Below, in pieces: positions 1-64,000 of a DNA stretch of 64,000 bases. Source of the stretch: Vicinamibacterales bacterium (GTDB taxonomy: Bacteria; Acidobacteriota; Vicinamibacteria; Vicinamibacterales; SCN-69-37); assembly GCA_036675475.1 (NCBI GenBank), contig JAKFEY010000020.1, forward strand, positions 6,274-70,273. Direction: 5' to 3'. The notes under the pieces were generated by a model. That model saw nothing but the letters and a program-made list of their open reading frames with translations, had not been told where the DNA came from and made no database searches. Position 1 is the stretch's first letter. Each line of letters opens with the position of its first letter. Position numbers and translations under genes: made by a program.

Positions 1-22
1 GGTGCCGCAACGATATCAGCTG

Positions 23-59
23 TTGACATGCCGCTGGCCAGAGTGTTACAGATCGTAAC
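23..59 (+). promoter_or_regulatory. Sigma70-like promoter with overlapping inverted repeat (putative BlaI operator)
   Basis: TTGACA at 23-28. GTTAC-N5-GTAAC inverted repeat at 45-59 lies over the -10 region, immediately before the GTG start at 60. Confidence 0.55.
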
Positions 60-434
60 GTGACAAGCCGTAACACACCGCTGACCGATCTGCAGCAGGC
101 GATTCTCGAGGTGCTCTGGAAGGCGGGTCCCTCGACGGCCGAACAGGTGCGCGCGGCGCTCGCTCCCGGGCGAAAGCTCAAGGACTCGACCATCCGCACG
201 CTGCTGCGCCGGCTGGAGCATCGTGACTACCTGACGCACACAGTCGACGGGAAGGTGTTCGTCTATCGCGCCTCGGTGCCCCCGCGCAGCCACGCCGCCC
301 GTTCCGTTCAGCAGATCATCGAGCGCTTCTGGGCGGGATCGGCCGAACAGTTCCTCGCCGGCATGGTGGATGCGAAGGTGCTGACGCCGGCACAGATTCG
401 CAGGCTTGCCGGCAAAATCAAGGACCGCAAATAG
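60..434 (+). CDS. BlaI/MecI/CopY family transcriptional repressor
   Basis: LTDLQQAILEVLW, TIRTLLRRL..R.YL, and VQQIIERFWAGS..QFLAGMV match the BlaI winged-helix pattern. It lies directly upstream of an M56 peptidase. Confidence 0.93.
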   Translation: MTSRNTPLTDLQQAILEVLWKAGPSTAEQVRAALAPGRKLKDSTIRTLLRRLEHRDYLTHTVDGKVFVYRASVPPRSHAARSVQQIIERFWAGSAEQFLAGMVDAKVLTPAQIRRLAGKIKDRK

Positions 435-444
435 GAGGCTGCCG

Positions 445-2838
445 ATGCTCGCGCTCGCCGCAGACATTTCGCTTCGCATGGCCGCTGCTGCTGCCGCGGT
501 GGGACTCGTGCTCGTCCTGTTGCGCGTGCGATCGGGGGCCGCGCGGCACGCGGCCTGGTCGGCGGTCCTCGTGGCGATGCTGACGATGCCGGTGTTGACG
601 GCGGTGGTGCCTGAGGTGCACGTGCCGGTGCCGCCGGCGCTGGCGTTGAACTTCACGGACAGGCTGGGCGACCTTGACGCGCACCAGATGTCCGAGTCGC
701 TCACCGTCACGCGCCTTGCCAGCGTGCCCGCGCCTCCCGCGTCCGGTGGCGCGGTGCCCGTCGCTGCCGCGGCGTCCATCGCGCCGGCTGTCGACTGGCG
801 CGCAGTGGGTGTTGCGGTGTACCTCGCCGGTCTCCTGTTCTTTCTCGTACGGATTGCCGGCGGATGGCTGTTGGCGCGCCGGCTGGTGGCGGGCGCCACG
901 CGAGTGCACTGCGGCACGCGCGCTGCCGTCTTCGAGTCTGGCGCGGTGTCGATGCCCTTGTCGACCGGCATCCTGGCGCCGTGCGTGGTGCTGCCGCCCG
1001 GATGGCGCGACTGGCCGGACGACAAGCGCGACGCTGTGCTCGCGCACGAGCAGGCGCACATCCGGCGGCGCGACATGCTCGTGGCGCTGCTGGCGCAGGT
1101 GAATCGCGCGATCTTCTGGTTTCACCCGCTCGCGTGGTGGCTGCAGCGCACGCTGGCGGTTGCGGCGGAACACGCCTGCGACGAAACCGCCGCGCGCATC
1201 GTCGGTCATCCGCGGCGCTATGCCCAGGTGCTCATCGATATGGCGGAGGCGGTGCAGCGGCGCGGCCATCGCGTCTCGTGGCAGATGATCGGCGTCGATG
1301 GATCGGCGCTGCTCGGCGCGCGGATCGATCGGCTGCTGAACGGTGATGCGACGGCGCGCATGTCGGGGACGCGGCGCGCGGGAGTGGCGGCGGGGTGCGC
1401 GGCCGCGCTCGTGCTTGCCGTCGCGTGCCGGCAGCAGATTGCCGCGGAGGCTCTGCGGCCGGATCCCGAGATCCAGAAGCAGATCGACAGCAATAATGCG
1501 CGGGCGGAGCGGCATCGCGCGGCCGTCGCGATGAGCGCGGCGGATGCGGCGGCCATGGAGAAGTCGCTCGAGGCCAATCCCGACGACATCGATGCGCGCG
1601 AGTCGCTCATCATTTTCTACGACCAGGCAGGGAAGGTGTCCTGGGAGGAGAAGCTTGCGGGCATGCGGCGGCATGCGCTGTGGCGCATCGCGCACCTTCC
1701 GGAAACCGATTTGTGGATTCCGAATCTGTCGAAGCGCTATGACCCCGGCGGCTACGCGCAGGCGAAGCAGCTGTGGATGCAGCACGCTGCCAGGCCCGAC
1801 GTGACGGCGAAGACGCTCGGCCGGGCGGCGGCCTTCCTGAGCGTCTCCGACAAGCACGAGGCCGAGCAACTGCTGCTGCGCGCGCGGGAGATGGAGCCGG
1901 ACGGCGTGTGGGCGGCCCGCCTGGGAGACTTGTATGGACGCGCCATTGCCGCCGCGGCCGACCCGCGCTCCGGCGACGATGACGCTGCCGCCGCGCAGGC
2001 AGACTTTGCCGTCCATGCTCAGCGGACGTTGGACGCCAGCAACGACGCCAACGTCCTGGTTCCCGCGGGTTATGTGCTCGTGAGGCGCGTGACGCGCACG
2101 CCGGGCGACATCGATCCGCAGTCGATCGGCCGCCGTTACCTCGAGCGCGCCCTCGCGTTGGATCCACAGAATGTGCGCGCGCGCAGCGCGGTTGCCGAAC
2201 AGGCTTACGGCCAGCGTTGGCGAGACATCGGCGCCCGGTTGCGGGCCGGCGGCGCGCGCGATGCCTTCAATGAATTCAGCGACACGACGTATGCGGCGAT
2301 TTCCGCGCTGCCCGAAGTCGATCGCCTTTTCTATCTTCCGGGCGCGGCATCAGGAGCGTACATGCGCGCCGAGAACATCGAGTACACCTCGCGACAGAAG
2401 CCCGAGGCCGAGCGTGGCGAGGCCGAGAAGCGCGCCGCGGCCGGCTTTGCGCGGGCGCGGCAGCTCGCGACCGATGCCGTGTCCCTGGCGAAGCGCCATC
2501 CACAAGACGCCAGCGAGCTTGCGACGTTATACAACGCGCACACGGTGCTCGGCGTGCTCGCGCTGAGAGATGGGGACGTTGAGACAGCCGTCGACCATAT
2601 GCGCGCGGCCGCGGACGCATCGGTATCGGGCGATGCGAAATACCGGCATCAGTTTGGCCTTCAGTGGCGTCTTGCGGAGTATCTGTTGCGCGCAGGCGAG
2701 CGCGACTCGGTCGCGGCATACCTCGAGAAGTCGGCAGAGCGGTTCCCGGTCGATCGCGATCGGCTCTTGAAGGACGCCGCGCAGATTCGCGCGGGTGTGA
2801 TGCCGCTCTCGTATCAGTACGCCGAAGCGAGACGTTAG
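445..2838 (+). CDS. BlaR1-like M56 family metallopeptidase with C-terminal helical (TPR-like) domain
   Basis: N-terminal TM helices, HEQAH zinc motif, WFHPLAWW and EHACD are typical of M56. Start moved to ATG 445 because of AGGAGG at 433-438. Confidence 0.88.
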   Translation: MLALAADISLRMAAAAAAVGLVLVLLRVRSGAARHAAWSAVLVAMLTMPVLTAVVPEVHVPVPPALALNFTDRLGDLDAHQMSESLTVTRLASVPAPPASGGAVPVAAAASIAPAVDWRAVGVAVYLAGLLFFLVRIAGGWLLARRLVAGATRVHCGTRAAVFESGAVSMPLSTGILAPCVVLPPGWRDWPDDKRDAVLAHEQAHIRRRDMLVALLAQVNRAIFWFHPLAWWLQRTLAVAAEHACDETAARIVGHPRRYAQVLIDMAEAVQRRGHRVSWQMIGVDGSALLGARIDRLLNGDATARMSGTRRAGVAAGCAAALVLAVACRQQIAAEALRPDPEIQKQIDSNNARAERHRAAVAMSAADAAAMEKSLEANPDDIDARESLIIFYDQAGKVSWEEKLAGMRRHALWRIAHLPETDLWIPNLSKRYDPGGYAQAKQLWMQHAARPDVTAKTLGRAAAFLSVSDKHEAEQLLLRAREMEPDGVWAARLGDLYGRAIAAAADPRSGDDDAAAAQADFAVHAQRTLDASNDANVLVPAGYVLVRRVTRTPGDIDPQSIGRRYLERALALDPQNVRARSAVAEQAYGQRWRDIGARLRAGGARDAFNEFSDTTYAAISALPEVDRLFYLPGAASGAYMRAENIEYTSRQKPEAERGEAEKRAAAGFARARQLATDAVSLAKRHPQDASELATLYNAHTVLGVLALRDGDVETAVDHMRAAADASVSGDAKYRHQFGLQWRLAEYLLRAGERDSVAAYLEKSAERFPVDRDRLLKDAAQIRAGVMPLSYQYAEARR

Positions 2839-2895
2839 GCAGCAGCACGGCGGCGGGCTATCCTTGCGCTAATCTAACGCTCGATGGAGGCCCGT

Positions 2896-4437
2896 ATGCG
2901 CTCGACCGCCCGCCTGATATTCGTCCTCGTTCCCTTGTTCTTCGCCGCCGCGCATGCGCAGCAGGCCGGGGACCCGATCCATCGCATCCGCGAAGACGAG
3001 ATCAAGGCCGACCTGTTCGCACTGGCGGGCGACGCCACGCGCGGCCGTGAGGGGGGCACGCTCGACGAGCTGGCCGCGTCGGCCTGGCTGGCCGAACGCG
3101 CGCGCGAGGCCGGCATGCTGCCGGCAGGTGACAACGGCACCTACTTCCAGTTCTTTCCGCTCGAGCGCTTGCGCGTGTCGGCGACGAGCTCCGTGACACT
3201 GGCCGGCAAGGCGCTGCGCATGGGCGAGGACGTCGTCACCGACGCCACCGTGCTCGCGCACGTGGACGCGCCCGCGGTGACGCTCACGCCCGACGCGCTC
3301 GCCGCCGGTCCCGAAGCGATCGCGAAGCTGGGTCTGAAGGATCGCGCCCTCATCGTCCGCTATGTGCCCGAGCCGCCTGCGGCCGGTGCCGCCGCGCCTG
3401 ACGCCGGTCCGCGCTCGCGCAATGCCCTTCGCAACTGGGCGCGCGGCATTCAGAAGGCGGTGGAGGCCCAACCACCCGCCGCCATCGTCGTGCTCGTGCC
3501 CGACAGCGCGAAGGCCGACTGGGAGCGCGTGGCGTTTCCGTTCACGCGCGGCAGCTACGCGCTCGATCCCGACGGTACGGCCCCGCCGCCCACCCCGCGC
3601 CGCGGCGCGCCGCTGTTGTACGTGCGCGAGTCGGCCCTCGGCGCAGCACCCGGCGCCGATGCGCGCCTGGTCGCGTCGATCTCCGCCGATTCGTTCACCT
3701 ATCCCTCGGTCAACGTCATCGCGCGCGTGCCGGGCCGCGACCCGGCGCTGCGCGACGAGCATGTGCTGTTCAGCGCGCATCAGGATCACGACGGTGTGCG
3801 CTTCACGGTGAATGGCGACAACATCTGGAACGGCGCCGACGACAACGCGACCACCGCGGTGGCGTTGCTGGCCATCGGTCGCGCGCTGGCGGCGTCGCCG
3901 GCGCGCCGTTCGGCGCTCTTCATCTGGCACGGCGCGGAGGAGCGCGGTCTGATGGGATCGCGCTGGTATGTGAAGCATCCGACGATGCCGCTGACGTCGA
4001 TCGTGGCGGTGCTCAACGGCGACATGATGGGCCGCAACGATCCGGGCACGGCCGCGCTCCTCGGCGCGCTGCCGCCGCACCGCAATTCGCCGGAGCTGGT
4101 CGACATGGCGCACGCGGCGAACGCCGCGGTCACGAAGTTCACGATCGATTCATCGTGGGACGACCCGAATCATCGCGAAGGCTGGTACTACCGCAGCGAT
4201 CACCTGCCGTACGCGCGGTCGGGCGTGCCGGCGCTGTTCTTCACGACGCTGCTGCACGCCGACTATCACACGCCGTTCGACAACCCCGACCGCATCGACA
4301 TCGCGAAGCTGACGCGAATGACGAAGTGGATGTATGCCACCGGAAGGCTGGCCGCCGAGGCCGAGAAGCGGCCCGCGCTGGATCCGGCCTTCAAGCTGGA
4401 GCGCTGCCGCGATTTCACGGGAAATTACTGCGGCTAG
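2896..4437 (+). CDS. M28 family metallopeptidase (secreted aminopeptidase-like)
   Basis: Signal peptide; motifs SAHQDH, GADDNAT, AEERGLMGS, NGDM, RSDH, DYHTPFD. Start at ATG 2896 after GGAGG. Confidence 0.9.
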   Translation: MRSTARLIFVLVPLFFAAAHAQQAGDPIHRIREDEIKADLFALAGDATRGREGGTLDELAASAWLAERAREAGMLPAGDNGTYFQFFPLERLRVSATSSVTLAGKALRMGEDVVTDATVLAHVDAPAVTLTPDALAAGPEAIAKLGLKDRALIVRYVPEPPAAGAAAPDAGPRSRNALRNWARGIQKAVEAQPPAAIVVLVPDSAKADWERVAFPFTRGSYALDPDGTAPPPTPRRGAPLLYVRESALGAAPGADARLVASISADSFTYPSVNVIARVPGRDPALRDEHVLFSAHQDHDGVRFTVNGDNIWNGADDNATTAVALLAIGRALAASPARRSALFIWHGAEERGLMGSRWYVKHPTMPLTSIVAVLNGDMMGRNDPGTAALLGALPPHRNSPELVDMAHAANAAVTKFTIDSSWDDPNHREGWYYRSDHLPYARSGVPALFFTTLLHADYHTPFDNPDRIDIAKLTRMTKWMYATGRLAAEAEKRPALDPAFKLERCRDFTGNYCG

Positions 4438-4486
4438 CAGCCGTCGCGCTGCGGCGCGGGCGTGTTCATGATTGAATGAGCGGCAT

Positions 4487-4876
4487 ATGTCGATCAGATA
4501 CGTGACCGAAGCCGCCACGGGCAAGGCCGTCGGTCCTTACGCGCATGCCACCGTTGCTCAGGGATTTGTCTTCGTGTCGGGCCAGGCTGGCGTCGCGCCG
4601 GATGGAACCCTCGCACACGATCTGGAAGGGCAGACGCGGCAGACGCTCGCCAACGTGGCCGCAGTGCTCACCGCCGCGGGCTCGAGCCTGGCGCAGGTCG
4701 TGCGCACGAACGTCTACCTGAGCGACATCCGCAACTTCGAGCGGATGAACGCGGTCTACCGCGAGGTGTTCGGGGCGACCGTGCCGGCGCGGACGACGGT
4801 GGAAGTGGCGGCGTTGCCGCTGCCGGGCCTGCTCGTGGAGATCGACGTCATCGCGGTCGCGGGCATTCCGGCATAG
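4487..4876 (+). CDS. ridA: RidA/YjgF/YER057c/UK114 family enamine deaminase
   Basis: GPYAHA, VFVSGQ, MNAVY..F, PART.VEV..LP and VEIDVIA motifs. Confidence 0.9.
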   Translation: MSIRYVTEAATGKAVGPYAHATVAQGFVFVSGQAGVAPDGTLAHDLEGQTRQTLANVAAVLTAAGSSLAQVVRTNVYLSDIRNFERMNAVYREVFGATVPARTTVEVAALPLPGLLVEIDVIAVAGIPA

Positions 4877-4889
4877 TGCGTGTTGCCAT

Positions 4890-6269
4890 TTACCAGACAG
4901 TCCGCCAGGCCGCAAATTCTCCCGGCCTGATGGCGTAGCGGGCGAAATTGCCTTCGTGAAGGCCCAGGAGTTCGTCCTCGGCGACCTCTTGAAATTTTCC
5001 GCGGTCGTCCGGTTCCACATTTGCCGCCGCCCACACCGCCGCGTGGTCCGCAGCCGTTTTCCTGTCCATGCCGCCGCGCACGACGTCTCCGACGACAGTC
5101 CGCAGGGCGTCGCGGTATTGCAGCCGGAACGGATCGGGCTCGCCGAGTGACTGCCGTATGGCGGCATAGCGCGCCGCCGATCGCTCGTATGACCAGATGA
5201 ACACATCGCGCAGCAGATCGATCTGATTCAGCTCGTACACGCCAAGGATTGCCTGCGTGTACAGATCGCGCGGCAAGTCGGTGAAGGAGAGCGGCGACAG
5301 GTTCGCTTTGATGAGCGGAATATTCGCGGCCAGCCGCGACACGCGCTTGTTCACATCATCGAACGGCTGCAAGTAAGGCAGCTGTACCATTACAAAAAGG
5401 GACTGCTCGAAGGGATCCGGAATGGCCGTCGCCGTGGTAAGTACCTGGTCGAAGCACTCTTCGATGAGTTGCGGCGTCCCGGGCGGATGGTAGGGTGAGC
5501 CGTCAATGCCGACCGCGATGTGACGCAGTCTTCCCGCAGCCCTTTCATCAGCAAGCAGGTTGTTCGCAAGGATGCCATGCAGGTTCAGAACCGTGTGGCG
5601 GTTGAAGGCAATGTCTCCCGCGTTCTCAACGAGAAACTCAACGGCATCCTTGTGATTCAGGATCATCTGTGCTTCGAGTCGGTCACGCCCCTCGGCCTCT
5701 TTGCCGAACTCGATGAGCCGCTTGGTGTCGAGCAACGAGTAGGTGTTGCCTTCAAGGCGGCTCGAGTTCCACGACAGGTCGACCAACAACCTGCTGAAAA
5801 TCTGACGTGCGTATGTTCCCGCGGGGTCCTGCGGGCGCACGTGGCGCGCTCCTATCTCCGCGAGTCGCGCGCGCGCGCGCGCGGGCAGGTAGAACGTCTC
5901 GCCCGGTCGGTACGCGTCCAGGAAGTTGCGGTTGTAGCCGACCGGCGCGCGCGCGGCCACCGGCTGGCGTATGTGCGCGCGGATCCGTTTACCTTCACGT
6001 GACAGGGCAACGGCAGGTTCAGCCGGCGGCTCCGGATCGAGGATCGCCCGAACGGCCGTCGGATCGGGAGTGCGATATCGCGCCGCCCGGTCTCCGCCTT
6101 CGCGGATGAGGCGGCCATCGTCTACCAGGCGCTTCAGCCGGTACTGCAGCGTGCGCCGTGGGATTCTCTCGGCCAAAGCATCTTGGACCTCGGCTGAGGT
6201 AATCCCGGCACGGTCGCGCACGATCCTCTCGATTTCATCGAGTTCTCCTGCGAGAAGCGGCCGGGCCAT
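4890..6269 (-). CDS. Fic/DOC family protein with N-terminal HTH and non-canonical active-site loop
   Basis: SSRLEGN inhibitory-helix motif, QPFDDVNKRVSR Fic loop, and N-terminal RRTLQYRL HTH. Start at ATG 6269 after GGGAG. Confidence 0.87.
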   Translation of the reverse strand: MARPLLAGELDEIERIVRDRAGITSAEVQDALAERIPRRTLQYRLKRLVDDGRLIREGGDRAARYRTPDPTAVRAILDPEPPAEPAVALSREGKRIRAHIRQPVAARAPVGYNRNFLDAYRPGETFYLPARARARLAEIGARHVRPQDPAGTYARQIFSRLLVDLSWNSSRLEGNTYSLLDTKRLIEFGKEAEGRDRLEAQMILNHKDAVEFLVENAGDIAFNRHTVLNLHGILANNLLADERAAGRLRHIAVGIDGSPYHPPGTPQLIEECFDQVLTTATAIPDPFEQSLFVMVQLPYLQPFDDVNKRVSRLAANIPLIKANLSPLSFTDLPRDLYTQAILGVYELNQIDLLRDVFIWSYERSAARYAAIRQSLGEPDPFRLQYRDALRTVVGDVVRGGMDRKTAADHAAVWAAANVEPDDRGKFQEVAEDELLGLHEGNFARYAIRPGEFAAWRTVW

Positions 6270-6285
6270 CTGGATCTCCCTAAAG

Positions 6286-6367
6286 TTGCGCCAAACAAAT
6301 ACGCGCAATTTATAACAGGATTAGGCGCAATAAACAAGCGTTTGACGCAATTAACTATTGCGCCTAA
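6286..6367. promoter_or_regulatory. AT-rich operator-like region upstream of the Fic gene
   Basis: Perfect 12-bp inverted repeat TTAGGCGCAATA (6321-6332) / TATTGCGCCTAA (6356-6367), plus repeated GCGCAAT half-sites. Confidence 0.5.
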
Positions 6368-6428
6368 GTTCGTCCAGTGACAGCCAACAACCTGGAGGGA
6401 AGACGATGGCGTCCGGAGTCAGGTGCCG

Positions 6429-7343
6429 CTAAAGTCCGCCGGGACTGCGGACCGCGAACGTATCGCACTGGCGCGCGTCGCCGCTGTCGAAGCCGCGGCG
6501 GAACCAGCGTTTCCGCTGCTCGCTCGAGCCGTGCGTGAACGCGCGCTCGTCGGCCTGGCCGAGCGTGTCGTCGCCGATCGCGTGCGCGGCGTTGAGCGCT
6601 TCGCCGAGATCCTCGTCCGTAATCTCGAGCGCCGTGCGCGCCGAGCGGCCCCACACGCCGGCAAGGCAGTCGGCCTGCAGTTCCACGCGCACGGACGTCT
6701 GGTTCGACGATTCGCCGCCCACCTGAATCCTCGTGGATCCGATCAGGTTCTGCACGTGGTGTCCCACTTCGTGCGCGATGACATACGCCTGCGCGAAATC
6801 ACCGGGCGCGCGCAGCCGCTGCTCCATGACCTGGTAGAAGCCCGGATCGATGTAGAGCCGCTGATCCGCGGGGCAATAGAAGGGGCCGACCGCCGAGGTC
6901 GCGCTGCCGCAGCCCTCCGTCGAGACGGCGTTGGTAAACACGACGAGCGTCGGATGCCGGTACTCGCCGGGCGCGCTGCCGTACGACGGCAGGTCGCCGC
7001 GCGCGAACAGCGGCGTCCACACATCTTCCGTGGAAGCGAGGACGACGCGGGAGAAATCGCAGGCTGCGGCGTTCGACTGCGACGCCTCGCAGACCCTGCC
7101 GTCGCCCGGGCCGCCCGGCGCTGCGCCGCCGCCGGCCAGTCCACCGAGCACCTGCTCCTTGAGCGAGCCGGGCATGAACAGGAACACCCCGACGAGCACG
7201 GCTGCCGCGATGAGCGTGCCCTTCACGCCGAGGAGCCGCACGAGCCCGGCCACGGCCTGGATGGGAATGCCACCGCCGGCAGCGGAGCGCCCGCGGCCGC
7301 GATCTTCGAAGTTGTCGGATTTGCGTTGACCTTGCGTGCGCAT
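6429..7343 (-). CDS. Neutral zinc metallopeptidase, YpfJ-like
   Basis: N-terminal SDNFEDRG and TM segment; GPFYCPAD..LYID, YVIAHEVGHHVQ, ELQADC and FTHGSSEQR. Confidence 0.9.
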   Translation of the reverse strand: MRTQGQRKSDNFEDRGRGRSAAGGGIPIQAVAGLVRLLGVKGTLIAAAVLVGVFLFMPGSLKEQVLGGLAGGGAAPGGPGDGRVCEASQSNAAACDFSRVVLASTEDVWTPLFARGDLPSYGSAPGEYRHPTLVVFTNAVSTEGCGSATSAVGPFYCPADQRLYIDPGFYQVMEQRLRAPGDFAQAYVIAHEVGHHVQNLIGSTRIQVGGESSNQTSVRVELQADCLAGVWGRSARTALEITDEDLGEALNAAHAIGDDTLGQADERAFTHGSSEQRKRWFRRGFDSGDARQCDTFAVRSPGGL

Positions 7344-7394
7344 GGTCTGAGTCTACCCGCGATCCTGCCTGTGGCCCGGGATGAAGGATGGAAG

Positions 7395-7470
7395 TGGTGA
7401 GCCGCGAAGGAATCGAACCTTCAACCCGCAGATTAAGAGTCTGCTGCTCTGCCAATTGAGCTAGCGGCCC
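7395..7470 (-). tRNA. tRNA-Lys(CTT)
   Basis: Cloverleaf GGGCCGCTAGCTCAATTGGCAGAGC...CTCTTAA...GGTTCGATTCC...CACCA with encoded CCA. Confidence 0.96.
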
Positions 7471-7522
7471 ACACGGAGGTGGAAACGAACCTCAATTCTA
7501 GCGTACGGCTATACTCCGAGTC

Positions 7523-8335
7523 ATGCGCAAGCTCAAAGTTTTTGCCGTGCTCGCCGTCGCCATTCTCTCAACCGGGTGCCTCAAGGTTCAGCACACCCTC
7601 AATCTGAAGCCTGACGGCAGCGGCACGGTCGCGTCCGTCATTGCAATCTCCGACAACTTCATGAAGCAGGCCGGCGCCATGATGTCGGCGCAGGGCGGCG
7701 GGTCGCTGCTGCCCACCGACGCGGCGCTGCGCCAGGGCGCGGCCGCGCTGGGGCCGGGCGTGCGCTTCGTGAGCTCGACACCCTACAAGGCGGGCGGCTT
7801 TCAGGGCGTCAACGCGGTCTATGCGTTCGATGATGTGAGCAAGCTGACGTGGAATATGGAGAAGGCCATGACCGGCGCGGTGCAGCTGCCCGGCACCGAT
7901 CCGGCCGACACGCCCGATCCGGACGCCGACATCAAGCTCGCCTTCGCGCGCGCCGGCGGCAGCAGCGTGCTGACCATCACCATGCCGAAAGTGCCGGAGC
8001 CCGACGCCTCGCAGCAGGCGCAGGCGGAGAAGACCGCGAAGCAGGCCGAAAGCAATCCGCAGCTCGAAGCGATGATGAAGCAGATGCTCGCGGGGCTGCT
8101 GATGGAAGTGGTCATCAACGTGGACGGCACGCTCGTGAAGACCGACGCGCCCTACGTCGAAGGCAAGCGCATCGTGCTGCTGCGGATGGACGGCGACGCG
8201 CTGCTCAAGAGCGGCGCCGGCGCCGCCAGCCTGATGCAGATGCAGCAGCAGTCGGGGAACTTCGAGGCCATGCTGGCGAAAGTGCCTGGCCTGAAGCTGG
8301 TGACGAAACCGCAGGTGCGAGTGGAGTTCCGGTAG
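7523..8335 (+). CDS. Putative lipoprotein of unknown function
   Basis: Lipobox LSTGC; host-like codon usage; TATACT 7 nt upstream of the ATG. Confidence 0.75.
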   Translation: MRKLKVFAVLAVAILSTGCLKVQHTLNLKPDGSGTVASVIAISDNFMKQAGAMMSAQGGGSLLPTDAALRQGAAALGPGVRFVSSTPYKAGGFQGVNAVYAFDDVSKLTWNMEKAMTGAVQLPGTDPADTPDPDADIKLAFARAGGSSVLTITMPKVPEPDASQQAQAEKTAKQAESNPQLEAMMKQMLAGLLMEVVINVDGTLVKTDAPYVEGKRIVLLRMDGDALLKSGAGAASLMQMQQQSGNFEAMLAKVPGLKLVTKPQVRVEFR

Positions 8336-8342
8336 GGGAGAG

Positions 8343-8420
8343 TGGTGCGCCCGACAAGGTTCGAACTTGTGACCTTCGGCTTCGGAGACCGACGCTCTAA
8401 TCCAGCTGAGCTACGGGCGC
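8343..8420 (-). tRNA. tRNA-Arg(CCG)
   Basis: GCGCCCGTAGCTCAGCTGGATTAGAGC; anticodon arm TCGGT-CTCCGAA-GCCGA; T-arm; encoded CCA. Confidence 0.95.
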
Positions 8421-8430
8421 GGGCTGTCGC

Positions 8431-8496
8431 CAATGGAAATGGGAAACTGGAAACTGGAAAATGCAATTTCCACTTTCCACTATTCTATTTCCATTG
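8431..8496. repeat. Heptamer-built imperfect palindrome between two tRNA-Arg genes
   Basis: CAATGGAAAT...ATTTCCATTG ends enclosing GGAAACT repeats and TTTCCAC repeats. Confidence 0.8.
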
Positions 8497-8505
8497 ATCT
8501 TGCTT

Positions 8506-8579
8506 TGCGTCCGGAGGGATTCGAACCCCCGACCACCGGCTTCGAAGGCCGACGCTCTATCCAGCTGAGCTACGGACGC
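8506..8579 (-). tRNA. tRNA-Arg(TCG), CCA not encoded
   Basis: GCGTCCGTAGCTCAGCTGGATAGAGC; anticodon arm TCGGC-CTTCGAA-GCCGG; GGTTCGAATCC T-loop. Confidence 0.93.
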
Positions 8580-8612
8580 GCAAACACTAAAGATAACACG
8601 GCGAAACGGGGA

Positions 8613-8636
8613 GCCGGGGCTGAAGCCCCGGCCTAC
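8613..8636 (-). repeat. GTAG-type REP-like palindrome
   Basis: Minus strand reads GTAG-GCCGGGGC-TTCA-GCCCCGGC, just after the cytochrome c stop. Confidence 0.7.
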
Positions 8637-8642
8637 CGTCCG

Positions 8643-9233
8643 TTATTTCATCTCGGCGACGACCGGCTCCGGCACCTTGTTCTTTACCGGCTTCACCGTC
8701 TTCAGGTACGCGTAGATCGATTTCAGATCCTCGTCGGTGAGGTTGCGGATCACCTGCCAGGGCATCGGCGGCAGAAGCGCGCGGCCGCGGCCCTGCTTCT
8801 TGCCCTCGCGCAGGGTCATGATGAACTGCTCTTCGGTGTAGGTGCCCGACACGCCCGTTTCGGGATCCGGCGTCAGGTTCTGCGTGTAGCTGATGCCCCA
8901 CGGGCCCGCCCACGCGGTGCCGGTGGCCGACACGCTGACGATCCACGGGCCGCTCGGCGGAGGCGGAGGCGGCAGCTTCTCGCTGGCCGGCTGGCCCGAC
9001 AGGAAGCGGTCCATATCGTACTCGGGCCCGTTGGCGCCCATCTTCATCGGCGTGTGGCAGTCGCCGCAGCCCATCGAGTTCACCAGATAGTCGCCGCGCT
9101 TCACCCGCTCGGCCTGACGCTCGGCGTCGCTCGCCGCCGGTCCTTCACTGGCTTTCACACTGAATGACGCGAGCGCAACCACCGCCGCGACCGTGACGAT
9201 GAACGTCCACCGAAGCTTCGAAACCATCCTCAT
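8643..9233 (-). CDS. Periplasmic c-type cytochrome (one CxxCH)
   Basis: Signal peptide, CGDCH, and NLTPD.ETG...LREG...LLPPMPW typical of cytochrome c domains. RBS AGGAGG. The true start at 9233 lies inside the 8643..10175 track ORF. Confidence 0.88.
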   Translation of the reverse strand: MRMVSKLRWTFIVTVAAVVALASFSVKASEGPAASDAERQAERVKRGDYLVNSMGCGDCHTPMKMGANGPEYDMDRFLSGQPASEKLPPPPPPSGPWIVSVSATGTAWAGPWGISYTQNLTPDPETGVSGTYTEEQFIMTLREGKKQGRGRALLPPMPWQVIRNLTDEDLKSIYAYLKTVKPVKNKVPEPVVAEMK

Positions 9234-10246
9234 CGTTTCTCCTCCTGAATCCACTTGCGTATGAGCGCCACGGCAGCTTCGTCGACGAGGCGGCTGCCGG
9301 TGGGGGGCATTTGCGACACGGGATTGCGCGACGACATGCGGACGGCCAGCACGCTGCGATCGGGATCGCCCGCGCGCACGCGCTCGCCCGCCATCTCCCA
9401 GTTCGACGGCACGAACTTGCTGATCTGGCCGACGGTCGTGGCCACGGCCGGCGGATGCTCGACCGGCGAGGCAAACGGATACTGCAGCGAGAACTTGAGG
9501 CTCGCCAGCTCGCCCGACAGCGTGTGGCAATAGCTGCAGTTGCCGTGCAGATAGCCAAGCGCGGCGCGCGCCGTCGGCGTCTTCGCCGCAATGCGCGGGG
9601 CGCCGTGCGACAGCGACGCGGGCAGGCCGCGCACCAGGCCGCGATCGATCAGCGTCTTCAGCGTGACCGCGTCCGGCGGCAGCGGCTCGGCATGCGGCGC
9701 GTTCGGATCGCGATCGGCCGACAGCTGCAGCGTGCTGAAGCCGAGGATGCGCGCGGGGCTGCCTTCGTGACACGACTTGCAGTCCGATCGCGACGGGATG
9801 GCGTGACGCAGGTTGTCGCGAATGACCGCGCTTCGCAGGATGCCGCGCTCGGGCGCGAGCACGGCCTCGCGCTCGTCTTCGCTCCACACGTACGTCGCGT
9901 ACTGCCAGCCGTTTGCGGTGTGCTCGATGAAGCGCGTTTCGGCGCGGCGCGCAAACCTGAATTCCTTCCAGAAGCGCGTGCCCACCGGGAACTGCCAGGC
10001 GTCCGGGTTGCTCGCGTCGATGGTGGTGCCCGGCGGCAATTCCATCCACCGCGTCTTCACCGCGCCGTCGGTCCAGAGGGGATACTGCGGCGAAAACCGC
10101 ATCTTCTCGGCCCCCACGGTCTTCGCGTCCCAGTCGGCGTACAAGCCGGTGTCGCGAAGGGTCGGCGGCGGCCACGTCGCGGCCGGACGCAGCGCGCCCG
10201 CCACGGGCACACTCAGCAGCGCCGCCGCAAAGATCAGGTTCTTCAT
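9230..10246 (-). CDS. Secreted diheme c-type cytochrome-like protein
   Basis: Signal peptide, YPLWTDGAVKTRW, CKSCH, CSYCH and QMPP. ATGA overlap with the downstream cytochrome gene. Confidence 0.8.
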   Translation of the reverse strand: MKNLIFAAALLSVPVAGALRPAATWPPPTLRDTGLYADWDAKTVGAEKMRFSPQYPLWTDGAVKTRWMELPPGTTIDASNPDAWQFPVGTRFWKEFRFARRAETRFIEHTANGWQYATYVWSEDEREAVLAPERGILRSAVIRDNLRHAIPSRSDCKSCHEGSPARILGFSTLQLSADRDPNAPHAEPLPPDAVTLKTLIDRGLVRGLPASLSHGAPRIAAKTPTARAALGYLHGNCSYCHTLSGELASLKFSLQYPFASPVEHPPAVATTVGQISKFVPSNWEMAGERVRAGDPDRSVLAVRMSSRNPVSQMPPTGSRLVDEAAVALIRKWIQEEKR

Positions 10247-10324
10247 AGAAAAAAGGGCGGCCGAGGATAGCACAGCTCAGCCGCCCTTATGGGGACGGAG
10301 GAAAAGCGGCAGAGGTTCCCTGTA

Positions 10325-10348
10325 CGCAGGCCTGAAGGTCTGCGCTAC
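10325..10348 (-). repeat. GTAG-type REP-like palindrome
   Basis: Minus strand reads GTAG-CGCAGACC-TTCA-GGCCTGCG; its TAG is the ferredoxin stop codon. Confidence 0.7.
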
Positions 10349-10707
10349 CCCAGGGGGTTCTTTGCGAAACAGAGGTCGTCGACGATGCGGCCGCCGAGCA
10401 GGTGTTCCTGAATGATGCGCTCGGCGTTTTTGGGCGTGACGTCGCGGTACCAGGTGCCCTCGGGATAGACGACGGCGATCGGGCCCGCGGTGCAGATGCG
10501 CAGGCAGTCGCACTTGGTGCGATAGAACGGGCCGTCCGGGCCCGCGATGTTCAGCTCCTTCATCCGCTTCTTCAGGTACTTCCACGTTTCTTCGCCGTCG
10601 TGGCGATCGGCGCAGTCGGGCCCGAGGCAGATGAACAGATGCCGCCGCAGCTTGCCGATGCCGAACGAGGCGGCGGCGTCTTCAGGACTTTTTCGATGTT
10701 TTCCCAT
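10345..10707 (-). CDS. Thioredoxin-like [2Fe-2S] ferredoxin
   Basis: [10 protein letters not shown]...[23 protein letters not shown].....ERIIQEHL. Confidence 0.88.
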
Positions 10708-12925
10708 GGCCTTCAATCTTTGCGAGCACCTTCCCGATGTTCACCGGCTTCATCGTCCGCAGCGGCTTCCAGAGATCGCCCGACGCGCGGAAGCGCTCGC
10801 GATAGTTGAGCAGCGTGAAGTCTTCGGGATGCACGCCCTCGTCCACCTCGTCCCAGGTGAGCGGCGTCGAGACGCCGGCGAAATCGCTGGCGCGCGCGCT
10901 GTACGCCGTCGCAATCGTCTTGCCGAGGATGTTCTGCAAGTAGTCGACGTACACCGTGCCGCGCGGCCGCCGCTTGACGAAACGCTCGACCGTCGCGAAC
11001 TTCGGGTATTTCGTCGCGACGATCGTGGCGATGATCTGGCAGAGCAGCTGCCCGGTGTCGTAGGTGGTTTTGGGCGGAAGCGGAATGTAGATGTGCAGGC
11101 CGCTCGACCCTGACGTTTTCGGCACGGCGGGAATGCCGAAGCGCACGAGCTCCTCGCGCACGGCGCGCGCGGTGTCGAGCACGTGCTGGAAGGTGGCGCC
11201 TTCGCCGGGATCGAGGTCGATCGCGGCGGCATCCATGTACTGCAGCGAGCCCATGCGCGAGAACCACGGGTCCTGCGAGATGGCGGCGATCTGCGTCATG
11301 TAGAGCAGCGTCACCAGGTCGCCGCCGATGATGCGCTCCATGCTTTCGCCGTCGGGCGTGATCGGCTCGATGCTTTTCGGCAACGTTTCCACGCGCACGC
11401 CCTTCGGCGGATCATCGCGATGCCGCTGCTGATAGAAGGCGGGCCCGGCCACGCCGTTGGGAAACCGCTTCATGACCATCGGCCGATCGGCCACGACCGG
11501 GAGAATCATGGGCCCGACCTCCGCGTAGTAGCGCAGCAGATCGCCCTTGGTCAGCTTCAGCGCCGGCCAGAAGAGCTTCGACAGATTCGTGACGCGCAGC
11601 GTCTGCCCGCCTGCCAGCTGCAGCACGCCATCTTTCTTCTGCGCCTGCAGCTCGTGAAGCTGGTCGACGATGGCGGCATTGGCGAGCGGGGAGTCGGCCG
11701 CGGCGGTCTTGCGCCGCGAGGCCGCAGCCGCTTTCGTCCTGGGCCCCGGCTTGCGGCTTGCGGCTTGCGGCTTGTCTTGCGGCTTCGGGCTTGCGGCTTT
11801 CGGCTTGGCCATGGCTCGGGATTCTCGAATCACATCGCGTGCCGGTTTGTCGTCGCGAAGGCCGAGGTAGACCGGGTGTCGCAGATAGCCCTCGTGCGTC
11901 CACTCGGTGAACTTGATTTGCGCCACCAGCTCGGGCGTGACGAAGTGCTGCCGCTCGCGCGTCTTGAAGCGGTCGCGGAACGGGCTGGTGGCGGTTTCGC
12001 GCGCGCGCAGCAGGCGCCAGACGCGATCGAGCTCTTTCTCGTTGAAGCCGGTGCCCACGCTGCCCGCGTAAATGAGGTGGTGGGGCAGCCCTTTAGGGCT
12101 CGCCTCAGTGTGGCGCGCCCCTTCAGGGCTCGCGTAATACCCCACCAGCAGCGCTCCGAAGCCATGGCGCGACAGCCGCGGCTCGGTCCAGCCGCCGATG
12201 ACGAATTCCTGTTCCTGCAGCAGTTTCAGCTTCCGCCACGACGGCGCGCGGCGGCCGCTTTCGTACACGCCCATGCCGTCCTTGACGATCAACCCCTCCC
12301 ATCCGCCCGCCTCCGCCCGCTCATGCATCTGCCGCCCATCGTCGATCGCGATTTCGGTGAGGCGCAGCAGGTGCGCGAGTGCCGCGGGCGGCTTGAACGC
12401 GCGTTCGAGCCGCAGGCGGCGCGCGATGGTGGGAAGGCCGCGCAGGTCCTCGTCGCCCTCACGCAGGATGTCGAACGTGAAGAGGGCTGCCGGACTTTCG
12501 GCGTCGGCGGCCGCAAGATGCGATTCGCCCTTCGCGTGCAACCGGCTCTGGAGATGCTGAAATCCGAGCGCGCGGCCGTGGCGATCGAGCGCCGTCACTT
12601 CGCCGTCGAGCAGCAGCGGCGCCTTCAGCTTCGCGGCGTACGCGCGCAGGGCTTTCGCGAGGCCGGGAAACTGCGACGTCTTCTCGTTGCCGTTGCGTGA
12701 GTAGAGGTGCACCTCGCCGCCGGGTCGCAGGTCCACCAGCGCGCGAATGCCGTCGTATTTCGGCTCGTAGATCAGGCCAGGCTGCGACAGCGGCGGATCC
12801 GCCAGCGTGGCCAGCATCGGCCGCACCTTGGCCGGGTCGTCACGCCACCGCGACGTGGGCAGGGCGTCGATGCGCGTTGCGAGGTCGCGCGGAACAGTGA
12901 GTGCGCGGGCCGGCGCCTTGGCCAT
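10682..12925 (-). CDS. ligD: NHEJ DNA ligase D (ligase domain plus primase-polymerase domain)
   Basis: EPKYDGIRA adenylation motif, EGLIVKD, YESGRR..SW.KLK, VGTGF, then the polymerase domain with [20 protein letters not shown] and VYVDYLQN. Confidence 0.95.
11748..11808. repeat. GGCTTGC heptamer tandem repeat in the ligD interdomain linker
   Basis: About 8 degenerate heptamers encoding [20 protein letters not shown]. Confidence 0.85.
12080..12134 (+). repeat. Tandem pair of REP-like palindromes inside ligD
   Basis: GTGG-GGCAGCCC-TTTA-GGGCTCGC at 12080 and GTGG-CGCGCCCC-TTCA-GGGCTCGCG at 12110 (30-bp spacing). Confidence 0.65.
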
Positions 12926-13050
12926 CTAGCGATGATAGTGCGCCGACGCAGGCGCGGACCACCCCGGGGTGACGTGCAATTTCGTGCAGGACTGTAGACC
13001 GGCGGCTGACGGTCCGATAATGGGGGCTCGGACCTTCGAAGGAGAACGAC

Positions 13051-13926
13051 ATGGCGGCCAGGCCCACCTGGAAAGGGTTTCTCAAAATCAGCCTCGTCAA
13101 CATCCCGGTGCGGGTGTTTCCGGCCACCGACTCGGCGGCGAGCATCAGCTTCAACCAGCTGCACAAGGCCTGTCAGGGCCGCATCCAGCAGAAGCGATGG
13201 TGCCCGGCGTGCGAAACCGAGGTGCCCAACACCGAGATCGTGAAGGGCTACGAGTTCGAGAAGGGACGCTACGTCACCATGACCGAAGAGGACATGGCGA
13301 AGGTGCGGCCCGAGTCGACGCGCCTGATCAACGTCGTGCAGTTCACCGACGCGTCCGCCATCGACCCCGTGTATCTCGAGAAGCCGTACTACCTGGCGCC
13401 CGACGGCAGCGTCGCGGCCGAGGCGTTCGCCGTGATGCGCGAGGGCATGAAGGGGAAGGTCGGCATCGGCAAGCTGGCGCTCTACGGCCGCGAGTATCTC
13501 GTCGCGATTCAGCCGCAGGACGAAGCGCTGATGATGTACACGCTGCGCCACGCGCGCGAGATTCGCAGCATCGATCAGATCGACGAGCTGAAGACGGTGC
13601 CCGCGAAGATCCGGCCCGACGAGATCAAGCTGGCGAAGCAGGTGATCGCCAACTTCGAAACCGGCGAGCTCGATCTCGAGGAGTACAAGGACGAGTATCA
13701 GGAAGAACTGCGCCGGATCATCGACGCGAAGATTGCGGGCGAGGAAGTGACCGCCACCCGTGAAGAGGCGCCGCCGAAGGTGATCAACCTGATGGACGCG
13801 CTGCGCCAGAGCCTCGATCGCGTGAGCGTCGACAAGAAGAAGTCGGCCAAGGCCATTCCGGCGAAGGGCGCAAAAGCCCGGCCTGCCGCCGCGGCCCAGA
13901 ACGGGAAGAAACGGGCTGCGCGTTAG
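13051..13926 (+). CDS. ku: NHEJ protein Ku
   Basis: MAARPTWKGFLKISLVNIPV, VKGYEFEKGRYV, KPYYLAP, YKDEYQE and VINLMDALRQSL; basic C-terminal tail; divergent from ligD. Confidence 0.97.
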   Translation: MAARPTWKGFLKISLVNIPVRVFPATDSAASISFNQLHKACQGRIQQKRWCPACETEVPNTEIVKGYEFEKGRYVTMTEEDMAKVRPESTRLINVVQFTDASAIDPVYLEKPYYLAPDGSVAAEAFAVMREGMKGKVGIGKLALYGREYLVAIQPQDEALMMYTLRHAREIRSIDQIDELKTVPAKIRPDEIKLAKQVIANFETGELDLEEYKDEYQEELRRIIDAKIAGEEVTATREEAPPKVINLMDALRQSLDRVSVDKKKSAKAIPAKGAKARPAAAAQNGKKRAAR

Positions 13927-13935
13927 ACTGTCTCC

Positions 13936-16338
13936 GTGCAGACGGAGCTGGAAAAGCTAGGGATCTTCTACCTCGGCCGTGTCGTCGACGCGAGTGGATC
14001 CGCCAGTCCGGAGACTGCCGGGACGGACGTCCCGCCCTACCTCCTCTACGACTCGCGCGACCTGACCACCCACGGCGTCATCGTCGGCATGACCGGCAGC
14101 GGGAAAACCGGCCTCGGCCTCGCCATCCTCGAAGAAGCCGCCATCGACGGCATCCCCGTCATCGCCATCGACCCCAAGGGGGACGCGGGCAACTTGCTCC
14201 TGTCGTTCCCCAATCTCGAGCCTGCCGACTTCGAGCCGTGGATCAGTCCGGATGCGGCCCGCACCGCGGGCAAGCCGGTGGCCGAGATGGCCGCCGCCGA
14301 AGCGAAGAAGTGGCGCGAAGGCCTCGCCGCGTGGGATCAGAGCCCCGAGCGCATCCGCCGCATGCGCGACACCGCGGAGTTCGCGATCTACACGCCGGGC
14401 AGCAGCGCCGGACGTCAGCTGTCGGTACTCGACGCGCTGTCGGCGCCCGCACAGGCGCTCGACGCCGAGGCGCTGACCGAGCGCGCGTCGGGCGCCGCGT
14501 CCGCGGTGCTGGCGCTCGCAGGCGTCGACGCCGATCCGCTCACGAGCCGCGAGCACATCCTGCTGGCCACGCTGTTCCAGCACGCGTGGAAGGAAGGGCG
14601 GGCGCTGGATCTTGCGGCGCTGGTCGGCGCCGTGCAGGCGCCGCCGCTCGAACGCGTCGGCGTGATGGATCTCGAAACGTTCTTTCCCGCGAAGGATCGC
14701 ACCGCGCTGTCGATGCGGCTCAACAACCTGATCGCCTCGCCCTCGTTCGCCGCATGGACCACGGGCGAGCCGATGTCGGCCGACGCGCTCTTCTACAACG
14801 CCGCGGGCAAGCCGAAGGTGTCGGTGATCTCGATCGCGCACCTCTCGGAAGCCGAGCGCATGTTCACCGTGACGGCACTGCTGTCGGAGATCGTGTCGTG
14901 GGTGCGCGCGCAGCCGGGTACGTCGAGCCTTCGCGCGGTGCTCTATTTCGACGAGGTCTTCGGCTATCTGCCGCCGGTGGCCAATCCCTCGTCAAAGCAG
15001 CCGATGCTCACGCTGCTGAAGCAGGCGCGCGCGTCAGGGCTCGGCGTCATCCTGTCCACGCAGAATCCGGTGGACCTCGATTACAAGGCGCTGTCGAACG
15101 CCGGCACGTGGTTCCTCGGCCGGCTGCAGACCGAGCGCGACAAGGCGCGGCTGCTCGACGGCCTCGACGCCGCGGGGGGTGGCGCGGCCCTTCAGGGCCC
15201 GCGAACGTCCCTCGACCAAGCCATTTCAGGCCTCGCGAAGCGCCAGTTCATCCTGCACAACGTGCACGCGAAACAGCCCGTGCAGTTCGAGTCGCGCTGG
15301 GCGCTGTCGTATCTGCGCGGGCCGTTGACGAAGGAGGACATTCGGAGGCTTACGCCGGATCAGGCTGCGACGACGGAAGGCTCCAGACTCCAGGCTCCAG
15401 GCTCCAGGCCTGAGCCCTCGCGCACAACGGCGCTCGGGCTTTCCTCCGGCTCCAAGCCGGTCATCGCGGCCGAGATTCCGCAGCTGTACATGCCGGACGC
15501 GGGGAAGTCGGGCACGCTGCAGCCGTTCCTCTATGGCTCCGCGCAGTTGTTCTTTGGCGACAGCAAGACGGCCGTTGACGAAGCGCGGCGGGTCAGCGTG
15601 ATCGTGCCGCTCGACGCGGGCACGCGCGTGATCGACTGGGACCGCGCCGAAGCGGTCGACGTGGCGCCGCAGGCGCTGCTCGCGCGGGCGCCGGTGGACG
15701 CGCCCTACGCGCCGCTGCCGTCGTTTGCCACCAGCGTCGAGAAGTTTGCGAAGCTCGCGCGCGATTTCGATCGCTGGCTCGGGCGCACGCAGCGGCTCGA
15801 TCTGTTCCGCCACGCCGGCCTCAAGATGACCTCGCGTCCCGGCGAATCCGAGCGCGACTTCCTGATCCGCCTCCGCGACGCGCTGCACGAAAAGCGCGAC
15901 GCCGGCCTCGACAAGCTGCGCCGCAAGTGGGACACGAAACTCAACGCCGCGCGCGAGCGCGTGCGCCGCGCCGAAACGCGCGTCGCCAGCGAGAAGCAGG
16001 ACGTGCAGCAGTCCACGGTGCAGACGACCGTGTCGTTCGGGGCCACGATCCTTGGCGCCGTGCTTGGACGGCGAGGCGGGGGACTGGGCACCATCGGACG
16101 CGCCACCACCGCGGCGCGGGGCGTCGGCCGCGCGATGAAGGAGCGGCAGCAGGTCGAGCACGCCGAGGCCACGCTCACCGCCGAGCGCGACGCGCTCGCC
16201 GCGCTCGAGACGCAGGCGCAGGCCGATCTCGCCGCCGTGTCCGCGGCGGCCGTCACCCCGGAGACCCTCGAAAAGATGGCTATGCGGCCCCGGCGGGGCG
16301 GGACGACTGTAGATCTGGTGGCGGTGGTGTGGCGATGA
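13936..16338 (+). CDS. HerA/FtsK-like P-loop ATPase (DUF87-type) with C-terminal coiled coil
   Basis: HGVIVGMTGSGKT Walker A, IDPKGD, LYFDEVFGYLPP Walker B, and KQARASGLG...STQNPVDLDYK. Confidence 0.85.
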   Translation: MQTELEKLGIFYLGRVVDASGSASPETAGTDVPPYLLYDSRDLTTHGVIVGMTGSGKTGLGLAILEEAAIDGIPVIAIDPKGDAGNLLLSFPNLEPADFEPWISPDAARTAGKPVAEMAAAEAKKWREGLAAWDQSPERIRRMRDTAEFAIYTPGSSAGRQLSVLDALSAPAQALDAEALTERASGAASAVLALAGVDADPLTSREHILLATLFQHAWKEGRALDLAALVGAVQAPPLERVGVMDLETFFPAKDRTALSMRLNNLIASPSFAAWTTGEPMSADALFYNAAGKPKVSVISIAHLSEAERMFTVTALLSEIVSWVRAQPGTSSLRAVLYFDEVFGYLPPVANPSSKQPMLTLLKQARASGLGVILSTQNPVDLDYKALSNAGTWFLGRLQTERDKARLLDGLDAAGGGAALQGPRTSLDQAISGLAKRQFILHNVHAKQPVQFESRWALSYLRGPLTKEDIRRLTPDQAATTEGSRLQAPGSRPEPSRTTALGLSSGSKPVIAAEIPQLYMPDAGKSGTLQPFLYGSAQLFFGDSKTAVDEARRVSVIVPLDAGTRVIDWDRAEAVDVAPQALLARAPVDAPYAPLPSFATSVEKFAKLARDFDRWLGRTQRLDLFRHAGLKMTSRPGESERDFLIRLRDALHEKRDAGLDKLRRKWDTKLNAARERVRRAETRVASEKQDVQQSTVQTTVSFGATILGAVLGRRGGGLGTIGRATTAARGVGRAMKERQQVEHAEATLTAERDALAALETQAQADLAAVSAAAVTPETLEKMAMRPRRGGTTVDLVAVVWR
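15179..15203 (+). repeat. REP-like palindrome inside the ATPase CDS
   Basis: GTGG-CGCGGCCC-TTCA-GGGCCCGCG; 24 of 25 bases match the intergenic copy at 42592-42616. Confidence 0.75.
15379..15413. repeat. GGCTCCA heptamer tandem repeat in the ATPase linker
   Basis: GGCTCCA GACTCCA GGCTCCA GGCTCCA GGCCTGA. Confidence 0.85.
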
Positions 16339-17377
16339 GGCCCGGCGTCAGCGCTGGCGGAGGCGCCACGGCCGGCATCTGCGGCGGCGCCTGGTCAACC
16401 TTCCACGCCAGATAGGCCGCGTATCCGGCGGCCGCCAGCGCCGCCAGCAGCAGCACCAGCAGCACGATCTTCAGCACGCGCCGGCCGCCTCCCGGCGCCG
16501 CGCGCCTCGTGTCGGGCAGCTCGGCGTCGATCGCCTGCGCCGCGCGCTTGACGTGTTCGGCCTGCACCGTCGAGGCGCCGTCGCTGCGCGCGGCGTCGAG
16601 CGCGCGATCGCACAGCAGATTCACCGTGCGCGGCACGCCGCGCGCGTGGCGATGCACCAGCGCGATCGCGTCGGGCGTGAAGCCGACCTGCGCTTCGCCG
16701 CCGGCCACGCGCAGCCGGTGCGCGATGTACTGCTCGACCTCGTCCTTCGACATCGGCTCGAGCCGCACGCGCCGCGAAACCCGCTGCGCCAGCTGCGTCA
16801 TCTCGTCGGCCGCCAGCGTCGTCTCGAGCCGCGGCTGGCCGCTCAGGATGATCTGCAGCAGCCGGCGGCCGTTCGCTTCCATGTTGCCGAGCACGCGCAG
16901 CTGCTCGAGCGTGCGCGGCGCGAGGCCCTGCGCCTCGTCGACGACGAGCACCGCGCGCGCCCCGAGCGGCGCGAGCGATCGCAGGAAGCTCTCGAGTGTT
17001 TCGTGCAGGTGCTGCGCGTCGGCGGATTCGAATCGCCCGCGCCGCATCTCCTCGCGCGACACGACGCCGAAGTCGCGCAGCACCACACGCAGCAGTTCCG
17101 CGTCGGCCACCGCGGGATTGGTGATGAGCGCGCTGAACGTGCGCCCGCCGAGCGAATCAATCACCGCGCGCGACAGCGTGGTCTTGCCCGTGCCGGTTTC
17201 GCCGGTCAGCTGCAGAAACCCTTCGCCCCGCTCGAGCCCCTGCCGCAGCTCGTCGAAGGCGCGGCGGTGCGATTCGGTCTTGTAATGGAAACGGGGATCG
17301 GTCGTCAGCGCGAACGGCTGCTCGCGAAGTCCGAAGAAGCGCTCGTACGGGACATCGTCCGCGCGCGACAACTGCAC
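16280..17377 (-). CDS. ExeA/GspA-like AAA ATPase with C-terminal TM segment
   Basis: YERFFGLREQPFALTTDPRF, GETGTGKTT, VLVVDEAQ, IILSGQP and GVPRTVNLLCDRAL. Confidence 0.88.
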   Translation of the reverse strand: MQLSRADDVPYERFFGLREQPFALTTDPRFHYKTESHRRAFDELRQGLERGEGFLQLTGETGTGKTTLSRAVIDSLGGRTFSALITNPAVADAELLRVVLRDFGVVSREEMRRGRFESADAQHLHETLESFLRSLAPLGARAVLVVDEAQGLAPRTLEQLRVLGNMEANGRRLLQIILSGQPRLETTLAADEMTQLAQRVSRRVRLEPMSKDEVEQYIAHRLRVAGGEAQVGFTPDAIALVHRHARGVPRTVNLLCDRALDAARSDGASTVQAEHVKRAAQAIDAELPDTRRAAPGGGRRVLKIVLLVLLLAALAAAGYAAYLAWKVDQAPPQMPAVAPPPALTPGLIATPPPPDLQSSRPAGAA

Positions 17378-17417
17378 GTCAGGGAGTTTACACGGGATTT
17401 GCTAGGATTTAGCCGGT

Positions 17418-17675
17418 TTGCTGCTGCTGATTGCCGTCGCATGGGCGCTGATGACCGCCGGGCTCACGGTGCTGCCGGGCGTGCTCGGCAACCTCGTGGA
17501 CGAGCCCTGGAGCGTGGTGATCGCGTGGGCGCTCGTGTCGCTCGTCTGGGTGCCCGTCGAAGTGGTGATGCGCGGCCGGCTGGGCCCGCTTGCGCGTTTT
17601 GCGGTGACGGCGCCGCTCTGGGTGGGGGCGGCGGCCTGCGGCTACTGGCTGCGCCAGCTGCTAGGCCTCCCCTGA
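17418..17675 (+). CDS. Small membrane protein (about 3 TM)
   Basis: Hydrophobic ORF filling the gap between flanking genes; TTG start uncertain. Confidence 0.5.
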   Translation: MLLLIAVAWALMTAGLTVLPGVLGNLVDEPWSVVIAWALVSLVWVPVEVVMRGRLGPLARFAVTAPLWVGAAACGYWLRQLLGLP

Positions 17676-17679
17676 CGCG

Positions 17680-18561
17680 TCAGGCCGAAAGCTGCGCCTC
17701 GACTTCGGCGCGCGCCGGCACGCTGGCCATCGCGCCGCGCCGCGTGCAGCTGACGGCCGCGGCGGCATTCGCGAACCGCATGGCGTCCTCCAGCGGACGC
17801 GCCTCGAGCAGCGCGGCAATGAATCCCGCGCGGAACACATCGCCCGCGCCGGTCGTGTCGACCGCTGCCACCTGAAACCCCGGCGCCTCGATCACGTGAT
17901 CGCGGTCGAGCGCCATCGCGCCGCGCGCGCCGAGCGTCACGATGATCGGCGCCGCGGTCACGCCGCGCAGCTGCCGCAGCGCGCGCGTCATGTCGGCTTC
18001 GCCGGTAATCGCCGCAGGCACATGCTCGGCGACGATCGGATGCGTCGCAAGCGCCAGCAGCTCCTTGGCGCGCTCGCCAACCTGATCGATGTCGGTGGTG
18101 ACGATGCGTCCCGCGTCGCGCGCGCCGCGCGCCGCCTCAATCGACACCGCGATGTCGACATCGTCCACGTGCAGCACTTTCAACCGGGAATAATCAACCG
18201 GGTTGAATATTCCCGGTTGGCGCTGCCACAGCACGATGCGTTCGGGCTGGCCGTCGGCGAGCAGGATCACAGAGTACGCCTGCGGCGCCTGGGCGGTGAT
18301 GGTGTGCGAAATGTCGACGCCACGGCGGGCGAGCTCGGCGCGCACGAGGGCGCCGTTCGCGTCGCTGCCCGTGACGCCCATGAACGCCGCGCGCAGGCCG
18401 AGCGCCGCGCAGCCGGCCATGGCCGTGGCGGTCTGGCCGCCGGCCGAGACGGTGTGTGACTGAATCTGAAGTTTGGAGAGGGCGCCTTCCGGCTGCGGAT
18501 ACGCCGGAAGGAGATAGGTCAAATCGACCGCGCTGGCCCCGACGCCCGCGACGTCGAACAT
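17680..18561 (-). CDS. PfkB/ribokinase family carbohydrate kinase
   Basis: AGGQTATA, G.TGSD..G, VTLGARGA and VDTTGAGDVF. Confidence 0.92.
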   Translation of the reverse strand: MFDVAGVGASAVDLTYLLPAYPQPEGALSKLQIQSHTVSAGGQTATAMAGCAALGLRAAFMGVTGSDANGALVRAELARRGVDISHTITAQAPQAYSVILLADGQPERIVLWQRQPGIFNPVDYSRLKVLHVDDVDIAVSIEAARGARDAGRIVTTDIDQVGERAKELLALATHPIVAEHVPAAITGEADMTRALRQLRGVTAAPIIVTLGARGAMALDRDHVIEAPGFQVAAVDTTGAGDVFRAGFIAALLEARPLEDAMRFANAAAAVSCTRRGAMASVPARAEVEAQLSA

Positions 18562-19110
18562 CTAAAACGCGAAGCCCACGTTCACGCGGCCGGTCGGAAA
18601 CGCCACCACGATGTCGTTGTCGTCGTCGCCGCCGCCAAACAGCCGCATGCCGCCGCCACCGAGGCCGATGAGCACGTTGCGCTTCGATCCGAGCAGCCAC
18701 TCGTAGCCGACATCGATGCCGATCGCGCCGCGGGTTTCCTTGCGGCGCCGTTGAGTGGACTGGAAGTTGACCGGGTCGAAATCGTACGTGTCGTACGAGA
18801 TGCGATGAAACCCGATGCGGCCGCCGATGAAGAAGCCGGTGAGCGCGGCCCCCTGCGGGAAATAGCGGCCCAGCACCATGGCGTTGGTATAGCGGTCGTC
18901 GTCGAACTCCAGCGTGCCGGCCGAGACACCGATCGTCGACGCCTCGGTGACCTTGCGCTGGTACTCGCCATTAATGAAGCCGAGGATGTCGGCAATCGGC
19001 GACGTGGAGAGCGTCTGTTTGTGTTCGACGGGCGTCTTCGTGCCCGTGTCCTGCGCAAACGCCAGGCTGGACGTCAGAACGAGCGCCGCCGCGAAAACCC
19101 CAATCTTCAC
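18562..19110 (-). CDS. Outer-membrane beta-barrel protein (DUF3575-like)
   Basis: Signal peptide from GTG 19110, alternating beta-strands, C-terminal VGFAF. The track ORF extension to 19182 overlaps tRNA-His. Confidence 0.7.
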   Translation of the reverse strand: MKIGVFAAALVLTSSLAFAQDTGTKTPVEHKQTLSTSPIADILGFINGEYQRKVTEASTIGVSAGTLEFDDDRYTNAMVLGRYFPQGAALTGFFIGGRIGFHRISYDTYDFDPVNFQSTQRRRKETRGAIGIDVGYEWLLGSKRNVLIGLGGGGMRLFGGGDDDNDIVVAFPTGRVNVGFAF

Positions 19111-19139
19111 TTTCCAATCTCCAATTTCCAATGAATTTA

Positions 19140-19215
19140 TGGGGTGGATGACGGGAATCGAACCCGCAACGTCCGGCGCCACAGGCCGGTGCTCTGCCGT
19201 TGAGCTACATCCACC
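19140..19215 (-). tRNA. tRNA-His(GTG)
   Basis: G(-1)GTGGATGTAGCTCAACGGCAGAGC; anticodon arm CCGGC-CTGTGGC-GCCGG; C discriminator and encoded CCA. Confidence 0.96.
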
Positions 19216-19266
19216 GCAAGGAGGGTGAACTCAGGAGTTTAGCACCCGGTTCAGCAGCCGGGCAAC

Positions 19267-20220
19267 TCAGGCGATGCGGGCCTTCGCCTCGTCGATGCGG
19301 CGCACCTCGCCGCACGGGCGCTGGTCAGTGACCGCCAGCAGGTGTCCGTGCTCGACGCGCATCTGGCGCACGAACACTGAGGAGGCGGACACCTGCTTGG
19401 CGGCATACATCAGCTGATCCGCCTCGTCGAGCAGCGCGTTGGCCAGCTCCGGTCCGTTGCCGCGCCGGCCGTCGACCCCGCCAAGCTCCAGGCACACGAT
19501 GCCGACGTCAACCTTCACGGGCCGCTCTGCCAGCTGCTCGTGCTCGCGCGACCAGTCGTACCCTTCCACGGCGCGCTTGTAGCGGTTGCCGATGAGGCAT
19601 GCCGTATCGGGCCGCTGCAGGTCCGTAATGACGAAGCAGAACTCGTCGCCGCCGAGCCGGGCGTGCAGGTCGCGGCTTGCGCCGGCGCGGTCCGACGCGA
19701 TGAGGTCGGCGGATCGGACTTTTTCGGCAAGCAGGCACGCCACGCGCTCGATGATGCGATCGCCCACAGCGTGTCCGAGCGTGTCGTTGTAAATCTTGAA
19801 GCTGTTGATGTCGACCACGCCCACGCCGATGTGCTGCACGCGCTGTTCGGTGGCGAGGTAGGCCTCGAAGCGCTGGCGGAAGGCGTCGAAGCGGTAGAGG
19901 CGCGTTTTCGGATCGCGCTGCGACTTATCGCTCAGGTCGGCGACGACGTCCTCGAAGTAGCGGGCGATGGCGCTGACGCGGTGGTCCTTTTCGCTGAGCT
20001 CGGCGTGCAGGGCTTTGACCTTTTCGGCGAAGCCTTCCGAGAGCGCGCGAATCGCGCCGGCCTTCGACCCCTCCAGCAGATCGCGCTGCCACTCGAGCAC
20101 ACTTTCCACACCGCGTATCAATTCCTCGCGGTCGTAGCGGCTCAGGCGGAACTCGCGCGCGACCCACTCGCGCAGCTCGTCGGTCGTTCTCGGCAGCTTG
20201 ATCTGGGTTGCGGTCACCAT
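19267..20220 (-). CDS. Diguanylate cyclase (GGDEF) with N-terminal coiled coil
   Basis: DINSFKIYNDTLGHAVGD and ARLGGDEF; likely ATG at 20220. Confidence 0.88.
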   Translation of the reverse strand: MVTATQIKLPRTTDELREWVAREFRLSRYDREELIRGVESVLEWQRDLLEGSKAGAIRALSEGFAEKVKALHAELSEKDHRVSAIARYFEDVVADLSDKSQRDPKTRLYRFDAFRQRFEAYLATEQRVQHIGVGVVDINSFKIYNDTLGHAVGDRIIERVACLLAEKVRSADLIASDRAGASRDLHARLGGDEFCFVITDLQRPDTACLIGNRYKRAVEGYDWSREHEQLAERPVKVDVGIVCLELGGVDGRRGNGPELANALLDEADQLMYAAKQVSASSVFVRQMRVEHGHLLAVTDQRPCGEVRRIDEAKARIA

Positions 20221-20291
20221 ACGCCTTCCCGAAACGCGCATCCCACGACGCGCTGCAGGATGTTGCAATCAAACGGTGTGCCGCGACGCGG

Positions 20292-22064
20292 TCATCCCAC
20301 TTTGCGCAGCGTGCGCACCACGCGTCCTGATGGGCCGCCAGGCGAGCTCACCACGACGCGGACGATGTAGTCGCCCGGCTGGAGCGCAGCGATGGGCACG
20401 ACGCCGCTGAGCGTCGCGCGCGTCTTGTCGGGCGAGGGCGTGAGCGCGGCCGGCAGGGAGAGCAGCGCGGGCCCGTTGAGCGAGCGCGCGATCTCGAGGC
20501 GGCCGGTGGGCATCACACCCGGCGGCATGTCGGTGAGCTCGACCTGCGCGATGGCCGTCGGTTCCGCGCTGAAGATCATGCGCGGCTGAAACGCGCCGGC
20601 GCGCGACACGCCGAGGATCACCGTGCTCAGCTTGATGGGACCGGCGCTTTCGAGCACCGCGTTCAGGTCGTAATCCGCGGTTGCGGCACGGCCGGTCTCG
20701 TCGACGGCCGCGACCCGCATGCGATAGTGCCCGGGCGGCGCCACCATGGCCGCCATGATCGGGCCGCCGGTGAGCTCCTCGGGACGCGCGGTCCACTGGC
20801 CGATCATCGATCCCTTCTGATCGAACAGGCCGACGGCGGCGGCCTTCAGTTTCGCGGACGGCTCCGCCTCGGCCAGCGCGATCACGCGCAGCTTCTCGTC
20901 GCCGGGATTGCTCGACACATACCCGATCGCGCGCATCGCAAACTCGCTGAAGCCGCGCGCCTGGCGCAGCATGTCGTGCGGCGTGACGGCGGACTTGCGG
21001 CCGGCATCCGCGCTGCTTTTCGTGAGCGCGATGCGCGGCCTCGCCCGCACCGTCACATCCGGCCGCGACGTCTTCACCTCGAGCCGCGTCACCCCGCCAT
21101 CGTCGGGCCCCGCCGCGATGGTGGCGATGTAGTACGTGGAGTAGCGCAGGATGCGCTCGACGGTGTCGCCGCTCTGGCCGCTGAGGCGCAGCAGCTCCGC
21201 GCCCGTGACGCCCGCGAGGGTTTCGAGGCCCGCTACGAGATCGGTGATGCGGCGGCCGGCCAGGTCCGCCGCCCCAACCGCGCCGGGCGCGATCATCTGA
21301 TCCTCGGGCTGCAGCACGTGGAATGTCGCGCGCGCGCGCGCCGCCGCCACGCCGACTTCCTCGAACCGCTCGGGCAGAATCTGGCACATGCCGGCGCCGA
21401 TGTTGCGCGCCGATCCGGGATCGTCGGTCGGCCCCGACATCGATGACGAGATGAAGACCACCGACGTCGGCCCCTCGCCACCGCCCATGCTGTTGAGCAG
21501 GCCTGTGAGCTGCTCGAGCGTGCGCTTCGCGCGGCACGCGAAGTCGGTGGAGCTTTCACCGCGCGGCGCCTTGCCGCCGATCTCGTTGAAGACCTCGCGC
21601 GCCTTCGCGTGGTCCGTGGTGAAGTCGAGGCGAATGCCGCCGAGCGGCACGGTGACGATGGCGACGCGGTCGGAGGGGGAGAGGCTCGACAGCAGCTGCC
21701 CAATCGCCGGCCGGAAGGCTTCTTCACGGCCCGGCCGCACCGACTCATCGTCGAGCACGATCAGCAGCGTACGGTTGCGCGGGCGCGACACGATGCTCGA
21801 CGCGAACGGTTCCGGCAGTTCGTCGATGCCGCCGGCGTTGCCCATCGGCACGACGTCGAGATCGAGGACCGCGCGGTCGCGCGCGCCGATCTTCACCGTG
21901 ACTTCTTCCGGCTTCAGGTCGAGCACGGGCGCGCCGCCGGGCCCGAATGCGACGAAGTCGACGGTCAGCACCTGCGGATTGGCCGCCGTCGGCGTGTTCT
22001 GCGCATGCGCGGCCACGGCAAGCAGGCCGGCCAGCGCGAAAGTGACCGGAAACGAACGTCTCAT
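20292..22064 (-). CDS. Acidobacterial VWA-domain secreted protein
   Basis: Signal peptide, VLDLKPEEVTV, DRVAIVT..G....DFTTD, VVFISS, C-terminal Ig-like region with PGDYIVRV. Confidence 0.75.
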   Translation of the reverse strand: MRRSFPVTFALAGLLAVAAHAQNTPTAANPQVLTVDFVAFGPGGAPVLDLKPEEVTVKIGARDRAVLDLDVVPMGNAGGIDELPEPFASSIVSRPRNRTLLIVLDDESVRPGREEAFRPAIGQLLSSLSPSDRVAIVTVPLGGIRLDFTTDHAKAREVFNEIGGKAPRGESSTDFACRAKRTLEQLTGLLNSMGGGEGPTSVVFISSSMSGPTDDPGSARNIGAGMCQILPERFEEVGVAAARARATFHVLQPEDQMIAPGAVGAADLAGRRITDLVAGLETLAGVTGAELLRLSGQSGDTVERILRYSTYYIATIAAGPDDGGVTRLEVKTSRPDVTVRARPRIALTKSSADAGRKSAVTPHDMLRQARGFSEFAMRAIGYVSSNPGDEKLRVIALAEAEPSAKLKAAAVGLFDQKGSMIGQWTARPEELTGGPIMAAMVAPPGHYRMRVAAVDETGRAATADYDLNAVLESAGPIKLSTVILGVSRAGAFQPRMIFSAEPTAIAQVELTDMPPGVMPTGRLEIARSLNGPALLSLPAALTPSPDKTRATLSGVVPIAALQPGDYIVRVVVSSPGGPSGRVVRTLRKVG

Positions 22065-22079
22065 GGACCCTCCGGGAGT

Positions 22080-23606
22080 TTAGACACCGAACATCTCGCG
22101 ATGGTGCCGGTACCAGGTGCTCTGAAAGCGATCGTCCGGATCGTACTCGCGCTTCTTTGCGAGCATCGCCGGCAGGCGCGGATAGCAGCGCTCGACCTGA
22201 TCCTTCCGCGCCCAGCGGTGATAGGTCAGGTAATAGCTGCCGCCATGCGCGATGCCGAGATCGATCAGCTCGCGGAACGCGCCGGCGGCGGCGTCAATCG
22301 CTTTCTGCGCGTGCTCGATGTGCAGGTTGAAGATCACGCAGGCATACCGCTCTTTCGCCCACGGCAGAAAGCTCTCATCGTCCTTCTCGATCATGCGCAC
22401 GGTGCCGTACACGATGTTGGCGCCGCGCCGCTTGAGGGCGACGGCCGCCGCCTCCATGAAGGCGTGGAGCTGGGGCCGCTGCACGTAAATCTCCGTGATC
22501 ATCTCGGTAGCTTTGACGCGCGAGCGCAGCGCGCGGTCGACATCGGCGTGATAATTGTCGACGTAGGCGGCCGACAGCTGCGAATCGGCCCAGTAAATCT
22601 GGCCGGATGTCGCCAGATACCGCGTGGAGTAGACCTCGAACGCGCGGCGCTTGTACTTGTGCGCATAGAACGTCAGGCGCGCCCAGTCCTCCGGGTTGAA
22701 GCGTGTGGGATTGGCGGTCAGCGGCGTGTCGTCGGCGACCGGCTGGTAGGTGGAGAAGATGCCGCGGCGCAGAAAGCTGTCGCGGTTGGCGTCGGTCGTG
22801 AACTGGTAGTCGCCATACAGATAGCCGTCGCGGATGCGCTGCTCGAACCGGTCGATGATGCCGGCGGTTTCGCCGAGCTCGACGACTCGACGCACCTTCA
22901 CGCGCGGCCGAAGCTGCAGTTGCAGGCGCGCGATCACGCCGAACAGGCCGTAGCCGCCGATGGCCAGGCTGAACAGCTCCGGGTTCTGCGTGCGCGAGCA
23001 GCGTTGCAGGTTGCCCTCGGCGTCGATCAGGTCGAACCAGCGCACCTGCTGGACGATCGGCTTCAGGTTCAGTCCGCGCCCGTGCGCGTTGCACGCAAGC
23101 GCGCCGCCAAGACTGAGTCGATCCGCGCCGGTCTGCTTCTGATAGATGCCCCACTGCGGGCCGGCCGCGGCCGCCTGCTGCGTGTTCAGATACTCAATCA
23201 GCTGCGGCCACTGCACGCCGGCTTCGAGCGTCACCGTGCCGGCTTCGCGATCGAACGCGATGATCTGATTGAGCGCGCGCGTATCGAGCAGCACTGCGTC
23301 TTCCGCGAACTGTTGTCCGCCCATCGCATGCCGTCCGCCGGCCATCGCCACCGCGCGTCCCGCCGCCTTCGCCTGCCGAATCGTCTCTGCGGCCGCGTCA
23401 AGGCCCTGGGCCTTGACGATGGCGTGCACGCGCGTGGGATTGAGCTGCGAATGCAGATCGTTGACGAGCAGGGAGGTCTCGACGTCGGCAATCGCCGACG
23501 CGTAGGGCGACCGGACGTGAATCGTCGGGATAATGCAGCCGCCGGCGGCCACGCCCGCGACGCCGGCAGCCGCGGTGCCGAGGAACTCGCGTCGATTGAG
23601 CGTCAT
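22080..23606 (-). CDS. Tat-exported FAD-binding oxidoreductase (ALO/DprE1-like)
   Basis: MTLNRREFLG twin-Arg signal, GGRHAMGGQ, SLGGALACNAHGR, IGGYGLFGVI and KREYDPDDRFQS. Start at ATG 23606 overlaps the upstream stop. Confidence 0.87.
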   Translation of the reverse strand: MTLNRREFLGTAAAGVAGVAAGGCIIPTIHVRSPYASAIADVETSLLVNDLHSQLNPTRVHAIVKAQGLDAAAETIRQAKAAGRAVAMAGGRHAMGGQQFAEDAVLLDTRALNQIIAFDREAGTVTLEAGVQWPQLIEYLNTQQAAAAGPQWGIYQKQTGADRLSLGGALACNAHGRGLNLKPIVQQVRWFDLIDAEGNLQRCSRTQNPELFSLAIGGYGLFGVIARLQLQLRPRVKVRRVVELGETAGIIDRFEQRIRDGYLYGDYQFTTDANRDSFLRRGIFSTYQPVADDTPLTANPTRFNPEDWARLTFYAHKYKRRAFEVYSTRYLATSGQIYWADSQLSAAYVDNYHADVDRALRSRVKATEMITEIYVQRPQLHAFMEAAAVALKRRGANIVYGTVRMIEKDDESFLPWAKERYACVIFNLHIEHAQKAIDAAAGAFRELIDLGIAHGGSYYLTYHRWARKDQVERCYPRLPAMLAKKREYDPDDRFQSTWYRHHREMFGV

Positions 23607-24121
23607 TGCTTTCTCAACACGACGGTGTCTTCCCGTGTGCCGGCGCCGCCGCTGACGGCGGTTTGCAGAGAGCCATCGGCGAGCCGTGTGTAGCGAACGA
23701 GCTTCGGGTAATCGTGCGCCGGATTCTCGAACGTGGCGCTGTCCGTGCTGATGCTCGTCAGCGTGAAGATCGTGGCCGGCGTGCGGCCGTTCGGCATGGC
23801 GATGTAGGCCAGGCTGCCGTCGCGCTCGGCGATGCAGACGAACTCGAAGCCGGCCAGGTCCGCGCCGCGCAGCGTGCGGCCGACCGCCAGCATCGTGCCC
23901 GACGCGGGCGGCGTCCAGCGTTCTTCCACCGTGGTGTTGCGGCCGGCTGTGCCCACCCAGGTGGCCCCAAGCCACGCCAGCTGCGCGATACGCGCGGGCG
24001 CCGCCTTGAGGGTCGAGTCCACGCGCTCCTGCCCGGTCTGACAGGCTTGCGCGGGGGCGCGGTCATTAATAAGGACCAGAGGCGACGCCAGCAGGCAGGT
24101 CAGCAACAGATGTGGCCGCAT
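23603..24121 (-). CDS. DUF6265-like secreted protein
   Basis: LAWLGATW...EERWTPP..GTML..GR, FEF..I, FENPAHDYPK..RY. Confidence 0.75.
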   Translation of the reverse strand: MRPHLLLTCLLASPLVLINDRAPAQACQTGQERVDSTLKAAPARIAQLAWLGATWVGTAGRNTTVEERWTPPASGTMLAVGRTLRGADLAGFEFVCIAERDGSLAYIAMPNGRTPATIFTLTSISTDSATFENPAHDYPKLVRYTRLADGSLQTAVSGGAGTREDTVVLRKQ

Positions 24122-24218
24122 TGGCGCCAACTCTAGCCGAAGCCCGGCTGTGTTGCGCGAAGAAACGGATCGGCCTTCAAGTTGCAGTGTTCAGGGCCCG
24201 AGAGAGGGCTGACGAGCT

Positions 24219-24665
24219 ATGACGACTGAACCAAACCGGCGGCGCAACAACCCGGCCGAACCGATCCACCAGCCGCGGCTTGCGGGCGTGCCCGTGCGCG
24301 AGAACGACATCGAGCCGACACTCGGGCTGCACTGGGTGGCGTGGCTGTGCCGCGCGCTCGCCGTCCTGCTGTTTCTGCTGATGGTGGTGCAGATCGCGCT
24401 CGGCGTGACCAGCGCCGTCGAGATCTCCTACGGCGTGCTGTTTGCCGAGGGCGTGCGCCTGCTGATTTTCGCAGGCCTGTTGTGGGGCGCCGGCGCCCTG
24501 GCCGATCTGTTCGTGCGGTCGCACCATGACCTGCGCGCCACGCGCGTGCTGCTGGCGCGCATCGCGTATCGGCTGCGCGAGGATTCGCCGGACACACCGG
24601 CCCCGCCCGTGTCAGGACCCAACCCCGCGCTCCCCGGACGCGATGATGCGGGATACCGCCATTAG
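24219..24665 (+). CDS. Hypothetical membrane protein (2 TM)
   Basis: Two hydrophobic segments; ATG start; host-like codon usage. Confidence 0.65.
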   Translation: MTTEPNRRRNNPAEPIHQPRLAGVPVRENDIEPTLGLHWVAWLCRALAVLLFLLMVVQIALGVTSAVEISYGVLFAEGVRLLIFAGLLWGAGALADLFVRSHHDLRATRVLLARIAYRLREDSPDTPAPPVSGPNPALPGRDDAGYRH

Positions 24666-25641
24666 CATCGCCGCATGCCACCCGAAGCGCAGAGCGCGGA
24701 CGGTGGCGGCGCTGCTCCTGATTCCCGTGCTGCTCTCGGGTTCGGCCGGCTCGAACCCGTTCAGTGGCAAGCGGCTCTACGTCGATCCGAACTCCGCGGC
24801 CAAGCGGCAGGCGGAAACGTGGAAGCGGACGAGGCCTGTCGATGCCGCGCTCATCGAGCGCATCGCGAATCAACCGGTCGCGCGCTGGATCGGCGGATGG
24901 GTGGGCGATGTCCGGCGCGAGATCAATCAGGCCGTTGCGACGATCACCGGCTCGGGGTCGCTGCCCGTGTTTGTCGCCTACAACATTCCCTATCGCGACT
25001 GCGGCAGCTATTCCGCGGGCGGCTCCGCCACGGCCAACGCTTATCGCAAATGGGTTCGTGATTTTGCCGCCGGCGTCGGCGGCCGCAACGCCATCGTCAT
25101 TCTCGAGCCCGATGCGCTGGCGGGCATGGACTGCCTCGCCGCGGGCGGACGGCAGGAGCGCGTGACGCTGCTGCGCGAAGCGGTGCAGGTGCTGCGCGCG
25201 CAGCGCGCCGCCGTGTACCTCGACGCGGGACATGCGAACTGGCATGCGCCCGAGGAGATGGCGCGGCGCCTGAAGCTCGCGGGAATCGATCAGGCGAATG
25301 GCTTTGCGCTGAACGTGTCGAACTTCGCGCCCACGCAGGCCAACGTCGCGTACGGCGAGAAGTTGTCGCGCCTGGTCGGCGGCAAGCACTTCATCATCGA
25401 CACCAGCCGCAACGGGCTGCCGACGACGTCGAAGGAATGGTGCAATCCGCGCGGCCGCGCGCTGGGTGTGTCGCCGAGCACGAACACCGGTCACCCGCTC
25501 GTGGATGCGTTTCTGTGGGTGAAGGCGCCGGGCGAGTCGGACGGCACGTGCGGCGGAGGCCCGCAGGCCGGCACGTGGTGGAGCACCTACGCGCTCGAAC
25601 TGAGCCGCATGGCGTCGACGTTGAGCGGCAGAACCCGCTAA
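24643..25641 (+). CDS. Glycoside hydrolase family 6 (endoglucanase/cellobiohydrolase)
   Basis: VAYNIPYRDC, VILEPDAL, YLDAGH, GFALNVSNF, IIDTSRNG, WCNP and DAFLWVKAPGESDG; start uncertain. Confidence 0.9.
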   Translation: MMRDTAISIAACHPKRRARTVAALLLIPVLLSGSAGSNPFSGKRLYVDPNSAAKRQAETWKRTRPVDAALIERIANQPVARWIGGWVGDVRREINQAVATITGSGSLPVFVAYNIPYRDCGSYSAGGSATANAYRKWVRDFAAGVGGRNAIVILEPDALAGMDCLAAGGRQERVTLLREAVQVLRAQRAAVYLDAGHANWHAPEEMARRLKLAGIDQANGFALNVSNFAPTQANVAYGEKLSRLVGGKHFIIDTSRNGLPTTSKEWCNPRGRALGVSPSTNTGHPLVDAFLWVKAPGESDGTCGGGPQAGTWWSTYALELSRMASTLSGRTR

Positions 25642-26504
25642 AGGCGGCGCGCCGCGTCAATAGCGGCCGCGAAGCGCTCGATGCCGCCGGGCGATGAGCC
25701 AAGGAACAGATGCGGCTCGATCAACTCCGCTTCGGCGAGCACGAAGCGGCCGTCCTGTTCGATGCCGTCCATCCGCGCGTACAGCGTTTTCGCGTCGAAC
25801 AGGTTCAGCACGCGCGCGGCTTGTTCGATCAGCGCGGCCGATAGGGCGAGCGGCTCGGTGCGGCCGCCGTATTCCTCCTGCACCCGGAAGTCGCCCGTCA
25901 TTGCGCGCTTGATGACCGCGTGGCTGAAGCGCCCTCCAAGAAAGATGAGCGAGAGCTCGCCCTGCGTGATGGCGTCGAGGAACGGCTGGACGAGCGTGTC
26001 GCGCGCTTCAACGGCCGCGCGAAAGGTGTGCTCGCTGCCTGCCTCGCGCGCGTCGAGTCTCGCGGTGTGGAACGACGATGCGGACACCGCGGGTTTGATG
26101 ACGAGCGCATCGGTGCCGAAGGCCTGCGCGATGGTGGCGAGCGGCGTGCCGTCGCCTCCGCGCGCGAGATGCGTAGGCACGATCGCGGCGCCGGCCGCTT
26201 CGAGCTCGAGCAGATATTGCTTGTGCGCGTTGCGCCGAAGCGTCGCCGGAGCGTTGAGCACCCGCACGCCGCGCGCCGACACCGCATCGGCCCATGCGAG
26301 GAACTCCTGGGGGCGGTGGTGGTAGTCCCAGCAGGAACGGATGACGACGAGTTCCTGCTCCACGCGCTCGGGCGGAGTCGTTGACCAGACGAGGGGCGCG
26401 GCATCGATGCTTCGCACGGCCAGCGCCTCGACGACGGCGCGATCCTCGGGCGTGAGGTCCGGATGATCTTCTGATGTGGCAAGTCCGACGCGCGCGCGAG
26501 GCAT
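25638..26504 (-). CDS. ATP-grasp protein (RimK/glutathione synthetase-like)
   Basis: RSCWDYH, KQYLLEL, VIKPAVSASS, QPFL, DFRVQEEYGG and YARMD...ELIEP. Confidence 0.85.
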   Translation of the reverse strand: MPRARVGLATSEDHPDLTPEDRAVVEALAVRSIDAAPLVWSTTPPERVEQELVVIRSCWDYHHRPQEFLAWADAVSARGVRVLNAPATLRRNAHKQYLLELEAAGAAIVPTHLARGGDGTPLATIAQAFGTDALVIKPAVSASSFHTARLDAREAGSEHTFRAAVEARDTLVQPFLDAITQGELSLIFLGGRFSHAVIKRAMTGDFRVQEEYGGRTEPLALSAALIEQAARVLNLFDAKTLYARMDGIEQDGRFVLAEAELIEPHLFLGSSPGGIERFAAAIDAARRL

Positions 26505-26539
26505 GGATCCGAAAACGGTAGCAGAAATTGCGGCCTCGC

Positions 26540-26597
26540 CCTGTGCAATACCTGTGGAAACTCACCCCGGGGCGAGTGTCCACAATTCATCCACAGG
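26540..26597. promoter_or_regulatory. Symmetric cluster of four DnaA-box-like 9-mers
   Basis: TGTGCAATA 26542 and TGTGGAAAC 26553 (reverse); GTGTCCACA 26576 and TCATCCACA 26587 (forward); 22 of 29 paired positions across the palindrome. Confidence 0.6.
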
Positions 26598-26652
26598 TTG
26601 GCGTCTGCGCGCGGGCAGATTCTGCAACGCGAGATCGCGGGCGTAACGTGTA

Positions 26653-26674
26653 GCACACATTTCCTTTTGTGTGC
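26653..26674. promoter_or_regulatory. Putative antitoxin operator
   Basis: GCACACA-N8-TGTGTGC inverted repeat 11 nt upstream of the antitoxin ATG. Confidence 0.55.
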
Positions 26675-26685
26675 GACAATGCGGC

Positions 26686-26925
26686 ATGAAGAAATATATT
26701 CATGCGCGGTTGAGCAGCCAGGTGCGTGAGACGCTGGAGGACCTCAAGGCGGCCACCGGCGCGACCGAATCGGAGCTTGTGCGGCAAGGGCTCGAGCTCG
26801 TCGCCGAGCGGTACCGCGCGCGGCCCTCCGCACTCGATCTGGCCGGCGACAGCGTGGGGAAGGTGCGCGGCGCGCCCCGCGACCTCTCGACCAGCGCCAG
26901 ACACCTCGACGGCTTCGGCGAATGA
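26686..26925 (+). CDS. Antitoxin, ribbon-helix-helix/CopG-like
   Basis: Small protein MKKYIHARL...SELVRQGL..., LAGDSVG..G.P.DLS; ATGA overlap with the PIN gene. Confidence 0.78.
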   Translation: MKKYIHARLSSQVRETLEDLKAATGATESELVRQGLELVAERYRARPSALDLAGDSVGKVRGAPRDLSTSARHLDGFGE

Positions 26926-27335
26926 ATCGTCCCGGCGTGCTTCTCGACACCGGACCGATCGTGGCGCTGCTGTCGAAGAACGATCGGCACCACGCGCGCG
27001 CCGCGGCGGCATTCGCGGCATGCGCCCCCCCGTTTCGCACCTGCGAGGCGGTGGTTGCGGAGGCCTGTTTTCTGATGCGCCGGGCCAGTCGAACCGGACC
27101 GGCCGAGGTGGTGCGGCTCGCCACGCGAGGCGTCTTCGAAATTGCGTTATCCGCGGGGGACGAATTGTCCGCGCTGGCCACGCTCTTCGAGCGTTACACC
27201 GATCGGCCGATTTCGTTCGCCGATGCCTGTCTGATCCGCTGCGCGGAGTTGCACGACGAGCCGCGCATCCTCACGTTCGACGATGACTTCGACGTCTATC
27301 GGTGGGACCGGCGGCGGAAGTTCGAGCGGCTGTAG
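26922..27335 (+). CDS. vapC: PIN-domain toxin (VapC family)
   Basis: VLLDTGPIVAL...D.HH, TCEAVVAEA, ISFADAC and ILTFD.DF..YR. Confidence 0.9.
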   Translation: MNRPGVLLDTGPIVALLSKNDRHHARAAAAFAACAPPFRTCEAVVAEACFLMRRASRTGPAEVVRLATRGVFEIALSAGDELSALATLFERYTDRPISFADACLIRCAELHDEPRILTFDDDFDVYRWDRRRKFERL

Positions 27336-27387
27336 ATCCGCCCGCCCGGGCCACCTGCGAGGCGGTCGAAGGCTACAATTCCGTTAC

Positions 27388-27461
27388 GCGCCCGTAGCTC
27401 AGTTGGATAGAGCACCGGCCTTCTAAGCCGGGGGTCCCAGGTTCGAGCCCTGGCGGGCGCG
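27388..27461 (+). tRNA. tRNA-Arg(TCT), CCA not encoded
   Basis: GCGCCCGTAGCTCAGTTGGATAGAGC; anticodon arm CCGGC-CTTCTAA-GCCGG; TACAAT at 27374-27379 upstream. Confidence 0.95.
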
Positions 27462-27743
27462 CTTGCCTGAGTTCCGACCCGCCTGCGTCGCGGCCCGCCA
27501 TCTCGCGGCTCGCGCAACACACCTCCGGCAGATCTCGCTGCCCCCGTTTCCACCAGCGCACATCGACCTGCCCTGTGCGCGGGCGTCTCGCACGTGTGCC
27601 CCACGCGCACAGGTGTGCGCCTTCTCACCTTTCTGGGATCTCTGTAAAGCCTTCTATTTACTGGGTTTCTTCCTCGACGACCGTCCGGCACGGCTCCCGC
27701 AGTAGCGAGGTGCGCGGGATTGGCCGCTGAGGAAGAAGAAGTC

Positions 27744-28224
27744 ATGAAGAAGTTCTGGATCGCCTGTGTCGTCGCCGTCGCCCTCTTCGTTCCGGCCGTT
27801 GCTCAGGCCCAGAACCCGCTCAGCTCGGACATTCGCACGCGCGCGCTGCTGGCCGTCGACACCGCCACCGTGCGGGCGACGCCCGCCGCCATCGACGCAC
27901 GTGATCTCGAACGGCGGTTGTTCGGGGAAAAGCGGTCGTCCGTCCTCTTGTCACTGTATGGCTCGCTCGCCGCTCTGAACGCCGCCGATGTCATCACGAC
28001 ACGGAAAGCCATCGCCCGGGGCGGACATGAACTGAATCCGATCATGCAGGACGCGGCGGGCAACACGATGGTGATGTCCGGCGTCAAGGTCGCCACGACC
28101 GCCGCGAGTCCTCATGATCGATCGGATCGGCAAGAAGAACCGCCGCGCAGGTGTGATTACCGCACTCGTGGCCAACGGATTGATGGCCGCCGTCGTCGCA
28201 CACAACGTCCGCCAGCTGCGCTGA
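27744..28224 (+). pseudogene. Frameshifted DUF5658-like membrane/secreted protein
   Basis: Frame 1 runs to ...KVATTAA. After one extra base near 28107 the shifted frame gives VLMIDRIGKKNRRAGVITALVANGLMAAVVAHNVRQLR*, a plausible hydrophobic C-terminus. May be an assembly error. Confidence 0.6.
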
Positions 28225-28323
28225 CCGCTCCACGTCGGTGAGCGTAAGGGCGGCTGCCGTATCGGCCGCAACGGGGGCACGCACGCCCCGCGCGGCCAGG
28301 CAGCGCCGGAGCCCTGGCGGCCC

Positions 28324-30069
28324 TCACTTCCCGCCGGCGTGCATCGCCATCAGCAGAATCGCCGACGCCGTGCCATCCATCGTCGGCTCGTTGGTCGAGT
28401 AGTCCTGCCAGTCGTCGTGATACACGGCCTGCTCACTCTGGAAATCCGCGAAGGCGTCGGGACGCGAGAGCGCCACGCCTTTGAGCGACGCGAAGATTGA
28501 GGAGTGCACGGGCCCGTCGACCAGCCCGCCGGCAACCATCTGCTTTGTGAGCTGGAACCAGGGGATGTGCACGTCGGCCGGCGAGACCGCGCCGATGCCG
28601 GTGAACATGGACGCGCCCCAGGGATTGGCGCCAAACAGCCAGTCGCGCTGCCGCGCGGTGAACGCGCGATAGGCGCGCGAGCCCGTCATGCGCTCGTACA
28701 GCATGCCCTGCGTGGCGAGCGCGACCACGAGGTTGTTCGAGCACCAGATGAAGGGCACGCCGATGCGCCACGGATTGCGCGCGCCCATGGCGACCGACGC
28801 GTCGAGGCCCGTCTTGTAATACGCGGGGAAGCCGGCCCGATAGTGGCCCGCGTTCATGAAGGGATAGAACTCGTAGTGCAGCGCCGTGTCGCGCCCCATC
28901 CATGATGTGGCGCCGATCCGGCGCGCATACCGCGCGGCGTCGGCGCGATACGAGGCGTCGCCGGTGGCGCGATGCAGCTCCGACGCGCCCCATTCCATGT
29001 CGTCGGCCCACGTGTTCTCGTTGTAGCGATACGGGGAGCTGTACGAGTTGCCCTGCTGCACGCCTTCCTGCTTCTTGCCGAGGGCGTAGACCTCGCGCGC
29101 GGCGCGAAGGCAGCGGCGGGCGAAGGCCGCCTCGCGCGGATCGTCCTTCCAGATCTGATACGCCAGCGCCATCGCGGCCGCGTAACGGCCCGCGATGTTG
29201 GCCACGCCGGTCGACTCGCTCTTGTACTTGCCCACGCCCTGCGGCGCGCCGGTCGCGAAATAGGTGACGCGATAGCTGCCCTTGCCCCAGCCATAGTCGG
29301 ACTGATCGTCCTGCGGCAGGCGCCATCCTGAGTGATCGCGATCGTCGGCAACCATGTGATACAGCTCGCCGGCCGACGGATGCAGGCGCAGCATCCAGTC
29401 GAGTCCCCACCGCGCCTCGTCAAGCACGTCGGGCCGGCCGTTGGCCGCCGGCTGGCCGAGATCGTTCGTGCGGTCGTTCCAGAACTGCGGCGCGATGCGA
29501 TAGGCGAGCAGCAGCTGCGCCGTCGCATTGCTCGACGTGATCAGGTACTTGAGGGTGTCGCCGGCGTCGTGCCATCCCCCGTGCGCGGGCAGGAAGCTGC
29601 CGGCCGGGCGCGGCCCGTCGACGGTGCGCCCATCGAAACGGTGACAGACCACGTCGAGGAAGGGGTTGTAGCCGCAGCGCTGCGACCGCATGAAGCCGAG
29701 CATCAGGTCGGCGGCGCCGGCAAACACGCCGGGGCCAATCTCGAACGGATGCGACTCGACGCCACCGATGCGCACGCGATAGTGGCCCGGCGCGCGCACC
29801 GCCGAGAAATCGAGATCGGCATGCGAGGTGAAGCGCCCCCACGCCTGCGCGCCGCCGCGCGCCACGGCGCCTCGATGGACGATGGCGCCCGCCGCATCGA
29901 CGACTTCGAACCGGTCGGGGATCGCACCGGCCGAAAACGCGACCGCGATCTTCGAATCGCCCGGCAGGTATCCCAGCTGGCTGGCGCGCACGTGAAGGGT
30001 GTCGGCCTGCCCCGGCGCGAATGCGGAAGCGCCGGCCAGGGCGAGGACAAGTCGCGCAATGCGAAGCAT
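28324..30069 (-). CDS. Glycoside hydrolase family 9 with N-terminal Ig-like domain
   Basis: SQLGYLPGDSK, GGWHDAGD, DEARWGLDW, WADDMEWGA, DWLFGANPW and NEPTMDGTA; signal peptide. Confidence 0.92.
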   Translation of the reverse strand: MLRIARLVLALAGASAFAPGQADTLHVRASQLGYLPGDSKIAVAFSAGAIPDRFEVVDAAGAIVHRGAVARGGAQAWGRFTSHADLDFSAVRAPGHYRVRIGGVESHPFEIGPGVFAGAADLMLGFMRSQRCGYNPFLDVVCHRFDGRTVDGPRPAGSFLPAHGGWHDAGDTLKYLITSSNATAQLLLAYRIAPQFWNDRTNDLGQPAANGRPDVLDEARWGLDWMLRLHPSAGELYHMVADDRDHSGWRLPQDDQSDYGWGKGSYRVTYFATGAPQGVGKYKSESTGVANIAGRYAAAMALAYQIWKDDPREAAFARRCLRAAREVYALGKKQEGVQQGNSYSSPYRYNENTWADDMEWGASELHRATGDASYRADAARYARRIGATSWMGRDTALHYEFYPFMNAGHYRAGFPAYYKTGLDASVAMGARNPWRIGVPFIWCSNNLVVALATQGMLYERMTGSRAYRAFTARQRDWLFGANPWGASMFTGIGAVSPADVHIPWFQLTKQMVAGGLVDGPVHSSIFASLKGVALSRPDAFADFQSEQAVYHDDWQDYSTNEPTMDGTASAILLMAMHAGGK

Positions 30070-30114
30070 GCGCGCCATTCTACGCGCGGGCCGATGCCGC
30101 GATACATTTGAAGG

Positions 30115-30954
30115 ATGGCAAAGACGAAGTTGCTCTCAGGCGGCAACCCGCAAATCGCGAAAGCCGACGGCAACGCGCCGGTGCAGGCCTACATCGCGGC
30201 CATGCCGGGGTGGAAACGTGGCGTCGGCAAGCGGCTCGACGCGCTGATCACCCGCACCGTGCCGGGCGTGCAGAAGGCCGTGAAGTGGAACTCGCCGTTC
30301 TACGGCATCGAGGGCCGCGGATGGTTCCTGTCGTTCCATGTCTTCACGCGCTACGTGAAGGTGACGTTCTTCCGCGGCAGCGACTTGCGGCCGGCGCCAC
30401 CGGGGCCGAGCAAGGACAAGCACGTGCGCTATCTCGACATTCACGAAGACGATGAGTTCGACGAGAAGCAGATCGCGTCGTGGGTGAAACAGGCGGCGGC
30501 GCTGCCAGGCTGGATGGCGGCTTCGCCGAAGCCGAAAGCCGCAAAGCCGAACGCCGCAAAGCTGAACGCCGCGAAGTCGCAGGAGTCGCGCGCCGGTGAC
30601 TGGCGCAAAGAGACGCTCGACCGCATGCGCGCGCTGATTCTGGAAGCCGATCCAGCGATGACCGAAGAGCGCAAGTGGCGCAAGCCCACTAATCCGGCAG
30701 GCGTCCCCGTCTGGTCTCACCACGGCATCGTCTGCACCGGCGAGACGTACAAGAACGCCGTGAAGCTGACGTTCGCGTACGGCGCCGAGCTTCCCGATCC
30801 GTCGCGCCTTTTCAACGCCAGCCTGGACGGCAACATGCGGCGCGCCATCGATATCGGTGAGGGCGAAGCGGTCAACGCGCGCGCGTTCAAGGCGCTCGTG
30901 AAGGCGGCCGTCGCCCGCAACGCCGCAGCCGCGAAGAAAAAGGACGGACGATGA
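30115..30954 (+). CDS. Tandem DUF1801 (YdhG-like) domain protein
   Basis: Domain 1 has KAVKWNSPFY and VKVTFF.G; domain 2 has EERKW..P.GVPVWSH.GIVCTGETYK..VKLTFA.GA.L.DP. Confidence 0.82.
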   Translation: MAKTKLLSGGNPQIAKADGNAPVQAYIAAMPGWKRGVGKRLDALITRTVPGVQKAVKWNSPFYGIEGRGWFLSFHVFTRYVKVTFFRGSDLRPAPPGPSKDKHVRYLDIHEDDEFDEKQIASWVKQAAALPGWMAASPKPKAAKPNAAKLNAAKSQESRAGDWRKETLDRMRALILEADPAMTEERKWRKPTNPAGVPVWSHHGIVCTGETYKNAVKLTFAYGAELPDPSRLFNASLDGNMRRAIDIGEGEAVNARAFKALVKAAVARNAAAAKKKDGR

Positions 30955-31391
30955 CGAGCCGCGTGATTCAGGAAGGCGATCAGAAGACGTACATGGTGGT
31001 GTTCGAGGCGGGCGAGGAAGTCACGGCGGGCCTGCTCGCGTTTGCCAACGAACAGCATCTGTCGGCCGCGCACCTCACCGCGATCGGCGCCTTCGAGCGC
31101 GTGACGCTCGCGTTCTTCGATCTCCAGACGAAGGAGTACCGGAAGATTCCGGTCAACGAGCAGGTGGAGCTGCTCTCGCTCACCGGCAACATCGCCCTCG
31201 ATGAAGAGAACAAGCCGAAGCTCCATGCGCACGTCGTCATCGGCAAAGCCGACGGCACGGCGCATGGCGGGCACCTGCTCGAGGCGTATGCACGGCCCAC
31301 GGTCGAGGCCGTCGTGGTGGCATCGTCGGGCAGCCTGCGCCGCCGGATGCGTCCGGAGTTCGGTCTCGCGCTGCTCGATCTCTCCGACTAG
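30951..31391 (+). CDS. PPC/DUF296 domain putative DNA-binding protein
   Basis: TAIGAF...LAFFD, ELLSLTGNI, LHAHVVIG..DGTAHGGHL and PTVE. Confidence 0.88.
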   Translation: MTSRVIQEGDQKTYMVVFEAGEEVTAGLLAFANEQHLSAAHLTAIGAFERVTLAFFDLQTKEYRKIPVNEQVELLSLTGNIALDEENKPKLHAHVVIGKADGTAHGGHLLEAYARPTVEAVVVASSGSLRRRMRPEFGLALLDLSD

Positions 31392-31416
31392 CGCGCTATC
31401 GCGCCGGCGCGGCGAG

Positions 31417-33297
31417 CTATCGCACCGACAGGCGGAACGCCGCCATCTCCTGGCCGTTGCGCACGAGCAACAGGTCGCCTGTCACCACCGGATGGTTCCA
31501 GGTCTTGCCCTCGAGCGCGGGCACTTTCGCGATTTCGGTGAACTTGTCGGGCGTGGCGCTCACGAGCACGAGCTCGCCGTCCTCCGAAAGCACGAGCAGC
31601 AGATCCTGATCGGGCAGCAGCACCATCTGGCCGTTGCCGTACCGTCCGCCCTTCCACTTGCGCTTGCCGTCGGAGAGGTCGATGCTCGCCAGGATGTTGC
31701 CGTCGAAGCCGTACGCGTGGCCTTCGTGTACGACGTAGTCATTGAAGTACGGTTTCAAGCCGTTCGACGTCCAGCGATCCTCGACCATCCACTTGCCGTC
31801 GCGCTGTTTTGGCGCGATGCGCTGCATGTTGTTGCCGCCCGTCATGCCATTGCCGCTGACGAGCAGGCTGCCGTCAGGCATGATGGCCGGCTGCACGATC
31901 GCGCTGCCGTCCAGGGTCCGGCGCCAGAGTTCGGTACCGTCATCCGGGTTGACTCCTACGGCGCCGCCCGCACTCAGGAACACGACCTGTGTGACGCCGT
32001 CGATGGTCATCAGATGCGGCGAGCTGTAGCCGCCGCCCGTCGACGCCATCATCCAGCGCAGCGTGCCGGTGCCGCGCTCATACGCCGCAAGCGCGCCCGA
32101 GGCCGCGACGATGACGAGATCGCCGGTCACCAGGGGCGATGCCGCGAAGCCCCATCCCGGCGTTTCCACCTTGGTGTCGGCCGACACGTTGCGCGTCCAG
32201 ATCACCGCGCCCGTACGGGCATTGAGGGCGTTCACGATGCCGGTGGCGCCGAGGGAGTAGAGGCGTCCGCCGCTCAGCGTGGGCGTGGCGCGCGGGCCGG
32301 CGCCGCCATTCGATTCGTAGAACCGCACCGGATCGCCATGGCGCCACACGGCCTCGCCGGTCGACACTTTGTAGCAGGACACGATCTCCTGCTCGCCACG
32401 CTGTTCCTGCGTGTAGAGCAGATCGCCCTGCACCGCGAATGACGACCAGCCAGGTCCGATCGGCTTGCGCCACACCGCCGCAGGCGGCGACGCCGTCCAG
32501 TCGCTCGCGATGCGCAGGCCGGGAATGGCGCCGTTGCGGAGCGGGCCGCGGAAGCCAGGCCAGGCGGCGGGTTCGAGAGGTTCGAGGGGTTCGAGGGGTT
32601 CGACAGGTTCGGATTCGGGTTCGGCAGGTTCGCCGGGTTCCGCAGGTTCGCCGGGTTCCGCAGGTTCCGGCACGCCGGGGCGATCGACTGGTGTCGGTTC
32701 GATGCGCGCGGCGGTGGGCGGCGCGGGTAGCGTCTCGTGCTGTGTCTGGGCCAGCAGGCGCTGTTCGGGCGTCGGGGTCCAGCGCAGGTGGAAGTCGGAG
32801 CCGAGCAGGTTGTTGGCGACGCCGCCGGTGCGCAGCAGCGTCCACAGGCCGGCGCCGATGATCACGGCGGCGGCGACGACGACGCGTCGCGCGGTTGCCG
32901 GCATGCGGCGCGCGGCGACGACGCCGAGGACGAGCGCGAGGGCGGCGCTCGAGGGGCCGTACATCACGAAGAGCATGCCCATGCCGCCGCCGGCAATCGA
33001 TACGTGCAGCAGCGGGTACGTCGCAGCGAGCGCCGCGGTCAGGAGTACGAAGATGCCGAGCCGCTCTTTTCCAGGCGCGCGGCTCAGGAACAGCCACCAC
33101 ACGAGGATCGCGAGCGTCGCGACCATCGACGCCATCAGGCCTGCCAGTGCGAGGTCGGGCAGTACGGCCGGCAGTACGAGACGGCCAATGACGAGCACGG
33201 CCGCGGCGGCAACGCCCGGCCAGAGTCGGAGCGGCTTTTCAGTTGTCACAGGTGTTCCGCTTAGACGGCCGCCGGCATCCGCGGGTTCCACTTGCAT
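31417..33297 (-). CDS. Membrane-anchored PQQ-like (BamB-like) beta-propeller protein
   Basis: N-terminal TMs, EP-rich linker, WPGFRGP.RNG, GWSS, GPRATPT, ASPLV, GGYSSP and KTWNHPVV; start uncertain. Confidence 0.85.
   Translation of the reverse strand: MQVEPADAGGRLSGTPVTTEKPLRLWPGVAAAAVLVIGRLVLPAVLPDLALAGLMASMVATLAILVWWLFLSRAPGKERLGIFVLLTAALAATYPLLHVSIAGGGMGMLFVMYGPSSAALALVLGVVAARRMPATARRVVVAAAVIIGAGLWTLLRTGGVANNLLGSDFHLRWTPTPEQRLLAQTQHETLPAPPTAARIEPTPVDRPGVPEPAEPGEPAEPGEPAEPESEPVEPLEPLEPLEPAAWPGFRGPLRNGAIPGLRIASDWTASPPAAVWRKPIGPGWSSFAVQGDLLYTQEQRGEQEIVSCYKVSTGEAVWRHGDPVRFYESNGGAGPRATPTLSGGRLYSLGATGIVNALNARTGAVIWTRNVSADTKVETPGWGFAASPLVTGDLVIVAASGALAAYERGTGTLRWMMASTGGGYSSPHLMTIDGVTQVVFLSAGGAVGVNPDDGTELWRRTLDGSAIVQPAIMPDGSLLVSGNGMTGGNNMQRIAPKQRDGKWMVEDRWTSNGLKPYFNDYVVHEGHAYGFDGNILASIDLSDGKRKWKGGRYGNGQMVLLPDQDLLLVLSEDGELVLVSATPDKFTEIAKVPALEGKTWNHPVVTGDLLLVRNGQEMAAFRLSVR
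32571..32670. repeat. 9/18-bp tandem repeats encoding a Glu-Pro linker
   Basis: GGTTCGAGG and GGTTCGCCGGGTTCCGCA units giving EPAEPGEPAEPGEPAEPESEPVEPLEPLEPLEP. Confidence 0.8.
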
Positions 33298-33371
33298 CAG
33301 CCTGGCGGCAGGCGTAGTCTCTGCGCACACTCCCCACGGACACCTTTAACCCTTCGCAAAGGGAGGTCTTC

Positions 33372-34448
33372 GTGCGCCTCGATTCCGCCCGGGATCTGAA
33401 GCGGGAGCTGCTCGATCGCATCGTCAATCCCATTGCCATGCGCACGGCTGAAGTGCGGACGGCCGGCGCGCGCGCGCTCCGCTCCGCCGCGCCGCCGCTC
33501 GACGGCGAGGACGCGTCGTTCGAGGGCATGGGGGCGCACACGCTGGCGACCATTCCCGACATTCAACGCACGCTCGCGCTGGGTGTGGCGCCGTTCCGCC
33601 GCGAGTATCGCCTTGCCATTCGGCTGCAGAGGCCCGCCCTGCGCGACAGCGCGCTCGTCACGCACCTGATGCAGCAGGCGCGCGGCGAAGTCGACGTGCG
33701 GCTCGTCGGCCGCATCGACAAACGTGCCGCGGCCGCTTCGCCGCCGTGGTACCGGCGGAACACGCGGCCGCTGCTGATTGGCGCATCGGTCGGGCACGGC
33801 ATGGTGACGGCCGGCACGATCGGCGCGTTCGTGCGGCGCGACGGCGCGACGTGCGTGCTGTCGAACAATCACGTGCTCGCGAATGAGGATCGCGCCTCGG
33901 CCGGCGACGCCATCCTGCAGCGCGCCAGGTTCGATGGCGGCAGGATGAGAACCGACGCAATCGCGCGGCTCGGCGCCACCGTGCGGCTCAAGCGCCGCGC
34001 CGCCAACGAGGTGGACGCCGCGCTGGCGGTGCTGAAAGACGGCGCGCGGTATGACGCGCGGCGGCTTCGCGCCATCGTGGGCGGACACGATCGCCGCCTG
34101 AACGGCCTCGGGCCCGAGTTCATCGACGAGGGATCGATCGTCTACAAGATCGGCCGCACGACGGGCGCCACGAAAGGGCGCGTCACGGCGTTCGATCTCG
34201 ACAACGTGGTGGTCAACTACGAGATCGGCAACCTGCGGTTCGACGGGCAGATCGAGATCGAAGGCATCGGCGCGCAGCCGTTCAGCGACGGCGGCGACAG
34301 CGGCGCGCTCATCGTCAACAGCCGGATGCAGGCGGTGGCGCTCCTGTTTGCGGGCAGCGATACGGGCGGGCGGCGCGGCGGCGGGCTGACGTTTGCCAAC
34401 CCGATCCACCGCGTGCTGGCCGATCTCGGGGCGGCGCTCTTGTCGTAG
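33372..34448 (+). CDS. NAL1-like trypsin-fold (S1) serine protease, no signal peptide
   Basis: GTIGAFV, LSNNHVLA (His), VDAALA (Asp), KIGRTTG.T.G and FSDGGDSGALIV (Ser); RBS GGAGG. Confidence 0.85.
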   Translation: MRLDSARDLKRELLDRIVNPIAMRTAEVRTAGARALRSAAPPLDGEDASFEGMGAHTLATIPDIQRTLALGVAPFRREYRLAIRLQRPALRDSALVTHLMQQARGEVDVRLVGRIDKRAAAASPPWYRRNTRPLLIGASVGHGMVTAGTIGAFVRRDGATCVLSNNHVLANEDRASAGDAILQRARFDGGRMRTDAIARLGATVRLKRRAANEVDAALAVLKDGARYDARRLRAIVGGHDRRLNGLGPEFIDEGSIVYKIGRTTGATKGRVTAFDLDNVVVNYEIGNLRFDGQIEIEGIGAQPFSDGGDSGALIVNSRMQAVALLFAGSDTGGRRGGGLTFANPIHRVLADLGAALLS

Positions 34449-34477
34449 ATCGCGATCGAGGCGATCATGAGGCCGTC

Positions 34478-34699
34478 ATGCCTCAGGTGTCACTCGCGCG
34501 GGCGCAGGCGGCCAAGAAAGCGGCCGTGAAGCGCTTCGGCGGCCTCGCGCCGGTCACCGGTGTCGGGATCACACGCGTCGACGGCGCGTATGCCGTGAAG
34601 GTGAATCTGAGCGAGCCGGTCGAGCGCGGCACCCTGCCGTCGAGCATCGACGGCGTGCGGCTGTGCGTTGAAGTGATCGGCCGCATCCGCAAACGGTAG
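34478..34699 (+). CDS. Small protein resembling the N-terminal domain of the upstream protease
   Basis: VTGVGI...YAVKVNL...LPSSIDGV...VEVIGRIRKR; RBS GAGG. Confidence 0.78.
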   Translation: MPQVSLARAQAAKKAAVKRFGGLAPVTGVGITRVDGAYAVKVNLSEPVERGTLPSSIDGVRLCVEVIGRIRKR

Positions 34700-34702
34700 C
34701 GG

Positions 34703-34726
34703 GTAGCGCAGGCCTTTCGGCCTGCG
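34703..34726 (+). repeat. GTAG-type REP-like palindrome
   Basis: GTAG-CGCAGGCC-TTTC-GGCCTGCG, perfect 8-bp stem. Confidence 0.72.
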
Positions 34727-34735
34727 GGAGGCTGC

Positions 34736-35680
34736 ATGACACGACCATCAAACCGCAAGTCCGCAGTCGCCGGCGAACAGCTCGCGCGCAAGGTGGCGCG
34801 CGTGCGCAAGGCCGCGCTGCGCCGCCGCGCTGAGGCCATCACCGCCGCTCCGCGCCGCGCGCGCGCGCGCGACGCAGTGATCGATCCGCGCTTCATCCGC
34901 GCCGCCGGCACCAAAGGCGTCGCGACGCTCGTGGCCGAAGGCGACTCCTGGTTCGACTATCTCTGGTACGACGTGCTCGACATGCTCGAGAGCGAGCATG
35001 GCTACGACGTGGAGTCCGTGGCGGGCAAAGGCGATCGCATCGAGGACATGGCCTATGGCGGCGGCCAGCTGGCGAACTTCAGGAAGGTGCTCGAGAAGCT
35101 GCTGCGGCGCGAAGAGCTGCCGAAGGCGGTGCTGCTGTCGGGCGGCGGCAACGACATCGCGGGCACGGAGTTCGCGATGCTGCTCGACCATGCCGCCTCG
35201 GCCGCGCCGGGGTTCAACGACGACGTCATCCGCGGCGTGATCGACGTGCGCATCCGCAACGCGTATGTCGCGATCCTCGCGGCCGTGACGGAGCTGTGCC
35301 AATCGACAACTGGGCACACCATTCCGATTCTCGTGCACGGTTACGACCGGCCGGTGCCCGACGGGCGCGGGTTCGCGGGCGGATGGCCGTTCCCCGGTCC
35401 GTGGCTGCGTCCCGGCTTTCACGAGAAGGGCTACATGACGCTCGGCCGCAACACGCAGATGATCGGATCGCTGATCGACCGCTTCAACACAATGCTGAGG
35501 CGCGTCGCCGCCGACGCGCGCTTTCCGCACGTGCGCTACGTGGATCTTCGCGGCACGCTGTCGCGCGGCGAGGCCTACGCCGACTGGTGGGGCAACGAGC
35601 TGCATCCAACCGCCCGCGGATTTCGCGCGGTTGCGAAGAAATTCGCGGATGAGTTGGCGCGGAACGCCCGGCGCGGTTGA
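34736..35680 (+). CDS. SGNH/GDSL hydrolase with Arg-rich N-terminal extension
   Basis: AEGDSWF (block I), SGGGND (block III), HGYD and NELHP (block V); no signal peptide. Confidence 0.85.
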   Translation: MTRPSNRKSAVAGEQLARKVARVRKAALRRRAEAITAAPRRARARDAVIDPRFIRAAGTKGVATLVAEGDSWFDYLWYDVLDMLESEHGYDVESVAGKGDRIEDMAYGGGQLANFRKVLEKLLRREELPKAVLLSGGGNDIAGTEFAMLLDHAASAAPGFNDDVIRGVIDVRIRNAYVAILAAVTELCQSTTGHTIPILVHGYDRPVPDGRGFAGGWPFPGPWLRPGFHEKGYMTLGRNTQMIGSLIDRFNTMLRRVAADARFPHVRYVDLRGTLSRGEAYADWWGNELHPTARGFRAVAKKFADELARNARRG

Positions 35681-35698
35681 TGCATCCAACGGGATGGA

Positions 35699-37912
35699 AT
35701 GAACGCGCTCATTCGCCCTGACACGCTGTATGCGTGGTGCGGGCCGTCGCTGCTGATTGTGACGGCGCGGGGCGAGTGCAGCCATGGCTTCACCGGGTTC
35801 TATCATCGCGAAGCGCGGCACCTGCGCACGTGGCGGCTCGAGATTGACGGCGAGCCGCCGTGGCTGTGTGAAGCCGCGGCGGTGTCACCCGACACGCTCG
35901 ACTTCGCGTACACGTATCCCGAGATTGCGGAATACGGCGGCGGCGGCACCGGTCAGTCGGGCGACACCGAGCCCGAGAACGCGCGCGGCGTGCCGCAGCG
36001 CGCGCTGGATCTGCGCGTGCGCTACCGCGTCGAGCCGCTCGGACTCGCGATCACCGCAACCGTCGCCAATCGCAGCCGCCGGTCCCTGCAGTTCGAGATC
36101 GGCTGGGTGTTCGACGCGGACTTCGCCGACATCCAGGAAGCGCAGGGCGGCGCGCGCCGCCAGCACGCCGACACGCGCATCGACACGTCGCCCGACCGCG
36201 TCACCCTTTCGTATCTTCACGATCAGCTGCCGTATCGAACGGCGATTAGCTGCTCCGGCGGATGGCAGACGACTGACGATCGCGTCACGTCGCGCCTCGA
36301 TCTCGCGCCGGGCGCATCGCTCGACATTGCTCTCACCGTCATCCCCGCCCCGGCCGATCGCGCGCCGCTCACGCGCGCCGACAGCGATGCCCGCGCCGCG
36401 CACGTGCGCGCGTGGCTCGACAGCTTCACGCATATCACCGCGCCCGGCAATCGCCTGTTCGAGCGCGTGCTCGCCGGCAACGTGGGCGACGTCGCGTCGT
36501 TTCCGGCGCTCGACGGCGAGCGCGACGAGTGGCTCGCGCTGCAGGCCGGCATGCCGCTGTATCCCGCACTGTTCGGCCGCGACGCCATTACCGCCGGCTG
36601 GCAGGCCGCCTGCCTCGACCAGGGCGCCTCGCTCGACGCCGCCCTCACGCGCCTCGGCCGCCTGCAGACCACGCGCGACAGCGACTGGCGCGACGAGGAG
36701 CCCGGGCGCATTCCCTATCAGGTGCGCAGCGGCCCGCTCGCGCTGCTCGAGCTCAATCCCTACGCCGCCTACTACGCCGACTTCGCCAGCCCGCTGATGT
36801 TCGTCATCGCGCTCGCGAATCTCCACGCCTGGACCGGCGACACCGCATGCCTCGACCGTCACTGGGACACGGCGCGCCGCATTCTCGACTGGGCCGCGGA
36901 GCGCGGCGACGCCGACGGCGACGGCTATCTCGAATACCGCACGCGGTCGCGCGAAGGCACGAAGAACCAGGGATGGAAGGACAGCGGCGACGCCGTCGTG
37001 TATGACGATGGGTCGCCGGTGCCGGCACCGATTGCCACGTGCGAGCTGCAGGGCTATTGGTACGCGGCGCAGCAACTGTTCGGCGGACTGAACTGGGCGC
37101 GCGGCGCGCACGGCGACGCGCGCGCGTGGATGGCGTCGGCCGCCGATCTGAAGGCGCGATTCAATCGCGACTGGTGGGTCGAGTCCGAATCGTTCTTCGC
37201 GCTGGCGATGGATCCTGACAAGCGGCTGGTCGCCGCGCCGGGCTCGAACGTCGGGCACTGCCTCGCGGCCGGCATCATCGACGCCGATCATCTCGAGCGC
37301 GTCGTCGGCCGGCTCTTCGCGCCCGACCTGTTCAGCGGGTGGGGCGTCAGGACGCTGTCCGCCGATCATCCGTACTACAACCCGGTCAGCTATCACCGCG
37401 GCACGGTGTGGGCGGTGGAGCAGGCCACCATCCTGTTCGGGCTGCGGCGCTTCGGCTTCGACGCGCGCGTGCACGATCTCGCCGGCGCGATGTTCGAGCT
37501 GGCGCAGCTCTATCCCGAGTACCGCATTCCCGAGTGCGTCGGCGGCTATCCGCGCGCGGAGCATCCGACGCCGGGCGCGTACCCGCAGGCCAACACGCCG
37601 CAGCTGTGGAACGCGTCGGCGTTTCCGCTGATGGTGCAGACCCTGCTGGGCCTGCTGCCGCTCGCCCCCTACGGGCTGCTCGTGCTGGATCCGTCGCTGC
37701 CGGAATGGCTGCCCGAGATCGTGGTGCGGGATCTGCGCGTGGGCGCCGCGCGCGTGTCCCTGCGCTGCTGGCGCGACGCGGCCGGCCAGTCGCACTTCGA
37801 GGTGTTGCAGAAGCACGGCACCCTGCGGGTCGTCCGCCAGCCGCCGCCGGAGTCGCTGTTTGCGGGCGCGGGCGCGCGTCTCGGCGGCCTCGTCGAAACC
37901 GTGCTTGGGTAA
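35699..37912 (+). CDS. Amylo-alpha-1,6-glucosidase / glycogen debranching enzyme-like
   Basis: LFGRDA, EEPGRIP, DADGDGYLEY, NQGWKDSGD, ELQGY, SGWGVRTLS, YHRGTVW and PQLW. Confidence 0.9.
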   Translation: MNALIRPDTLYAWCGPSLLIVTARGECSHGFTGFYHREARHLRTWRLEIDGEPPWLCEAAAVSPDTLDFAYTYPEIAEYGGGGTGQSGDTEPENARGVPQRALDLRVRYRVEPLGLAITATVANRSRRSLQFEIGWVFDADFADIQEAQGGARRQHADTRIDTSPDRVTLSYLHDQLPYRTAISCSGGWQTTDDRVTSRLDLAPGASLDIALTVIPAPADRAPLTRADSDARAAHVRAWLDSFTHITAPGNRLFERVLAGNVGDVASFPALDGERDEWLALQAGMPLYPALFGRDAITAGWQAACLDQGASLDAALTRLGRLQTTRDSDWRDEEPGRIPYQVRSGPLALLELNPYAAYYADFASPLMFVIALANLHAWTGDTACLDRHWDTARRILDWAAERGDADGDGYLEYRTRSREGTKNQGWKDSGDAVVYDDGSPVPAPIATCELQGYWYAAQQLFGGLNWARGAHGDARAWMASAADLKARFNRDWWVESESFFALAMDPDKRLVAAPGSNVGHCLAAGIIDADHLERVVGRLFAPDLFSGWGVRTLSADHPYYNPVSYHRGTVWAVEQATILFGLRRFGFDARVHDLAGAMFELAQLYPEYRIPECVGGYPRAEHPTPGAYPQANTPQLWNASAFPLMVQTLLGLLPLAPYGLLVLDPSLPEWLPEIVVRDLRVGAARVSLRCWRDAAGQSHFEVLQKHGTLRVVRQPPPESLFAGAGARLGGLVETVLG

Positions 37913-37930
37913 TCGTCAAGGAGGAGAGTC

Positions 37931-38947
37931 ATGAGATTTCCCCTGAAGCCGCTGCGCGATCAGGTGATGGTGATCACCGGCGCGTCGAGCGGCATCGGCC
38001 TGGTCACGGCGAAAATGGCCGCGCGCCGCGGCGCGCGCGTGGTGCTGGCGGCCCGCAACGCACAGGCGCTGCGGCACGCGACGGGCGAGATTCGCGAGGC
38101 CGGCGGGCGCGCGGAACATGTCGCCGCCGACGTGGCCGATCCGCGCGAGATCGAGCGCATCGCCGAGGCGGCCGTTCAGGCCTTCGGCCGCATCGACACG
38201 TGGGTGAACAACGCCGCCGTGTCGATGTACGGCCGCATCATGGATCTGCCGGTCGAAGACATGCGGCGGCAGATGGACGTCAACTACTGGGGCCAGGTCT
38301 ACGGCTCGCGCGAAGCCGTGCGCCGCATGCAGCGTGACGGCGGCGCGCTCATCAACGTGGGCAGCGCGCTGTGTGACCGCGCCATCCCGCTGCAGGGCAA
38401 CTACTGCGCCGCCAAGCACGCGCTGAAAGCGTTCACCGACGCGCTGCGCATGGAGCTCGAAGACGCGCAGGTGCCCGTCTCGGTCACGCTGGTCAAGCCG
38501 GCCAGCGTCGACACGCCGTTCTTCGAGAAAGCCCGCACCTACCTCGGCGTCGAGCCGCAGCCGGTGCCTCCCGTCTACGCGCCCGAAGTGGTCGCCAACG
38601 TCATTCTGCACGCCGCGCAGCGTCCGCTCCGCGAGCTGATCGCCGGCGGCTCCGGCGCGAAACTCAGCGCCGCCCGCTTTGCGCCGCGCGCCGCCGATCT
38701 CTACATGGAGCGCTGGACGTTCGACTCGCAGGGCACCGACATGCCGGCCAACGGCCGTCCCGACAACCTCTACGAACCCGTCGTCGACGATGGGGGAGAG
38801 CGCGGACGGAACTGGAACGGGCATACGCGCGAGAGCAGCGCGTATACGAGCGCGTTCCTGCATCCACGCGCGTCGATGACACTTGTCGCCGGCCTCGCGC
38901 TTGCCGCCGGCCTGGGGAGGCGCTATGCGCAGCACCGCGAGTTATAA
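37931..38947 (+). CDS. SDR family oxidoreductase
   Basis: TGASSGIG, WVNNA, NVGS and YCAAKHA (YxxxK). Confidence 0.93.
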   Translation: MRFPLKPLRDQVMVITGASSGIGLVTAKMAARRGARVVLAARNAQALRHATGEIREAGGRAEHVAADVADPREIERIAEAAVQAFGRIDTWVNNAAVSMYGRIMDLPVEDMRRQMDVNYWGQVYGSREAVRRMQRDGGALINVGSALCDRAIPLQGNYCAAKHALKAFTDALRMELEDAQVPVSVTLVKPASVDTPFFEKARTYLGVEPQPVPPVYAPEVVANVILHAAQRPLRELIAGGSGAKLSAARFAPRAADLYMERWTFDSQGTDMPANGRPDNLYEPVVDDGGERGRNWNGHTRESSAYTSAFLHPRASMTLVAGLALAAGLGRRYAQHREL

Positions 38948-39719
38948 GGGGCATCCGCTTCATCCGGCGCTGATTCCGTTCCCGTTCGCGTTTCTGACGG
39001 GCGCGCTGCTGTTCGATGCCGCGGGCTGGATTCTCGGCGAGCCGTCGTTCACGGCCACGTCCCGCTATCTGACGTGGGCCGGCATTGCCGCGGGCCTGCT
39101 GGCGGCCGTGCCCGGCCTCATCGACTATCGCCGCACGGTGCCGCCCGACAGCTCCGCGAAGAAGCGCGCGCGGAAGCACGGGCTGCTGAATACGATCGCG
39201 CTCGTGCTGTTCGGCATCTCGCTGGCGCTGCGCGGCGGCGACGCGTATCCGGTACCGGCCGCGCTCGTCTTTGAAGTGGCCGGGGCGGCGGCACTCGGCT
39301 ACGCGGGCTGGCTCGGCGGCGTGCTGGTCAACCGCAACATGATTGGCGTCGATCACCGCTACGCGAACGCCGGCAAATGGAAAGAGGCGGACGTCGACGC
39401 CGCCGGCGGCGTGATCGATGCGGCAACGGAAGACGAACTGCAGGAGGGGCAGATGAAGCTGCTGCACGCCGCGGGGCGCCGCATCGTGCTTGGGCGCACG
39501 TCGAAGGGCTATGTGGCGTTCGACGATCGCTGCACGCATCGCGGCGGATCGCTCGCGGGCGGCGTGCTCATCGGCAGCACGGTGCAGTGCCTGTGGCACG
39601 GCTCCCAGTTCGATGTCGAGTCGGGCGGCGTCAGGTGCGGGCCCGCGTCCGCGCCCATTCGGGCCTATCCGGTCGACGTGGAGAAGGGCCGCGTGCGCAT
39701 CCAGCTCGGCCATTCCTAA
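38925..39719 (+). CDS. DUF2231 membrane domain fused to a Rieske [2Fe-2S] domain
   Basis: GHPLHPALIPFP, GWLGG.LV, RCTHRGGSL and VQCLWHGSQFD; RBS GGGAGG before ATG 38925. Confidence 0.88.
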   Translation: MRSTASYKGHPLHPALIPFPFAFLTGALLFDAAGWILGEPSFTATSRYLTWAGIAAGLLAAVPGLIDYRRTVPPDSSAKKRARKHGLLNTIALVLFGISLALRGGDAYPVPAALVFEVAGAAALGYAGWLGGVLVNRNMIGVDHRYANAGKWKEADVDAAGGVIDAATEDELQEGQMKLLHAAGRRIVLGRTSKGYVAFDDRCTHRGGSLAGGVLIGSTVQCLWHGSQFDVESGGVRCGPASAPIRAYPVDVEKGRVRIQLGHS

Positions 39720-39737
39720 GCCCGGCTGTGCGATCCG

Positions 39738-40418
39738 GTGTCTTTTGTGCATGGGCTCCCGGAGATGGGCCTTTCACTCAAGTACCGTTTCGCTGGCTGT
39801 GCCGCGGCCGCTCTGCTGACGGCCGGCGGCTGCAACCGCAACGACACACCGCCGCCGCCGGAGGCCACGTCCGCGTCGCCCGCGACCGCGGCCGACACCG
39901 AGCGGGTGGTCGGGCCGCTCAGCCCCGCCGACGCCGAGGCGCTGGCGACGATGAACGATCGCCTGCGCGCCTACATCGACATCCACCGCGAGATCGAAGG
40001 CACGCTGCCGAAGCTGCCCGACGCGGCGACGCCCGAGCAGATCGACAGGAATCAGCGAGAGCTGGAGCGCAAGATGCGGGAACGGCGCGCCTCCGCAAAA
40101 CCTGGCGATCTGTTCACGCCCCAGGCGCAGCCCGTCATCAAGCGTCTGCTGGCGCAGGTGTTTGACGGCCCGGGCGGCAGGGCGCTGAAGGCGTCGATCA
40201 TGGACGAGAACCCGGTCGATCTCGCCAGCTACAAGCTCGCGGTCAACGCGCGCTATCCCGACGCCGTGCCGGTGAGCACCGTGCCGCCCGACGTGCTGCA
40301 GACGCTGCCGAAACTCAGCGAGGACCTCGAGTATCGCTTCATTGGCGACGCGCTGATTCTGCTCGACGTCCACGCGCACATCATTGCGGACTTCATCGAA
40401 CATGCGATACCTGAATAA
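39738..40418 (+). CDS. Hypothetical lipoprotein
   Basis: Lipobox-like TAGGC; C-terminal LPKL.EDLEYRFIG..LILLD; alternative ATG at 39765. Confidence 0.72.
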   Translation: MSFVHGLPEMGLSLKYRFAGCAAAALLTAGGCNRNDTPPPPEATSASPATAADTERVVGPLSPADAEALATMNDRLRAYIDIHREIEGTLPKLPDAATPEQIDRNQRELERKMRERRASAKPGDLFTPQAQPVIKRLLAQVFDGPGGRALKASIMDENPVDLASYKLAVNARYPDAVPVSTVPPDVLQTLPKLSEDLEYRFIGDALILLDVHAHIIADFIEHAIPE

Positions 40419-41388
40419 GCGCGCGATCGCGACACTCCTGGTGACCGCCGCGGCCGGCGGATTCTCAGCCGGATGCCGCAACAGCCATGCCGACGAGCAA
40501 CGTCTCGTCAAGGCGCCCGAAGAGGCGCTGGTGGCGCTGCCGAACCGCGACGGCTCATTCAAATTCGGCGTGCTCGGCGATTTCGGGACGGGCGATCGCG
40601 ATCAGTACGAAATGGCGGAGCAGATGGCCGCGCTGCAGTCGCGGTTCAAGTTCGAGACCATCGTGCTGGTCGGCGACAACCTGTACGGATCCGAACGGCC
40701 CCAGGACTTCCGCAACAAGTTCGAGCTGCCGTACAAGACGCTGCTCGATCGCGGCGTGAAGTTCTACGCGTCGCTCGGCAACCACGACTCGCGCGAGCAG
40801 CGCTACTACAAGCTGTTCAACATGGACGGCAAGCTCTATTACACCTTCAACCCCGCGGCGGACGTGCGGTTCTTCGCGTTCGAGAGCACGTATCCCGAGC
40901 CCGAGCAGATTGCATGGCTGGCGAAGGAACTGGAGAACTCGACCAGCAAGTGGAAGATCCCGTTCTTCCACCACCCGCTCTATTCATCCGGCGGGCGCCA
41001 TGGGTCGGACATCCGCCTGCGCAAGGTGCTCGAGCCGCTGTTCGTGAAGCACAACGTCAGCGTCGTGCTGACGGGCCACGATCATTTCTACGAGCGCACC
41101 AAGCCGCAGAACGGGATCACGTACTTCGTGGTGGGCGCCGGCGGCAAGCTGCGCGACGGCGACATCGACACGCGCTCGGGCCTGACCGCGAAAGGCTTCG
41201 ACCGCGACCTGACGTTCATGGCCGCCGAGATCATCGGCGATCAGATGTATTTCAACGTGATTTCCCGCACCGGGCAGATCATCGACTCGGGCATCATCAC
41301 GCGCCGCGGCATCGAGACAGCGTCGCCGCCGGCGCCGCTGTCCGGCACGACGCCGCCCGCAGGCGCTACGCCGCCGGCAGGCGGATGA
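40402..41388 (+). CDS. Calcineurin-like metallophosphoesterase (lipoprotein)
   Basis: GDFG, VGDNLY, LGNHD, FHHP and GHDH.Y. Confidence 0.92.
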   Translation: MRYLNKRAIATLLVTAAAGGFSAGCRNSHADEQRLVKAPEEALVALPNRDGSFKFGVLGDFGTGDRDQYEMAEQMAALQSRFKFETIVLVGDNLYGSERPQDFRNKFELPYKTLLDRGVKFYASLGNHDSREQRYYKLFNMDGKLYYTFNPAADVRFFAFESTYPEPEQIAWLAKELENSTSKWKIPFFHHPLYSSGGRHGSDIRLRKVLEPLFVKHNVSVVLTGHDHFYERTKPQNGITYFVVGAGGKLRDGDIDTRSGLTAKGFDRDLTFMAAEIIGDQMYFNVISRTGQIIDSGIITRRGIETASPPAPLSGTTPPAGATPPAGG

Positions 41389-42469
41389 TGAATTCCGCGC
41401 CGCGCCCGATGCCCGCGCTGCGCGCTTCCACCCGTCCGCCATGCATTTCGACGATGGCCTTGACGAGAGAGAGGCCGAGGCCGAGGCCGCCTTCCGACGC
41501 GTACCGGGATGAGCCAATCTGCACGAAGCGCTGGAAAATGACGTCGAGCATGTCAGGTGAGATGCCCACGCCCTGATCGCGCACGTTGATCACGGCATCC
41601 GCGCCCTCGACCCGCGCCGACAAATCGATCACGCCGCCTTCGTCCATGTACTTCGACGCGTTGTTGAGCAGGTTGCAGAGGGCCTGCACCAGACGGGTGA
41701 GGTCGCCCGTCAGCCGCACATCCCGCTCCGGCATGCTGACGTTCAGCACATGACGCCGGCGGTTCACCGAGGGGCCGCAGGCTTCGACGGCCTGCGTGAT
41801 GACGGACGCGAGCGAGATGTCCTTGCGCTCGATATCCAGCTTGCCGGCGTTGATGCGGCCCACATCCATCAGGTCGTCGACGATTTTCGTGACCTGCGAC
41901 GCCTGGCGCACGATCGTCTCGCGCGCGCGCCGCAGCTTGGGATCGTCGGGGCCGGTCATCTCCAGGAATTTTGCGGCGGCAAGGATGGCGGCCAGCGGAT
42001 TGCGCAGCTCGTGGCCGAGAATCGCGAGGAAGTCATCCTTGCGGCGATCGGCGTCGCGGAGAGCGTCTTCCATCTGCCGCCGTTCGGTGACGTCCATCGT
42101 CACGCCGACCATCCGGTTGCCCGCGATGACGCGGCCGCGGATGAGCAGCCAGTGGTGCGTGCCGTCGGGCCAGGTGTTGGGCACCTCCGCCTGGAATTCG
42201 TCCCCTGCCTTGCGCGCGTCGCCGATCGCCTTCACGAAGCCGGGCCGCGCCGGCTCATCGATGGTGCCGATGACGTCGCGTTCGAGCGAGAGGCCCGACG
42301 AGGGCGGCAGGCCGTGGTTGGCCTTGCACTGGTCGCTGGCCGTCAGTTCGCGGGTCTCGAGATCCAGCTGCCAGGACCCGAGCCCCGCAGCCTCGGCGGC
42401 CAGCGCGAAGCGCTCGTCGTCGCTCGCAACGGCCGGCCGTGCGGCCGCACTCGATGGCTGTCGCGTCAT
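41366..42469 (-). CDS. PAS-domain sensor histidine kinase (no receiver domain)
   Basis: PAS/PAC, FLAILGHELRNPL, NLLNNASKY, DQGVGI and GLGLGL. Confidence 0.9.
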   Translation of the reverse strand: MTRQPSSAAARPAVASDDERFALAAEAAGLGSWQLDLETRELTASDQCKANHGLPPSSGLSLERDVIGTIDEPARPGFVKAIGDARKAGDEFQAEVPNTWPDGTHHWLLIRGRVIAGNRMVGVTMDVTERRQMEDALRDADRRKDDFLAILGHELRNPLAAILAAAKFLEMTGPDDPKLRRARETIVRQASQVTKIVDDLMDVGRINAGKLDIERKDISLASVITQAVEACGPSVNRRRHVLNVSMPERDVRLTGDLTRLVQALCNLLNNASKYMDEGGVIDLSARVEGADAVINVRDQGVGISPDMLDVIFQRFVQIGSSRYASEGGLGLGLSLVKAIVEMHGGRVEARSAGIGRGAEFIIRLPAA

Positions 42470-42544
42470 CTGCGTATCCTGTCTTGGGAGCCGGATTCCG
42501 TACCATACGCCCGGGCGGCTGGGTTGGCAAGGAAGGCGTCGCAC

Positions 42545-42580
42545 AAAAAAAGGACGCCTCCCCCGGAGGGGAGGCGTCCT
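42545..42580 (-). terminator. Intrinsic terminator of the TonB-dependent receptor gene
   Basis: AGGACGCCTCCCC/GGGGAGGCGTCCT hairpin followed by a T-run on the minus strand. Confidence 0.85.
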
Positions 42581-42591
42581 GGTGTGCGTGA

Positions 42592-42616
42592 CGCGGGCCC
42601 TGAAGGGCCGCGCCGC
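42592..42616 (-). repeat. REP-like palindrome
   Basis: Minus strand reads GCGG-CGCGGCCC-TTCA-GGGCCCGCG, directly after the receptor stop codon. Confidence 0.72.
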
Positions 42617-45600
42617 CTAATTGAACGTGTAGCGGAAGCCGAAGCGGATCTGCCACACGTCGCCGAGGCCCGACGTGGGCTCGTACGACTTCGACATCAG
42701 GGCGCCGTCGACGACGCGCATGCGATAGAGCATGCGGCCCTGGCTGTCGACGCTCGCGGTGCTGGCCGGGTTGAGCGGCCGGTTGTCCACGAGACGCTGG
42801 CCGACGCCCCACTCGCTGTTGAGCAGGTTGCCGACGTTGATCATGTCCACGCGGAACTGCAGGCCATGGCGGGCCTTGCCGAGCTCGCGGAAGATGTCCT
42901 GCGCCACCGAGAGGTCGGCGCGGGTGACCATCGGCAGGAACACGGCGCCGCGCTTGGCGTACTCGCCGCGGTGCTCGCTCAGGTACGGGTCCTGCGCGAT
43001 GAAGGCGTCCCACGCCGCCGCCTGCTGCTCGGCCGTGTAGGTGACGCCACCCGACGTGAACGTCTGGAAGTTCATTTCCGACGTGTCGCGGTGGACGTAG
43101 ATCAGGTCGTTGCTCGTGCCGCCGTCGCCGTTCATGTCGCCGCCGAAGACGAACGACGTCTGGCCGCCCGTGCGGCGCTCGAGATAGAGCGACACGGTGG
43201 TGGCGCCGAAGCTCAGATACTCCTTCGAGTACGAGATCGCGCCGAACAGGCGATGGCCGGCCATCGCCGCCGCGTAGCCGAGGCCCGGGTTGTTCGGGTC
43301 GCCGGCGTGCTGGTTGTTGTTCCACGAGCCGAAGGCGATCGAACCCGGATCCACCGTGTTCTCGGCCTCGCCGTAGCTGTAGGCCGCCTTGAAGAACAGG
43401 CCCTTGTTGAACGTGCGCGTCACCGACGCGGCCAGGTTCCACGCGCGGCCGACGTTCTGGTTCTTCATCACGATGTTGTTCGTGATGTTGCAGTTGATGC
43501 GCTGCTGCGTGCCCGACACCGTCGGACAGTTGTCGGTCGACCAGCGCGGGCGCGCGTCCGCGCCGGCGAACGTCCCGTCTGCATCGTCGAGGTTGGCGTC
43601 GATGTAGTAGACGCCGTTGACGTCGCGGCTGTAGATGAACTCCGCGGTGCCGGTCAGGCCCCAGGGCAGCTTGTGGTCGACCGCGAGGTTCGTTCTCCAG
43701 ACCTGCGGGAACTTGAAGTCCGGGTCGGTCACGGCCAGGCCCGTGCTGGTGGCCGGTTCGCCGGTGACCGTCGCGGGCTTGTAGTGATCGGGATTCGGGT
43801 TGAACGGGCGCGTGCGCACGCGGTCGATCGACTCGAAGCCGGTGAGCATGCCGTTCTCGCCAATCTGGTTCGAGATCCAGACGTAGGCGGGCGGGCCCGT
43901 GAAGATGCCCGTGCCGCCGCGCAGCTGCGTGCCGCGCTCTTCGTTGAGCGACCAGTTGAAGCCGACCCGCGGCGACCACAGGATGGCCGCGTCGGGCAGC
44001 TTCTCGGTCTGGTACTGCACCGAGGCGCCCGTCTCGTCGCGGAACGTCAGGGCGTTCGCGATGGGGTTGGCGAAGCCGGTTTCGGCGAAGAACGGCACGT
44101 CGATGCGCACGCCGAGCGTGACCGACAGGTCCGAGCGCGGACGCCAGTCGTCCTGCGCGTACGCGCCGAAGTAGTTCACTTCGAGCGGCTGAACCGGCTT
44201 CTCCATGCCCGGGATGTTCGCCCAGCGCACCTGGAAGCGCCGCAGCTCCACCGGCGACGTCGTCCGGTTCGGGTTGGCGAGGAAGTCGTTCGCGTCGGTG
44301 TAGAAGTCGGCGAGCGAGTTATACACGTAGGCGCTCTGCGAGCCGGGGAAGAACACGTTCTCGGACTCGTAGCGCTGGAACGAGACGCCGCCGACCAGGG
44401 AGTGGTTCTCCATGAACTTGGTGACATCGTCCTTGATGAACAGCGACTTGTAGCGCAGCTCGTTGTTCGGCGTGAACGGCTCCGAGCCGAACGTCGTGTA
44501 GACGGTGCCGCCCTCGAGGATGTCGACCATCGGGAACAGGTTCTCGATCGCGCCCCGGCTTTCGTCGTGATAGCTGTAGCTGACGAGCAGGTTGTTCGCG
44601 ATCGTGTCGCTCCAGATCGAGTTCCACTCGCCGGCGCCCGAGCGGATGTTCTCGAGAATCGTGTAGTTCGAGTTCTCGAAGTTCAGGCCGGTCGTGTTCG
44701 AGCGGCGCGATCCGAAGCCGAGCGACGACGAGTTGGAGACGAGCACGTCGGTGTCGGAATTGAGGTGGTTGTACCGGAACGTGAACTTGTTGTTGTTGTT
44801 CAGGTTGTAGTCCGACTTGATCAGGAAGCGCATCGCCGGCGTTTCGCCCGGATAGTCCTGATAGCCGCCCGTCGTGTAGTTGAAGTTGGTGGCGAGGAAT
44901 GACGAGAGCGCGTCGAGGTCGGACTTGAGCACGCGCGTCACCTGGCCGCCGACCGGCTCGCCGCCGTTGTTGGCGCGGAACGTCGTGCCGGGACGCGAGT
45001 CGAGCTCGTTCTCGTAGTTGCCGAAGAAGAACAGCTTGTTCTGGACGATGGGGCCCGAGACCCAGCCGCCGGTGTTGCGGAACGTGAACTCGCCCGGGTT
45101 GAACTCGTTCGGGCCGGCTTCGGTGCCCACGAGGCTGTCGTTGCGCATCTCGTGGAAGAGCATGCCGCGGAACTGGTTCGTGCCGCTGCGCGTGACGCTG
45201 TTGACGCCGGCGCCGATGAAGTTGCCCTGCCGCACGTCGTAGGGCGCGATGTTGACCTGCACCTGTTCGATGGCGTTGAGCGAGATGGGCGCGACACCGG
45301 TGCGATCGCCGGGCTGGCCCGCGAGACCGAACGAGTTGTTGAACGCCGAGCCGTCGACCGTGATGTTGTTGAGGCGGTTGTCGACGCCGCCAAACTGCAT
45401 GTTGCCGCCCGACTGGGGCGTGAGACGCGTGACCGACTCGAGCCGGTTCGAGAGGTTGGGCAGCGTCGAGATTTCCTGCCGCGAGATCTGCGTCGCCGCG
45501 CCGGTGCGGTTGGACGAGAACACGGGGTCGAGCGTGCCGCTGACGGTCACCGATTCGGTCACCGTGATCGGCGTGACCTTGAACTCGAGGTCCGTGGACA

Positions 45601-45925
45601 CACCGAGGTTGACGGTCACATCGTCTTTGGTCTGCGGTTCGAACGCCGCGCCGGTGCCCGAGTGGGCGACCGTCACCGAGTACGGGCCGCCGACGCGCAT
45701 GCCCGGAATCGAGAAGCGGCCGTCAGCGCGCGACGTGGCTTCGTAGGTCGTGCCCGAGGGCAGGTGGATGGCAATCACGCTGGCGCCTTCGACGGGCTGG
45801 CCCTGCGCGTTGACGACCGTGCCGCCGAGGGCGCCGGTGGTCACGCCCTGCGCTGAAGCGTGAGCCGTCGGCCACACCAAAGCGCAGAACGCGAGAAAAC
45901 TAAGCGTTCTAACAATGCGATTCAT
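42617..45925 (-). CDS. Oar-like TonB-dependent receptor with N-terminal carboxypeptidase-regulatory-like domain
   Basis: Signal peptide, G.FSIPGMRVGGPYSVT, NNITVDG..FNNSFGL, PYDVRQGNF.GA.VN.VTRSGTN, SPRVGFNW, and C-terminal RFGFRYTFN. Confidence 0.93.
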   Translation of the reverse strand: MNRIVRTLSFLAFCALVWPTAHASAQGVTTGALGGTVVNAQGQPVEGASVIAIHLPSGTTYEATSRADGRFSIPGMRVGGPYSVTVAHSGTGAAFEPQTKDDVTVNLGVSTDLEFKVTPITVTESVTVSGTLDPVFSSNRTGAATQISRQEISTLPNLSNRLESVTRLTPQSGGNMQFGGVDNRLNNITVDGSAFNNSFGLAGQPGDRTGVAPISLNAIEQVQVNIAPYDVRQGNFIGAGVNSVTRSGTNQFRGMLFHEMRNDSLVGTEAGPNEFNPGEFTFRNTGGWVSGPIVQNKLFFFGNYENELDSRPGTTFRANNGGEPVGGQVTRVLKSDLDALSSFLATNFNYTTGGYQDYPGETPAMRFLIKSDYNLNNNNKFTFRYNHLNSDTDVLVSNSSSLGFGSRRSNTTGLNFENSNYTILENIRSGAGEWNSIWSDTIANNLLVSYSYHDESRGAIENLFPMVDILEGGTVYTTFGSEPFTPNNELRYKSLFIKDDVTKFMENHSLVGGVSFQRYESENVFFPGSQSAYVYNSLADFYTDANDFLANPNRTTSPVELRRFQVRWANIPGMEKPVQPLEVNYFGAYAQDDWRPRSDLSVTLGVRIDVPFFAETGFANPIANALTFRDETGASVQYQTEKLPDAAILWSPRVGFNWSLNEERGTQLRGGTGIFTGPPAYVWISNQIGENGMLTGFESIDRVRTRPFNPNPDHYKPATVTGEPATSTGLAVTDPDFKFPQVWRTNLAVDHKLPWGLTGTAEFIYSRDVNGVYYIDANLDDADGTFAGADARPRWSTDNCPTVSGTQQRINCNITNNIVMKNQNVGRAWNLAASVTRTFNKGLFFKAAYSYGEAENTVDPGSIAFGSWNNNQHAGDPNNPGLGYAAAMAGHRLFGAISYSKEYLSFGATTVSLYLERRTGGQTSFVFGGDMNGDGGTSNDLIYVHRDTSEMNFQTFTSGGVTYTAEQQAAAWDAFIAQDPYLSEHRGEYAKRGAVFLPMVTRADLSVAQDIFRELGKARHGLQFRVDMINVGNLLNSEWGVGQRLVDNRPLNPASTASVDSQGRMLYRMRVVDGALMSKSYEPTSGLGDVWQIRFGFRYTFN

Positions 45926-46117
45926 TTGTTCTCCAACTGGGACGGATAGGTTCGTGCGCCAAGGATTCTCTCATTTCACACGGATGCGCAAAAGTACTTT
46001 AGCGGCGCGACGCCGGCGCGACGGCCGCGAGGAATCGCGCCGCGGAGCTGTTAGCTGTGCAGTAAGTCTTTTGCTGTGTTGGAGTTAGCCCTGTATACCG
46101 CTATCCTGTTAACACCG

Positions 46118-46915
46118 ATGAGAATGCGCACCTTTCCGCGTGCCGTGCTGGTGCTTGCCCTGGTGGCGGCGCCGTCGGCCGCATTCGCCGATCCGGACGA
46201 CGCCTTCGTCGACGCGCTGCAGTCGATGATGGCGGAGCTTCGTCCCGAGAGCCGGCGCGACGCCCGCACGATCAAGGCCGCGTACGGCCCGATGGTGTCG
46301 CGCGCGATGTTCGACGACCGCGGCGATCTCGAAAGCGCGCTGGAGCAGGAAGAGCTCGCGCTGATTCCGGATCACGGCGCCCATCTCAACATCGACCTGC
46401 GCCTCGACGGCAAACATCCAATCGCGGAAAAGGATCTGCGCAACCAGGCGCTCTATCTGGGCGCGCGTCCCGCCACGCTCGGACTGCTGTACGAGATTGC
46501 GTCGCGCGTGCCGTCGGGGCCGATCGAGATCACGAGCCTCGTGCGGCACGAGCAGTATCAGCGCGCGCTCGGCGCGTCCAACGGCAACGCGCGCACGAGC
46601 GTGCCGACCCACGCCATGGGCTTTGCGTTCGATATCGCGCTGGTGAACACGCCGCTCGCGCGCGTGTATGAGATTCGCGACGTGCTGCGCGCGATGCGCG
46701 ACGCCGGCCTGATCTATTTCATTGGCGAAACGCAGCAGCTCGTGTTCCACGTCGTGCCGCGCCCGGCGGCCCTCGGCTACTACGAGGCGCTGCACCTGGT
46801 GTGGCTCCACGCGCCGATGCCGGTTGTGCCCGAGCCGGACGTGGCCGCGCTGATGCGCCGCGCGGTGCCGCCGCCGCCGACGGTGGAGCTCTCGTGGTGG
46901 CAGCGGCTGTTCTAG
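46118..46915 (+). CDS. DUF5715-like secreted protein (peptidase M15-like fold)
   Basis: ITSLVR..QYQ..L...NGNA....PTHAMGFAFDI; start at 46118 or 46124. Confidence 0.65.
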   Translation: MRMRTFPRAVLVLALVAAPSAAFADPDDAFVDALQSMMAELRPESRRDARTIKAAYGPMVSRAMFDDRGDLESALEQEELALIPDHGAHLNIDLRLDGKHPIAEKDLRNQALYLGARPATLGLLYEIASRVPSGPIEITSLVRHEQYQRALGASNGNARTSVPTHAMGFAFDIALVNTPLARVYEIRDVLRAMRDAGLIYFIGETQQLVFHVVPRPAALGYYEALHLVWLHAPMPVVPEPDVAALMRRAVPPPPTVELSWWQRLF

Positions 46916-46921
46916 TCCGCC

Positions 46922-47347
46922 TCAGTAGCCCGGCTTCGCCTTCAGCACGCCAAGCTGAATCAGCAGGAACGTAAAGTCGTAGTAGCGCCGCTCGTGCGCA
47001 ATTTTTCCGTCGCGCATCGTGAACAGCCGCACGCCCTGAATCGTGAAGCGCTTCCCCGAGCCGGCAAGCCCCATGAACTCGCCTTCGTGCGTGGCGCTCG
47101 CCGAAAACGGCTGCGCCACGCGGTCGCCGTCAATCAGCAGGTCGTCGGCCTGGAAATCCCAGTCGGGAAAGATGTCGAAGAGGGTGGTGTACGACACCGC
47201 GATCGCGCGGTCGCCGCTCACCGTGCCGAAAATGGGGCTCACCAGCGCGCCGCCCGGCGCGTGCCCCGCGGCCAGGGCCGCCGCGTCGCGGTTGCGCCAG
47301 TGTGGCTCCTGCTCCCGGAAGAACGCGCGGATCTGGTCTGGGCTCAT
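46922..47347 (-). CDS. SnoaL-like ester cyclase family protein
   Basis: FPDW.F...L.IDGDRVA...ATH.GEFMGL..SGKRF...RDGKIAHERRYYD. Confidence 0.85.
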   Translation of the reverse strand: MSPDQIRAFFREQEPHWRNRDAAALAAGHAPGGALVSPIFGTVSGDRAIAVSYTTLFDIFPDWDFQADDLLIDGDRVAQPFSASATHEGEFMGLAGSGKRFTIQGVRLFTMRDGKIAHERRYYDFTFLLIQLGVLKAKPGY

Positions 47348-47366
47348 GGCGGCATCCTAGCGCCAA

Positions 47367-47708
47367 TCACCCTTTGACGGTGAACCCCTTCTTTCGGAGC
47401 AGGTCGCGCAGGCGATCGCGCTGATCCCCCTGCAGCTCGATGGTGTCGTCGGCCACCGCGCCGCCGATGCCGCACGCCTTCTTCAACTCCGTGCAGAGAC
47501 CCTTCAGGAAGGCGGCGTTGTTGGGCAGATCGTAAATGACCGTCACGATCTTGCCGCCGCGTCCCGACTTCTCCATGCGCAGCTTCGCGACGATCCTGTC
47601 GGGCACCGCCTCGGATGCCTTGCGGCTGCTGCACTGGCAGTTGTCGATCGGCCACCCGCACGTGGGACACGTGCGGCCCCTGTCGGTGGAATAGACGAGA
47701 CGGGTCAT
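47367..47708 (-). CDS. yciH: Translation initiation factor SUI1/YciH family
   Basis: LVYSTD, EKSGRGGK.VT, LKKACG.GGAV and IELQGDQR. Confidence 0.9.
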   Translation of the reverse strand: MTRLVYSTDRGRTCPTCGWPIDNCQCSSRKASEAVPDRIVAKLRMEKSGRGGKIVTVIYDLPNNAAFLKGLCTELKKACGIGGAVADDTIELQGDQRDRLRDLLRKKGFTVKG

Positions 47709-47775
47709 CGCTTCACCACCCCAACGATACCCCGGGTCTGGAAGTTGCAACTCCACCGGCGGAGGACAAATAAAA

Positions 47776-48354
47776 ATGAAGAGGTTGACTCAGACGACGC
47801 TGGCCCTCGTGGCGGCGGCGTCCATCGCCGCATGCGCGGGCGACAATAATTCAAGGGCCGATGACGCAGCGGCCGGAGCCACGGGCACGACCGGCACCGC
47901 CGGCACGTCCACCGATCTCGATCGCAGCTGGATCAACGATCAGCTGGAAGACGGCGATCAGGAAGTCAGGCTCGGCCGGCTGGCGCAGGAGCGCGGCGCC
48001 GACGCCGACGTGCGCGCGTTCGGCGCGATGATGGTCGAAAAGCACACCATGGCGGGCACGGAACTGAAGCGCATCGCGAACCGGCACAACCTGCCGGCCG
48101 AGGACAACGCCGCCAGGGACGACGACGACGAGTTCGAGCGTCTGTCGAAGCTGTCGGGCGCCGAGTTCGACCGCGCGTACCTCGATCTGATGGTCGACGA
48201 GCACGAGGATGCCATCGACGACCTTCAGGAGAAGGCGAACAACAACGATGAGCACGCGGACGTGAAAGAATGGGCGACCAGGACGCTGCCGGAAGTGCGG
48301 CAGCATCTCGAGCGCGCCCGGACGCTTCGCGAGCGACTCGATCGGACCAACTAG
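47776..48354 (+). CDS. DUF4142 domain lipoprotein
   Basis: Lipobox IAAC; EVRLGRLA, V.AFG.MMV..H, LSGAEFDRAY...MV..H and LPEVRQHL. Confidence 0.85.
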   Translation: MKRLTQTTLALVAAASIAACAGDNNSRADDAAAGATGTTGTAGTSTDLDRSWINDQLEDGDQEVRLGRLAQERGADADVRAFGAMMVEKHTMAGTELKRIANRHNLPAEDNAARDDDDEFERLSKLSGAEFDRAYLDLMVDEHEDAIDDLQEKANNNDEHADVKEWATRTLPEVRQHLERARTLRERLDRTN

Positions 48355-48371
48355 GAGCTGGCCCCACACGC

Positions 48372-48776
48372 ATGCAGGATCGGGAAGACACCACGCCGGG
48401 GGTTGCCAGACTGGCCGAGCTCCGGCCGGCGCTGCTCGACCTGCACAAGACACTGCTCGACTGGGAACGTGCCGCCTACGAGCGCGAGCACGGCCGCCAG
48501 TCGAGCGGTGAGTTGCTGCGGCTGCTGCTCGAACATCCCCAGTTCGAGTGGCTCCGCGCCATCTCGGCGCTCGTCGTCCGCATCGACGAGGAGCTCGAGG
48601 CCGACGCGTCGCCGCCGTCGGAATTCCAGGCGCTGATTGACGCCGTGCGCGCGACCGTGGGCGAGCGCGACGCGCTGTCGACCTTCGGCCGGCAGTACGA
48701 AGCCGCGCTGCAGGACAGCCCCGACGCCGTGTTCGCGCATCGCCGCGTGATGGCGGCGCTCACGCGCCGCCTCTAG
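48372..48776 (+). CDS. Hypothetical helical protein
   Basis: LL.LHKTLLD.ER..YE..HG, LL.HPQFEWLRAIS..V.RIDE and SPD.V.AH. Confidence 0.72.
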   Translation: MQDREDTTPGVARLAELRPALLDLHKTLLDWERAAYEREHGRQSSGELLRLLLEHPQFEWLRAISALVVRIDEELEADASPPSEFQALIDAVRATVGERDALSTFGRQYEAALQDSPDAVFAHRRVMAALTRRL

Positions 48777-48798
48777 ACGTCAACGTTGCAACGCGGCG

Positions 48799-49560
48799 TC
48801 AGCCCGCCTTCGACTCCATCCAGGCGACCACGTCCTGGCGCGTCGCCACGAGCACGCGCGGCGCCATGTCCGGCAGCCGCACGCCCGTGGGCTCCACCAT
48901 CGTGTTCGTGTCGATGACGATGTCCCCCTCCTGCAGCGGCCACGGCTGGTGGTGAATGTCGATGTGCAGCAGATGGTTGCTCGGGCTGACGGTGTAGAGG
49001 CGATAGCGCTCGGTGAGGAAGTGATCGAGCGTGCCCGGCTGCGCGTCGAACACGGGGCCCGTCGCGCGATAGCGCGCGTCGAACTCGCCGGCCGGCGGCG
49101 TGCCGGCCTCGATCCTCCGGCTGCGATAGTGAATCCATCCGTCGCGCGCCTCGACGCTCATCACCGCCGAAAAATACGGCAGGTGCAGCAGCGATCGCGC
49201 AAAGCCCACCGCCAGCGGGTTGCCCGCATCCAGGCTGAAAAAATAGACGCCCGGCTTGCCGCCGGCGACGACATAGGTGCGGACGTTGAGCTCGGGAAAC
49301 GCCGACACGAACGGCAGGGCGGGCACGCCGCGCGGCGCGACGTTGGTCATGCGAAACGGGACGACGCCGAGCCAGGCCTGGCCCTCGAAGACGTCCATCT
49401 CGAGGCCGGCCGGCAGCGCGGTGCGCAGGAGGGTGTGATCGACCGGCCAGTGGAGGAAGGCCAGGTCACGCCACGTCTGCGTCATCAGCCACGGGCCCTC
49501 GGGCATCGGCCACGGGCGGTGTTCGGTGCGTTCCAGCGTCGCGTAATTGAAGTCGTTCAT
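48799..49560 (-). CDS. YqjF/DUF2071 family protein
   Basis: QTWRDLAFLHWPV, AWLGVVPF, FPELNVRTYV, GVYFFSLDA and FLTERY. Confidence 0.9.
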   Translation of the reverse strand: MNDFNYATLERTEHRPWPMPEGPWLMTQTWRDLAFLHWPVDHTLLRTALPAGLEMDVFEGQAWLGVVPFRMTNVAPRGVPALPFVSAFPELNVRTYVVAGGKPGVYFFSLDAGNPLAVGFARSLLHLPYFSAVMSVEARDGWIHYRSRRIEAGTPPAGEFDARYRATGPVFDAQPGTLDHFLTERYRLYTVSPSNHLLHIDIHHQPWPLQEGDIVIDTNTMVEPTGVRLPDMAPRVLVATRQDVVAWMESKAG

Positions 49561-49656
49561 GTGGCAGGCCGGGACTTTCAGTCCCGGCGATCTCCGCTGC
49601 AAGATTCGCCCCGTCTCGCCGCTCGCGCCGCCGGCCCGTCCCTGTACAATCACGCC

Positions 49657-50148
49657 GTGCTGCGAGCGACCATCTGGCTGTCGGTGCTGGCGTGGGCGTC
49701 GGCCGAAGTGCTGCGGCGCGCCGGCGCCGACCGGCGCGACGCCGCGCGCGCCATGTACACGGCGGGCGTGCTGCTGCTCATGGGCCACACGGTTGCGGCC
49801 TTTCAGCTGCATCACGCCTGGAGCCACGGCGCGGCGTGGGAGGCGACGGCCGCGCGCACCGAGGCGATGACCGGTTTCGCGTCGGGCAGCGGGCTCTATC
49901 TCAACTATCTCTTCATCGCGGCCTGGGCCGCCGATGCCGCCTGGTGGTGGCTGCGGCCGCGCCAGTATCTGCACCGCGCCCGCGCGCTGGATCGTGCCGT
50001 GTTCGGCTTCTTCACCTTCATGTTCATCAACGGCGCCATCGTCTTCGCGGCCGGGCCGATGCGGATCGCGGGCGCCGCGGCGGTGGCTGCCGCCATCGTG
50101 GCCCGCACCGGGCTGCCGGAGCGGCGGGCAGCGGGAGGCCGCGCATGA
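49657..50148 (+). CDS. Hypothetical membrane protein
   Basis: Four TM segments with HT..AF..HH.WSH; GTG 6 nt after TACAAT; ATGA overlap with the MFS gene. Confidence 0.7.
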   Translation: MLRATIWLSVLAWASAEVLRRAGADRRDAARAMYTAGVLLLMGHTVAAFQLHHAWSHGAAWEATAARTEAMTGFASGSGLYLNYLFIAAWAADAAWWWLRPRQYLHRARALDRAVFGFFTFMFINGAIVFAAGPMRIAGAAAVAAAIVARTGLPERRAAGGRA

Positions 50149-51398
50149 CCGGCGCCATCGCCACCGCGCTCGGCGCCCCGCGCGCGCGGCGCATGTTCTA
50201 TGGCTGGGTAGTGGTCGGCATGGCGGCGCTCGCCATGGTGGGCACGCTGCCGGGCCGCACGCAGGGCCTCGGATTGGTCACCGAGCCGCTCATGCGCGAC
50301 GCCGGTCTGACGCGCATTGCGTTCGCGCAGATCAATCTCGTGGCGACGCTCGCCGGCGCGCTCTTCTGCATCGGCATCGGGCGCCTGATCGATCGCCGCG
50401 GCTCCCGCCTGGTCTTGACCGTGAACGCGCTGCTGCTTGGCGCGGTGGTGATCGCGATGAGCCGCGCGTCGGGCCTCGTCGCCATGCTCGTGCTGATCAC
50501 ACTGACGCGCGGGCTCGGGCAGAGCGCGCTGTCGGTGGTGAGTCTCGCCATGGTGGGCAAGTGGTTTCGCGCGCGCCTCACGCGCGCGATGGCGGTGTAT
50601 TCGCTGCTCATGAGCATCGGCTTCATGGCCGCGTTCCCGCTGGTCGGCGCCGTCGTGCTGGCCGCAGGCTGGCGCACGGCGTGGCTGGCGGTCGGCGTCG
50701 CGCTCATCGCGGGCCTCGCGCCGCTGGCATGGTTGCTGGTGCGCTCTGTGCCGGAAGAGATCGGCGACGAGGTCGACGGCGCGCGCCCCGGCGGCGAGGG
50801 GGCCTCGACCCTCGAAGGCGCGACGCTCGGTCAGGCGCTGCGGACGCCGGCCTTCTGGGTCTTTGCGATCGCAAGCGCGCTCTACGGTCTCGTGGCCTCG
50901 GGCATCGGCCTCTTCAACGAATCGATTCTCGCCGAGCGCGGCTTCGCGCCCGGCATCTATCACCAGGCGCTCGCGGTCACCGCCATGACGGCGCTGGCCG
51001 GCAACTTCCTCTCGGGCGCGCTCGCCGATCGCGTGTCGCTGCGCGCGCAGCTGCTCGTCGCCCTGGTCATGCTGGCCGCGGGCCTCGCGGCGCTGCCGCA
51101 CGTGAGCACGACCGCCCACGTCATGGCGCAGGCCGTGGCCATGGGCCTGGCCGGCGGCTTCGTCATCGTCGTCTTCTTCAGTTTCTGGGGACGCGCGTAC
51201 GGCCAGGCGCACCTCGGGCGCATCCAGGGCGCCGCGCAGGCGATGACGGTGGTGGCGTCGGCCGTCGGTCCGCTGCTGTTCGCGTGGGGCCACGCGCTGA
51301 CCGGCACCTACGCCGCGGGCTTCTATCTGCTCTCGGGACTCGTCGTCATCATGGCCATCGCTGCCGCGACGGTCAGGATCCGGAATCTCGCCACGTAG
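50145..51398 (+). CDS. MFS transporter
   Basis: About 12 TMs; GRLIDRRGSR motif A; GKWFR and YGQAHLGRIQG. Confidence 0.9.
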   Translation: MTGAIATALGAPRARRMFYGWVVVGMAALAMVGTLPGRTQGLGLVTEPLMRDAGLTRIAFAQINLVATLAGALFCIGIGRLIDRRGSRLVLTVNALLLGAVVIAMSRASGLVAMLVLITLTRGLGQSALSVVSLAMVGKWFRARLTRAMAVYSLLMSIGFMAAFPLVGAVVLAAGWRTAWLAVGVALIAGLAPLAWLLVRSVPEEIGDEVDGARPGGEGASTLEGATLGQALRTPAFWVFAIASALYGLVASGIGLFNESILAERGFAPGIYHQALAVTAMTALAGNFLSGALADRVSLRAQLLVALVMLAAGLAALPHVSTTAHVMAQAVAMGLAGGFVIVVFFSFWGRAYGQAHLGRIQGAAQAMTVVASAVGPLLFAWGHALTGTYAAGFYLLSGLVVIMAIAAATVRIRNLAT

Positions 51399-51423
51399 CG
51401 TCACGCTATACACTCACGCCTGG

Positions 51424-53928
51424 ATGGCTCGACACCGCGTTCTCCTCCTCTTACTGTTCGTGGGCAGCGGCTGTGCCGCGCTCGTGTACGAAGTGGTCTG
51501 GTTCCAGCTGCTGCAGCTGGTGATTGGATCGTCGGCCGTGTCGATGGCCGTGCTGCTCGGCACCTTCATGGGCGGCATGTGCGCCGGCAGCCTGCTGCTG
51601 CCGAAATACGTCGGCCGCGACGCGCATCCGCTGCGCGTGTATGCCACGCTCGAAGCCGCGATCGGCCTCTTCGCCATCGTCGTGCTTCTGGTGACACCGC
51701 TCGTGGGCTACGTGTACTCGTCGATTGCCGGCTACGGCTTCGGCGGCCTGCTGCTGCGCGGGCTCGTGGCGGCCATCGTGCTGCTGCCGCCGACCGTCCT
51801 GATGGGCGCCACGCTGCCGGCCATCGCGCGCTATGTCGAATTGACGCCGCGCGGCGTGGCGTGGCTCGGCTTCTTTTACGGCGGCAACATCGCCGGCGCC
51901 GTCATCGGCTGCCTGCTCGCCGGCTTCTATCTGCTGCGCGTCCACGACATGTTCGTGTCGACCTTCGCCGCCGTCGCGATCAACCTCGCGGTCGCAGCGG
52001 CCGCCTGGATGCTAGCCAAGCACTCCGCGGCCATACAGCGTGACAGCGAAGGCGCTGCACTGGAGCGGACACCTGTTGAGCGGGATCCACTGACAACCAG
52101 CTACCAGCAACCCTCCTCCGCGCTGCGCGCTTTGGAGGGCAGGCCAACAACCGTTTATCTCGCCATCGGCCTCTCAGGCCTCACAGCCCTGGGATCTCAG
52201 GTCGTGTGGACGCGGCTGCTGTCGCTGCTCGTGGGCGCGACCGTGTATGCGTTCGCCATCATCCTTGCGGTGTTTCTCACAGGCCTTGGCATCGGCAGCG
52301 CCATCGGCGCCGCGCTGTCGCGATCGACGCGGCGGCCGCGTCTTGCGCTTGGCGTGTGTCAGCTTGCGCTGATGGCGGCCATCGCGTGGGCGGCCTACAT
52401 GCTCGCGGCCGGCCTCCCGTACTGGCCGATCAATCCGTCGCTGGCCACGTCGACGGCGATCGTGTTCCAGGTGGATCTCGTGCGCGCGGCGTGGGTCGTG
52501 CTGCCCGGCGCCATCCTCTGGGGCGCAAGCTTCCCGCTTGCGCTTGCGGCCGTGGCGCCGCGCGGCGGGGATCCCGGGCGCATGGTCGGCCGCGTGTACG
52601 CCGCAAACACCGCGGGCGCCATCGCCGGCGCGATTGGCGCGAGCCTGTTCCTCGTCGAGGCCATGGGGACCATGCGTGCGCAGCAGGTGTTCATGGCGCT
52701 GTCGGCCATCGCGGCATGCTTTGCGATGGCGCCGCTGCTGTGGACGAGCCCGAAAGCGAAGGGCGCGCCTTCCGAAACGCCGCTCGGCACCTTCGGCTTC
52801 ACGGTTGTCGTGATCGCGCTCGTCGCGGCGATCTGGACGGTCAACCGCCTGCCCGCCGTGCCCGGCCTGCTCATCGCCTATGGCCGCTACATGGTGACGT
52901 GGCTCGGACAGGCCGATGTCGTGTTCGCCGGCGAGGGCCTCAACTCGTCGGTCGCGGTCACGCAGCTGCCCGGCGGCATTCGCAACTTTCACGTGAGCGG
53001 CAAAGTCGAGGCGTCGAGCGAGCCGCAGGACATGCGCCTGCAGCGCATGCTCGGCCATCTGCCCGCGCTGCTGCACGACGGGCCGAAATCGGTGCTCGTC
53101 GTCGGCTGCGGCGCCGGCGTCACCGCGGGCTCGTTCGTTACCTATCCGTCGCTCGAGCGTCTCGTCATCGCCGAAATCGAGCCGCTCATTCCCCAGGTCG
53201 TCACCACCTATTTCCGGGAGGAAAACCACGGTGTCGTCAGCGACCCGCGCGTGCAGATCGTGTATGACGATGCGCGGCATTACGTGCTGACGGCGGACGA
53301 GCAGTTCGACGTCATCACGTCCGACCCGATTCATCCGTGGGTGAAGGGCTCGGCTACGCTCTACACGCGTGAGTATTTCGAGATGGTCAAGCGCCATCTC
53401 AAGCCGGGCGGCATCGTCACGCAGTGGGTGCCGCTGTACGAAAGCGACCTCGCCGTGGTGCGCAGCGAGATTGCGACGTTCGTGGAGGTCTTCCCCGACG
53501 CGACGATCTGGGCGAACCTGCAGCAGGGGCAGGGCTACGACGTCGTGCTGATGGCCCGAAACCCCGCGGGCGGCAGTCAGGACAGCGGCGTCATCGATCT
53601 CGACGCGGTGATGCAGCGCTTCGCCGATCCGCGGTTCGCGCAGGCGAAGCAGTCGATGCAGGGCGCCGCCTTCATGTCGCCGCTGGATCTGCTGGCCACG
53701 TACGGCGGGCGCGGATCGGACCTGCGGCCGTGGCTGGCCGGCGCGGAAATCAACCGCGATCGCAACCTGCGCCTGCAGTACCTGGCCGGCATGCAGTTGA
53801 ACCGGTACGAGGGCGGGCCCATTTACGACGCGATGGCGCGCTATCGCACGTTCCCCGAGTCGCTCTTCACGGGTGACGGCGCACTCGTGGCGGAGCTCAG
53901 GACCCTCATGGGGTTCGGCGATCGATGA
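51424..53928 (+). CDS. Fused membrane (MFS-like)/spermidine synthase-like protein
   Basis: SGCAALVYEVVW, YAANTAGA, LVVGCGAGVT, AEIEP, DDARHY and DVITSDPIHPW. Confidence 0.88.
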   Translation: MARHRVLLLLLFVGSGCAALVYEVVWFQLLQLVIGSSAVSMAVLLGTFMGGMCAGSLLLPKYVGRDAHPLRVYATLEAAIGLFAIVVLLVTPLVGYVYSSIAGYGFGGLLLRGLVAAIVLLPPTVLMGATLPAIARYVELTPRGVAWLGFFYGGNIAGAVIGCLLAGFYLLRVHDMFVSTFAAVAINLAVAAAAWMLAKHSAAIQRDSEGAALERTPVERDPLTTSYQQPSSALRALEGRPTTVYLAIGLSGLTALGSQVVWTRLLSLLVGATVYAFAIILAVFLTGLGIGSAIGAALSRSTRRPRLALGVCQLALMAAIAWAAYMLAAGLPYWPINPSLATSTAIVFQVDLVRAAWVVLPGAILWGASFPLALAAVAPRGGDPGRMVGRVYAANTAGAIAGAIGASLFLVEAMGTMRAQQVFMALSAIAACFAMAPLLWTSPKAKGAPSETPLGTFGFTVVVIALVAAIWTVNRLPAVPGLLIAYGRYMVTWLGQADVVFAGEGLNSSVAVTQLPGGIRNFHVSGKVEASSEPQDMRLQRMLGHLPALLHDGPKSVLVVGCGAGVTAGSFVTYPSLERLVIAEIEPLIPQVVTTYFREENHGVVSDPRVQIVYDDARHYVLTADEQFDVITSDPIHPWVKGSATLYTREYFEMVKRHLKPGGIVTQWVPLYESDLAVVRSEIATFVEVFPDATIWANLQQGQGYDVVLMARNPAGGSQDSGVIDLDAVMQRFADPRFAQAKQSMQGAAFMSPLDLLATYGGRGSDLRPWLAGAEINRDRNLRLQYLAGMQLNRYEGGPIYDAMARYRTFPESLFTGDGALVAELRTLMGFGDR

Positions 53929-53955
53929 ACGCAAACAGGCCCGCGCCCGCCGCCG

Positions 53956-54669
53956 TCAGCGCAGCCTGAAGGTCACCCTGACCGTCACGAGCACCGGCAC
54001 TTTCTGGCCGTTCAGCGTCGTCGGCGAGTAGCGCCACTTCGACACCGCTTCTTTCGCGGCGCCGTCGAGCAGCGGGATTGATCCAATCACGCGGATGTTC
54101 ACGACGCGCCCGGCCTCGTCGATCGTCGCCTCCAGAGTCACCGTGCCTTCCACGCGCGCGGTCTGCGCGATCGGCGGATAGATCGGCTCCACATACGCGA
54201 CGCGCTTCGGAAACTCCACCTGGCCGCCCGCGCGCACGATCTCAGGCTTCTGCGGTGGCGGTGGCTGCGTGATCGCGATCGATCCGGTACCGCCCGGCAC
54301 GCCTGTCGCACCGAAGCCGGATCCGATCGGCAGCGCGCCGGGAGCTTCCGGAACGCCCGGCAACGGCGTGGCAACTTCGGGCGCAATCGTGTCTGGCGCG
54401 TGCAGCGGCGCCGCGTCGGGATTTGCCGCGGGAGCCGACCGCGGCGCCGACGGCGGCTGCACCGCCGGCGCGGGCGGCATTGCCGCGGGCGCCACGAACG
54501 CGTCGATGCGGCTCATCGCATCGGGCATCGAAACGCTGCCGACAAGCGGCAGCACAATCACCAGCAGCACGACGCCGGCGTGCAGGGCGATGGACGTAGG
54601 TACGGTGAGGCCGCGCGGCGCTCCGGCAGGCGCCGGCCGCGACGCGGGATCGAACAGGTTTGCAGGCAT
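53956..54669 (-). CDS. tonB: Energy transducer TonB
   Basis: N-terminal TM SIALHA, Pro-rich linker, P.YPPIA..ARVEG.V.LEATIDE.G.V and W.YSPT.LNG. Confidence 0.88.
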   Translation of the reverse strand: MPANLFDPASRPAPAGAPRGLTVPTSIALHAGVVLLVIVLPLVGSVSMPDAMSRIDAFVAPAAMPPAPAVQPPSAPRSAPAANPDAAPLHAPDTIAPEVATPLPGVPEAPGALPIGSGFGATGVPGGTGSIAITQPPPPQKPEIVRAGGQVEFPKRVAYVEPIYPPIAQTARVEGTVTLEATIDEAGRVVNIRVIGSIPLLDGAAKEAVSKWRYSPTTLNGQKVPVLVTVRVTFRLR

Positions 54670-54771
54670 GGACCCTCCAGTCACACGGCAGGCGGACACG
54701 CAGGCGTTGCATCACCTACGTCCGCCGGTGGAGGAAGGGCCCTTCCTTGTTAGTGCTTAGACACCACTTCG

Positions 54772-57231
54772 CTAATCCTGGCGCAGGACGATCATCGGGT
54801 TGACCGTGGTGGCGCGTTGCGCGGGCACCAGGCACGCGATGACGGCCACGACGGCAATGAACCCGCTGACCGCGGCCATGGTGACCGGGTCGATGGGGCG
54901 CACGTTGAACAGCTGGGCCTGCAGATATTTCGTCAGCAGCGCAGACGCGCCAAGCCCGAGCACGAGTCCGACGCCCGCGAGCAGCAACCCGTAGCGCATG
55001 ACCATGCTGAGCACGCTGCCGCGCGACGCGCCGAGCGCCATGCGGATGCCGATCTCCTGCCGGCGCTCGGTCACCGCATACGACAGGATGCCGTAGGTGC
55101 CGATCGCCGCCAGCACCAGCGCGAGGCCCGCAAACACCGACAGCAGCGTGGTGAGGAAGCGCGGCCGCGCCACGGCATCGTCGAACACTTCGTCCATCGA
55201 GCGGTAGCGCACCATGGGCAGCGACGCGTCGGCCTGCTGCACGATGCGCCGAATCGACGGCGCGAGCGCGTCGGCATCGCCGCTGGTGCGCACCACGACG
55301 TTCATGTTGCCGGTGGCATTGTTGTTGTACTGCAGCGACTGGTCGTACAGCAGATACAACTCGGTGCCGGTTTCGGCGGTGATGCCGCCCTGCTTGACGT
55401 CCTTGAGCACGCCGATGACCGTGCCGAACGGCGCCTGCGGATTGAAGCCGGGCTTGATTCGCAGGCCGATGGGATCGCGGTCGCCGAAGAACTTGCGCAC
55501 GGTGGCTTCGTTGATCATCACGACGGGCGGGCCGCCGGCGTCCTGCTGCGTGAACGCGCGGCCTTTGACGACGGGGATGCCCATCGTCTCGACGTAGGAC
55601 GGCGACACCGTCTGCCAGTAGTCGACGTTCTGCGGCGGCTGGTTGGGATCGCCGTTGTTGGGAATGTGCTCGAAGTCCGTGTCGTTGGCGTTGACCGCCC
55701 GCAGCGGCGGCAGGCCGGTCATCAGCGCCACGCCCTGCACGCCGGGCAGCGCGCGCAGCTGCTCCTGCAGCCGGTTGAAGAACGCGATGCGCTGCGGCGG
55801 CTGATAGCGCGTCGTCGGCAGCACCAGACCGAACGTCACCATTTGCGATCGGTCGAAGCCGGCGTCCACCTTCATCAGGTTGGCGAACGACTTGATCAAC
55901 AGGCCCGCGCCGATCACGAGCACCACCGCGAGGGCCACTTCGGCGACGACCAACACGTTGCGCACGCGCCGGCGCGTCGCGCCGCCGGAGCTGCCGCGGG
56001 TGCCGGCTTCCTTGAGCGTGTGATTCAGATTGAGCCCGCGCGCCATCAGCAGGGGCGCGAGGCCGAAGATGAAGCCGGTGACGACGGCCATGGCCAGCGT
56101 GAAGGCGAGCACGCGTCCGTCGATCTCGATGTGGCTGGCGAGCGGAATGCCCTGGCCGTTGGTGGCCAGGATCGCGTTCAGGCCCGCATAGGCGAGGCCC
56201 ACGCCGGCCGCCGACGCCAGGAGCGCCAGGATGACGCCTTCGGTGACGAACTGCCGCAGCATGCGGCCGACGCCCGCGCCCAGCGCCACGCGCACGGCAA
56301 ATTCGCGCTGCCGCGTTTCGGCGCGCGCGAGCAGCAGATTCGCGAGATTCGCGCACGCAATCAGCAGCACGAAGCCGACCGCGCCCTGCAGCACCCACAG
56401 CGCCGTCGCGACGCTGCCGACGATGTCTTCCTTGAGCGAGCTGATGTTGAGGCGATGGTTGCCTGGCTGCGTGCCGTTCGGCGCGTGATTGTTCGGGAAC
56501 TCCGTCCGCCACCGCTCGGTGATCGTGTCGAGCTCCGCGCGCGCCTGTCCCTCGGTGACGCCCGCTTTCAGCCGGCCGATCAGATAAAGAAAATGTCCGC
56601 CGCGGTTGCCGGGGCTCGCCGGATCGATCGTCAGCGGCAGCCACATCTCCACGCGCTGATCGTGCACGTCATAGCCGCGCGGCATGATGCCGACGATGCG
56701 CGTGGGCGTGCCGCTGACATCGACGACGCGGCCAAGCGCCTGCGGCGACGCGCCGAACGCGCGCTGCCACAGCTCGTACGACAGGATCAGGACATCTTCC
56801 GCGCCGGGCAGCGTGTCTTCGCGCGTGAACATGCGGCCCGCGATCGGGCTGACGCCGAGCGCCGGCATGAGCCCTTCGGTCACCAGGCCCACGACCGGGC
56901 GCATGGGCGTGTCGGCGCCGAGATTCGACGCGCTGATGTTGTAGCCCCCCACCGCGTCGTACGACGTCGACCAGTTGCGGAATTCGAGGTATTCGGGCAC
57001 CGAGACCCAGAACTGATCGAAGCCGAGCGTGGGGAACTGGCTCGTGATGTAGACGAGCCGCTCAGGCTGCGGATAGGGCAGCGGCTTCAGGACGACGGCG
57101 TTGACGACGCTGAAGATGGCGGTGTTCGCGCCGATGCCGAGCGCCAGCGTGAGGATCGTGATGGCGGCAAAGCCCGGCGCCTTGATGAGGGCGCGGCTCG
57201 CGTAGCGCACGTCTTGCAGCACAGTCTCCAT
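54772..57231 (-). CDS. ADOP-type duplicated MacB/FtsX ABC permease
   Basis: [40 protein letters not shown] and [14 protein letters not shown]. Confidence 0.92.
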
Positions 57232-57279
57232 AAGTGCTGCGTTAGACGGAAATCCGCCGGGTAAGGTTGGATCGCGGCG

Positions 57280-57630
57280 TCAGCGCGCCGGCGGATCTGA
57301 CGCCGGGAACGACTCGCGCTCGGCCTCGTCAACGCCGTCGCCGCCGATGTAGCCGCGATCGCGCAGCGTGGCCGCGCCCCAGGCGCGGGCCTGCGTCAGA
57401 TCCGCGTGGCCGGTCAGGCCGCGATACACCAGCAGCCCGCCCACCGCCGTCAGCAGCCCGCCGAGAATGCCGCGCTGCCGCAGTCCCATGGCCGCCAGGG
57501 CCGCGCCGCCGGCCACCGCCGCCGTGCGCGCGGGATCGAGTGTCCGCAAACGATCCATCAGGTGCGCGGCCGGCTCTTCGTCCCAGACGCTGCGGGGGGC
57601 GCGTTCGTTCGACAGGTTCAGGTTATCCAT
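57280..57630 (-). CDS. Small YgaP/DUF2892-like membrane protein
   Basis: RTAAVAGGAAL..GL, LVYRGLTGH and C-terminal ESFPASDPPA. Confidence 0.7.
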   Translation of the reverse strand: MDNLNLSNERAPRSVWDEEPAAHLMDRLRTLDPARTAAVAGGAALAAMGLRQRGILGGLLTAVGGLLVYRGLTGHADLTQARAWGAATLRDRGYIGGDGVDEAERESFPASDPPAR

Positions 57631-57671
57631 GCCTTGCCGAGGTGCACATCGTGTGCCGGTAGAATTCCCTC

Positions 57672-59219
57672 ATGGTCCGTGGCCTCGCCCTCCTCGTCGC
57701 CCTCGCGCTGTTTCAGGCGCCCGTCCCTTTTGACCTGGTCATTCTGAATGGCCGCGTGCTCGACGGCAGCGGCAATCCGTGGCGGCGGGCCGACGTGGGG
57801 ATACGGGGCGGGCGTATCGCCGCCATCGGGTCACTGACGGGCGCGTCCGCGGCGCGCACGGTCGACGCGGCGGGCCGCATCGTCGCGCCCGGCTTCATCG
57901 ACGCGCATTCGCATGCCGCCGAGGCACTGACGCGCGAGGCGCTGCGCGACGCGCGCCCGCTGCTGGCGCAGGGGCTCACCACCATCATCGGCAATCCGGA
58001 CGGCGGCGGGCCGGTGGATCTCGCGGCGCAGCGCGCCGCGCTCGAAAAGGGCGGCACCGGCGTGAACGTCGGCCTGCTCGTCGGCCACGGCAGCATCCGA
58101 TCGCACGTGATGGGCGCGGCCGATCGCGCGCCGTCGGCCGGGGAACTGGCGCGCATGCAGGCGCTCGCGGCCCGCGCGGTGCGCGACGGCGCCTTCGGCC
58201 TGTCGAGCGGCCTGTTCTACGCGCCGGGCAGCTTCGCGACGCTCGACGAAGTGATCGCCATCGCGCGCGAGACGGGCGGCGTCTATACGAGCCACATTCG
58301 CGACGAAGGCAACTATTCGATTGGCGTGATTGCGGCCGTGCAGGAAGTGATCGACGTCGCCGAGAAAGCCGGCGTCCGCGGCATCGTCACGCACATCAAG
58401 GCGCTCGGGCCCGACAACTGGGGCCTCGGCGCGGCCGCCGCCACGCGCATCGAGCTGGCGCGCGCGCGCGGCGTGGACGTGGTGGCCGACCAGTATCCCT
58501 ATGCCGCCTCGTCGACGAGCCTCAGCGCCGCGCTGGTGCCGCGCTGGGCGCAGGCCGGCGGCAACGACGACTTCCGCACGCGCCTGGCCGACGCCGCGAC
58601 GCGCGCGAAGATCGTGGACGAGATGCGCGAGAACATCCGCCGGCGCGGCGGCCCCGCGTCGCTCGTGATTGCGTCGCACCGCGCGGATCACGCGCTCGAG
58701 GGCCAGTCGCTCGATCAGATCGCCGAGGCGCGGCGCATGGCGCCGGAGCTGGCCGCGCTCGCGCTCGTCGAAGCCGGCGGCGCGTCGATCGTGTCGTTCA
58801 ACATGTCGGAAGAGGACATCACGGCGCTGATGCGCAAGCCGTGGATGCTGACCTCGAGCGACGGCGGGCTGTCGCTGCCCACCGAAGGGCGCCCGCATCC
58901 GCGCAACAACGGCGCGTTCACGCGCAAGCTCACGCGCTATGTGCTCGAGCGCGGCGTCGTGTCGCTCGAAGACGCGATCCGGTCCATGACATCGCTGCCG
59001 GCCGCCACGTTCGGACTCGACGGCCGCGGCGAGATCCGCGCCGGCGCCTTCGCCGATATCGTTGTGTTCGATCCGGCCGCCCTCCGCGAGCGCGCGACTT
59101 ACACCGATCCCCACCAGATGTCTGAAGGCATGTGGCTCGTGCTGGTCAACGGCGAGGCTGTGATCGAAAACGGCGCCTTCACGGGGAAGCGGCCCGGGAA
59201 GGTGCTTCGCAGGAACTAG
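57672..59219 (+). CDS. N-acyl-D-amino-acid deacylase family amidohydrolase
   Basis: VLDGSG, PGFIDAHSH, GLFYAPG, SHIRDEG, DQYPY, SSDG, HPR..G.F and ADIVVFDP. Confidence 0.92.
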   Translation: MVRGLALLVALALFQAPVPFDLVILNGRVLDGSGNPWRRADVGIRGGRIAAIGSLTGASAARTVDAAGRIVAPGFIDAHSHAAEALTREALRDARPLLAQGLTTIIGNPDGGGPVDLAAQRAALEKGGTGVNVGLLVGHGSIRSHVMGAADRAPSAGELARMQALAARAVRDGAFGLSSGLFYAPGSFATLDEVIAIARETGGVYTSHIRDEGNYSIGVIAAVQEVIDVAEKAGVRGIVTHIKALGPDNWGLGAAAATRIELARARGVDVVADQYPYAASSTSLSAALVPRWAQAGGNDDFRTRLADAATRAKIVDEMRENIRRRGGPASLVIASHRADHALEGQSLDQIAEARRMAPELAALALVEAGGASIVSFNMSEEDITALMRKPWMLTSSDGGLSLPTEGRPHPRNNGAFTRKLTRYVLERGVVSLEDAIRSMTSLPAATFGLDGRGEIRAGAFADIVVFDPAALRERATYTDPHQMSEGMWLVLVNGEAVIENGAFTGKRPGKVLRRN

Positions 59220-60751
59220 TCCGCGAGGCCGAGCATCTTCATCACCAGCGGCGCGACGTCGATCGAGCGGAAGTGCGCGGGAAGGCTGACGCCGGCCGGC
59301 GCGCCCGCCAGCAGCACCGGCGTGGTCGAGTCGAGCCTGTGCAGCGCGGCATGCGAGCCGCCGCCCACGTGCACGCCGCCGCCCGGCACCGCGAATTCGT
59401 AGCCGGGCTTCGCCGTCACCCACATGTCGCCGCCGTCGTCGAAGCCCACGCCGCCGGCGAGGCGTTCGAGCGCATTCGGGTAGTCGCCGTAGACCAGTCG
59501 CCCGCCCTCCACCCGCGCATCGACCGACGCCAGATCGCCGCGCCAGCTCCACTCGGTGCCATGGTCATCGAGCGCCGATGACGAGCCGGCCACCGCGGCG
59601 GGGTCACCGGTCCAGAAATGCAGCTGCCCGCGATCGCGCGTGGCGATTTTGTAGCCGCGCGCGCCCGGCTCGATCAGCGCCGGCTGCCAGATCACCTGAT
59701 CCACGCGTGTGTCCGACAGCATCGCCTCAGTGGCGCGCTCCATGATCGGGGCGCTCGCGACACGGAAATAGATCTGCGCGGCGCGCATGTTCGGGCAGAT
59801 CATGAGTTCGTCGCCGTGGCGCCATCCATCGGCAAGGCGGGCCGGCGTGAAATCGGCGAGCAGGCCCTCGAGATCGATGCCGGCCTTGCGCTTGTCGTCG
59901 ACGATGTCGCAGTGCGAGTGATCGGAGGTGACGAGCACGGCGTGCGTCTCGAGAAAGCGGTCGAGGCCGCCCGCACGCTCGAAGAAGTCCGCGAGCCCCT
60001 GGTCGATGCGCTCGAGCACCGGCACCGCCTCGACGGAGCCGACGTCATGGCTGCGATAGTCGTTGTCGGCGAAATACGCGAGCACGAAGTCGCCGCCGTC
60101 ATGGGTGTCGGCGATCTGGTGCAGCAGCTCGATCGTCGACGTATCGTCCATCCCGAAGCGACGGGTCGCGCCGCCGCGCGGCGTCATGACGCTGCCGGCC
60201 GGGCCCGGCGTCGACACCCAGTCGCCGAGCAGCAGATGCGACGGGCCGCACAGCGTGAAGTGCGGCGGAGCCCCAGGCAGCATCTTCAGCATCTGCGGGG
60301 TGTCGGCGAGATGCGGCACGTCGCCCTTGAAGATCAGATAGTTGATGCACGTGGCGCGCAGGCCCGCGCGCTCCACCAGCTGGAACAGCGTCGGCACGCG
60401 CAGGCGATCGCCGTTCAGCTTTTCGAGGAAGTCGCGCAGGAACGTGCCGAACCCCTCGCGCGCAATCACCCAGAAGTCGTCGCCGTAGTAGTGCAGCTCC
60501 TCGCGGTCGCGCTCGTACCAGGATGCGCCGCCGATGCCGGTGTGCACGGGGTAGTGGCCCGTGGCGATGCTGCACGTGGCCGCCGGCGTGATGGACGGAA
60601 AGATCGAGGCGCCGCTCCAGGACACCTCGCCGCGCTCGACCAGTTTCGCGAACGTCGGCAGCCGCCCCGCATCCAGCGCGGGTTTCATGGCCCAGGGCGA
60701 GGCGGCGTCGATGACGATGAGCAGGACTTTCTTGCGGGCGATGCGTTCCAC
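59216..60751 (-). CDS. Alkaline phosphatase superfamily (nucleotide pyrophosphatase-like)
   Basis: LLIVIDA, SIFPSITPAA, DYRSH, VTSDHSH and GSHAALH; start uncertain. Confidence 0.82.
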   Translation of the reverse strand: MERIARKKVLLIVIDAASPWAMKPALDAGRLPTFAKLVERGEVSWSGASIFPSITPAATCSIATGHYPVHTGIGGASWYERDREELHYYGDDFWVIAREGFGTFLRDFLEKLNGDRLRVPTLFQLVERAGLRATCINYLIFKGDVPHLADTPQMLKMLPGAPPHFTLCGPSHLLLGDWVSTPGPAGSVMTPRGGATRRFGMDDTSTIELLHQIADTHDGGDFVLAYFADNDYRSHDVGSVEAVPVLERIDQGLADFFERAGGLDRFLETHAVLVTSDHSHCDIVDDKRKAGIDLEGLLADFTPARLADGWRHGDELMICPNMRAAQIYFRVASAPIMERATEAMLSDTRVDQVIWQPALIEPGARGYKIATRDRGQLHFWTGDPAAVAGSSSALDDHGTEWSWRGDLASVDARVEGGRLVYGDYPNALERLAGGVGFDDGGDMWVTAKPGYEFAVPGGGVHVGGGSHAALHRLDSTTPVLLAGAPAGVSLPAHFRSIDVAPLVMKMLGLAD

Positions 60752-60857
60752 ATACAGCCCAGATGCGAACGGCGGGCCAAGTTCACACCGCAGGTCGACG
60801 CCCGCCGTGGTCGATTTACCATTTACCATCCCAGCTCTGGCGTAGGATCGGCAGACG

Positions 60858-61751
60858 ATGCGTCGAATCCTGACTTCCGTGGCCGTGATCCTTCTCTGCG
60901 CGGCGCCCTCGGCTGCCGCGGAGCCTCTTCTGCTGTCGGCCGGGGAGCTGGCCGGCCGGTTGACCGATCCCAAACTCGTGCTGCTGCACGTCGGCGAAAA
61001 GGCCAGCTACGACACGGCGCACATCCCTGGCGCGCGCTACGCGGACATTCGCGCCGGCCTGCATCGCCGCGATGCGGATCTGTCGCTGCAGATGCTGCCG
61101 CCCGACCTGCTGCGCGAGCGGCTCGCGGCGCTTGGCGTGTCGAACGACTCGCGCATCGTCGTCTATCACTCGGACGGATGGTTTTCGCCCGCGACGCGCC
61201 TGATGCTGACGCTGCACTATGCGGGCTTCAGCGACGTGTCGCTGCTCGATGGAGGCCTCGCGGCGTGGGTGCGCGAGAACCGAGCCGTGACGGCGGAGGT
61301 GCCGGCGCCGCGCGCGGGCACCCTGGCGCCGCTCTCGCTGCGGCCGGTCGTCGTCGATGCGGATTTCGTGCAGGCGCACCTTGCAAGAGCCGGTTACGCG
61401 GTGGTCGATGCGCGCACCGCGGCGTTTTATGACGGCACCCAGACCGGCGGCAACGCCGCCAATCCTCACAAGACGGGACACATCGCGGGCGCCCTGGGCC
61501 TGCCGTACACGACCCTGACCACCGAGGACGGCTTGATGAAACCGGTGGAGGAGCTGAAGGCGCTGTTCGCCGAGGCCGGGGTGAAGGCGGGCGACACCGT
61601 GGTGGCCTACTGCCACATCGGCCAGCAGGCCACGGCGGTGCTGTTTGCGGCCCGCCTGCTCGGCCACCCGGTGGCCCTGTACGACGGCTCGTTCGAGGAC
61701 TGGTCGCGCCGGGGCCTGCCTGCGGAAAAGAAATTCTTCCCGGTTGAATAA
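60858..61751 (+). CDS. Two-domain rhodanese-like sulfurtransferase
   Basis: HIPGA, LLDGGLAAW, VDART, GHIAGA, YCHIGQQA and LYDGSFEDW; signal-like N-terminus. Confidence 0.9.
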   Translation: MRRILTSVAVILLCAAPSAAAEPLLLSAGELAGRLTDPKLVLLHVGEKASYDTAHIPGARYADIRAGLHRRDADLSLQMLPPDLLRERLAALGVSNDSRIVVYHSDGWFSPATRLMLTLHYAGFSDVSLLDGGLAAWVRENRAVTAEVPAPRAGTLAPLSLRPVVVDADFVQAHLARAGYAVVDARTAAFYDGTQTGGNAANPHKTGHIAGALGLPYTTLTTEDGLMKPVEELKALFAEAGVKAGDTVVAYCHIGQQATAVLFAARLLGHPVALYDGSFEDWSRRGLPAEKKFFPVE

Positions 61752-61757
61752 ACCCGG

Positions 61758-61810
61758 TTGACGGGGCGGCGGGCACGCGTGTTACAATCCATCCGGATTT
61801 ACGGATAGAT
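61758..61810 (+). promoter_or_regulatory. Promoter and palindromic operator of the sahR-ahcY operon
   Basis: TTGACG at 61758; TGnTACAAT at 61780-61788; ATCCATCCG-N6-CGGATAGAT at 61787-61810. Confidence 0.6.
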
Positions 61811-62771
61811 GCCTGTCGCCCCTTCACCCCTGCTGGACGCCCTCGGAGCGCTCTCTGACCAGACGCGCTGCCGGATGCTGCTCGTCCTCGAGCGGCGGGA
61901 GCTCACGGTCGGTGAGCTGGCCGACGTGCTGCAGCTTCCGCAATCCACCGTCAGCCGTCATTTAAAGGTACTGGCTGACACCGGCTGGGTCGGGTCGCGC
62001 CGCGACGGCACCAGCCGCTTTTACTCGTTCGATTTTTCCAGCTCGACTGCGGATTCAGGCCTGGAGGCCGTCTGGACGCTCGCTCGCGATCAGGTTGCGG
62101 AGCGGGCGGCGGCGGCGCAGGATCAACTGAGGCTCAAGTCGGTGCTCGCGCGCCGCGCCGCGCGCTCGCAAACCTTCTTCGCGTCATCGGCCGGGCAGTG
62201 GGATCGGCTGCGCGAGGAACTGTTCGGCGAGCACTTCTATCTGCGCGGCATGCTCGGCCTGGCCGACGATCGCTGGACCGTCGGCGATCTCGGCTGCGGC
62301 ACCGGCATCGTCACGAGCGCGCTGGCGCCGTTCGTGGCGCGGGTGATTGCCGTCGACGCGTCGGAAGAAATGCTCGCGGCCGCGCGCGAGCGTCTCGGCG
62401 ACGCCGCCAACGTGGAGTTGCGCGCGGGGCAGCTCGAGGCGCTGCCGATCGATCCCGCGGTGCTCGATGCCGCCACGCTGATGCTGGTGCTGCATCACGT
62501 GCCGGATCCGGCGGCGGCGCTCGCGGAAGCCGCGCGCACGCTCAAGCCGGGCGGACGGCTGCTGATCGTCGACATGCTGCCGCACGAGCGCGAAGAGTAC
62601 AAGCAGCAGATGGGACATGTGTGGCTCGGCTTCAGCGCCGAGCAGATGGCGCGCCTGATGGAGGGCGCGGGATTCGAGGGCGTGCGCGTGCACACGCTGC
62701 CGGCCGATGCGGCGGTGCGCGGCCCCTCGTTGTTTGTGGCGACCGGCAGACGGCGCGACGTTGATTCTTAA
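61809..62771 (+). CDS. sahR: ArsR-HTH plus SAM-dependent methyltransferase-fold regulator (SahR-like)
   Basis: ALSD.TR.R.L, LPQSTVSRHLKVL, DLGCGTG and MVLHH; directly upstream of ahcY. The symbol is inferred from domain architecture and context. Confidence 0.82.
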   Translation: MPVAPSPLLDALGALSDQTRCRMLLVLERRELTVGELADVLQLPQSTVSRHLKVLADTGWVGSRRDGTSRFYSFDFSSSTADSGLEAVWTLARDQVAERAAAAQDQLRLKSVLARRAARSQTFFASSAGQWDRLREELFGEHFYLRGMLGLADDRWTVGDLGCGTGIVTSALAPFVARVIAVDASEEMLAAARERLGDAANVELRAGQLEALPIDPAVLDAATLMLVLHHVPDPAAALAEAARTLKPGGRLLIVDMLPHEREEYKQQMGHVWLGFSAEQMARLMEGAGFEGVRVHTLPADAAVRGPSLFVATGRRRDVDS

Positions 62772-62808
62772 TTCGTAATTCACCAACTCTCAATTTCAGG
62801 AGATCAGA

Positions 62809-64000
62809 ATGTCCACCGCAGTCATGAGTGAGCACGCGTACGACTTGACGAGGAAAGCGGGCCGCGAGCCCTTCAAGGTGAAGGACCTGTCGCTGGCCGA
62901 GTGGGGCCGCAAGGAAATCCGCCTGGCCGAACAGGAAATGCCCGGCCTGATGGCCGTGCGCGACGAGTATCGCGCGGCGCAGCCGCTCAAGGGCGCGAAG
63001 ATCATGGGCTCGCTGCACATGACGGTGCAGACCGCCGTGCTGATCGAGACGCTGGTCGACCTCGGCGCCGACGTGCGCTGGGTGTCGTGCAACATCTTTT
63101 CGACCCAGGATCACGCCGCCGCGGCGGTGGTCGTGGGCCGCGACGGCTCGGTGGCGAAGCCGAGCGGCGTGCCGGTGTACGCCTGGAAGGGCGAGACGCT
63201 CGAGGAGTACTGGTGGTGCACGGATCAGGCGCTGATGTGGCCCGACGGTACCGGCCCCAACATGCTGCTCGACGATGGCGGCGACGCCACGCTGCTGGTG
63301 CACAAGGGCGCCGAATTCGAGAAGGCCGGGGCGATTCCGGCGTTCGACGAGAAGACCGATCCCGAAGAGTGGGGCGTGATTCTGGATCTGCTGCGCGCCG
63401 AGGCGAAGCACAAGCGCAACCGCTGGACGAAGGTCGCGGCCGGCATCAAGGGCGTCACCGAAGAGACGACCACGGGCGTGCATCGCCTGTATGAAATGCA
63501 GAAGGCGGGCACGCTGCTGTTCCCGGCCATCAACGTCAACGACTCGGTGACCAAGTCGAAGTTCGACAACCTCTATGGCTGCCGGCACTCGGTGGTCGAC
63601 GGCCTGAACCGCGCGACCGACGTCATGCTGGCGGGCAAGCTGGCGGTGGTGTTCGGCTACGGCGACGTCGGCAAGGGCTGCGCGGAAGCGCTGCGCGGCC
63701 AGGGCGCGCGCGTGGTGGTGACCGAGATCGATCCGATCTGCGCGCTGCAGGCGTGCATGGCCGGCTATCAGGTCGTGACGAAGGAAGACGTGATCGGCCA
63801 GGCCGACGTCTTCATCACGGCGACGGGCAACTACAACATCATCACGGCCGACGACATGGGCAGGATGAAGGACAAGGCGATCGTCGCCAACATCGGCCAC
63901 TTCGACAACGAGATCGACATGGCCGGCCTGAAGAAGGTGAAGGGCATCACGACGATCAACATCAAGCCGCAGTACGACGAGTGGGTGTTCCCGGACGGCC
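62809..64000 (+). CDS. ahcY: Adenosylhomocysteinase (partial, runs off the window)
   Basis: [68 protein letters not shown] and [10 protein letters not shown]; RBS AGGAG. Confidence 0.97.

What the first reader, a model, noticed from the sequence alone, without database searches (positions are those of the whole stretch)
33372..35680. Candidate undescribed module: NAL1-like cytoplasmic protease, free prodomain-like protein and SGNH hydrolase
Seen: three tightly spaced co-oriented genes, each with its own RBS and none with a signal peptide. The protease has an intact His/Asp/Ser triad (SNNH, VDAA, GDSG). The SGNH hydrolase (GDSW, GGND, NELHP) carries an extension of about 60 residues rich in Arg/Lys/Ala before its catalytic domain. 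Established: intracellular proteases that release an effector by cutting an inhibitory segment are a recurring design in bacterial conflict systems, for example gasdermin-protease operons. Inference: the protease could activate the esterase/lipase by removing the basic extension, gated by the small protein. I do not recognise this triad as a named system.
Basis: partly seen in the sequence, partly recalled or inferred. Interest (0 to 1): 0.75.

Follow-up and report, generated by a model that had tools for sequence, protein, structure and literature searches.

The report
Protease, free pro-domain copy, SGNH hydrolase
A soil bacterium encodes a cytoplasmic NAL1-like protease, a small stand-alone copy of that protease's own N-terminal domain, and an esterase-type hydrolase whose relatives in other genomes sit next to many unrelated proteases, which suggests an undescribed protease-controlled enzyme module.

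Summary
The triad is not one fixed system. It is the overlap of two separate conserved patterns.

(A) The NAL1-like S1 protease is followed by the ~75-aa protein in all 80 fetched loci across more than 10 phyla. The pair also occurs on a Rubrobacter plasmid and once as a natural fusion. The small protein is a distant paralog of the protease's own N-terminal pro/ABD-like domain, with a weak fold match to the alpha-lytic protease Pro region.

(B) The SGNH hydrolase follows this pair only in one clade (7 of 17 rows). Its basic N-terminal extension is kept in genomes that lack the protease. However, of 54 well-flanked SGNH orthologue loci, 35 lie beside a protease without a signal peptide. At least seven unrelated kinds occur: NAL1-like, S8, trypsin-type, papain C1, M43, M36-like and metzincin-CHAT. 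Three kinds come with a small cognate inhibitor-like protein. Random anchors give 9%.

No link to known defence systems or defence islands was found.

Best reading (0.45): the protease is held in check by its small partner and processes the SGNH proenzyme. The cleavage, the substrate and the biological role are all untested.

The parts
33360..33366 (+). Ribosome-binding site AGGGAGG of the protease gene
   Evidence: Read directly from the sequence. It lies 5 nt upstream of the GTG start.
33372..34448 (+). NAL1-like cytoplasmic S1 serine protease, 358 aa. Catalytic codons: His167 at 33870-33872, Asp215 at 34014-34016, Ser310 at 34299-34301.
   Evidence: ORF. The triad is invariant in 63 homologues. 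Pfam Nal1_C and Trypsin_2 both score below their cut-offs. A profile search hits rice NAL1 in PDB at E 4e-8. The AF2 model has pLDDT 90.8; its best fold match is NAL1 (E 2e-14), followed by the alpha-lytic/SGPB family.
33372..33737 (+). N-terminal region of the protease (about residues 1-122): a long helix, then a beta-hairpin, a helix and a strand, ending in VGRIDKR. This is the pro-like / NAL1 ABD-like domain.
   Evidence: AF2 secondary structure. The invariant residues are K10, G71, A82, R84, Q86 and G113. It aligns to the small protein. The NAL1 domain plan is taken from PMC12012508.
34478..34699 (+). 73-aa stand-alone paralog of the protease N-terminal domain, ending in IGRIRKR. Proposed to be the cognate regulator or inhibitor.
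   Evidence: It lies directly downstream of the protease in all 80 loci. The same pairing is found on a Rubrobacter plasmid. One natural fusion exists, P0304. The family has 1831 cluster representatives, nearly all 72-110 aa with the domain at the C-terminal end. The AF2 model has pLDDT 89.4. Fold search gives the alpha-lytic Pro region at E 0.03, probability 0.89. No Pfam or NCBIfam family matches.
34707..34726 (+). GC-rich stem-loop (CGCAGGCC-UUUC-GGCCUGCG) in the spacer between the small gene and the SGNH gene. It abuts the SGNH RBS.
   Evidence: Folding gives -24.5 kcal/mol, z = -2.83. Stem-loops with different sequences occupy the same spacer in many other triad loci. No control was run.
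34736..35680 (+). SGNH/GDSL hydrolase, 314 aa. Nucleophile Ser71 at 34946-34948; His290 at 35603-35605.
   Evidence: Pfam PF13472 scores 39.5 bits against a cut-off of 32.9. Conserved blocks are shown. No relative by sequence is in PDB. Orthologues lie next to proteases of at least 7 kinds.
34736..34933 (+). Conserved basic N-terminal extension of the SGNH hydrolase (about 66 residues). Its core motif is G-x3-A-x2-V-L-x-x-R-x3-L-R-R-R, followed in close relatives by P-R-F-I-R-A-A-G.
   Evidence: G13, A17, L28, R31, A56 and G58 are invariant in 30 homologues. The extension is present whether or not a NAL1-like protease is linked. It is unrelated to the small protein.
35699..38947 (+). Context only: a GDE-like glycoside hydrolase (35699-37912) and an SDR (37931-38947). 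They are co-oriented and probably co-transcribed here, but are not part of the module.
   Evidence: Pfam assignments. A congeneric genome (G306) keeps GDE plus SDR without the three genes. None of the other triad loci has them.

Best explanation
The three genes form a protease-controlled hydrolase module assembled from two separable units.

Unit A is a cytoplasmic NAL1-like S1 protease plus a free ~75-aa paralog of its own N-terminal pro/ABD-like domain. The small protein binds the protease as its cognate regulator. It most likely acts as an inhibitor, in the way pro-regions and dedicated inhibitors hold their proteases latent.

Unit B is an SGNH hydrolase made with a conserved basic N-terminal extension. 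In this lineage it is the client of Unit A. When the small protein's hold is released, the protease processes the hydrolase, probably within or at the end of the extension, and so switches on or relocates its esterase/lipase activity.

What is shown: gene structure, catalytic residues, folds, paralogy, strict protease-small linkage, and the enrichment of unrelated proteases beside SGNH orthologues.

What is inferred: binding, inhibition, cleavage, the trigger, the substrate of the hydrolase, and the biological role.
For: Pair:
- The small gene follows the protease in all 80 loci from Acidobacteriota, Planctomycetota, Verrucomicrobiota, Pseudomonadota, Chloroflexota, Actinomycetota and other phyla, with unrelated flanks.
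- The pair persists at 34% protease identity on a Rubrobacter plasmid.
- One natural protease-linker-small fusion exists.
- Paralogy is supported by hhalign P 4e-4 against controls of 0.23 and 0.39, and by a shared V-x-x-x-G-R-I-x-K-R end. The small protein stops where the N-domain stops. The secondary-structure order is the same.
- The small protein's best fold hits are the alpha-lytic protease Pro region, which is a known trans-acting foldase and tight inhibitor (established knowledge).

SGNH coupling:
- Of 54 orthologue loci (at least 47% identity, at least 1.2 kb visible on both sides), 35 have a protease within 2.5 kb, mostly on the same strand and closer than 650 bp. The counts are NAL1-like 11, metzincin-CHAT 7, S8 6 plus one more locus with S8 and trypsin together, C1 4, M36-like 3, trypsin-type 2 more, M43 1.
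- Random anchors in 810 kb of control DNA give 9.2%. Leaving out the NAL1-linked loci, 24 of 43 have a protease, binomial p 2e-14.
- None of these proteases has a signal-peptide-like N-terminus.
- Three kinds bring a small partner: a free paralog of the S8 N-terminal domain, the C1 inhibitor family I42, and the protein in this window.

Triad as a unit:
- Its flanks differ among triad loci.
- Three congeners lack both the protease and the SGNH.
- Contigs from libraries labelled metatranscriptomic span all three gene junctions.

Precedents for protease-activated proenzymes: trypsin-MBL (10.1101/2025.09.03.673762). From abstracts only: nuclease-protease pairs, bacterial gasdermins, and the GDSL enzyme PlaA of Legionella.
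Against: - No cleavage, binding or activity was tested, and no complex could be modelled.
- The pair occurs without the SGNH in about 90% of its loci, so it must have another or a broader function.
- The extension is conserved in SGNH orthologues that have no nearby protease (19 of 54), and across partners with very different specificities. That fits a role other than a cleavable inhibitor equally well.
- Linkage was gained or lost at least twice in both trees.
- The enrichment test has three weaknesses. Its query proteases were taken from SGNH loci. The loci are not phylogenetically independent (about 8 independent arrangements). The control DNA comes from other taxa.
- The similarity of the small protein to the Pro region is weak (TM 0.43-0.45; no sequence match).
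- Pfam does not recognise I9 in the S8-linked small protein.
- There are no PADLOC hits and no defence-gene enrichment among 94 flanking genes.
- The RNA evidence is low-depth contigs from libraries of uncertain purity.
Confidence: 0.45

Rival explanations
1. The protease and small protein form a self-contained two-subunit cytoplasmic protease: a NAL1-like cage in which the free N-domain copy is an assembly or regulatory subunit. It has its own, unknown substrates. The SGNH gene is only an operon neighbour in one clade, and the window has no three-part mechanism.
For: - About 90% of pair loci lack the SGNH.
- In the class survey the protease and the SGNH are adjacent in 3 of 301 genomes.
- Linkage is labile in both trees.
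- In rice NAL1 the ABD contacts the protease domain of a neighbouring subunit to build trimers (PMC12012508), so a free copy could be structural.
Against: - The SGNH is the only recurrent third gene. It stays attached while the flanks change.
- The SGNH family's association with unrelated proteases is hard to explain by chance.
- The three genes are present or absent as a block within the genus.
Confidence: 0.25
2. The protease and the SGNH hydrolase act side by side on one substrate class in the cytoplasm. An example would be de-esterification plus peptide-bond cleavage of acylated or acetylated peptides, lipopeptides or cell-wall fragments. There is no zymogen step, and the basic extension serves in localisation or substrate binding.
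For: - Adjacency to proteases of many catalytic types fits a need for any peptidase.
- The extension is conserved regardless of partner.
- The local context in the window is carbohydrate and redox metabolism: GH9, GDE-like hydrolase, SDR.
Against: - Catabolic partners would not be expected to carry dedicated inhibitors or free pro-domain copies (I42, S8 small protein, this small protein). They would also not be expected to include CHAT-type proteases, which are typical of regulated cleavage.
- No transporter or regulator is conserved with them.
Confidence: 0.2
3. The pair is a toxin-antitoxin-like addiction or abortive module. The protease is toxic and the small protein is its labile antidote. 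The SGNH hydrolase is an optional second effector.
For: - Distribution is patchy (13 of 301 genomes; absent from congeners).
- The protease tree mixes phyla.
- The pair is a compact two-gene cassette in unrelated contexts.
- It is present on a plasmid.
- A phage protease family, phrog_20754, matches the catalytic domain at E 2e-33.
Against: - No PADLOC match, and no enrichment of defence or mobile-element genes among the flanks.
- The putative antidote lies downstream of the toxin, which is the less common order.
- No toxicity data exist.
Confidence: 0.1

Closest known systems
Rice NARROW LEAF 1 (NAL1) serine protease (PDB 7Y77, 8HAS/8HAU, 8PMG and others)
   Same: It is the best structural match over the whole chain (E 2e-14) and the best profile match in PDB (E 4e-8). 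Both are cytoplasmic, have no signal peptide, and carry a small beta-rich domain (the ABD in NAL1) ahead of an S1 protease domain.
   Different: Identity is only about 17% and TM about 0.55. The window protein scores below the Pfam Nal1_C cut-off. The ATP-binding residues and the hexameric cage were not tested. NAL1 has no separately encoded copy of its N-terminal domain.
Alpha-lytic protease / Streptomyces griseus protease family (S1E) with its Pro region
   Same: The catalytic domain superposes with TM 0.78-0.82 on the target. The small protein's best fold hits are Pro-region chains 2PRO, 3PRO and 4PRO, with 26-31% identity over about 63 columns. The Pro region is known to work in trans and to inhibit the mature enzyme (established knowledge).
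   Different: Those enzymes are secreted, and their Pro region is fused and cleaved off. Here everything is cytoplasmic: one copy stays fused and a second copy is a separate gene. The fold match is weak (E 0.03) and there is no sequence match.
Protease-activated effector proenzymes of bacterial immunity: gasdermin-protease operons and trypsin-MBL / nuclease-protease pairs
   Same: In both, a conserved effector sits next to a protease. As in what is reported for gasdermins, the protease partner here comes from several unrelated families. Proteolytic release of an autoinhibited hydrolase is shown for trypsin-MBL (10.1101/2025.09.03.673762).
   Different: The effector here is an SGNH hydrolase, and its candidate inhibitory segment is an N-terminal basic helix region. 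The proteases lack sensor domains, and several have a small inhibitor-like partner instead. No defence-island context or PADLOC match was found. No phenotype is known.
Legionella GDSL lysophospholipase PlaA, activated by the metalloprotease ProA
   Same: It is a GDSL/SGNH-family hydrolase whose activity depends on proteolytic processing (abstract of 10.1101/2023.03.24.534060).
   Different: PlaA is secreted and is cut in an internal disulfide loop. It is not encoded next to its protease. No sequence relationship was tested.
Chagasin-type inhibitor (I42) with papain-like C1 peptidase; subtilisin propeptide (I9) with S8
   Same: These are small cognate inhibitor proteins encoded beside their protease. 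Both arrangements occur beside orthologues of this SGNH hydrolase, in parallel with the small protein here.
   Different: They belong to different folds and protease clans. The I9 assignment of the S8-linked small protein is visual only and was not confirmed by Pfam.

Membership tests
S1 (clan PA) serine peptidase, NAL1-like (Pfam PF25819 Nal1_C) | Catalytic His, Asp and Ser in that order within a double beta-barrel | tested here: met
   H167, D215 and S310 are invariant in 63 sequences. The AF2 model gives an all-beta catalytic domain. Its fold matches NAL1 and alpha-lytic protease.
S1 (clan PA) serine peptidase, NAL1-like (Pfam PF25819 Nal1_C) | Score above the Pfam gathering threshold for Nal1_C | tested here: not met
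   The window protein scores 19.3 bits against a cut-off of 26.1. Many close homologues do carry a precomputed PF25819 hit. A profile of the family finds NAL1 in PDB at E 4e-8.
S1 (clan PA) serine peptidase, NAL1-like (Pfam PF25819 Nal1_C) | ATP-binding ABD and a two-trimer cage | not testable with these tools
   No multimer modelling was available and the model coordinates could not be read. The NAL1 residues R120, R122, K123 and K139 were not mapped.
Alpha-lytic protease Pro region (small protein) | Same fold as the Pro region | tested here: inconclusive
   Foldseek gives E 0.03-0.15, probability 0.69-0.89, TMq 0.40-0.49. Ribosomal protein S3 chains score similarly. A sequence profile search of PDB finds nothing relevant.
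Alpha-lytic protease Pro region (small protein) | Binds and inhibits, or folds, its cognate protease | not testable with these tools
   This needs biochemistry or complex modelling.
SGNH/GDSL hydrolase | Pfam score above threshold, with block I GDS, block III GxND and block V DxxH | tested here: met
   PF13472 scores 39.5 against 32.9, and PF00657 scores 32.8 against 23.6. GDSW, GGGND and N/D-E-L-H-P are conserved. The -3 position of block V is mostly Asn, and Asp in some members.
Known anti-phage defence systems (PADLOC-DB 2.0) | A match of any component to a defence-system model | tested here: not met
   There are no hits for the three proteins or for the GDE-like gene. Of 94 genes flanking the pair elsewhere, only about 8 give generic hits.
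Protease-activated effector proenzyme modules (gasdermin-protease, trypsin-MBL type) | Effector family adjacent to proteases, with partner replacement across families | tested here: met
   35 of 54 loci have a protease nearby, of at least 7 kinds, against 9.2% for random anchors.
Protease-activated effector proenzyme modules (gasdermin-protease, trypsin-MBL type) | Effector is autoinhibited and is released by cleavage; there is a defence or cell-death phenotype | not testable with these tools
   No experiment was possible.

The most novel reading that the evidence does not exclude
A previously unrecognised, polyphyletic class of cytoplasmic modules made of a latent protease, its cognate small inhibitor and an SGNH pro-effector. 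In it, an SGNH esterase/lipase with a conserved basic N-terminal pro-segment is the executioner. It is unleashed by whichever protease the module carries (NAL1-like, S8, C1, trypsin, metzincin-CHAT and others) once the inhibitor is removed. This would be a lipid- or envelope-directed counterpart of the gasdermin-protease and trypsin-nuclease systems, used for abortive infection or programmed cell death.
Probability: 0.25. Interest if true: 0.85.

Novelty: new variant of a known kind. Interest (0 to 1): 0.68.

Why it matters
Two large families with no named function become testable:

- **The small protein family.** A ~75-aa protein family (at least 1,800 clusters at 50% identity) is always paired with a bacterial NAL1-like protease. 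It gives a natural trans-acting pro-domain or regulator for a protease type so far known only from a crop-yield gene.
- **The SGNH subfamily.** This subfamily's recurrent pairing with unrelated intracellular proteases, several of them with inhibitors, points to proteolytic control of an esterase/lipase.

If cleavage-dependent activation is confirmed, SGNH hydrolases would join pore-formers and nucleases among the effectors that bacteria keep as proenzymes. The result would also show the same three-part logic assembled independently at least three times: a protease with a cis pro-domain, a free copy or inhibitor, and a client.

Tried and rejected
- **Fixed three-gene system: rejected.** The SGNH is absent from about 90% of pair loci. 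The protease and the SGNH are distributed independently in the class.
- **Conserved third gene upstream or downstream of the pair: none.** The neighbours are ThrRS, Lhr helicase, patatin-Omp85, an ABC transporter, ComEC, xanthine dehydrogenase, PQQ dehydrogenase, GT4, M20, Fpg, glycerol kinase and others.
- **Defence island: not supported**.
- **Extension as a Tat or Sec signal: rejected.** It has no hydrophobic core.
- **Extension related to the small protein or the N-domain: rejected.** hhalign P is 0.1-0.66.
- **Small protein as a RiPP precursor: unlikely.** It is a well-folded conserved domain (pLDDT 89). Only a distant Rhizobium plasmid relative of the protease sits by radical-SAM and HEXXH genes, and that locus has no small gene.
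- **Pfam I9 for the S8-linked small protein: not detected**.
- **GDE-like and SDR genes as part of the module: rejected**.
- **Phage or plasmid origin.** Only distant catalytic-domain relatives are found on plasmids, and one archaeal virus hit.
- **Literature.** Searches for bacterial NAL1 homologues or SGNH-protease systems found nothing specific.
- **HisZ/HisG or GGDEF neighbours of the most distant SGNH relatives (40-46% identity).** I treated these as a different orthologue group.
Full report
**1. Observation**

The window is high-GC DNA (about 0.69) from a member of the Acidobacteriota class Vicinamibacteria. This follows from the source names of close homologues.

At 33372-35680 there are three co-oriented ORFs of 358, 73 and 314 aa, separated by 29 and 36 nt. 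Each has a purine-rich RBS and high third-position GC. None has a hydrophobic N-terminus.

The first ORF has His167, Asp215 and Ser310, all invariant in 63 homologues. The third has the SGNH blocks and passes the Pfam GDSL thresholds. Its first ~66 residues are Arg/Lys/Ala-rich.

**2. The protease**

- Pfam gives only sub-threshold Nal1_C and Trypsin_2 hits.
- A profile of 63 homologues finds rice NAL1 as the best PDB sequence (E 4e-8), followed by the alpha-lytic/SGPE group.
- The AF2 model (pLDDT 90.8) matches NAL1 chains over its whole length (E about 1e-14). Its catalytic domain matches alpha-lytic protease, SGPB and TFPA with TM about 0.8 on the target.
- NAL1 has an N-terminal domain, a small beta-rich ATP-binding domain that contacts the neighbouring protease domain, and the S1 domain. 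It forms a two-trimer cage (PMC12012508).
- The bacterial protein has a long N-terminal helix, then a hairpin-helix-strand unit, then the S1 domain.

"NAL1-like cytoplasmic protease" is therefore a fair description. Formal Pfam membership of this particular sequence is not met.

**3. The small protein and the pair**

No Pfam, NCBIfam, PADLOC or PHROG family matches the small protein.

Linkage to the protease:
- In 80 loci fetched from species-representative genomes by protease similarity, a homologue lies immediately downstream on the same strand in every one. tblastn finds it in 79 and clustering in the 80th.
- The loci span Acidobacteriota, Planctomycetota, Verrucomicrobiota, Pseudomonadota, Chloroflexota, Actinomycetota, Gemmatimonadota, Myxococcota, Hydrogenedentota and others. 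The protease tree mixes these phyla.
- The neighbours on either side are unrelated housekeeping genes.
- A Rubrobacter plasmid carries a 34%-identical protease followed by a 77-aa protein that matches the small-protein profile (probability 96%).
- An exhaustive profile search finds 1831 cluster representatives. Nearly all are 72-110 aa, with the domain ending at the protein's C-terminus. One 432-aa protein is a protease-linker-small fusion.

Paralogy with the protease N-terminal domain:
- Profile-profile comparison of the small family with the protease N-terminal region gives P 4e-4 over 77 columns. The catalytic domain gives 0.39 and the reversed N-region gives 0.23 (a smaller test is).
- The aligned elements are an N-terminal helix (L-x-x-A-R-x-x-K, with the invariant Lys of each family aligned), the hairpin, and the last strand with a shared G-R-I-x-K-R end. 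The small protein terminates exactly where the N-domain ends.
- Both AF2 models show helix, hairpin, strand.
- This agrees with another first-stage note on this genome (e1-5253471).

The small protein's best PDB fold hits are the Pro region of alpha-lytic protease and NAL1 N-terminal segments. These are weak (E 0.03-0.2, TM about 0.45) and have no sequence support.

From established knowledge, the alpha-lytic Pro region acts in trans as a foldase and is a tight inhibitor. I therefore read the small protein as the protease's cognate regulator, most likely an inhibitor. This is inference.

**4. Is the SGNH gene part of it?**

Against:
- It follows the pair in only L002, L003, L004, L007 and L010, plus L081 and L116 found from the SGNH side. 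Ten more cases occur among 80 metagenomic SGNH loci.
- All linked proteases fall in one well-supported clade of 17 rows, 7 linked and 10 not.
- In the SGNH tree the linked genes are also interspersed with unlinked ones.
- In 301 genomes of the class, the SGNH family is in 32, the protease in 13, and they are adjacent in 3.
- The basic extension has invariant positions (G13, A17, L28, R31, A56, G58). It is present in orthologues from genomes without the protease.

For:
- It is the only recurrent third gene, always on the same strand after a short spacer, while the flanks differ.
- Three congeneric genomes lack both the protease and the SGNH. One of them keeps the downstream GDE-SDR pair. The three genes therefore come and go as a block, separate from what follows them in the window.
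- Short, mismatch-free contigs from libraries labelled metatranscriptomic bridge the protease/small, small/SGNH and SGNH/GDE junctions. This is weak evidence of co-transcription.

**5. The turn**

The SGNH orthologues that are not linked to the NAL1-like pair turned out to lie beside other proteases:

| Arrangement | Loci |
|---|---|
| S8 subtilase (about 400 aa), then a 111-115-aa protein, then SGNH | L093, L101, L102, L103 |
| S8 plus PF00089-type trypsin(s) | L083, L100, L127 |
| Trypsin_2 | L092, L108 |
| M43 | L090 |
| M36-like (weak Pfam hit) | L089, L164, L169 |
| Papain-like C1 peptidase with chagasin-type Inhibitor_I42, divergent from SGNH-DUF4139 | L085 (same family as the window), L117, L118; C1 also in L165 |
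| About 900-aa fusion of a myroilysin-like metzincin with a CHAT-type domain | 7 loci with full flanks |

- In the first arrangement, the small protein is a paralog of the S8's own N-terminal region (P 2e-4 against 0.75 for the catalytic part).
- The metzincin part of the fusion matches PDB at E 1e-21. Its C-terminal domain shows the H-G and C-E-T-G motifs and is 31% identical to a Pfam-verified CHAT domain.
- None of these proteases shows a signal peptide.

Counting: among 54 loci with SGNH identity of at least 47% and at least 1.2 kb visible on both sides, 35 have such a protease within 2.5 kb. With the same queries and thresholds, random 900-bp anchors in 810 kb of control DNA have one in 9.2% of trials. 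Excluding the NAL1-linked loci, 24 of 43 have one, binomial p 2e-14.

Caveats:
- The queries came from SGNH loci.
- The loci are not independent (about eight independent arrangements).
- Detection in the rest is by tblastn only, so the 19 loci scored as having no protease are an upper bound.

Even with these caveats, replacement of the partner by non-homologous proteases is a strong sign of functional coupling. Three of these proteases carry a small inhibitor-type partner: two free pro-domain copies and one classical inhibitor family.

**6. Mechanism**

The most economical reading is a latent cytoplasmic protease held by its small partner, with the SGNH hydrolase as client. The conserved basic extension is the candidate pro-segment or docking element.

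This is the logic shown for trypsin-MBL nuclease modules. It is also reported for nuclease-protease pairs, bacterial gasdermins and the GDSL enzyme PlaA (abstracts).

What argues for caution:
- The pair mostly lives without the SGNH.
- The extension is the same whatever the partner.
- No known defence system or island is involved.
- Nothing biochemical is known.

My estimates are:

| Claim | Confidence |
|---|---|
| Protease and small protein are an obligate functional pair | about 0.9 |
| The SGNH family is functionally tied to proteases | about 0.7 |
| The tie is proteolytic processing, gated by the small protein | about 0.4 |
| The role is conflict or cell death | about 0.25 |

**7. Novelty**

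Protease-activated proenzymes are a known kind. New here are three things: the SGNH effector family, the NAL1-like protease with a separately encoded copy of its own N-domain, and the convergent three-part layout seen with S1, S8 and C1 proteases.

No library or paper I could search describes them.

Noticed in passing
window 34707-34726 (outer stem 34696-34700 / 34731-34735): A GC-rich stem-loop fills the spacer between the small gene and the SGNH gene, and its outer stem reaches the SGNH RBS (-24.5 kcal/mol, z -2.83). Stem-loops of unrelated sequence occupy the same spacer in many other triad loci (L121, L003, L004, L081, L128, L010). This could be an attenuator or an mRNA-processing site that sets different expression levels. 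No control for high-GC background was run.
   Followed up: partly
L024, L036, L038, L039, L042, L049, L059, L063, L068, L074 (flanks of the pair): In about 10 of 80 loci, all from Planctomycetota or Verrucomicrobiota, a large CHAT/TPR (in L063: CHAT-AAA_16-TPR) gene lies within one or two genes of the protease-small pair. This could be a real association, or it could reflect how abundant such genes are in these phyla.
   Followed up: partly
L096 (Rhizobium ruizarguesonis plasmid p4, NZ_CP071682.1 159580-163129): A distant relative of the protease (39% identity over the catalytic domain, different N-terminus) follows a radical-SAM gene and a HEXXH peptide-modification gene. This is a RiPP-like layout, and no small partner gene is present.
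   Followed up: no
P0307 (194 aa): This protein consists of the protease N-terminal domain joined directly to the small-protein domain. The whole catalytic domain is missing. It may be a deletion variant or an assembly artefact.
   Followed up: no
L081 4581-5692; L116 2624-3701: In two long contigs the NAL1-like protease of a triad is split into two ORFs (96+242 aa and 281+80 aa). This may be sequencing indels in long-read assemblies, or genuine pseudogenes.
   Followed up: no
N-termini of SGNH orthologues and of the C1, S8 (L083), M43 and S8-linked small proteins: Many proteins of these modules begin with a short, strongly basic tail of the type M-A-x-K/R-R-R..., ahead of their conserved parts. 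Its meaning is unknown. It might be a shared targeting or interaction tag.
   Followed up: no
window 35699-38947 and L099 14228-17455: The GDE-like glycoside hydrolase and the SDR downstream of the triad form their own conserved pair. A congeneric genome that lacks the triad has them at 68% and 79% identity.
   Followed up: yes
window 34478-34699, residue 61: The window's small protein has Arg at a position where at least 90% of homologues have Pro (G-V-P).
   Followed up: no
window 33372-34448: The PHROG family phrog_20754 ('protease') matches the catalytic domain at E 2e-33. An Aeropyrum spiral virus serine protease gives a partial hit. Relatives of this protease therefore exist in viruses.
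   Followed up: no
L144, L168, L174 and L082, L094: Some SGNH orthologues with no protease neighbour sit next to toxin-antitoxin-type genes: a MazF/PemK-like gene recognised by eye, PIN_3, and VapB.
   Followed up: no
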